Virus record (IMG/VR): IMGVR_UViG_3300012971_000145 | Length of the DNA: 14,230 nucleotides | Reading direction: 5' to 3' (one strand) | DNA from: a virus | In this document: positions 1-14,230 of the stretch, piece by piece | How the letters are laid out: the number at the start of each line of letters is the position of its first letter | How positions within the stretch are numbered: position 1 is the first letter of the stretch | Notes under the pieces: model-generated | What the model saw: only the letters and a program-made list of their open reading frames with translations | Told to the model about the DNA's origin: nothing | The model's database searches: none | Made by a program: the position numbers and the translations under genes

Positions 1-146
1 GGATTGTGGACTACAGCGCTGCCAACCGATTCTGGTTTGAAATCCGTGACGCCCAGCAGTACAATTGGGCATATTTCAAAGACAGGTATCAGCCTGTCTA
101 TAACACCCTGGCAACCGAATTTCGCAAGGCGGCACCCAAGCCATGA
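1..146 (+). CDS. 3' end of an upstream gene, partial; the protein ends ...LATEFRKAAPKP
   Basis: Open frame 3 runs from the window edge to TGA 144-146. Its stop overlaps the next ATG (ccATGAac), a coupling junction. The ORF track misses it because there is no start codon in the window. Confidence 0.45.
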   Translation, partial: IVDYSAANRFWFEIRDAQQYNWAYFKDRYQPVYNTLATEFRKAAPKP

Positions 147-376
147 ACAAGATGGAACTGGCGGGACGGTTCGGGGCACTGGCCAAAATCCTCAGCGAAA
201 CCCGCAGCATGATGGAGGATTACAGCCAGTACCTCGACAGCGACGTGGACCGGAAGGCGGTGCGCTCGATGCTCACCGACCTCACCTGGGCGGTTGAGAA
301 CTGCACGGTGATAAGTTTGCACCAACAGGGCAAGAACCTGGAAGACACGATGGGGCAGGATTCTCATGGCGCTTGA
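143..376 (+). CDS. hypothetical protein, 77 aa
   Basis: ATG 143 overlaps the upstream stop (ATGA). The ORF is 77 aa and its codon usage matches the neighbours. Confidence 0.5.
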   Translation: MNKMELAGRFGALAKILSETRSMMEDYSQYLDSDVDRKAVRSMLTDLTWAVENCTVISLHQQGKNLEDTMGQDSHGA

Positions 377-761
377 TCGCTTCGTCACCTGGGTGGACGA
401 GAAGCCCACCGACGAACAGTTGTTGTTCGTCCTTGAGGATTTTCTAGGGGGAGTCGGGGAGATAACCAATGACCCGACGAACGAGGGCCGTCCCTGGTGG
501 ACCATAAAGTTGCCGGGGAAGCCCTCCCACCCCCTGCGTCGGGCCTTCCAGATCGAAGGGCCGATGGTTCACGAAGAGCGCTGGTTCGAGGTCTACGTTG
601 CCGACGACCATATTGATGTGATGACGCGATTGGGTGACGCCTTTACCAACGCCCTGGCCGACAAGTTTGCCGAAGTGGTGTGCCGAGCCTGGAGAGCGAA
701 AAGTGGACTCCCCTCCGATCCCGACCCCGAACCCGATCCCAACGACTCCTGTTCCGTATAA
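366..761 (+). CDS. hypothetical protein, 131 aa, acidic DPDPEPDP tail
   Basis: ATG 366 is preceded by GGCAGGA 6 nt upstream. It overlaps the previous stop (374-376). Stop is TAA 759-761. Confidence 0.6.
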   Translation: MALDRFVTWVDEKPTDEQLLFVLEDFLGGVGEITNDPTNEGRPWWTIKLPGKPSHPLRRAFQIEGPMVHEERWFEVYVADDHIDVMTRLGDAFTNALADKFAEVVCRAWRAKSGLPSDPDPEPDPNDSCSV

Positions 762-789
762 GGGCCAACTGTTTGAGTCAACAGGGGTA

Positions 790-1191
790 TTGCGCTATAA
801 CATCAAGGACGGTTACGGGTATCGCTTGGTGGTGGAGATCGACAAGGCCATCGTGGATTATTACCGTGCCCTCATCCCGCCCTGGAAGGGCAAGATCAAC
901 CGCCAGATGTACGCCCCGCATATTTCTGTGGTGCGCAACGAAGTGCCGGCCAACCTGGATGCCTGGGCCAAGTATGAGGGCGAGGAAATCAAGTTCCTTT
1001 ACAGCAACCACATTTATCACGGCACGGTCTACTGGTGGCTCAACGCTTTCTGTACCCGCCTGGAGGACATTCGCCTGGAACTTGGGCTGCCGGTATCAAG
1101 TCAATTCACACGGCCCCCTGAAGGTTTCGTGAAGTGTTTTCACATCACTATCGGCAACATGAAGGAGCAGGAGCATGGATGCAAGGAATAA
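790..1191 (+). CDS. 2H phosphoesterase superfamily protein (LigT / 2',5'-RNA ligase / cyclic phosphodiesterase-like)
   Basis: Two H-x-[ST]-x motifs, 'APHISVV' and 'CFHITIG', lie about 76 aa apart. That is the diagnostic spacing of the 2H fold. I place the start at TTG 790 behind AGGGGT. The ORF track's 634 start would add a Pro-rich extension that reads through the previous gene in another frame. Stop is TAA 1189-1191. Confidence 0.7.
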   Translation: MRYNIKDGYGYRLVVEIDKAIVDYYRALIPPWKGKINRQMYAPHISVVRNEVPANLDAWAKYEGEEIKFLYSNHIYHGTVYWWLNAFCTRLEDIRLELGLPVSSQFTRPPEGFVKCFHITIGNMKEQEHGCKE

Positions 1192-1435
1192 GATGACGTT
1201 CTGGGAGGAGTGCCGCTGGGCGTTGCCGAAGGTGTGGAAAAACCCCTGGTGGTATATCGCCCTGGGTTTGTTCGTCTTTGGGCCGTTCTTAAATCGCCAC
1301 GGCCTGTATGTATGGGAATGGCCCTGGTGGGCCATTCCTTACATTCCCCTCATGGCCGTTTTTATTTTCCTCATGGCCGTGCTGCTACGTCGCACCGGGC
1401 CGGGCGGGGTGTACGAAGAAAAAGGCCAGGGTTGA
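1175..1435 (+). CDS. small membrane protein, 2 predicted TM helices
   Basis: ATG 1175 sits 7 nt after AAGGAG and overlaps the upstream gene by 17 nt. Hydrophobic segments are 'WWYIALGLFVFGPFL' and 'IPYIPLMAVFIFLMAVLL'. Stop is TGA 1433-1435. Confidence 0.65.
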   Translation: MDARNKMTFWEECRWALPKVWKNPWWYIALGLFVFGPFLNRHGLYVWEWPWWAIPYIPLMAVFIFLMAVLLRRTGPGGVYEEKGQG

Positions 1436-1451
1436 CCTGGCCTTTCCTTTT
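1421..1451. terminator. bidirectional rho-independent terminator between convergent genes
   Basis: The hairpin is AAAAA-GGCCAGG-gttga-CCTGGCC-TTTCCTTTT (stem 1424-1430/1436-1442). An A-run lies upstream and a T-run downstream. The stop codons of both convergent genes fall inside it. Confidence 0.6.
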
Positions 1452-2028
1452 AACGGCGATTGCGGAATCGCTCGTAGAAGCGTTGAAACTCCTTGAACTC
1501 CTGGTAATCACGGAATGTGAAGGGGTACACATAGGGCCGAGAGCCGAAGGCCGGGTAGTTATACCCGTATGGCGCAGGGCCGTCGAAGCCGTAGAAGTAG
1601 CCGAGTTCCGGGGGAGGAGGCGGCACGCCGACCGGCAGGGTGATCCATCGCCACCCCTGACGGGTCATCCGCCAGTAGCCGTTGATGGCCGGCACAGGAA
1701 AGCCTCCGGTGGCCGGTTGGATGTTGCTCTGGGGCGGCGTGGGCAGAAAGGGCATCGGCGGCAGCGGCGGGATGGTGTGAACGTCGTCAGCCGGCGGCAT
1801 TGGCGGGACCGGCGGGGTCATCTGGGCCGGCGTTCTTGATTCGGTGGTTCTGGGCTTGGTCGGGGTGGGGGGAATTTCCTCCACCACACGGCGGATGGTC
1901 CGCCGGATTGTGTTCAGCGTGTCGTTGGCCCGCTGGCGTAGTTCTTCCTGGCAGAACACCGTATCCGGCGGCGTCGGCAGGTCAACAGGCGCAAAAAGGG
2001 CCACGGTCGTCAATAGAGTCGATAGCAT
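1450..2028 (-). CDS. secreted proline-rich / Tyr-Phe-rich protein, 192 aa; the only minus-strand gene in the window
   Basis: The minus-strand ATG (revcomp 2026-2028) lies 4 nt after a perfect AGGAGG (revcomp of 2033-2038). The N-terminus 'MLSTLLTTVALFAPV' is signal-peptide-like. The protein has PPxP tracts and an aromatic C-terminus 'YFYGFDGPAPYGYNYPAFGSRPYVYPF'. Confidence 0.65.
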   Translation of the reverse strand: MLSTLLTTVALFAPVDLPTPPDTVFCQEELRQRANDTLNTIRRTIRRVVEEIPPTPTKPRTTESRTPAQMTPPVPPMPPADDVHTIPPLPPMPFLPTPPQSNIQPATGGFPVPAINGYWRMTRQGWRWITLPVGVPPPPPELGYFYGFDGPAPYGYNYPAFGSRPYVYPFTFRDYQEFKEFQRFYERFRNRR

Positions 2029-2078
2029 ACTACCTCCTGTGAAATAGGCTTATAATGAATTCTAGCGAGGATATATCA
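2029..2078. promoter_or_regulatory. AT-rich divergent intergenic region with TATAAT (2051-2056) for the + strand genes
   Basis: This is the only AT-rich stretch nearby. A TATAAT hexamer is followed 23 nt later by the GCGAGG RBS and ATG 2079. It also carries the minus-strand RBS. Confidence 0.35.
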
Positions 2079-2582
2079 ATGTTCAAGATACTGCTGATAA
2101 ATCAAATCTGGTATCACGAGGATGACGCTCAAATTGAAGTGAAGGAAGTGACCCTGGGCGAACTTTTGGAGAACCCGGATTACGAAATTCAGGCGGAATT
2201 GGAGCGTGCCGGCTGGAAAAATGTCAAGAAGGTGGTGGACCGGGATACCCGGCTCGCCCTGAACAAGAATTTCTTTCTGATCTCCGGCCAGGGCTACCCT
2301 GCCGTCTTGCCCGTCGATCTGGACCGATTGCAGAGTTACAACTTAACATCGTTGGCGAATGGCAGTAAACTGGTGCAAGAAGTTAGCGTCCAGTCGGCAT
2401 TGACCGACGAGCAGTATAAGCAGTATCAGAAGGCCAGGAAGGTCATCGACAACCAGAAGCGCCAGCAGGCCGAGGCCAAGCGCAAGCGGGCGGAAAAGAA
2501 GAAGAGCCGGGAGCTTGCTAAGGCTGCCAAAGTGCTTCAGGACAACGGAATCAAGGTAGAACTTGACCAACAGGGAGGGTAA
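2079..2582 (+). CDS. hypothetical protein with Lys/Arg-rich coiled C-terminus (KRQQAEAKRKRAEKKKSRELAK)
   Basis: I chose ATG 2079, 8 nt after GCGAGG. The track's ATG 2055 sits inside the TATAAT hexamer. Stop is TAA 2580-2582. Confidence 0.55.
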   Translation: MFKILLINQIWYHEDDAQIEVKEVTLGELLENPDYEIQAELERAGWKNVKKVVDRDTRLALNKNFFLISGQGYPAVLPVDLDRLQSYNLTSLANGSKLVQEVSVQSALTDEQYKQYQKARKVIDNQKRQQAEAKRKRAEKKKSRELAKAAKVLQDNGIKVELDQQGG

Positions 2583-2583
2583 G

Positions 2584-2886
2584 ATGGCTGCGGCCAAACA
2601 GGTTATTGAGTCCGAGGAGAAGCCGGTGGAGCGGAACGCCTTGAAGGAGGCCATCGTCACGGTCCTGAAGGCGGGGCTGGGCCTGGAACTGCGCACGCCC
2701 CTGGCCGTTTACCCCACGGACGGCAGCTACATGGTCAGCTTCTTGTTTTTCGACGGGGAGCCGATCCCGACCGGCCTCAGCCTTGAACAGCGCAACCGGG
2801 TGAAGAAGGAACAGGAGATGGATGAGTATTTCGACTCTCCTGAAGAGGCGGCGGAATTATTTTTGAAGCTCAAGGAGCAACGATGA
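2584..2886 (+). CDS. hypothetical protein, 100 aa
   Basis: ATG 2584 is immediately preceded by GGGAGGG. The track's ATG 2563 lies inside the upstream gene. Confidence 0.6.
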   Translation: MAAAKQVIESEEKPVERNALKEAIVTVLKAGLGLELRTPLAVYPTDGSYMVSFLFFDGEPIPTGLSLEQRNRVKKEQEMDEYFDSPEEAAELFLKLKEQR

Positions 2887-3362
2887 AACCCAAGATATGC
2901 AGCCACCGGGCGGCTGCGGAATTCCTGCACGACAACCCGAAGACACACGACGTTATTTTGATCGTCAACAACGGCACGAGGTATGACAACGAGGACCACC
3001 TGAGCGCCATCCGGCGAAACGCCAACCGGGTCTGTGAGTTGATGTTTGACGACATCGAGTTCCACCGTGACAACCACAGGATGGTGGACGAGTCGCAGGT
3101 TCAGGAGGCGATCCATTTCGCCGCCGGCAAGGACAACCTCGTTGTCACCTGCACGGCGGGCATGGGCCGCAGTGCGGCCTTGGCATACGTCGTGGCTTGC
3201 TCTAAAATGGACCCTGCCGAGGCGGTGACGATTTTGGACCCGGATCGCCACACTCCGAATGAGAAAGTGATTTTCCTGGGCAACCGGCTGGTGGACGCGC
3301 CCACTCTTTTGGAGTGTTACGCCCGATTTAAGGACCAGATGTGCCTGCGATACAAATTCTAG
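2883..3362 (+). CDS. Cys-based phosphatase (PTP / dual-specificity phosphatase superfamily, CX5R P-loop)
   Basis: The start shows ATGA coupling. 'VVTCTAGMGRSAALAY' matches the (V/H)Cx2Gx2R(S/T) catalytic loop of cysteine phosphatases. It sits about two-thirds of the way along a 159-aa protein, as in DSP folds. Confidence 0.65.
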   Translation: MKPKICSHRAAAEFLHDNPKTHDVILIVNNGTRYDNEDHLSAIRRNANRVCELMFDDIEFHRDNHRMVDESQVQEAIHFAAGKDNLVVTCTAGMGRSAALAYVVACSKMDPAEAVTILDPDRHTPNEKVIFLGNRLVDAPTLLECYARFKDQMCLRYKF

Positions 3363-3372
3363 GAGATTTAGC

Positions 3373-3600
3373 GTGGCGGACTTCTGCAAAGCCTGCTCAA
3401 CCGAACTCTTCGGAGAGGATCGGGGCGACTTGAAGGGAGTAACCTCTGAAGAGGACTGGCAGCAAGGCCGTGCCGGCATCACCATCTGCGAGGGTTGCGG
3501 CGTTATTTATGTTGACCCCAGCGGCAACTGCGTTTCTTCGGATTGTCTGAAGAAGGGCAAGCCTGGACACGGAGATACCCAATGGCCGACAACCCCGTAA
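3373..3600 (+). CDS. small zinc-ribbon protein (CKAC ... CEGC ... C-x5-C)
   Basis: GTG 3373 lies 7 nt after AGGAG. It has two CxxC pairs. It is 75 aa. Confidence 0.55.
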   Translation: MADFCKACSTELFGEDRGDLKGVTSEEDWQQGRAGITICEGCGVIYVDPSGNCVSSDCLKKGKPGHGDTQWPTTP

Positions 3601-3881
3601 GACGGCTGCCCGACCCAGGCGACGGCCTGGGGCGGGTGGAAACCGGCCCGGTGCAAATTGGCGACGACTGGCCGGGCCTCTTCATTCGGGGCGACTGCGC
3701 CTTTGGCCTCGCCATGAGCATCAAGGCCGTGCTGACCCACTTCGAGGACAACCCGAAACAGGAAATCGGCTTCGCCCTCCACGACCTCCAATCGCTGTAC
3801 AAGGACATTCTCACTCAGGTCATCATCGGCGGCAACGAGATGTATAATAGAATGGAGGACAAATTGCCGCCGGAGGGCTAG
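3582..3881 (+). CDS. hypothetical protein, about 99 aa
   Basis: ATG 3582 is preceded by GGAGA. The track start at 3543 has no RBS. The start here is uncertain. Confidence 0.5.
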   Translation: MADNPVRRLPDPGDGLGRVETGPVQIGDDWPGLFIRGDCAFGLAMSIKAVLTHFEDNPKQEIGFALHDLQSLYKDILTQVIIGGNEMYNRMEDKLPPEG

Positions 3882-4267
3882 TGGAAGCGTTCGTATTTAT
3901 CGGTTTATTATTCGCCCATTGGGTGGGAGATTTCGTTTGCCAAACTCGTTACATGGCTGATAACAAGAGCAAGGACTGGTTGGCCCTGACCAGCCACGTC
4001 TTGACCTACATGACGGTGCTGGGGGTCTTTATCGGTGTCCTGCTTGTCGGCCTGGCCTTAAACGGCCCCGGATACGCCGGCTTGTTTTTCCTGTGGTTGG
4101 GGGTTAATTTCGCGTTGCATTTTGGCACCGATGCCATAACCAGCCGCATCACCAGTTATTATTGGAGCCAGCGACAAACAAGTGCGTTTTTCAGAACCAT
4201 CGGTTTCGACCAGTTTCTTCACGCGACCGCCCTGCTGTTGACAACCAAGTACATCCTGGGAATTTGA
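3881..4267 (+). CDS. integral membrane protein, possibly DUF3307-like (HWVGDFVCQ motif)
   Basis: GTG 3881 overlaps the upstream TAG by 1 nt. It has three or four hydrophobic helices. The family assignment comes from my memory of the motif only. Confidence 0.5.
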   Translation: MEAFVFIGLLFAHWVGDFVCQTRYMADNKSKDWLALTSHVLTYMTVLGVFIGVLLVGLALNGPGYAGLFFLWLGVNFALHFGTDAITSRITSYYWSQRQTSAFFRTIGFDQFLHATALLLTTKYILGI

Positions 4268-4268
4268 A

Positions 4269-4646
4269 ATGTCGTCGCAGCCTTGGCTTGGCAAACCCCG
4301 CTGGAATGGTAGGAAGGTCAATATCGACCTGAATAACGCCCTCCTACCCATCGTCAATAACGAAGCCTTCTGCATCCAGATTGAAGGCTGCGATAACTTC
4401 TTCATGCTGCTGTTCAGCACCGAAGAGCAATTGCGGACGGTGATGGCGCATTTGCAAAAGAAAATTGGCTTCAGGGACTACCGGGTGAAAGTTGTCACCG
4501 ACCCCCAAGACTTCATGAAGTCCATCATCGACCTGGGCGTGCGCATCATGCTCAACCCCCAGATCGTCAACGATCATCATACGAAGTGGCTGGAAGTGAT
4601 TCGGGACGGCGATGAAATCTTCTATTTTGAACCGGAGGTAAACTAA
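4269..4646 (+). CDS. hypothetical protein, 125 aa
   Basis: ATG 4269 lies 1 nt after the upstream stop. Stop is TAA 4644-4646. Confidence 0.55.
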   Translation: MSSQPWLGKPRWNGRKVNIDLNNALLPIVNNEAFCIQIEGCDNFFMLLFSTEEQLRTVMAHLQKKIGFRDYRVKVVTDPQDFMKSIIDLGVRIMLNPQIVNDHHTKWLEVIRDGDEIFYFEPEVN

Positions 4647-4647
4647 C

Positions 4648-4959
4648 ATGGTTTGGAGCGTGTTCGATCTCAAGGGTCAGTCGCACCCGGTCCCTGGCAA
4701 GGTGTGCGTGGTGTTTCAGGATGAAGTTTCGGCGGGCGAGGCGACCGTGTTCCTCGATCAGTTCAAGCCCAAAGGCGTCAGTATGTATTTTGCGGTCCAC
4801 ACCGCCAGCGTGGACGTGGGCGAAGGCAACGAGGACGCCTTCATCGCCACCGTCCTCCAGCACCCTGACAAGGTGAAGGCTGCGGAGCGCGAAATGAGCA
4901 TCATCCTGTTCGGTGGAAGCCAATTCGGGGGGAACCTGTTCGGGGAGCAAAAGCCATGA
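4648..4959 (+). CDS. hypothetical protein, 103 aa
   Basis: GGAGGT lies 9 nt upstream of ATG 4648. It has TAACATG coupling to the previous gene. Confidence 0.6.
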   Translation: MVWSVFDLKGQSHPVPGKVCVVFQDEVSAGEATVFLDQFKPKGVSMYFAVHTASVDVGEGNEDAFIATVLQHPDKVKAAEREMSIILFGGSQFGGNLFGEQKP

Positions 4960-5414
4960 GCGACGACATCAAGGTGTACCAGCGGGGGGAAAGCCCCCAG
5001 GAGAAACCCTATTTCGAGGCGTTGCTCGCCGCCCTCCCGGAAGGGTGGGCGGTGACGGAGGGGCCGTATTGTCCGGGCAAGGAGGGTCATCTCACCTACA
5101 AGGCGGTCAGCGCCCAGGGCGGGCAGTATCGGATCGCGCATGTTCGGGACGGCGACTTTGCCGTTACCCTGGAGCCGGCCAAAATCGACCATAATTGGTT
5201 GGCGCAGCAACTCGGAGCCGAGATCGTTGGCAAGGTAGAAGGGCCAATTCACGGCATGGCCGGAGTCGCTAATCTGACCCGGCAATATCAACAACGCATG
5301 AAGGAGAAACGAGATGCTGCCGACCCAGAAGTGGATACTGGCCAAGGTGATCTCCGGGGGCCAGACGGGGGCGGACCAGGCGGGCCTACGGGCCGCACGG
5401 GCGATGGGCATTGA
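4956..5414 (+). CDS. hypothetical protein, 152 aa; the 3' 101 nt overlap the next gene
   Basis: ATGA coupling at 4956. The Gly-rich tail 'GPDGGGPGGPTGRTGDGH' lies wholly inside the next gene's start region. Confidence 0.45.
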   Translation: MSDDIKVYQRGESPQEKPYFEALLAALPEGWAVTEGPYCPGKEGHLTYKAVSAQGGQYRIAHVRDGDFAVTLEPAKIDHNWLAQQLGAEIVGKVEGPIHGMAGVANLTRQYQQRMKEKRDAADPEVDTGQGDLRGPDGGGPGGPTGRTGDGH

Positions 5415-5829
5415 AACCGGCGGCTGGGTGCCTTTCGGCTGTGTCACCGAGGACGGCCCCAATCCAGCGCTCCTCAAGGAGTACGATCTCAAGGAGATGG
5501 ATAGCGACAAATACCCGCCCCGCACGGAGGCCAACGTGCGGGATTCGGACGGCACTATGCGTTTCGCCGCTAACTTCGCCACCGCCGGTGAACGCTGCAC
5601 CCTGAAGGCGATCAAGTGGTTCAATAAACCATATTTCGACGTGGACTGGAACAACCCGCCGTCCATCCAACAGGCGGTGGAGTGGATCGTCGCCAACAAA
5701 GTGAAAACGCTCAACGTCGCCGGCAACCGGGAAAGTACCAACCCAGGCATCGGCAGCTTCGTGGAACAATATTTGGTCCAGGTGTTCGCCCAGGTCATAC
5801 TTAAACCCGTGCGGAGTGCGACGAAATGA
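5314..5829 (+). CDS. SLOG-superfamily protein of the 'molybdenum-cofactor-carrier'/YpsA-like family
   Basis: AAGGAG lies 9 nt before ATG 5314. The N-terminal 'ISGGQTGADQAGL' P-loop-like motif is followed by 'GGWVPFG..EDG.NP...Y.L.E......Y..RT..NV.DSDGT'. This is the characteristic MoCo-carrier/YpsA pattern. Confidence 0.75.
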   Translation: MLPTQKWILAKVISGGQTGADQAGLRAARAMGIETGGWVPFGCVTEDGPNPALLKEYDLKEMDSDKYPPRTEANVRDSDGTMRFAANFATAGERCTLKAIKWFNKPYFDVDWNNPPSIQQAVEWIVANKVKTLNVAGNRESTNPGIGSFVEQYLVQVFAQVILKPVRSATK

Positions 5830-6584
5830 TCGACTTTGAACGAGGCGCGAAAACCACCGGCTCGAAGTTCTACTTCCTCACCGGCGACGAGGCCGTGATG
5901 GAGTGGAACCTCATCAACTACATGATCCGCTTCCACCGCCACAAGGGCTACCAGTTCGTGCTGCCGCCCTTTTTGGTAAATAAGAAAGTGGGCGAGATGG
6001 CCGGCATTCTCCCTCGTTTCGAGGGCGACTACTACCAGACCAAGGATGGCCTCATGCTGATCCCGACCGCCGAGACGCCCCTGGTCGGGATGCACGCCAA
6101 TGAAATCTTCAAGGAGGAAGAGCTTCCCCGCCGCTACGTCGCCTACTCCCCCTGCTTCCGCAAGGAGGCTGGGGCCTACGGTGCCAAGGACAAGGGCTAC
6201 CGCCGGGTCCATCAGTTCAATAAGGTCGAATTGTTTACCATCTGCACGCCGGACTCGTCGGAGTTTTACCACAACCAGATGGTGGACGACGTGTGCGAAC
6301 TGCTCAAGAATCTCAACGTCGAACATCGCAAGGTAGTGCTGGACGAAAAGGACCGTTCGCCCGTTTCCAATCAGACCATCGACATCGAAGTGCTGGTCGG
6401 CAAGGAGTGGTTGGAGGTATCTTCTATTTCCAACACCGGCGACAACCAGAGCCGGGTCGCCCAGGTCCGTTATAAGCCAAAGGACGGCAAGAAGAATGTC
6501 AAGTGTCACTTGCTCAACGGTTCGGGCGTTGCCCTCCCCCGGCTGATGCTCGCCCTGGCTGAGCGCATCAACGAGTGGAAATAA
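5826..6584 (+). CDS. seryl-tRNA-synthetase-like protein, catalytic core only (class II aaRS motifs 1-3), lacking the N-terminal coiled-coil arm
   Basis: ATGA coupling to the SLOG gene. It aligns to bacterial SerRS from the start of the catalytic domain onward. Matches are 'LIPTAETPL', 'YSPCFRKEAGAYGAKDKGYRRVHQFNKVEL', 'DIEVLVGKEWLEVSSISN' and the motif-3 'LNGSGVALPRLMLALAE'. The protein is only 252 aa. Confidence 0.85.
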   Translation: MIDFERGAKTTGSKFYFLTGDEAVMEWNLINYMIRFHRHKGYQFVLPPFLVNKKVGEMAGILPRFEGDYYQTKDGLMLIPTAETPLVGMHANEIFKEEELPRRYVAYSPCFRKEAGAYGAKDKGYRRVHQFNKVELFTICTPDSSEFYHNQMVDDVCELLKNLNVEHRKVVLDEKDRSPVSNQTIDIEVLVGKEWLEVSSISNTGDNQSRVAQVRYKPKDGKKNVKCHLLNGSGVALPRLMLALAERINEWK

Positions 6585-6585
6585 C

Positions 6586-6921
6586 ATGGCTGTTCACAAA
6601 GGCTGGGACTTCTTCAGCGCCGACCCCGGCAAAGTTGAAAAATGCGAATGCCGGGTGTGCGGCGAAACCTGCGACGTGAAACGTAATGTCATGGGTGCGA
6701 CCGGCTACGCCGAGTCCCTGGCCGGGATGAAGCACCTGCATGACAACTTCGTGTGCCCCCACGCCCAGGAAGACTGGCACAAGCAAATGCGTTCCTTGCG
6801 CATGGAACAGGAAAATACCAAAAGCGCCGCCCTCAAGGAGCTTTTGGAAGCAGAAATTACGCAAATCTACGTCAACAAGAAAACCACCGAGGGCTGGAAG
6901 CCCGACTGGAGAGATTTATGA
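6586..6921 (+). CDS. Cys/His-rich small protein, putative Zn-finger
   Basis: TAACATG coupling. 'CECRVCGETC' is followed by 'H..H...CPH'. It is 111 aa. Confidence 0.55.
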   Translation: MAVHKGWDFFSADPGKVEKCECRVCGETCDVKRNVMGATGYAESLAGMKHLHDNFVCPHAQEDWHKQMRSLRMEQENTKSAALKELLEAEITQIYVNKKTTEGWKPDWRDL

Positions 6922-7163
6922 TGATCGAAGTCTGCCCGGCCTTCACCCCGGATGATGCCCGGCAGCAGGCCCGTGCCGCTGGTTATATTGTGAACGACCG
7001 CCTGCAAGCCATTTCGATGGGAATTGGCATTGGCGAGATGGACCCCGGCTACATCCTCAAGGTGGAAAAGGGGGAGCAGGTGGCTCAGGCCGATAATATT
7101 CGGGAGCGCCCCGACCTGGAAGGGGTGTTTGACGACCTGATGGAGCAAGGAGGGGAGGAATGA
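6918..7163 (+). CDS. hypothetical acidic protein, 81 aa
   Basis: ATG 6918 overlaps the upstream TGA. TGGAGAG lies upstream. The track ORF 6753.. carries an implausible N-terminal extension. Confidence 0.5.
   Translation: MMIEVCPAFTPDDARQQARAAGYIVNDRLQAISMGIGIGEMDPGYILKVEKGEQVAQADNIRERPDLEGVFDDLMEQGGEE

Positions 7164-14230: not shown

Follow-up and report, generated by a model that had tools for sequence, protein, structure and literature searches.

A short open reading frame near the start of a 14,230-nucleotide stretch of viral DNA (IMG/VR record IMGVR_UViG_3300012971_000145; the whole of this stretch is referred to here as the window) raises two questions: does it encode a working 2H phosphoesterase, and if so, what would such an enzyme do for the virus that carries it? 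The initial annotation had placed a 2H (LigT-like) phosphoesterase at 790–1191 and regarded both RNA repair and anti-defence as plausible roles. The features of the locus on which the following analysis depends are listed below, with residues of the protein numbered throughout from the GTG codon at 703.

691–694, plus strand: GGAG, a putative Shine-Dalgarno-like motif read from the sequence, 8 nt upstream of GTG 703
703–1191, plus strand: coding sequence of the 2H phosphoesterase, 162 aa, GTG start, TAA stop at 1189–1191, most likely complete
769–1164, plus strand: conserved 2H core, L23 to K154, common to all family members in the alignments, with AlphaFold pLDDT mostly above 90
919–930, plus strand: motif 1, H73-I-S-V, which opens predicted strand 73–80; the near-invariant R78 comes after it
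1141–1152, plus strand: motif 2, H147-I-T-I, followed by G-N-x-K, within predicted strand 146–152
1424–1451, no strand assigned: GC-rich hairpin GGCCAGG-GTTGA-CCTGGCC followed by TTTCCTTTT, read from the sequence

Frame +1 is free of stop codons across 634–1191, and its translation carries both the HISV and the HITI motif. The TTG codon at 790, at which the initial annotation began the gene, very probably truncates it, because two conserved stretches precede this codon: the alignment of homologues places a conserved 'LFESxGxLRY' upstream of it, and the closest relatives keep 'PVPYKG(E/Q)LFES' at their N-terminus. A public protein 99% identical to that of the window (P0001, present on 3 metagenomic contigs) is called from GTG 703 with a length of 162 aa. 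On the basis of the conserved N-terminal motifs, the GGAG sequence and this public start we have taken the coding sequence as 703–1191, and GTG 703 is the more likely start codon. The reading frame is the same one, and the interval 790–1191 overlaps the conserved core; the start coordinate should move to 703.

The coding sequence overlaps the preceding ORF (366–761) by 59 nt and is itself overlapped, by 17 nt, by a small downstream ORF (1175–1435). The hairpin with its T-rich tail lies at the end of this small ORF, between convergent ORFs, and is likely to mark the end of the transcription unit of the 2H gene; this assignment is weak because a terminator scan lists the hairpin for the minus strand only (1438–1423). 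The gene that converges on this unit (1450–2028, minus strand) is a proline-rich ORF of 192 aa, which is kept in public gene calls and for which a Pfam search gave no match. A further observation concerns the upstream ORF. In the relative P0004 (179 aa, NCBI source), compared with window positions 366–1191, an in-frame fusion joins the first ∼47 residues of this ORF (MALDRFVTW...RPWW) to the 2H core at 'LFES', and what follows them in the ORF seems to have been deleted together with the proline-rich N-terminus.

The two motifs, which had been described as correctly spaced for a 2H enzyme, lie 74 residues apart within the one ORF, compared with 82 in E. coli ThpR and 69 in T4 Acb1. When the protein was shuffled 20,000 times, 0.045% of the shuffled sequences contained a pair of H-hydrophobic-[ST]-hydrophobic motifs and 0.01% a pair spaced 60–95 residues apart; a chance origin of the pair is unlikely. 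A third match to the motif, HGTV at residue 106, is not conserved in homologues. Conservation was scored in 141 representatives that are 34–54% identical to the window protein. All 141 have H73 and a serine or threonine at position 75, and H147 and T/S149 are each found in 139; for the flanking positions the counts are 140 for R78, 133 for N152 and 131 for K154. This near-invariance is a stronger argument than the shuffle test that these are real 2H motifs, and shows the active-site signature to be under strong purifying selection.

Structure prediction, which had been proposed as the test of the assignment, returned a two-lobed 2H architecture with one histidine motif in each repeat. The AlphaFold2 model, built on a 57-sequence alignment (pLDDT 92.4, pTM 0.81), has the element order E-E-H-E(H73) / E-E-H-E(H147), a duplicated beta-beta-alpha-beta unit in which each H-x-T/S motif opens the last strand of its repeat. 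The best structural matches of the model are all 2H enzymes, with a rotavirus VP3 domain, an Appr>p phosphodiesterase and ASCC1 ranking slightly lower. Foldseek found nothing significant in the PDB and gave weak matches only in BFVD, among them a phage protein named 2H-SAK (E 0.058, probability 0.99). Sequence searches of all PDB chains with the protein and two family profiles reached no solved structure, and a search for an internal repeat between the two halves of the sequence aligned only the four-residue motifs. The PDB hits that did come up (uS10, a tRNA methyltransferase and a C2 domain) were at chance level and were discarded. As modelled, the window protein is a real but divergent, minimal 2H domain with one helix per lobe, and its N-terminal pair of long strands may stand in for those at the C-terminus of canonical 2H enzymes, as judged from the order of the secondary-structure elements alone.

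Profile searches placed the family close to one particular 2H group. The sole Pfam match of the window protein is to PF22547 (2H-SAK); at E 7e-4 and 20.2 bits it covers the C-terminal half only and falls below the gathering threshold of 27 bits. Among the 57 homologues 42 match this profile at E<0.01; scores of homologues range from 22.5 to 30.2 bits, and several divergent members have no match. In the better-scoring homologues (25–30 bits) positions ∼26–121 of the 124 in the profile are covered, both motifs included, and of five homologues with a precomputed match one scores 30.2 bits and four score 25.2–26.9 bits. PF13563 is matched by 4 of the 57 (best E 0.0012) and TIGR02258 (RNA 2',3'-cyclic phosphodiesterase) by 5 (best E 0.015); the window protein itself matches neither. 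Comparison by hhalign gave non-significant probabilities both for the family profile against E. coli ThpR (2–4%) and for the 57-sequence family alignment A1 against T4 gp57B, that is Acb1 (7.6%), and in a PHROG search all 57 members matched only PHROG 12204, annotated "unknown function". On sequence comparison the family looks like a sister of Pfam 2H-SAK, or peripheral to it.

The assignment as a 2H (LigT-like) phosphoesterase is therefore supported by the motifs, the duplicated fold of the model, its structural matches and the 2H-SAK matches of most members. It could still be argued that the protein is not a working enzyme and that the motif pair either arose by chance or belongs to a degenerate 2H-like scaffold that serves for binding only, as the window protein scores below the Pfam gathering threshold and has no sequence match to any solved structure. 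However, both histidines and both S/T positions are near-invariant across representatives as divergent as those sampled, and the motif pair is rare in shuffled sequences, and we regard this explanation as very improbable.

The family (PHROG 12204) comprises ∼1,005 clusters at 50% identity (E ≤ 1e-3). Its members are almost always standalone proteins of 120–145 aa, most of which, when aligned, end 8–15 residues past motif 2; domain fusions are nearly absent, with ∼8 of the best 150 representatives exceeding 175 aa and the extensions that were inspected being N-terminal. A tblastn search of 50,697 phage records found the family in 23, and 22 of these are genomes of 337–595 kb. The carriers include Bacillus phage G (gp116), Agrobacterium phage Atu_ph07, Sinorhizobium phage Phosso, RaK2-like Klebsiella phages and Salmonella phages Munch and 7t3. 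A search of IMG/VR found 74 loci with the family, 22 of them on contigs longer than 200 kb, and 185,579 prokaryotic species, represented by one genome each, yielded 3 matches, all on metagenome-assembled contigs. The family is thus found essentially only in huge-phage contigs, and the window, for which megablast gave no match to deposited phages, is best read as part of a huge (jumbo-type) phage.

The genes that surround the relatives bear on the second question. The loci (referred to by L numbers where they need to be told apart) were dereplicated to 53 groups, in which the 2H proteins are less than 90% identical, and ORFs within six genes of the 2H gene were clustered; the resulting neighbour counts are lower bounds, because the ORF caller missed some genuine genes where the GC content is high. 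The commonest neighbour is a CCA-adding enzyme, with a PolyA_pol head, an RNA-binding and an HD domain, which occurs in 10 of the 53 groups; in 7 groups it is encoded on the same strand no more than two genes upstream of the 2H gene. In L011 the two genes overlap by 4 nt (CCA-adding enzyme 6682–8001, 2H 7998–8405), and in L017 three genes overlap serially (CCA-adding enzyme 6427–7719, cREC 7694–8035, 2H 8004–8423). The cREC or 'cyclic-phosphate processing receiver' domain is encoded directly upstream of the 2H gene in 3 groups. When 243 neighbour proteins (at least 90 aa long and within three genes of the 2H gene) were scanned against Pfam, PolyA_pol was matched six times, cREC three times and RNA_ligase twice, with single matches to RlaP, Thg1, a GluRS/GlnRS-type tRNA synthetase, a TrpRS/TyrRS-type tRNA synthetase, EF-Ts, YqeY, NAPRTase and NUDIX. 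The linkage of the 2H gene to enzymes of the tRNA 3' end is recurrent and the linked genes are probably co-translated.

A second kind of link is to tRNA genes themselves. Of the 53 loci, 21 contain them; 13 have one no more than 1 kb from the 2H gene, and in 9 they flank it on both sides within 2 kb, in several of these with gaps of only tens of nucleotides. All 194 tRNA genes of the loci lie on the strand of the 2H gene. Genomes of the huge-phage type carry ∼18–22 tRNA genes (PMC7824862), and by an estimate from these published counts only a few per cent of genes, ∼5% at most, would be expected within 1 kb of one by chance, compared with the 13 of 53 observed. Hardly any locus combines adjacent tRNA genes with a CCA-adding enzyme. 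One or other of the two links is therefore found at nearly half of the loci, and about half of the 53 are without a tRNA-related neighbour.

Several properties of these tRNA genes were recorded in passing. At least 136 of the 194 lack an encoded 3' CCA by a simple string check, which over-counts the presence of CCA, and of the three tRNAs of the window (12992–14074) two lack it and tRNA-Val is ambiguous; the missing CCA fits a dependence on the CCA-adding enzyme. The tRNA arrays that hold the 2H gene include three tRNAs with the amber-reading anticodon CTA (L053 12733–12806, L055 5679–5753 and L062 8923–8996), which may indicate stop-codon recoding in the phages concerned, and in L053 a tmRNA gene (8982–9341) lies just downstream of the 2H gene. 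ARAGORN also reported tRNA-like genes with four-base anticodons or long insertions (L031 5692–5785, L077 3081–3155, and L084 8676–8770 and 13888–13984). The idea that the 2H protein cleans up after self-cleaving ribozymes in tRNA arrays was considered and set aside, as an Rfam search at the gathering threshold of the window and eight tRNA-rich loci returned tRNAs only.

A few neighbours point in a different direction, towards a small-molecule enzyme of the NAD–ADP-ribose network that opens ADP-ribose 1'',2''-cyclic phosphate (Appr>p), supplied as KptA/Tpt1 or a sirtuin clears 2'-phosphates from RNA, with a Macro domain processing the product. A 2H–KptA–Macro pathway has been described for phages (PMC9503650), and L006 has a Macro gene (7195–7887) 1.2 kb downstream of its 2H gene. 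In Bacillus phage G the distance from gp116 to a downstream 'Appr-1-p processing' gene (L086 8000–8479) is 2.7 kb, and in L004 (6920–9243) genes for RNA ligase, WGR and PARP come after the 2H gene; the NAPRTase and NUDIX neighbours, each seen once, would also fit. However, apart from phage G just 2 of the 53 loci have Macro or PARP neighbours, compared with 10 for the CCA-adding enzyme and 13 for adjacent tRNA genes. KptA/Tpt1 is absent from the 25 commonest neighbour families listed for each half of the neighbour set, and the window has none of the KptA, sirtuin, Macro or PARP-type genes. We consider a role of this kind improbable.

In the window itself, the immediate neighbours of the 2H gene are ORFs with no assigned function, and partners for RNA repair are not adjacent. 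The initial annotation had drawn on two further features of the window as context. The first, its own tRNAs, is real, in that three tRNA genes are present (Ala-UGC, Val-UAC and Ile-UAU), but they lie 11.8 kb from the 2H gene. The second, a Cys-phosphatase downstream, corresponds to an ORF at 2883–3362 (plus strand) with the CX5R loop CTAGMGRS, which matches PHROG 5614 ("unknown function") and has a sub-threshold match to DSPc (E 1e-4). As functional context for the 2H gene it did not hold up, since tblastn found this ORF near the 2H gene in none of 81 other loci from other elements. The same was true of DUF3307, cpYpsA and the SerRS core described below, none of which was found by tblastn near the 2H gene in the loci of other elements; the exceptions among the window's neighbours were an MVP-like gene in L068 and an Anticodon_2 gene in L029/L030.

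The window nevertheless contains other genes related to translation. At 5826–6584 (plus strand) a 252-aa protein corresponds to the catalytic core of SerRS without the N-terminal tRNA-binding arm; it matches TIGR00414 positions 151–400 of 418 with 261 bits, below the cut-off of 301, and its gene is directly downstream of a cpYpsA SLOG-family gene (5314–5829, plus strand). At 10619–11332 (plus strand) a GluRS-type anticodon-binding domain (Anticodon_2) is encoded on its own, fused to DUF2934, and it is a distant relative of this protein, with 28% identity, that is encoded directly upstream of the 2H gene in L029/L030 (∼7589–7993). Between these two genes lies an ORF of 926 aa (7381–10161, plus strand) that matches MVP_shoulder (E 1.4e-25) and Vault_3 (E 9e-11), domains of the eukaryote-type major vault protein; these are unusual for a phage-like contig, and the copy in L068, 40% identical, lies ∼6 kb downstream of the 2H gene. 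The window protein is 57–65% identical to members in L011, L012, L015 and L037 that have a CCA-adding enzyme no more than two genes away, and it is because of this identity that we extend the tRNA-repair argument to it.

The best explanation of these results is that positions 703–1191 encode a compact, standalone, predicted metal-independent 2H phosphoesterase of a huge phage. We favour, with moderate confidence, the proposal that this enzyme heals tRNA ends that carry a 2',3'-cyclic phosphate. The two histidines would act as general acid and base on the cyclic phosphate at the 3' end of an RNA, the chief substrate being tRNA cut by metal-independent ribonucleases of the host, and opening of the ring would yield a monoester with a 2'-phosphate and a free 3'-OH. 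Characterised 2H RNA cyclic phosphodiesterases (ThpR, the CPD domain of Trl1 and CNPase) leave a 2'-phosphate. Removal of this phosphate would fall to cREC or to the HD domain of the CCA-adding enzyme, after which the CCA-adding enzyme would rebuild the acceptor CCA end; other relatives would use an RNA ligase to seal the break. The 2H enzyme would in this way form part of a translation-maintenance kit of the phage, together with its own tRNAs and aminoacyl-tRNA-synthetase-like genes. A role in clearing cyclic phosphates for tRNA repair has already been predicted for the 2H domains of jumbo phages (PMC7824862, PMC9503650).

The anti-defence role that had been put forward alongside RNA repair would have the protein act like Acb1, hydrolysing nucleotide signals of host immunity (CBASS cyclic di- and trinucleotides, type III CRISPR cyclic oligoadenylates or 2'-5'-linked species) and so silencing abortive-infection effectors. 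The build of Acb1 is similar, that of a small phage 2H protein with six strands, no further domain and an HxT/HxT tetrad (PMC9117128), and the many conserved aromatic residues of the family could stack bases. In T4 the Acb1 gene, too, has a tRNA cluster ∼1.4 kb away, so that proximity to tRNA genes does not by itself discriminate between the two roles. However, the family has no detectable sequence relationship to T4 Acb1 in the hhalign comparison, and its 57 members match PHROG 12204 only. The proteins also end shortly after motif 2 where Acb1 continues for ∼40 more residues that include a lid; in the Acb1 of phage FBB1, residues 145–152 form this C-terminal lid, which closes over the ligand (PMC9117128). 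Furthermore, the genes with which the 2H gene forms recurrent overlapping strings are those of the CCA-adding enzyme and cREC, and not anti-defence genes. Because of the tRNA adjacency taken together with the CCA–2H and CCA–cREC–2H gene strings, we favour tRNA-end healing; the conserved neighbourhoods lean towards it, and an Acb1-like activity is an unlikely but credible alternative. A more specific form of the same idea, which we consider somewhat less likely again, is that the family is not an RNA-end healer and constitutes a second lineage of phage immune-signal nucleases, unrelated to Acb1 in sequence and lidless, that is expressed early from tRNA-array transcripts. The specificity of such a lineage could extend beyond that of Acb1, to 2'-5'-containing cyclic oligonucleotides or to signalling RNAs that end in a 2',3'-cyclic phosphate.

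If tRNA-end healing is indeed its function, huge phages possess an enzyme dedicated to reopening 2',3'-cyclic phosphate ends, its gene often placed in a string with those of cREC and the CCA-adding enzyme or within a tRNA array, and a concrete three-step pathway can be drawn for tRNA 3' ends damaged by host ribonucleases; PHROG 12204, now annotated 'hypothetical', would also gain a function. The general picture is unchanged, as 2H enzymes and tRNA repair in jumbo phages have already been described by comparative genomics, and a tRNA-linked 2H gene is the kind of gene to be expected in a huge phage. What this analysis adds is the quantified association of PHROG 12204 with CCA–cREC–2H gene strings and with tRNA arrays.

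Among known 2H systems the closest by sequence profile is PF22547 (2H-SAK), the 2H phosphoesterase domain of the Swiss Army Knife RNA-repair system. The SAK system was reportedly defined by Burroughs and Aravind in 2016. The profile length of 124 fits the compact size of the window family, the match of the better-scoring homologues spans both H-x-T/S motifs, and an RNA-repair context is predicted for both. On the other hand, the scores of the family lie at or below the gathering threshold and it is catalogued separately, as PHROG 12204; a SAK-type HAD phosphatase is not among the 25 commonest Pfam families listed for each half of the 243-protein neighbour set. This comparison draws on the Pfam description and on PMC7824862.

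The LigT/ThpR enzymes (E. coli ThpR; P. horikoshii, 1vgj; Deinococcus CPDase, 5h7f) share with the window family the two H-hydrophobic-T/S-hydrophobic motifs at a comparable spacing (82 residues in ThpR, 74 here) and the same proposed chemistry on RNA 2',3'-cyclic phosphate ends. They are larger, at ∼175–185 aa compared with the 133-aa core found here, and sequence profiles do not connect them to the family. In the model the window family differs from them in having one helix per lobe, 8–15 residues after motif 2 and two long N-terminal strands. With Acb1 (T4 gp57B; Erwinia phage FBB1, 7t27) the family has in common a phage origin, a small 2H domain that stands alone, the HxT/HxT tetrad and the six strands of the core, but it lacks the C-terminal Acb1 segment of ∼40 residues with the lid, and it is in gene strings with the CCA-adding enzyme and cREC, and in tRNA arrays, that relatives of the window protein are encoded.

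A further precedent is the jumbo-phage 2H set of Iyer, Aravind and colleagues (PMC7824862, PMC9503650), which belongs to the same superfamily, comes from the same type of host genome and has the same predicted role, in company with ligases, cREC and CCA-adding enzymes. Whereas those surveys treat 2H domains collectively, the present analysis delimits a single family of 120–145-aa proteins with ∼1,000 clusters at 50% identity.

Follow-up and report, generated by a model that had tools for sequence, protein, structure and literature searches.

A reverse-oriented single-gene cassette of a huge-phage-like clade, predicted to encode a fast-evolving and possibly membrane-directed protein

On the minus strand of a 14,230-nucleotide stretch of viral DNA (IMG/VR record IMGVR_UViG_3300012971_000145; the whole stretch is hereafter the window), positions 1450-2028 hold a gene of 192 amino acids with an ATG start and a TAA stop codon (1450-1452), here called the target. 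Our best explanation, which we hold tentatively and to which, taken as a whole, we give not quite an even chance, is that the target is an autonomous cassette fixed in one huge-phage clade, with a product that evolves fast, is largely disordered and is directed to the membrane. An envelope or extracellular role for the product, which an earlier sequence-only reading had guessed at, is no more than plausible.

Results

The target is a real gene under purifying selection. Compared with its counterpart in lineage L004 over 148 codons, it shows a dN/dS of 0.15, with 29, 25 and 73 differences at the first, second and third codon positions, an excess at the third; against L001 the dN/dS is 0.40, and most differences are again at third positions. 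The target had been called the sole minus-strand gene of the window, and it is the only credible one, as the long minus-strand open reading frames at 4758-6587 and 7489-10710 oppose plus-strand genes with Pfam support. Independent gene calls for a 99%-identical contig and for one relative placed every other gene on the strand opposite to the target. Among the approximately 40 genes of the contigs that carry homologue P0003 it is the only opposite-strand gene, and the same is true of the homologues in L011 and L012.

Expression signals

In its anatomy the target looks like a single-gene unit with expression of its own, a conclusion supported by a predicted promoter at one end and a predicted terminator at the other. 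The divergent intergenic gap in front of it (2029-2078, 50 bp) has a GC content of 36% vs 57.7% for the window and agrees with the AT-rich divergent promoter region reported before; a sigma-70-type promoter-like site is present at 2059-2086 on the minus strand, with a -35 element TTGAAC (2086-2081), a 16-nt spacer and a -10 element TAGAAT (2064-2059). This site scored 9/12 matches in the promoter scan, and the pattern TTGAAC-N16/18-TA[GACT]AAT recurs in each of the five lineages that retain upstream DNA. Read as its reverse complement, the -35 element coincides with the Met-Phe-Lys codons that open the divergent gene, and its conservation is therefore partly due to coding constraint. The gap also contains a plus-strand TATAAT (2051-2056), read from the sequence and only partly conserved among relatives, which may serve as a -10 element for the downstream plus-strand genes.

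The strong AGGAGG noticed earlier is likewise in place, as AGGAGGT at 2038->2032 on the minus strand, about 3-4 nt upstream of the ATG; it ranks among the three best Shine-Dalgarno matches of the 26 window genes, and GGAGG or GGAG stands at the same position in L001, L005, L011 and L012. At the other end, a predicted two-way intrinsic terminator (1416-1449) upholds the claim of a bidirectional terminator. Its hairpin (1424-1442) pairs GGCCAGG (1424-1430) with CCTGGCC (1436-1442) around the loop GTTGA, with an A-tract to the left and a T-tract to the right, and has a folding energy of -19.6 kcal/mol on one strand and -20.4 kcal/mol on the other (z about -4.5 to -4.4). The minus-strand site was detected in the terminator scan, and L001, L004 and L012 each have a counterpart hairpin whose stem differs in sequence. 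The terminator is common to the target and to the convergent plus-strand gene at 1175-1435, which encodes an 86-aa hydrophobic, membrane-like protein and whose stop codon falls in the hairpin loop.

Relatives and genome setting

Target homologues occur in six related metagenomic lineages, and a scan with the core alignment of the family was productive in finding such relatives; those found are L005, the group L001/L002/L003/L007, L006, L011 and L012. Wherever the relatives have flanking DNA the gene occupies the same slot, in reverse orientation between homologues of a 167-aa gene and of a 2H phosphoesterase; L006 and L012 are truncated on the side of the 167-aa gene, which leaves only the 2H side visible there. 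The 2H phosphoesterase was confirmed by tblastn in L006, L007, L011 and L012. The 167-aa gene (2079-2582, plus strand), whose product has a Lys/Arg-rich C-terminal stretch, was confirmed in L005 (91% identity), L007 (68%) and L011 (38%) and is a conserved partner of the target wherever upstream DNA is present; it matched nothing in Pfam or PHROG nor, by tblastn, in deposited phages. The slot of the 86-aa gene is variable, with unrelated small genes there in L006, L011 and L012. The five homologue-bearing loci that were measured span 42-58% GC.

Judged by protein identity, the target evolves faster than its neighbours. In L007 it is 38% identical overall and 52% in the core, vs 62-93% for well-aligned neighbours (2H phosphoesterase 85%, SerRS 89%, MVP-like protein 93%), and in L005 it is 67% identical vs 86-91% for neighbours. 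The family is tiny: HMMER, run exhaustively against 1.8 billion representatives, returned four matches. Profile searches yielded no homologue of known function: no Pfam family at E<=10 for six family members, no PADLOC or NCBIfam match at E<=1, no relative among PDB sequences at E<=10, and two meaningless PHROG matches (E 0.45 and 0.8). Deposited phages gave no match to megablast of the whole window or to tblastn of the target. Scans of IMG/VR revealed no relatives either; they used three alignments made from the target family or from its 167-aa neighbour, plus a fourth from the 2H phosphoesterase. A 39% match in L008 was discarded as spurious, as its VPAVNGYW is followed at once by a stop codon, on a contig that resembles a bacterial chromosome. 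The huge phages LR756500, LR756501 and LR756511 have no target homologue; they were rejected as target-less comparators on the ground that they share single genes (MVP, 2H phosphoesterase) with no synteny.

The source is probably a huge (jumbo) phage-like genome. There is no capsid or terminase gene in the window, and its identity as a phage therefore rests on gene content and relatives. The window contains three tRNAs, PHROG matches, a SerRS core and a protein resembling the major vault protein (MVP-like), and relatives carry AspRS, Glu/GlnRS, ClpS and RRF. Uncultured phages of 462 kb and 735 kb encode proteins that share 40% identity with the MVP-like protein, and the records matched by the 2H phosphoesterase are phage genomes of 346-595 kb in 13/14 cases, the remaining one being an 86-kb Klebsiella phage record. 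A scan of species genomes with the SerRS core gave one match, at 44%, on a Nitrospirota MAG contig, which says little about the host.

Protein modules

By comparison of the homologues, three modules of the protein are conserved, namely an uncharged N-terminal run, a Trp/Arg beta-hairpin and a basic aromatic tail, and the charged helix and long proline-rich linker that lie between the first two are lineage-specific additions. The product as modelled is largely disordered (AlphaFold2 mean pLDDT 42 for the window protein and 55 for homologue P0005), and the two models have only the hairpin in common.

Residues 1-13 (MLSTLLTTVALFA; 1990-2028, minus strand) form an uncharged hydrophobic run followed by proline, resembling an h-region with no basic n-region. 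All five full-length homologues have such a run of 12-13 uncharged residues from Met1 and then Pro (Glu-Pro-Pro in P0005), so each carries the roughly 7-15 hydrophobic residues and helix breaker expected of an h-region, and the 15 residues after it bear a net charge of -1 to -3. What is conserved is the hydrophobicity and not the sequence. The signal peptide proposed from the sequence is thus borne out in its hydrophobic run but not in its other parts: in all five forms the run begins at residue 2 with no preceding K/R, and manual reading found no conserved signal peptidase I site of the AxA type. The window protein offers LFA|P as its sole site with a small residue, with Pro at +1, and the run ends as SVM|P in P0003, LIE|P in P0005 and LIT|P in P0006. 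No full-length form has a bilayer-spanning segment, the best 19-residue window having an insertion energy of +7.3 to +8.8 kcal/mol as estimated from Hessa-scale values. There is also no lipobox Cys after the h-region; the sole Cys is residue 26 (TVFC), which lies well away from that region and is not found in P0003, P0005 or P0006. Lipoprotein and membrane-helix readings were rejected on the lipobox Cys and the bilayer-spanning length, respectively.

The charged helix at residues 23-51 (1876-1962, minus strand; AlphaFold2, pLDDT about 47-63 per 10-residue block) is confined to the long forms and missing from the 85-aa and 101-aa forms. It is followed by a Pro/Thr-rich linker (residues 52-110; 1699-1875, minus strand), modelled as disordered, with 34% Pro and PPxP motifs. 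The description of the protein as proline-rich holds, with 19.3% Pro overall and seven PP.P motifs vs 1.27 +/- 1.07 in shuffles. The linker varies in length by lineage, with 17 additional residues in P0003 and nearly none in P0005 and P0006; as the 85-aa form, P0006, and the 101-aa form are almost devoid of it, it is dispensable.

The conserved core (residues 111-140, PVPAINGYWRMTRQGWRWITLPVGVPPPPP; 1609-1698, minus strand) is the signature of the family. In the core alignment A6, of five sequences, 12 of the 14 invariant columns lie within these residues, and the Trp/Arg hairpin follows the consensus VPAINGYWRxTxxGWRW(V/I)TLPP. The models place its strands at 117-122/125-130 for the window protein and at 41-46/49-54 for P0005 (pLDDT about 71-72 in the latter). 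The tail (residues 141-192; 1453-1608, minus strand) is rich in aromatic residues, Gly and Arg (35% Y/F/W, 15% R/K) and ends in RNRR. It contains the YxY/F pattern described earlier, with six Y.[YF] motifs, all in residues 144-168, vs 1.16 +/- 0.99 in shuffles. Tails keep their composition and not their sequence (YG/RGG in P0005, H/R in P0006, YGP in L006), and the last 20 residues have a net charge of +2 to +7 in all homologues. An amphipathic C-terminal helix was considered and rejected (hydrophobic moment 0.66 vs 0.57 +/- 0.29 in shuffles).

Discussion

In the explanation that we favour, the target would be transcribed alone, as a complete one-gene unit lying in reverse between two operons that run forward. 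Its sigma-70-type promoter would presumably be read by the host RNA polymerase from a start near 2052, the near-perfect Shine-Dalgarno would drive translation, and the hairpin at 1424-1442 would end both the target transcript and that of the converging upstream operon. The hydrophobic N-terminus may target the protein to the cytoplasmic membrane, serving as a short tether or as a Sec signal that is atypical and probably not cleaved, and the hairpin and cationic-aromatic tail may bind an envelope component such as an anionic lipid, LPS, a wall polymer or a host envelope protein. This could help the phage to take over the host, to shut out competing phages or to control lysis, timed apart from the flanking operons. 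Counted against an envelope role are the missing basic n-region and AxA site and a run that is too short and polar for a stable membrane helix. In addition, all positive charge lies C-terminal to the run, so that by the positive-inside rule retention in the cytoplasm is equally possible.

The small early envelope proteins Sp, Imm and RI of phage T4 act in exclusion or lysis control. The target resembles them in its small size, hydrophobic N-terminus, probable host-type promoter and quick divergence, the last of which we liken to that of proteins under pressure from hosts or competitors. It differs from them in having no sequence or profile similarity and an N-terminus with no basic n-region, and its N-terminal segment falls short of the length of a signal-anchor-release or membrane-spanning domain.

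A somewhat unlikely alternative is that the product is a disordered cytoplasmic protein whose basic tail and Trp/Arg hairpin bind RNA, ribosomes or a phage protein, in which case the N-terminal run would be a protein-binding or peripheral membrane motif. The tails speak for it, through FRGGRFGRRR and YGYGY in P0005, the H/R-rich tail of P0006 and the net positive C-terminus, as do the mostly disordered models and the want of a canonical signal peptide. The neighbourhood of translation genes (tRNAs and the SerRS core in the window; AspRS, Glu/GlnRS, ClpS and RRF in relatives) and of the MVP-like protein fits it as well, but such association is weak among unrelated small genes. The tails of P0005 and of the Y/F/R-rich window protein recall the RGG and Tyr-Gly low-complexity domains of RNA-binding proteins; however, this likeness is compositional only, as no RNA-binding domain was detected in the target and a hydrophobic N-terminus is foreign to the RGG class. 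A run that conserves hydrophobicity and is flanked by acidic residues is, moreover, the pattern of membrane insertion and not of a specific binding motif.

The sequence-only reading had placed the target among the morons, as an independently expressed accessory gene. As a classic moron it would be a recently acquired, self-expressed gene, perhaps prophage-borne, that alters the host surface through lysogenic conversion, adhesion or exclusion. We consider this decidedly unlikely, although the independent-unit anatomy on which it was based stood up: the promoter-like site, strong Shine-Dalgarno and shared terminator, together with the reverse orientation between two operons and the hydrophobic N-terminus, are all as a moron would have them. 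With known phage morons (bor and lom of lambda, those of HK97 and the P22-like 'ant moron') the target shares being self-contained, located between operons and probably independently expressed. Composition unlike that of the flanking genome is a commonly cited moron feature. The target is native in this respect, with a GC3 of 0.76 inside the 0.63-0.84 of its neighbours; the raised total GC is due to GC2, that is, to Pro, Thr and Arg codons. A moron is recognised by its apparent insertion when related phages are compared (PMC2629481). No relative without the target was found among the six lineages and the 99%-identical contig, and the accessory status claimed for the gene is thus not supported.

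The identical slot and orientation in every relative, together with the native composition, argue for an old, vertically inherited gene of the clade and not a recent moron. No relative outside the clade came to light as a possible donor, no integrase or repressor was found in the flanks to hand, and none of 185,579 species-representative genomes carries a copy of the target, so that nothing suggests a prophage or lysogenic-conversion setting. The target also shows no sign of the temperate life or prophage expression of phage morons. Homologues belonging to a conserved structural module had been named as evidence that would tell against a moron; structural genes are absent nearby, but as the gene is kept in all relatives, the spirit of that objection, that it is conserved and not accessory, applies. 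From this comparison the target appears as a lineage gene fixed in one huge-phage clade, and moron-like anatomy alone is no proof of accessory status, for which comparison with relatives is needed.

It is highly improbable that the protein is a periplasm-spanning factor for lysis or envelope bridging, with its N-terminus in the inner membrane, a proline-rich rod and a tail engaging the outer membrane or wall. Proline is abundant in Rz1-type o-spanins as well as in TonB, and the long forms do have the order that such a factor would need, from the N-terminal run through the 59-residue linker to the basic aromatic tail. This is the module order of TonB with its rod-like PPxP spacer, and with spanins, whether Rz1-type or unimolecular like T1 gp11, the target shares being proline-rich, small, phage-encoded and perhaps located in the envelope. 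However, with next to no linker in the 85-aa and 101-aa homologues, periplasm spanning cannot be the conserved function. Each comparison was in the end rejected on a defining feature: TonB on the TonB_C domain, which was absent, like any other Pfam match, even at E<=10, and spanins on the lipobox Cys and the C-terminal or other true membrane helix; a real membrane helix is wanting for the TonB layout too. In addition, there is no holin or endolysin near the target, which does not adjoin lysis genes as spanins do.

Finally, a chance reverse-strand open frame in GC-rich DNA can be set aside almost entirely, for although the target region is GC-rich (0.66) and spurious antisense frames of 609 and 1073 aa exist in the window, the selection on its reading frame already refutes it, its start, Shine-Dalgarno, promoter and terminator are kept in relatives of 42-58% GC, and a competing plus-strand gene was called in no relative.

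Taken at face value, the target and its homologues are one more phage family of no known function, which is a common kind. On a further reading that we regard as speculative and unlikely, they would be a new class of small phage effector, combining a membrane-targeting N-terminus, a hairpin and a disordered tail, that acts directly on the host envelope and is kept, as an autonomous cassette with its own timing, in one clade of soil huge phages; a single-component disruptor of the outer membrane or wall that replaces spanins, or a superinfection-exclusion factor, would be examples. In an alternative version, included in the same low estimate, the product would be a disordered scaffold, or a cargo, associated with the vault-like shell that the phage encodes 5.5 kb downstream. 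Returning to the autonomous cassette with a membrane-directed product, its retention at loci of such varied GC content, with a protein that changes faster than its neighbours, argues for separate timing and for pressure from hosts or competitors. What is conserved comes down to a hydrophobic tag, a single beta-hairpin and a sticky tail, and is small enough for a direct test by synthesis.

Predicted expression signals of the minus-strand gene

The target open reading frame (window positions 1450-2028, minus strand; 192 amino acids) begins with ATG and ends with TAA. A Shine-Dalgarno sequence, AGGAGGT, lies 3 nt 5' of the ATG, and its anti-Shine-Dalgarno match is equalled by only two others among the 26 gene starts in the window, bearing out the strong AGGAGG noted in the sequence-only reading. 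The 50-bp gap on the 5' side (2029-2078) has 36% GC versus 57.7% for the window, and a consensus scan places a putative minus-strand promoter, TTGAAC-N16-TAGAAT, at 2086 to 2059, in agreement with the AT-rich divergent promoter region proposed earlier. TTGAAC, a spacer of 16 or 18 nt, TA[GACT]AAT, GGAG(G) and ATG recur in all lineages with upstream DNA (5/5). On the opposite strand the -35 TTGAAC belongs to the Met-Phe-Lys start of the divergent 167-aa gene, so coding constraint accounts for part of its conservation; the -10 hexamer lies entirely between the genes. The divergent gene most likely starts at 2079, based on a gene call on a 99%-identical contig and a GAGGA at 2068-2072. A plus-strand TATAAT (2051-2056), only partly conserved in relatives, adjoins the TAGAAT of the minus strand (2064-2059). 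The putative promoters of the two strands would thus share the stretch 2051-2064, with possible competition for RNA polymerase.

On the 3' side, a predicted hairpin terminator (1424-1442, both strands) has the stem GGCCAGG/CCTGGCC, flanked by an A-tract and, at its opposite end, a T-tract. Folding energies are -19.6 and -20.4 kcal/mol on the two strands (z approximately -4.5 and -4.4), and none of 200 shuffles folded as well. Because the converging 86-aa gene (1175-1435, plus strand) has its stop codon inside the loop, the predicted hairpin can terminate both converging transcripts, as the bidirectional terminator of the original description implied. Predicted terminators with different stem sequences also follow the gene in three other loci (L001, L004 and L012).

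The gene had been described as the only one on the minus strand, which the analysis bears out. Plus-strand genes with family support (DSPc-like phosphatase, cpYpsA, class II aminoacyl-tRNA synthetase core and MVP-like protein) oppose the minus-strand frames at 2727-3485, 4758-6587 and 7489-10710. The frames at 4758-6587 (609 aa) and 7489-10710 (1073 aa) were rejected as genes, being shadows of Pfam-supported plus-strand genes, and such antisense frames are expected because GC3 is about 0.8. In gene calls made for the 99%-identical contig and for a related one, all genes other than the target lie on the strand opposite to it.

Setting in a candidate huge-phage genome

With three tRNAs, PHROG hits and an extended series of small genes on one strand, the window resembles a section of a huge-phage genome. 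It contains no capsid or terminase gene, so the phage assignment comes from gene content. Relatives of the window carry several aminoacyl-tRNA synthetases, ClpS and RRF. The MVP-like gene (7507-10161, plus strand; 884 aa; Pfam MVP_shoulder, 1.4e-25, and Vault_3) encodes a protein that shares 40% identity, across 92-96% of its length, with those of LR756500 (462 kb) and LR756501 (735 kb), which are uncultured huge phages (PMC7162821); MVPs of viruses have been described before (bioRxiv 10.1101/2023.11.10.566534). The 2H phosphoesterase (703-1191, plus strand; phrog_12204) has homologues in Bacillus phage G, Atu_ph07 and RaK2-like jumbo phages and matches 14 records: 13 phage genomes of 346-595 kb and one 86-kb Klebsiella phage record.

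Further plus-strand genes encode a dual-specificity-phosphatase-like protein (2883-3362; a weak assignment, with a CTAGMGRS motif), DUF3307 (3881-4267), a circularly permuted YpsA SLOG domain (5404-5829), a polysaccharide pyruvyl transferase (11419-12510; family from gene calls on a relative) and a seryl-like class II aminoacyl-tRNA synthetase catalytic core (5826-6584; phrog_16140, 1e-67), which at 252 aa is too short to leave room for the N-terminal tRNA-binding arm. The best match of this SerRS core in species genomes (44%) is on a Nitrospirota MAG contig (L013) that may itself be viral. The tRNA genes, also on the plus strand, are Ala(TGC), Val(TAC) and Ile(TAT) at 12992-13063, 13243-13313 and 14003-14074; an Ile UAU anticodon is unusual in bacteria, where AUA is normally read by a modified CAU anticodon. 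GGAG-type Shine-Dalgarno sites in most plus-strand genes suggest a Shine-Dalgarno-using host. Bacteroidota, the predicted hosts of the largest Mahaphage genomes sharing the MVP-like gene, differ in this respect.

A small family with a modular product

The family is very small, with six lineages including the window. A word-indexed search of 5.8 billion proteins gave three matches, and an HMMER profile run exhaustively against 1.84 billion representatives gave four. A core-motif scan of JGI metagenome contigs gave four loci: the new lineages L005 and L006, L007 from the already-known P0003 lineage, and L008, a spurious match. No relatives were found in IMG/VR, among INPHARED phages or in 185,579 species-representative genomes, the last yielding no bacterial or prophage copy, and profile libraries and solved structures searched with the family gave no match. 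The proteins comprise 192 residues in the window, 187 in L005, 223 in P0003 (L001, L002, L003, L007), 101 in P0005 (L012) and 85 in P0006 (L011); L006 lacks its 5' end at a contig edge.

Comparison of long and short forms told essential parts from optional ones. All full-length forms begin with 12-13 uncharged residues from Met1 (MLSTLLTTVALFA, MLSIVAGLALSVM, MLSALLLSLVLI, MFATLMTIALIT), followed directly by Pro (Glu-Pro-Pro in P0005) and, in all forms, by a stretch with a net charge of -1 to -3. The core VPA(I/V/L)NGYWxxTxxG(W/M)(R/Q)(W/F)(V/I)TL is present in all forms, with Pro after it except in L006, and the C-terminal tail is rich in Tyr, Phe, Gly, Arg or His (last 20 residues, net +2 to +7). 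A charged helix (residues 23-51) and a 59-residue linker (34% Pro) are optional; the linker has 17 additional residues in P0003 and is almost missing from the 85-aa and 101-aa forms. The target is 19.3% Pro, 10.4% Thr and 9.4% Arg, and both the long PPxP-rich region and the YxY/F aromatic tail reported from the sequence are enriched over shuffles (PP.P, 7 copies versus 1.27 +/- 1.07; Y.[YF], 6 copies, all in residues 144-168, versus 1.16 +/- 0.99).

Both AlphaFold2 models are mostly coil and of low confidence. That of the window protein (mean pLDDT 42) contains a helix at residues 23-51, a hairpin at 117-122/125-130 and, at the C-terminus, another helix that is weak; in P0005 (mean pLDDT 55), a hairpin at 41-46/49-54 (pLDDT ~71-72) is the sole structured element. 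Insertions and deletions tend to arise in the helix region of the homologue. There, a 9-bp tandem repeat, GAAC(G/A)CTGC, encodes (A/T)AN units, and its copy number differs between the near-identical contigs L004 (1-45) and L005 (600-650), or the difference is an assembly-edge artefact.

In length the N-terminal run matches a signal-peptide h-region; it is conserved in hydrophobicity and not in sequence, and it precedes an acidic flank, features consistent with a membrane-inserting segment. In several other respects the N-terminus does not fit a canonical signal peptide, and the one that had been proposed would be atypical. A basic n-region is absent, the sole small-residue site in the window protein is LFA|P, where Pro at +1 blocks signal peptidase I, no small-residue cleavage site is conserved among the homologues, and the target has no lipobox. 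The estimated insertion energy of the best 19-residue segment is +7 to +9 kcal/mol (on the scale of Hessa et al. 2005), and the run is therefore not a normal membrane helix.

We tentatively favor an autonomous, conserved cassette under selection, whose mostly disordered small product is directed to the membrane and binds an envelope component. Host RNA polymerase would read the promoter, giving the gene a timing independent of the two flanking operons; the N-terminus, acting as an atypical signal that stays uncleaved or as a short tether, would bring the protein to the cytoplasmic membrane, where the hairpin and cationic-aromatic tail may bind their envelope partner. The RGG/YG-like tails, the neighborhood of translation genes and the missing n-region would also suit a cytoplasmic disordered protein that binds RNA or protein, which we consider rather unlikely.

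Conserved slot and sequence divergence

In every locus with flanking DNA, the homologue is the only gene on its strand. Its divergent flank holds the counterpart of the 167-aa gene and its convergent flank the 2H-phosphoesterase operon; the L006 and L012 contigs end on the divergent side. The 167-aa gene (2079-2582, plus strand), of no known family and with a Lys/Arg-rich C-terminal stretch, adjoins the target wherever upstream DNA is available (38-91% identity), and the two may form a functional or regulatory pair.

Morons are recognized by appearing inserted when related phages are compared (PMC2629481). Among the relatives found, none lacks the gene, so no such insertion is apparent. The GC3 of the target (0.76) lies within the 0.63-0.84 of its neighbors, its raised total GC (0.63) is due to second positions of Pro, Thr and Arg codons, and nothing in its composition points to a foreign source; among the loci with homologues, GC spans 42% to 58%. 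The anatomy fits a true moron, as had been claimed, but the comparison with relatives makes this improbable. Given a gene present in every relative found, of native composition and with no bacterial or prophage copy in the 185,579 species-representative genomes, the cassette appears to work in a moron-like manner, as an autonomous unit, while being an old, fixed gene of its clade. The observations in the sequence-only reading were largely right, as was the independent expression it proposed (predicted promoter, Shine-Dalgarno sequence and terminator), but accessory status was wrong. A periplasm-spanning factor resembling a spanin or TonB is very improbable, given short forms without a spacer and no lysis genes nearby.

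The target evolves faster than its neighbors, with 38% identity to L007 overall and 52% in the core, versus 68% for the 167-aa gene, 85% for the 2H phosphoesterase, 89% for the SerRS core and 93% for the MVP-like protein; identity to L005 is 67%, versus 86-91% for the neighbors. A chance open reading frame is ruled out for practical purposes by dN/dS values of 0.15 against the L004/L005 homologue (72% amino-acid identity, 148 aligned codons; 29/25/73 differences by codon position) and 0.40 against L001. The cassette is conserved and under selection, and its product is mostly disordered. The target represents a new, clade-restricted protein family in a well-known kind of genomic arrangement.

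Follow-up and report, generated by a model that had tools for sequence, protein, structure and literature searches.

The window, that is, the whole stretch of 14,230 nucleotides of viral DNA analysed in this work, contains at 2883–3362 on the plus strand an open reading frame for a stand-alone cysteine phosphatase of the DSP fold with 159 amino acids. A ribosome-binding site of the Shine-Dalgarno type (AAGGAG, 2872–2877, plus strand) ends 5 nt before its ATG, and this ATG shares the letters ATGA with the TGA stop codon of a small upstream gene (2563–2886, plus strand), as read from the sequence; the two genes are apparently translationally coupled. The upstream gene probably begins at the ATG at 2584, which would make its product 100 amino acids long, and it had no match in Pfam or PHROG. 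It is kept beside the phosphatase gene in the related loci L001, L002, L003 and L007, a 100-aa gene stands at the equivalent place on a 670-kb contig, and its homologue in the 595-kb tRNA-rich phage LR756511 (233141–233494) is flanked by two tRNA genes. On the other side, 11 nt past the phosphatase stop codon, begins a gene for a cysteine-rich protein of 75 amino acids (3373–3600, plus strand; phrog_2210, E 5.9e-27), an arrangement also found in L001–L003 and L007.

Further upstream on the same strand, at 634–1191 (start uncertain), lies a gene for a 2H phosphoesterase of the 2H-SAK type, with the motifs HxS (in PHISV) and HxT (in FHITI). The predicted protein matched phrog_12204 (E 6.5e-19) and, below threshold, the Pfam model 2H-SAK (E 0.0019), a model that its homologue at 642–1064 of locus L042 (E 1.4e-28) passes with 29.9 bits against a threshold of 27. 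The initial annotation had proposed that this enzyme and the phosphatase could form a pair for the healing of RNA ends. The 2H gene is indeed present, but it ends about 1.7 kb before the phosphatase gene, with a conserved gene of opposite orientation (1450–2028) in between, and therefore the two do not constitute an operon in the window. The remaining genes include a seryl-tRNA synthetase (SerRS) catalytic core, a protein with an Anticodon_2 domain, a polysaccharide pyruvyl transferase (11419–12510) and three tRNA genes, the nearest of which is 9.6 kb away from the phosphatase gene. The description of this region as a phage-like module was borne out, since the neighbouring genes match PHROG families, the three tRNA genes are present, the same gene block occurs on a JGI contig of 669,797 bp and on an IMG/VR viral contig of 532,729 bp, and huge phages of 462–735 kb encode proteins 40% identical to a vault-like neighbour.

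The open reading frame at 2883–3362 is a genuine, conserved gene of a huge-phage genome. Homologue searches returned orthologues at 63–99% identity, and the comparison with an 82%-identical orthologue gave a dN/dS of 0.117 (about 0.25 against one 65%-identical orthologue), a low value (0.12) that indicates purifying selection. The P-loop occupies residues 88–97 (V88-T-C90-T-A-G-M-G-R96-S97; VTCTAGMGRS, 3144–3173, plus strand). Its assignment to the PTP/DSP type, made earlier from the letters alone, proved correct. Across 72 relatives, C90, G93 and R96 never vary, and 71 of the 72 also have S97. The variable positions are occupied by T and M in the window protein and mostly by H/T/A and I/V/M across the family. 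In the AF2 model (pLDDT 93.7), which displays the alpha/beta fold of the DSPs, the P-loop directly follows the strand E86–90. We predict that C90 acts as the nucleophile, that R96 binds the phosphate and that S97 aids hydrolysis of the thiophosphate intermediate.

The general acid is predicted to be D57, within the motif F55-D56-D57 (3045–3053, plus strand), with which the loop connecting strand 3 to helix 3 begins. D57 was found in 72/72 relatives, F55 in 70/72 and D56 in 54/72, and in the model D57 lies in the loop that follows strand E50–54. D57 precedes C90 by 33 residues, and the corresponding distance in VHR is 32. With Q60 aligned to VHR F96, as in the hhalign register, D56/D57 fall opposite D92/T93 of VHR. 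After the P-loop helices, the motif H123-T-P125-N126 (3249–3260, plus strand) represents the family form of the DSP "PN" motif: in the alignment it falls on "GPND" of VHR, with H123 conserved in 70, P125 in 71 and N126 in 71 of the 72 relatives. The protein thus combines a C-X5-R-(S/T) loop placed after a beta-strand with an Asp 33 residues N-terminal to the Cys, within the range of about 30–35 residues that is usual in the PTP/DSP superfamily. Since both the DSP fold and the general-acid loop are present in the predicted structure, the original assignment stands. We have high confidence, from sequence and model, that the predicted catalytic residue set is complete and belongs to a phosphomonoesterase of the PTP/DSP fold, and the protein is very probably an active DSP-fold cysteine phosphatase.

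The family to which this protein belongs is large. A word-index homologue search found 6 and later 24 relatives, and an exhaustive HMM search of a library at 50% identity found 647 clusters; a locus search with one family alignment returned only three bacterial genome loci and none in IMG/VR, and that alignment was replaced by a re-selected one. Huge or jumbo phages carry members of it, as do some bacteria such as Planctomycetota. They are largely uncharacterised, stand-alone, single-domain proteins of 150–180 amino acids, and no domain fusions were found among the longer ones. The Pfam DSPc model (PF00782) scored 22.6 bits (E 1e-4) on the window protein, short of its gathering threshold of 33.5 bits. 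It matched 68 of the 72 relatives at E ≤ 0.01; the relatives scored individually reached about 20–30 bits, with a single one above the threshold (P0144, 33.9 bits). The family is divergent and lies outside the curated DSPc model. NCBIfam gave no model match for the window protein and nothing meaningful among the 72 relatives. Weak matches to Pfam PTP-NADK ("DSP-PTPase fused to NAD+ kinase") were obtained in 14/72 members (best E 1.1e-6). The JGI label "predicted protein tyrosine phosphatase" is attached to several homologues (P0002, P0005, P0008, P0010, P0012, P0014 and others), and a literature search found no biochemically characterised member among the homologues so named. The homologues that bear this label are small stand-alone proteins of bacteria or phages, have the CX5R loop and carry no substrate assignment. 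Both COG5350 and COG4551 go by the same name (PMC2887360), the JGI name being the only link to them.

It could be argued that the motif is a chance CX5R in a non-coding or non-enzymatic reading frame, or that the protein is an inactive pseudophosphatase. A bare CX5R is indeed found at chance level, since translating the window in all six frames yields 86 occurrences and shuffled sequences yield 83 ± 8, and the DSPc score falls below its threshold. The fuller signature CxAGxxR[ST], for its part, occurs once in the window, with 0.08 expected. This explanation is effectively refuted by the selection acting on the gene, by the size of the family, by the invariant Cys, Arg and Asp and by the confident DSP-fold model, and we consider it hardly credible.

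The question that follows is the substrate. The presence of a general acid implies that the leaving group is a poor one, an alcohol, which is compatible with a sugar or Ser/Thr/Tyr phosphomonoester but not with a 5'-triphosphate. The protein also falls outside the RNA 5'-triphosphatases (BVP/PIR1/Mce1), the glucan phosphatases (laforin/SEX4/LSF2) and the lipid phosphatases (PTEN/PTPMT1), as it does not show the full set of defining features of any of them. Three observations suggest an enzyme that, like laforin/SEX4 or PTEN/PTPMT1, would act on polysaccharide or phospholipid of the host envelope: the CTAGMGR of the window protein agrees with the glucan-phosphatase signature C-zeta-A-G-psi-G-R, the best PDB match of the family profile is PTPMT1 (E 3.9e-9, restricted to the P-loop region), and the window encodes the polysaccharide pyruvyl transferase mentioned above. 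However, the G95 on which the glucan reading of CTAGMGR depends is not conserved even in close orthologues, being Ser in 59 of the 72 members, among them the 65–67%-identical P0003 and P0004, and that reading was rejected. Furthermore, the protein has no carbohydrate-binding module or extra domain, and its P-loop is devoid of the Lys/Arg typical of lipid phosphatases. A glucan or lipid substrate is consequently very improbable.

A protein phosphatase with dual or phosphotyrosine specificity, acting on host or phage proteins during infection, deserves closer attention. Such an enzyme might, for example, reverse host Ser/Thr/Tyr-kinase signalling or kinase-based abortive infection, or halt the BY-kinase-controlled synthesis of envelope polysaccharide. 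The nearest sequence and structure matches are MKP5/DUSP10, DUSP3, DUSP5, DUSP14, DUSP28 and the archaeal Tk-PTP and SsoPTP, and the complete D...C-X5-R-S set is typical of protein DSPs. The JGI naming of the homologues, the members in Planctomycetota genomes that have no RNA-repair neighbours, and the acidic pI with no hint of nucleic-acid binding point in the same direction. DSP-fold proteins are present in some jumbo phages; one is annotated as belonging to the virion, and this would suit an early take-over of the host. A search of the PDB with the single sequence gave marginal matches only (E 0.067), so that the family profile was required. Nevertheless, the TM-scores to the nearest solved structures, which are protein DUSPs and PTPMT1, reach merely 0.45–0.56 at 10–19% identity. 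As the PDB is strongly biased toward protein DUSPs, the argument from nearest structures is weak. Many small atypical DSPs, moreover, use non-protein substrates. In the neighbourhoods surveyed, no kinase partner, kinase-like defence gene or BY-kinase was seen beside any family member, and the associations are instead with tRNA genes and with enzymes of RNA and nucleotide metabolism. For these reasons, we regard a protein substrate as possible but doubtful.

These associations are best seen in the loci of the relatives. A tRNA gene was found within 1 kb of the phosphatase gene in 16 of 68 non-redundant family loci, and within 350 nt in 12 of them; the nearby tRNAs were on the phosphatase strand in 16/16 cases. 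In LR756511, which is very rich in tRNA genes, positions no more than 1 kb from such a gene make up 9.4% of the genome and those no more than 350 nt away 5.0%, and relative to this whole-genome baseline, taken from that one phage, the proximity gave binomial p values of 4e-4 (1 kb) and 1e-4 (350 nt). Within the loci themselves, tRNA density was 14% in the nearest 1 kb and 7.8% at 3–8 kb, a difference that is not significant (Fisher p = 0.10). Accessory genes in general also insert in the tRNA arrays of phages, where HNH endonucleases and dUTPase likewise recur, so that co-location may mirror genome organisation and not function.

In several loci that are independent of one another, neighbouring genes encode enzymes of RNA repair. 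On the contig of P0014, a single strand carries in this order an AAA_33 kinase, the phosphatase, an ORF of 208 amino acids, a second AAA_33 kinase, Thg1 and two RlaP genes. L060 has an RlaP gene whose start overlaps the stop codon of the phosphatase gene, RlaP being an enzyme that adds NMP to the 3'-OH of damaged RNA (PMC12776372). In L022 the phosphatase gene is followed after 16 nt by tRNA-Gln and then by RtcB, and an RtcB gene also adjoins the phosphatase gene in L021. Both the window clade and L042, which represent two lineages, have a 2H-SAK gene within about 2–5 kb of the phosphatase gene; in LR756511 the two genes share the same tRNA region. A CCA-adding enzyme, PIN-PhoH and an ArfB-like RF-1 domain are recurrent within 8 kb in jumbo-phage contigs. 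Despite these cases, there is no conserved operon partner. In a Pfam survey of 141 flanking ORFs (two genes per side in 47 non-redundant loci), the most widespread families were limited to two loci or fewer, and de novo clustering of the neighbours in 92 locus groups gave no family present in more than about six; as each neighbour family occurs in at most a handful of the groups, no partner is obligatory.

Other neighbours suggest a small-molecule phosphatase of NAD/ADP-ribose or nucleotide-sugar metabolism, which would detoxify or recycle immune-related metabolites together with NADAR, SLOG or PfkB-cytidylyltransferase enzymes; candidate substrates are ADP-ribose-1''-phosphate (the product of a 2H enzyme from Appr>p), 2'-phosphates of the NADP type and heptose or ribose bisphosphate. 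In LR756511 a NADAR gene (E 7.5e-53) is directly downstream of the phosphatase gene, and in L136 a weak DSP match has, at a distance of about 1.3 kb, an ORF with a weaker resemblance to NADAR (phmmer E 5.7e-8). A cpYpsA SLOG gene lies within 2–3.5 kb of the phosphatase gene in the window clade (including L093), in L060, where it is upstream, and in L108, and an HldE-like gene combining PfkB and cytidylyltransferase is directly downstream in L042, with a related fragment in L136. The PTP-NADK matches support this view, as does the prediction that viral SLOG, NADAR and 2H domains process ADP-ribose derivatives, DUF4326, another Cys-phosphatase family, being proposed to strip ribose-linked phosphates there (PMC9503650). 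On the other hand, each association was seen in one to four loci only, the PTP-NADK matches are weak and none of the longer members is fused to such domains. NADAR and SLOG are present in about 48% and 31% of large phages, respectively (PMC9503650), and with such frequencies chance proximity is likely. We therefore judge a small-molecule substrate to be unlikely.

The healing of RNA or tRNA ends is our leading hypothesis, since relatives of the phosphatase are found near RtcB, RlaP, Thg1, AAA_33, 2H-SAK, NADAR and tRNA genes. Tentatively, and with moderate to low confidence, we propose that the enzyme acts on a ribose-linked phosphomonoester at the end of a damaged RNA. The likeliest candidate is the 2'- or 3'-phosphate of a cleaved tRNA after a 2H cyclic phosphodiesterase has opened the 2',3'-cyclic phosphate. 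By analogy with other superfamily members, the C90 thiolate would attack the phosphate held by R96 and the backbone amides of the P-loop; D57 on the preceding loop would protonate the leaving alcohol, giving a cysteinyl-phosphate intermediate; and water, helped by D57 and S97, would hydrolyse this intermediate. This three-step cysteinyl-phosphate route is established chemistry in the PTP superfamily. Removal of the phosphate would restore a 3'-OH usable by RlaP, by a CCA-adding enzyme or by an ATP-dependent ligase, and the phosphatase may in this way be part of a toolkit for tRNA maintenance and counter-defence that comprises the tRNAs encoded by the phage itself, its seryl-tRNA-synthetase core and the 2H enzyme. 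The gene content of the window, with its 2H-SAK enzyme, SerRS core, Anticodon_2 protein and three tRNAs, fits the end-healing proposal.

Some observations count against the healing of RNA ends. The protein is mildly acidic (pI 6.2, equal to the family median of 6.2), which is atypical of RNA-binding enzymes; in the window the nearest tRNA gene is distant and the 2H gene belongs to a separate transcription unit; the nearest structures are those of protein DUSPs and PTPMT1, and an obligatory partner is lacking; and the RtcB found beside some relatives needs no 3'-phosphatase. The initial suggestion of RNA end healing gains from the genes and tRNA arrays around the relatives, but not from any constant neighbour. 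Besides, those RNA 3'-phosphatases of phages that have been characterised are HAD enzymes and not members of the PTP superfamily, and HAD is the sole type in a review of jumbo phages (PMC7824862). A more far-reaching proposal, which we put forward as speculative and rather unlikely, is that the family represents the first PTP-fold, cysteinyl-phosphate phosphatase dedicated to RNA 3'-end healing. It would clear the 2'/3'-phosphate of nuclease-cut tRNAs as a counter-defence against host tRNA-cleaving immunity, would be carried by huge and jumbo phages in their tRNA arrays with 2H, RlaP, Thg1, RtcB and CCA-adding enzymes, and would replace the HAD-type Pnkp of T4-like phages.

As an assignment, a divergent DSP-fold cysteine phosphatase of a huge phage is an ordinary superfamily placement. 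The added interest comes from a family of this size that falls below the curated Pfam and NCBIfam thresholds, is common in the largest known phages and is repeatedly found inside tRNA arrays by RNA-repair enzymes. Should the enzyme prove to heal RNA ends, tRNA repair would gain a new chemistry and phages a new component in their conflict with bacterial defences that cleave tRNA, and many genes now called "predicted tyrosine phosphatase" would acquire a function. A protein phosphatase, by contrast, would indicate a take-over of phosphosignalling by huge phages.

Among known systems, the atypical DSPs (PF00782: human VHR/DUSP3, DUSP14, DUSP28, the MKP5 catalytic domain and PTPMT1) share with the phage family an HCxAGxSRS-type P-loop after a beta-strand, an Asp about 32–33 residues upstream of the Cys, the "...PN..." after the P-loop helices and a single domain of about 150–185 amino acids. 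Unlike them, the phage family scores below the Pfam gathering threshold, with the low identity and TM-scores given above, is more regular in its N-terminal half (beta-alpha-beta-alpha, four predicted strands), carries family-specific motifs (F-D-D, a conserved C106 and H-x-P-N), is of phage and bacterial origin, and has tRNA genes and RNA-repair genes as neighbours instead of MAPK-type partners. The DSP-type RNA 5'-tri/diphosphatases (baculovirus BVP/PTP, PIR1/DUSP11 and the metazoan capping-enzyme triphosphatase) are devoid of the general-acid Asp and attack a phosphoanhydride; in the phage family, by contrast, D57 is invariant, the P-loop composition differs, and structural similarity to these enzymes is below that to protein DUSPs. 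In the "Swiss Army Knife" (SAK) RNA-repair proteins, a 2H domain (2H-SAK, PF22547) and a DSP-PTPase domain are fused, and this architecture is a precedent for a cyclic phosphodiesterase followed by a Cys-phosphatase. Similarly, the window encodes a 2H-SAK-type enzyme and a DSP-fold phosphatase a short distance apart, and both families co-occur in L042 and LR756511, although in the window they are separate genes in different transcription units; the SAK phosphatase model was absent from the Pfam matches of the window protein at E ≤ 0.1 and of the 72 relatives at E ≤ 0.01. Finally, the 3'-phosphatase of T4 Pnkp and bacterial Pnkp, which is of the HAD or calcineurin-like type, clears the 2'/3'-phosphate of a broken tRNA for sealing or rebuilding and constitutes the phage answer to anticodon nucleases. 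The gene cluster of P0014, in which the phosphatase is paired with P-loop kinases, resembles this system, and the function proposed for the phage family is the same as that of Pnkp, although it would be carried out by an unrelated fold and chemistry, through a Cys-phosphate where Pnkp employs an Asp-phosphate or a metal-dependent reaction.

The ORF at 2883-3362 (+) is intact, encodes 159 amino acids and is a real gene under constraint. Its ATG shares the sequence ATGA with the stop codon of the preceding gene and has the ribosome-binding site AAGGAG (+) 5 nt ahead of it; 11 nt separate its own stop codon from the start of the next gene. Orthologues were found at 63-99% identity, and dN/dS was 0.117 (dS 0.85) against one with 82% identity and about 0.25 against another with 65%. 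The motif VTCTAGMGRS occupies residues 88-97 (nt 3144-3173), with C90-X5-R96-S97 present. The bare CX5R pattern carries no evidential weight in this window: its count over the six reading frames is 86, and shuffles give 83 ± 8. CxAGxxR[ST], the fuller signature, was found a single time where 0.08 would be expected. The initial annotation regarded this protein as a cysteine phosphatase of the PTP/DSP (dual-specificity phosphatase) type, a claim borne out by the fold, by the invariant D57, C90 and R96 and by profile matches in the PDB, namely PTPMT1 (E 3.9e-9), DUSP13, DUSP3/VHR, DUSP10 and others. Its fold and catalytic residues place it in the PTP/DSP superfamily, and its sequence predicts a catalytically complete cysteine phosphatase with a DSP fold. 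In a 72-sequence alignment D57, C90, G93 and R96 are invariant and F55, S97, A99, A101, A114, H123, P125, N126 and G133 near-invariant. The family aligns with VHR (human DUSP3) with an hhalign probability of 94.9%, in a register (Q60 opposite VHR F96) that sets D56/D57 opposite VHR D92/T93 and H123-x-P-N on the DSP 'PN' motif. D57 lies in the loop following strand 3, 33 residues N-terminal to C90, and in VHR the general acid D92 stands 32 residues ahead of C124. Since the general-acid loop and the DSP fold are both found, the objection foreseen in the initial annotation, that they might be absent, falls away. An exhaustive profile search of sequences clustered at 50% identity returned 647 clusters at E <= 1e-3, of which 291 reach E <= 1e-10; almost all are stand-alone proteins of 150-180 aa. 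A second cysteine, C106 (nt 3198-3200), is found 16 residues past the catalytic C90 on the helix after the P-loop; it is kept in 59/72 relatives, is invariant in the closer set and, by analogy with other PTPs, may serve as a 'backdoor' residue through which oxidation reversibly inactivates the enzyme.

Possession of a general acid implies that an alcohol is the leaving group, and hence that the substrate is a phosphomonoester on a sugar or on Ser/Thr/Tyr and not a 5'-triphosphate. Homologues carry the JGI label 'predicted protein tyrosine phosphatase', a name borne by both COG5350 and COG4551 (PMC2887360), and action on proteins is an alternative that we regard as possible but doubtful. A glucan or lipid phosphatase is hardly probable at all: the match of CTAGMGR to the glucan signature is not kept, G95 being Ser in 59/72 relatives. 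Between substrates, gene context alone discriminates, and its direction points to tRNA and RNA maintenance. Our leading hypothesis, which we put forward tentatively, is that the phosphatase removes the 2'/3'-phosphate of cleaved tRNA or RNA. The 2H phosphoesterase would open the cyclic phosphate on the cleaved molecule, the phosphatase would then take off the resulting 2'/3'-phosphate, and the freed 3'-OH would go to RlaP, a CCA-adding enzyme or a ligase. Two caveats weigh on an RNA role, the mildly acidic character of the protein (pI 6.2) and the fact that known phage RNA 3'-phosphatases are HAD enzymes (PMC7824862).

The pairing with the 2H phosphoesterase, also proposed in the initial annotation, stood in one part only. 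The ORF at 634-1191 is a 2H enzyme, with HxS and HxT motifs, a weak 2H-SAK match of its own (E 0.0019) and a homologue on a 272-kb contig (locus L042) that passes the 2H-SAK threshold. However, the two genes form no operon in the window, because they are about 1.7 kb apart with a conserved opposite-strand gene (1450-2028) between them. Across the family there is no obligatory partner gene: no Pfam family occurred near the phosphatase in >2 loci (141 flanking ORFs, 47 non-redundant metagenomic loci), and no de novo neighbour cluster in more than about six of 92 locus groups.

Several independent relatives sit amid RNA-repair genes. On the contig of homologue P0014 (JGI 3300047160, 5,991 bp) one strand carries an AAA_33 kinase, the phosphatase, a 208-aa ORF, a second AAA_33 kinase, Thg1/Thg1C and two RlaP genes, an assembly that resembles a full set of tRNA end-repair enzymes, with 5'-kinase, phosphatase, 3'-5' polymerase and 3'-nucleotidyltransferases. 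In locus L060, with cpYpsA upstream, the phosphatase stop codon overlaps the RlaP start. RlaP adds nucleotides onto the 3'-OH of damaged RNA (PMC12776372), and this 3'-OH is the exact product of a 3'-end phosphatase. RtcB adjoins the phosphatase in L021, and in L022 the order is phosphatase, 16 nt, tRNA-Gln, RtcB. In L042 a 2H-SAK gene is found 5 kb upstream of the phosphatase homologue. Recurrent within 8 kb on jumbo-phage contigs are PIN-PhoH, a CCA-adding enzyme, an ArfB-like RF-1 domain and cpYpsA, as well as dUTPase, HNH endonucleases, DnaJ and thymidylate synthase. A nucleotide, ADP-ribose or sugar phosphate as substrate seems quite unlikely to us, and the neighbours in its favour are cpYpsA, a NADAR gene directly 3' of the phosphatase in the 595-kb phage LR756511 and, directly 3' of the L042 homologue, an HldE-like PfkB-kinase and cytidylyltransferase gene (6676-8049, +), also present elsewhere in LR756511 (358056-359480, -). 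The ADP-heptose pathway requires an intermediate phosphatase, and a sugar-phosphate substrate is therefore conceivable.

The family is also found repeatedly within or abutting same-strand tRNA arrays of jumbo and huge phages. A clear family member is present in 68 non-redundant loci; in 16 of these a tRNA gene lies no more than 1 kb away, in 12 no more than 350 nt, and phosphatase and nearby tRNAs share a strand in 16/16. The gene lies inside an array of seven tRNAs in L053, starts 39 nt past a 13-tRNA array in L095 and is 19-43 nt from a tRNA in L057, L106 and L108; L022, L032 and L008 are further loci in or beside such arrays. In LR756511 (63 tRNAs) 9.4% of the genome lies <=1 kb and 5.0% <=350 nt from a tRNA, and with this single genome as baseline the binomial p is about 4e-4 (1 kb) and 1e-4 (350 nt). 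Within loci, tRNA occupancy near vs far from the phosphatase did not differ significantly (14% vs 7.8%, p = 0.10). The tRNA region of LR756511 (233-291 kb) contains homologues of four window genes, namely orf107, the phosphatase, DUF3307 and 2H-SAK, each set among tRNA genes. Accessory genes in general settle in tRNA arrays, and in the window the tRNA nearest to the phosphatase is 9.6 kb off. In an earlier survey of viral tRNA clusters, one cluster group counted a 'tyrosine phosphatase' as a core gene (PMC6409571), and this protein may belong to the present family.

The window derives from a huge phage, because its gene block recurs on contigs of 669,797 bp (JGI) and 532,729 bp (IMG/VR, viral), vault-like homologues occur in 462- and 735-kb phages, and family members are carried by many IMG/VR contigs of 200-620 kb and twice by LR756511. 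Bacterial genomes with members are those of Paludisphaera soli, a Planctomycetota MAG and an Alcaligenaceae MAG. The 669,797-bp contig holds the 82%-identical orthologue in the gene order of the window: 167 aa, 100 aa, phosphatase, 77 aa, 101 aa, DUF3307, cpYpsA, SerRS core, vault-like protein, Anticodon_2/DUF2934 protein and pyruvyl transferase. The 532,729-bp contig (L093) retains phosphatase, orf112, DUF3307, cpYpsA and SerRS core. The DUF3307 membrane protein (3881-4267, +; phrog_2470) is kept in the same block in both contigs and in L002, and its LR756511 homologue (249123-249539) lies between tRNA genes. The last 4 nt of the cpYpsA SLOG-domain gene (5314-5829, +; E 6.4e-42) are also the first 4 of the next gene (5826-6584, +), which codes for a seryl-tRNA-synthetase catalytic core of 252 aa. 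The core matches TIGR00414 positions 151-400 and is devoid of the N-terminal tRNA-binding arm. The gene pair is kept on both contigs and in L007, and suggests for the SLOG-coupled truncated SerRS a role other than canonical tRNA charging. A 237-aa protein (10619-11332, +) joins Anticodon_2 (E 1.5e-10), the domain with which class I aaRS bind the anticodon, to a C-terminal DUF2934 (E 2e-13), has no catalytic domain and is kept on the 669,797-bp contig, as is a CsaB/WcaK-like polysaccharide pyruvyl transferase homologue (11419-12510, +; E 2.7e-17) that could modify host surface glycans. The window encodes tRNA-Ala(UGC) (12992-13063, +), tRNA-Val(UAC) (13243-13313, +) and tRNA-Ile(UAU) (14003-14074, +). 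The UAU anticodon reads AUA directly, which is unusual for bacteria, and a tRNA with this anticodon also adjoins the phosphatase homologue in LR756511 (L008, 5713-5787). The 926-aa vault-like protein (7381-10161, +) shows features of the major vault protein (MVP_shoulder E 1.4e-25, Vault_3 repeat E 9e-11), and 40%-identical homologues that cover about 90% of it occur in the uncultured huge phages LR756500 (462 kb), LR756501 and LR756503 (735 kb). Its orthologue on the 669,797-bp contig has 893 aa, and its true start may be an internal Met giving about 893 aa. A vault-like or SPFH-shoulder protein is kept in the largest phages.

A Cys-phosphatase that heals RNA ends and is encoded in phage tRNA arrays would be the more novel option, testable and, in our estimation, somewhat improbable. 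A literature search found no biochemical study of this family, no Pfam match to the SAK phosphatase domain was reported for the protein, and its PHROGs match is a family without annotation. It is not a member of the BVP/PIR1 RNA-triphosphatase subgroup. The Pfam DSPc match falls below the curated threshold (22.6 bits vs a cut-off of 33.5, E 1e-4), and none of the NCBIfam models matched the protein. The phosphatase would work like an atypical DUSP, and the catalytic cycle proposed for it is, by analogy, the established PTP mechanism.

What the first reader, a model, noticed from the sequence alone, without database searches (positions are those of the whole stretch)
5826..6584. Stand-alone SerRS catalytic core without the tRNA-binding arm
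The protein starts where the SerRS class-II catalytic domain starts and ends just after motif 3. Motif 2 'FRKEAG', motif 3 'NGSGVALPR' and the TAE(T)PL serine-site strand are kept. The ~100-aa N-terminal coiled coil that grips the tRNA-Ser variable arm is missing. Known aaRS paralogues that have lost their tRNA-recognition modules no longer charge cognate tRNA and put the amino acid on other acceptors. Examples are HisZ, AsnA, EpmA/PoxA, GluQRS and the amino-acid:carrier-protein ligases. This one is translationally coupled to a SLOG nucleotide-binding protein and to small Zn-finger proteins. That suggests serylation of a nucleotide, RNA or protein acceptor.
Basis: partly seen in the sequence, partly recalled or inferred. 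Interest (0 to 1): 0.85.

Follow-up and report, generated by a model that had tools for sequence, protein, structure and literature searches.

The report
Arm-less seryl-tRNA synthetase core of huge phages
Huge bacteriophages carry a strongly conserved, shortened seryl-tRNA synthetase that keeps every catalytic residue but has lost the arm that normally holds the tRNA, so it either needs a partner to charge tRNA or puts serine on something else.

Summary
The ORF at 5826-6584 is real. It encodes a 252-aa bacterial-type SerRS catalytic core. It lacks about 150 N-terminal residues (the coiled-coil arm plus a linker) and about 25 C-terminal residues.

It is not a one-off fragment. At least 120 protein clusters (61-100% identity, about 245-260 aa) share the start M-x-DFERGAK. 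They occur on contigs of 240-670 kb, two of them filed as viral in IMG/VR. None ranked among the best matches from 185,579 GTDB species genomes.

All serine-, ATP- and Mg-binding residues are invariant, the motif-2 loop keeps its bacterial length, and dN/dS is 0.03-0.09. The AlphaFold model superposes on SerRS (TM 0.92).

No protein-coding neighbour is shared across 13 lineages. The recurrent neighbours are tRNA-Ser gene clusters (four lineages with unrelated flanks) and other translation genes.

My best reading is an active serine-activating subunit that still serves tRNA-Ser, with the tRNA grip supplied in trans, as in the insect mitochondrial SerRS2alpha/SLIMP heterodimer. A non-tRNA acceptor remains possible.

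I found no description of the family in the searchable literature. I rate it a new variant of a known kind.

The parts
5826..6584 (+). Arm-less, tail-less bacterial-type SerRS catalytic core, 252 aa
   Evidence: ORF and translation. PF00587 E 1.2e-28. SerRS 2dq3 residues 151-400, E 1e-53. AlphaFold2 pLDDT 89, TM 0.92 to 2dq3.
5946..5978 (+). Motif 1 (GYQFVLPPFLV, aa 41-51), the class II dimer-interface motif
   Evidence: P48 is invariant in the family. E26, M33, H37 and P48 are shared with 137 cellular SerRS.
6066..6083 (+). TAETPL strand; T81/E83 correspond to T. thermophilus T225/E227 (serine amino-group site)
   Evidence: Invariant in the family and in cellular SerRS. The numbering follows from a constant offset of 144 in the alignment and from my recollection of the T. 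thermophilus structure papers.
6156..6218 (+). Motif 2 with its loop (F111-F131): R112=R256, E114=E258, R127=R271, F131=F275. K133 and E135 (=K277, E279) follow directly.
   Evidence: All are invariant. The E114-R127 spacing equals that of the bacterial enzymes. The loop 117-123 is the only low-confidence part of the model.
6414..6434 (+). EVSSISN strand; E197/S200 correspond to E345/S348 (Mg2+/ATP site)
   Evidence: Invariant.
6516..6542 (+). Motif 3 (NGSGVALPR); S233 corresponds to T380 (serine hydroxyl), R239 to R386
   Evidence: N231, G232, S233, A236, P238 and R239 are invariant.
5314..5829 (+). cpYpsA SLOG-family gene; its stop overlaps the SerRS-core ATG (ATGA). Neighbour in this subclade only.
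   Evidence: PF12694 E 6.4e-42. Present upstream only in relatives at least 71% identical.
6586..6921 (+). 111-aa Cys-rich ORF, 1 nt after the SerRS-core stop. Neighbour in this subclade only.
   Evidence: No Pfam or PHROG hit. Found only in relatives at least 76% identical.
10619..11332 (+). Stand-alone GluRS-type anticodon-binding domain fused to DUF2934: a second synthetase fragment in the window
   Evidence: PF19269 E 1.5e-10 and PF11154 E 2.1e-13. The relative L007 has a full-length GluRS plus a separate DUF2934 ORF.
12992..14074 (+). tRNA genes Ala(TGC), Val(TAC), Ile(TAT)
   Evidence: ARAGORN and Rfam RF00005.

Best explanation
The gene encodes the catalytic subunit of a seryl-tRNA synthetase trimmed to its class II core. 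It belongs to a family specific to huge (about 240-670 kb) phages. It binds serine and ATP and makes seryl-adenylate exactly as cellular SerRS does. The seryl group most probably still ends up on tRNA-Ser, either the phage's own or the host's.

[quoted passage not shown] The tRNA grip would therefore come in trans. The most economical source is the other subunit of a mixed dimer with the host's full-length SerRS. SerRS binds tRNA across its dimer: the arm of one subunit presents the acceptor end to the active site of the other. An unidentified phage factor could serve instead.

Shown here: the truncated architecture, the intact active site, the preserved motif-2 loop, strong purifying selection, restriction to huge-phage contigs, and recurrent linkage to tRNA-Ser genes.

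Inferred: adenylate formation, tRNA as the acceptor, and the trans-acting arm.
For: (1) Architecture is fixed across the family. All 33 fetched family loci (at least 61.7% identity) have at most 57 open codons upstream and at most 13 downstream, except L007/L010. The 140 loci with at most 49.4% identity mostly carry ~146-180 codons upstream and 25-30 downstream; the exceptions lie at contig ends or are frameshifts. All 35 aligned members start M-x-DFERGAK.

(2) The active site is intact. T81, E83, R112, E114, R127, F131, K133, E135, E197, S200, S233 and R239 are invariant in the family and identical in 137 cellular SerRS.

(3) The motif-2 loop keeps its bacterial length, and E114 is invariant. 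In T. thermophilus this loop enters the acceptor-stem groove, and the corresponding Glu258 contacts G73 (PMC9427863). In mitochondrial SerRS the loop is shortened.

(4) dN/dS is 0.03-0.09.

(5) Context. No protein-coding neighbour within 5 kb is shared between the 13 lineages. tRNA-Ser genes lie within 3 kb in four lineages whose flanks share no protein-coding ORFs: L005, the L012/L025/L026 clade, L174 and L175. The closest are 11 nt downstream in L025 and 46 nt upstream in L026. Those tRNAs keep long variable arms, and most keep G73.

(6) Translation genes recur nearby. L007 has IleRS-like, GluRS and MetRS genes. L174 and L175 have class Ib synthetases. L176 has RF-1-domain and GatB_Yqey genes directly downstream. 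L005 has RRF.

(7) Precedent. SerRS2alpha lost the coiled coil and charges tRNA-Ser efficiently as a heterodimer with arm-bearing SLIMP, and tRNA-Ser binds across both SerRS subunits (PMC10817482).
Against: No biochemical data exist for this family.

The deletion (about 150 aa) is deeper than the engineered E. coli arm deletion (PDB 9qof). By my recollection of Borel et al. 1994, which is not in the held library, that mutant still activates serine but loses more than four orders of magnitude in tRNA charging.

A mixed dimer with the host enzyme would need interface compatibility across many hosts. No multimer modelling tool was available, so I could not test this.

No arm-encoding ORF lies within 388 kb of family flanks.

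Two arginines conserved in cellular SerRS (the QARR segment) are K/P in the family. Several residues after the TAE strand are also switched. This may reflect altered substrate contacts.

The window's own subclade has no tRNA-Ser within the fetched flanks. Translation genes cluster in huge phages anyway, so the linkage is suggestive, not proof.
Confidence: 0.4

Rival explanations
1. Serine ligase for a non-tRNA acceptor. The core makes seryl-adenylate and transfers serine to a nucleotide, a DNA base, a small molecule, a carrier protein or another protein, as aa:CP ligases, PoxA/EpmA or AsnA do with their substrates.
For: Every recognised tRNA-binding appendage is gone: the arm, the linker and the C-tail. 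Known synthetase paralogues without tRNA modules usually changed acceptor (PMC9437257). Family-specific switches lie near the active site (K64R, V84T, T87V, N88G, RR210/211KP). In the window's subclade the gene is packed with a SLOG nucleotide-binding protein and a DSP-like phosphatase. L176 has a PP-binding protein 2.3 kb downstream.
Against: No candidate acceptor or partner gene is conserved across lineages. SLOG and Zn-finger linkage is confined to one subclade. A carrier protein occurs near 1 of 13 lineages. The motif-2 loop and E114, which serve acceptor-stem binding in SerRS, are retained. The recurrent neighbours are tRNA-Ser and translation genes.
Confidence: 0.25
2. Self-sufficient minimal synthetase. 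A homodimer of the core charges tRNA by reading only the acceptor end (G73 and the first base pairs) through the motif-2 loop, possibly with relaxed tRNA specificity.
For: The motif-2 loop has bacterial length (PMC9427863). Most neighbouring phage tRNA-Ser genes keep G73. No partner gene was found. By my recollection of Borel et al. 1994, the arm-deleted E. coli enzyme retains weak, less specific charging.
Against: By the same recollection, the engineered arm deletion loses more than 10^4 in kcat/Km. The family shows no compensating basic surface (median pI 6.2 against 5.7 for the equivalent cellular segment). It has no new domain except in a few members.
Confidence: 0.15
3. Adenylate-only or regulatory role. 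The core uses enzyme-bound seryl-AMP to make Ap4A-type dinucleotides, or it senses serine, or it titrates host SerRS subunits to reprogramme host translation.
For: Without a tRNA grip the adenylate would be long-lived. Class II synthetases including SerRS can make Ap4A (my own knowledge). Nucleotide-signalling and counter-defence genes sit nearby in some loci: cpYpsA in the window, an Apyc1-like gene in L009, an Acb2/Tad1-like gene in L175 and NADAR in L007.
Against: These neighbours are not conserved across lineages. A pure titrator would not need every catalytic residue to be invariant.
Confidence: 0.12
4. Decaying remnant of a captured serS gene, with no function.
For: The same window holds another synthetase fragment, a GluRS anticodon-binding domain without its catalytic domain.
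Against: The same truncation points occur in more than 120 clusters down to 61% identity. dN/dS is 0.03-0.09. All catalytic residues are invariant. The AlphaFold model is confident and compact.
Confidence: 0.03

Closest known systems
Protostome mitochondrial SerRS2alpha / SLIMP heterodimer
   Same: The catalytic SerRS subunit has lost the N-terminal coiled-coil arm during evolution but keeps an active site. tRNA-Ser is held by the arm of the partner subunit across the dimer (PMC10817482).
   Different: There the partner is a co-encoded, catalytically dead paralogue. Here no paralogue was found near the gene, and the partner would have to be the host enzyme or an unknown factor. The origin also differs: bacterial-type in phages against animal mitochondria. 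The phage protein lacks the C-tail as well.
Engineered E. coli SerRS arm-deletion mutant (PDB 9qof)
   Same: A bacterial-type SerRS without the coiled coil. It binds a seryl-adenylate analogue and superposes on the model (TM 0.91, 36-37% identity).
   Different: The engineered protein keeps residues 1-34 and ~98-430 (my recollection of Borel et al. 1994). Its crystallised chains are 359-368 residues long. The natural phage family is 252 aa and removes about 150 N-terminal and 25 C-terminal residues.
Amino acid:[carrier protein] ligases (aa:CP ligases)
   Same: Dimeric SerRS-derived class II cores that lost the tRNA-binding domain (PMC9437257).
   Different: They derive from the zinc-dependent methanogen-type SerRS and sit with carrier proteins. 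The phage core is bacterial-type (serS TIGR00414 261 bits against serS_MJ 18 bits). It uses the Thr/Glu/Ser serine site. Carrier-protein genes are absent in 12 of 13 lineages.
Full-length SerRS of jumbo phages (e.g. Brevundimonas phage Kikimora, USN15342.1)
   Same: A phage-encoded SerRS homologue in a large genome.
   Different: It is 433 aa with Seryl_tRNA_N at 1-118 and the C-tail. It is only 40% identical and is not a member of the truncated family.
Small stand-alone class II cores of cultured phages (PHROG 4806 'histidyl tRNA synthetase'; BFVD A0A141HRQ2, K7QJG2 of phAPEC8)
   Same: Phage proteins of about 190-220 aa consisting only of a class IIa synthetase-like core.
   Different: They are much more divergent (11-23% identity, TM 0.50-0.77). 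I did not check them for catalytic residues, and they are not SerRS-like in sequence.

Membership tests
Canonical bacterial-type seryl-tRNA synthetase (NCBIfam TIGR00414, EC 6.1.1.11) | Class II catalytic core with motifs 1, 2 and 3 | tested here: met
   PF00587 E 1.2e-28. PDB SerRS hits down to E 1e-53. Foldseek TM 0.92.
Canonical bacterial-type seryl-tRNA synthetase (NCBIfam TIGR00414, EC 6.1.1.11) | Serine-, ATP- and Mg-binding residues (T225, E227, R256, E258, R271, F275, E279, E345, S348, T380, R386 in T. thermophilus numbering) | tested here: met
   The equivalents are T81, E83, R112, E114, R127, F131, E135, E197, S200, S233 and R239. All are invariant in 35 family members and shared with 137 cellular SerRS.
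Canonical bacterial-type seryl-tRNA synthetase (NCBIfam TIGR00414, EC 6.1.1.11) | N-terminal coiled-coil tRNA-binding arm (Pfam PF02403) | tested here: not met
   There is a stop 8 codons upstream and no PF02403 hit. An N-domain HMM finds nothing in 388 kb of family loci (best E 0.7). The same HMM detects the domain in controls at E 2e-25 to 1.6e-57.
Canonical bacterial-type seryl-tRNA synthetase (NCBIfam TIGR00414, EC 6.1.1.11) | Score above the curated equivalog cut-off | tested here: not met
   261.4 bits against a cut-off of 301.65. Only profile positions 151-400 of 418 are matched.
Canonical bacterial-type seryl-tRNA synthetase (NCBIfam TIGR00414, EC 6.1.1.11) | Serylation of tRNA-Ser | not testable with these tools
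   This needs an enzyme assay. Only genomic linkage to tRNA-Ser genes is available.
aa:CP ligases | Descent from the zinc-dependent methanogen-type SerRS | tested here: not met
   serS_MJ TIGR00415 gives 18.3 bits against 261.4 bits for bacterial serS. All the best PDB matches are bacterial- or eukaryotic-type SerRS.
aa:CP ligases | Loss of the tRNA-binding domain | tested here: met
aa:CP ligases | Carrier-protein gene in the neighbourhood | tested here: not met
   There is no PP-binding gene in the window or in 12 of 13 lineages. Only L176 has one, 2.3 kb downstream.
SerRS2alpha/SLIMP-type split-function SerRS | Catalytic subunit without the coiled coil but with an intact active site | tested here: met
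SerRS2alpha/SLIMP-type split-function SerRS | Arm-bearing partner subunit encoded in the same genome | tested here: inconclusive
   None lies within +-10 kb of the gene in any fetched locus. The complete 240-670 kb genomes could not be read.
SerRS2alpha/SLIMP-type split-function SerRS | Heterodimer formation and cross-subunit charging | not testable with these tools
   No multimer prediction or biochemistry was available.
Catalytically dead synthetase paralogues (HisZ, SLIMP type) | Loss of adenylate-forming residues | tested here: not met
   All catalytic residues are invariant.
Huge-phage translation gene complement (Al-Shayeb et al. 2020, PMC7162821) | Encoded on phage genomes larger than 200 kb, together with tRNAs and other synthetases | tested here: met
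   Contigs filed as viral in IMG/VR: 532,729 and 498,568 bp. Further contigs of 669,797, 622,399, 502,461, 296,080, 281,329 and 241,293 bp. tRNA arrays and synthetase genes lie alongside.

The most novel reading that the evidence does not exclude
The core is a virus-specific seryl-transferase that no longer uses tRNA. It would activate serine and attach it to a nucleotide, a modified DNA base, a small molecule or a protein in the infected cell. That would make it a new bacterial-type synthetase-derived ligase class, independent of the aa:CP ligases.
Probability: 0.2. Interest if true: 0.85.

Novelty: new variant of a known kind. Interest (0 to 1): 0.6.

Why it matters
Huge phages are known to carry synthetases, and annotation pipelines label this one simply 'seryl-tRNA synthetase'. 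It is in fact a natural version of a classic protein-engineering experiment: SerRS without its tRNA-binding arm. It has been kept under strong selection in many phage lineages.

If it works through mixed dimers with the host enzyme, it would be a virus completing its own synthetase with a host subunit. If it charges tRNA on its own, it defines the minimal functional SerRS and a possible source of relaxed tRNA specificity during infection. If it uses another acceptor, it is a new synthetase-derived ligase.

Each alternative can be tested directly with one small recombinant protein.

Tried and rejected
(1) I suspected that Thr to Leu/Met at position 229 (HTLNGS to HLLNGS) removed the serine-hydroxyl ligand. 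I rejected this. The motif-3 arginine sits six residues after the hydroxyl-binding Thr/Ser, so that ligand aligns with the invariant S233. By my recollection, human SerRS also has Met at the 229-equivalent position.

(2) Split gene: the 152-aa ORF upstream (4956-5414) has the size of the missing N-terminus. It has no Pfam or PHROG hit, and the N-domain HMM does not match it or any ORF in 388 kb of family loci.

(3) The one apparent 'truncated' cellular case (L112) is a frameshifted full-length gene. Its N-domain lies upstream in another frame, E 1.6e-57.

(4) Short SerRS-like representatives in the 50%-clustered library (P0155, P0259, P0223, P0131) are fragments, frameshifted or misassembled canonical genes that keep the C-tail. 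They are not further arm-less lineages.

(5) A compensating basic surface was not found: median pI 6.2 against 5.7.

(6) A single-sequence scan of viral contigs found nothing. The alignment-based scan found four loci.

(7) There is no nucleotide match to 50,697 deposited phage genomes. The protein matches there are full-length SerRS or host-like contigs at no more than 41% identity.

(8) Rfam finds only the three tRNAs. No T-box or other leader lies near the gene.

(9) The afdb50 fold library was unavailable, and Borel et al. 1994 is not in the held library.

(10) Literature searches for a truncated phage SerRS returned nothing relevant.
Full report
OBSERVATION

The + strand ORF 5826..6584 encodes 252 aa. 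In its frame a TAA lies at 5802-5804, 8 codons before the ATG, and more stops lie further upstream. TAA is not a codon known to be reassigned in phages, so an upstream extension is excluded.

Pfam gives only tRNA-synt_2b (E 1.2e-28). Every PDB sequence match at the default threshold (29 chains) is a seryl-tRNA synthetase. The best is Aquifex aeolicus 2dq3, residues 151-400 of 425 (E 1.1e-53).

The NCBIfam serS equivalog model matches only its positions 151-400 of 418. It scores 261 bits, below its 301.65-bit cut-off.

An AlphaFold2 model built from 35 family sequences is confident (pLDDT 89, pTM 0.87). Only the motif-2 loop (117-123) is poorly defined. The model superposes on SerRS structures with TM 0.87-0.92. 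Among them is the engineered E. coli arm-deletion mutant 9qof.

In the full-length SerRS of phage Kikimora, the arm domain Seryl_tRNA_N spans residues 1-118, and the region homologous to the window's protein starts about 60 residues further on. The ~25-residue C-terminal tail is also absent.

A CONSERVED FAMILY, NOT A FRAGMENT

A search of 5.8 billion proteins returned at least 120 clusters at 61-100% identity. Almost all are 245-262 aa long and carry only PF00587. In an alignment of 35 of them, every sequence begins M-x-DFERGAK and ends within a few residues of motif 3.

I fetched 173 loci holding relatives and extended each reading frame.
- The 33 loci with at least 61.7% identity have at most 57 open codons upstream. 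They have at most 13 open codons downstream, apart from L007/L010, which carry an 84-aa C-terminal extension.
- The 140 loci with at most 49.4% identity mostly have about 146-180 codons upstream and 25-30 downstream.
- The exceptions among those 140 lie at contig ends. One other, L112, is a frameshifted full-length gene.

At 50% clustering the family collapses to three representatives. Scores then drop from 349 to 273 bits for full-length cellular enzymes. Other short hits there are fragments of canonical genes.

Pairs at 88-98% protein identity give dN/dS of 0.03-0.09.

WHERE IT LIVES

Family members sit on contigs filed as viral in IMG/VR, of 532,729 and 498,568 bp. Others sit on metagenomic contigs of 669,797, 622,399, 502,461, 296,080, 281,329 and 241,293 bp.

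These contigs are full of small unannotated genes, tRNA arrays, a tmRNA, RRF, HNH and TnpB genes, and other synthetases. The 669,797-bp contig carries a protein in the same 90% cluster as the window's, with the same gene order.

A scan of one genome from each of 185,579 bacterial and archaeal species kept only ordinary full-length SerRS as its best matches, at no more than 49% identity.

No deposited phage genome has the family. One NCBI record assigns a member to a Woesebacteria bin and labels it 'partial'. This looks like a mis-binned phage contig.

ACTIVE SITE

The alignment to SerRS has a constant offset of 144 through motif 2 and 147-148 near motif 3. The residues I recall from the T. thermophilus structures therefore map as follows.

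| T. thermophilus | This protein |
|---|---|
| T225 / E227 | T81 / E83 |
| R256 / E258 | R112 / E114 |
| R271 | R127 |
| F275 | F131 |
| K277 | K133 |
| E279 | E135 |
| E345 / S348 | E197 / S200 |
| T380 | S233 |
| R386 | R239 |

All of these are invariant in the family and identical in 137 cellular SerRS.

The motif-2 loop has the bacterial length. In T. thermophilus this loop inserts into the acceptor-stem major groove, Glu258 contacts G73, and Phe262 reads positions 68/69. In mitochondrial SerRS the loop is shortened (PMC9427863). The Phe262 equivalent here is Tyr118. That position is Tyr or His in most family members but not all.

The family also has fixed differences from cellular SerRS: K64R, V84T, T87V, N88G, F179P, C201I, and K/P in place of the two arginines of the QARR segment. 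I could not assign roles to these.

CONTEXT

In the window the gene overlaps the stop of a cpYpsA SLOG gene (ATGA). A 111-aa Cys-rich ORF follows 1 nt after its stop. The block 2055-7447 has no strong terminator-like site. This is ordinary phage gene packing.

The SLOG neighbour is found only where the SerRS core is at least 71% identical. The Cys-rich ORF is found only at 76% identity or above.

I compared 16 loci that represent 13 lineages. No ORF within 5 kb is shared between lineages, apart from within-clade synteny and one or two isolated cross-lineage matches.

tRNA-Ser genes do recur:
- L025: tRNA-Ser(GCT) 11 nt downstream, plus two more.
- L026: tRNA-Ser(GCT) 46 nt upstream.
- L008/L012/L024: four tRNA-Ser genes within 3.3 kb.
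- L005: three tRNA-Ser genes flanking, plus a further long-variable-arm tRNA 109 nt downstream.
- L175: three within 2.1 kb.
- L174: one at 2.4 kb and three at about 6 kb.

L012, L025 and L026 form one clade. L005, L174 and L175 have unrelated flanks, so this makes four lineages of 13.

Suppose a phage of 300-600 kb has a single tRNA-Ser cluster. A random gene would then fall within 3 kb of it about 1.5-3% of the time. Four of 13 is then improbable, at roughly 1e-3 or less. This estimate is rough, and translation genes tend to cluster anyway.

These tRNAs are 85-95 nt long with long variable arms, and most have G73. Other neighbours are also translation-related:
- L007: IleRS-like, GluRS and MetRS.
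- L174 and L175: class Ib synthetases.
- L176: RF-1-domain and GatB_Yqey genes directly downstream.
- L005: RRF.

Two family members (P0020, P0012) carry a C-terminal extension with weak, sub-threshold similarity to the IF2 N-terminal domain (E 0.012 and 0.014).

MECHANISM

The protein almost certainly makes seryl-adenylate. The real question is the acceptor.

Established knowledge bears on this. [quoted passage not shown] In protostome mitochondria the catalytic subunit SerRS2alpha lost the arm and charges tRNA-Ser efficiently as a heterodimer with SLIMP. SLIMP keeps the arm but has a dead active site (PMC10817482).

My best-supported reading (confidence about 0.4) is this. The phage core still serves tRNA-Ser charging, and the arm is supplied in trans. 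The simplest source is a host SerRS subunit in a mixed dimer.

A self-sufficient minimal synthetase that reads only the acceptor end is a close variant (0.15).

All tRNA-binding appendages are gone. Several conserved residues near the active site have changed. Truncated synthetase paralogues usually did change acceptor (PMC9437257). However, no conserved partner or acceptor gene supports it.

An adenylate-only or regulatory role (0.12) and a decaying remnant (0.03) are less likely.

COMPARISON AND NOVELTY

The family fails membership of canonical SerRS because the arm and tail are absent and the score is below the equivalog cut-off.

It fails membership of the aa:CP ligases because it is bacterial-type rather than methanogen-type and has no linked carrier protein.

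It resembles the SerRS2alpha/SLIMP arrangement in architecture, but a partner has not been shown.

A recent review of synthetase paralogues lists only albomycin-resistant SerRS2, SLIMP and aa:CP ligases for SerRS (PMC9437257). The huge-phage paper reports synthetases only in general terms (PMC7162821). The jumbo-phage genomics review does not mention SerRS (PMC7824862). Targeted searches found no description of a truncated phage SerRS.

I therefore rate it a new variant of a known kind, of moderate to high interest, and directly testable.

Noticed in passing
window 7504-10161 (+): An 885-aa protein with a major-vault-protein shoulder domain (E 1.4e-25) and a vault repeat (E 9e-11). It is 92-96% conserved in the related phage contigs L015 and L016. 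A vault-like protein in a huge phage is unusual.
   Followed up: partly
window 10619-11332 (+): A 237-aa protein made of a GluRS-type anticodon-binding domain (PF19269, E 1.5e-10) fused to DUF2934, with no catalytic domain. The relative L007 has a full 443-aa GluRS followed by a separate DUF2934 ORF. This lineage therefore carries a second synthetase fragment.
   Followed up: partly
window 2883-3362 (+): A 159-aa protein with weak dual-specificity phosphatase similarity (E 1e-4, below the Pfam cut-off) and a CX5R motif (CTAGMGRS). It is syntenic with the SLOG/SerRS block in L007 and L015.
   Followed up: no
window 12992-14074 (+): tRNA-Ala(TGC), tRNA-Val(TAC) and tRNA-Ile(TAT). The TAT anticodon would read AUA directly.
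   Followed up: no
window 4956-5414 and 5314-5829: The cpYpsA ORF overlaps the upstream 152-aa ORF by 101 nt. Gene callers on the identical contig L002 start cpYpsA at the position equivalent to 5404 (141 aa). The Pfam match, however, begins at residue 12 of the long form, so the true start is uncertain.
   Followed up: partly
P0020 and P0012 (L007 8001-9005; L010): Two family members 71-72% identical to the window's protein carry a ~80-aa C-terminal extension. It has weak IF2 N-terminal-domain similarity (E 0.012 and 0.014, below the Pfam cut-off).
   Followed up: partly
L005 10847-10932: An 86-nt tRNA with a long variable arm and an ambiguous anticodon, 109 nt downstream of the SerRS core. 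ARAGORN calls it Asp(GTC) at an odd position; a GCT (Ser) reading is possible by eye.
   Followed up: partly
L174 15956-16031: A tRNA with a CTA anticodon (an amber suppressor, labelled Pyl by ARAGORN) in a related huge phage. This hints at stop-codon recoding.
   Followed up: no
L009 3642-4022 and 8777-9607: A phage-encoded tmRNA, and an Apyc1-like metallo-beta-lactamase-fold gene that overlaps the stop of the SerRS core.
   Followed up: no
L176 10744-17004: RF-1-domain and GatB_Yqey genes lie directly downstream of the SerRS core. A 756-aa PP-binding protein, ThiF and ThiS follow within 6 kb. This is the only lineage with a carrier-protein domain nearby.
   Followed up: no
BFVD hits A0A141HRQ2, A0A292GIB7, A0A2I7SAH4, K7QJG2; PHROG 4806: Cultured phages (for example phAPEC8) encode other 185-220-aa stand-alone class II synthetase-like cores. 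PHROGs annotates them 'histidyl tRNA synthetase' although the profile is only 190 positions long.
   Followed up: no
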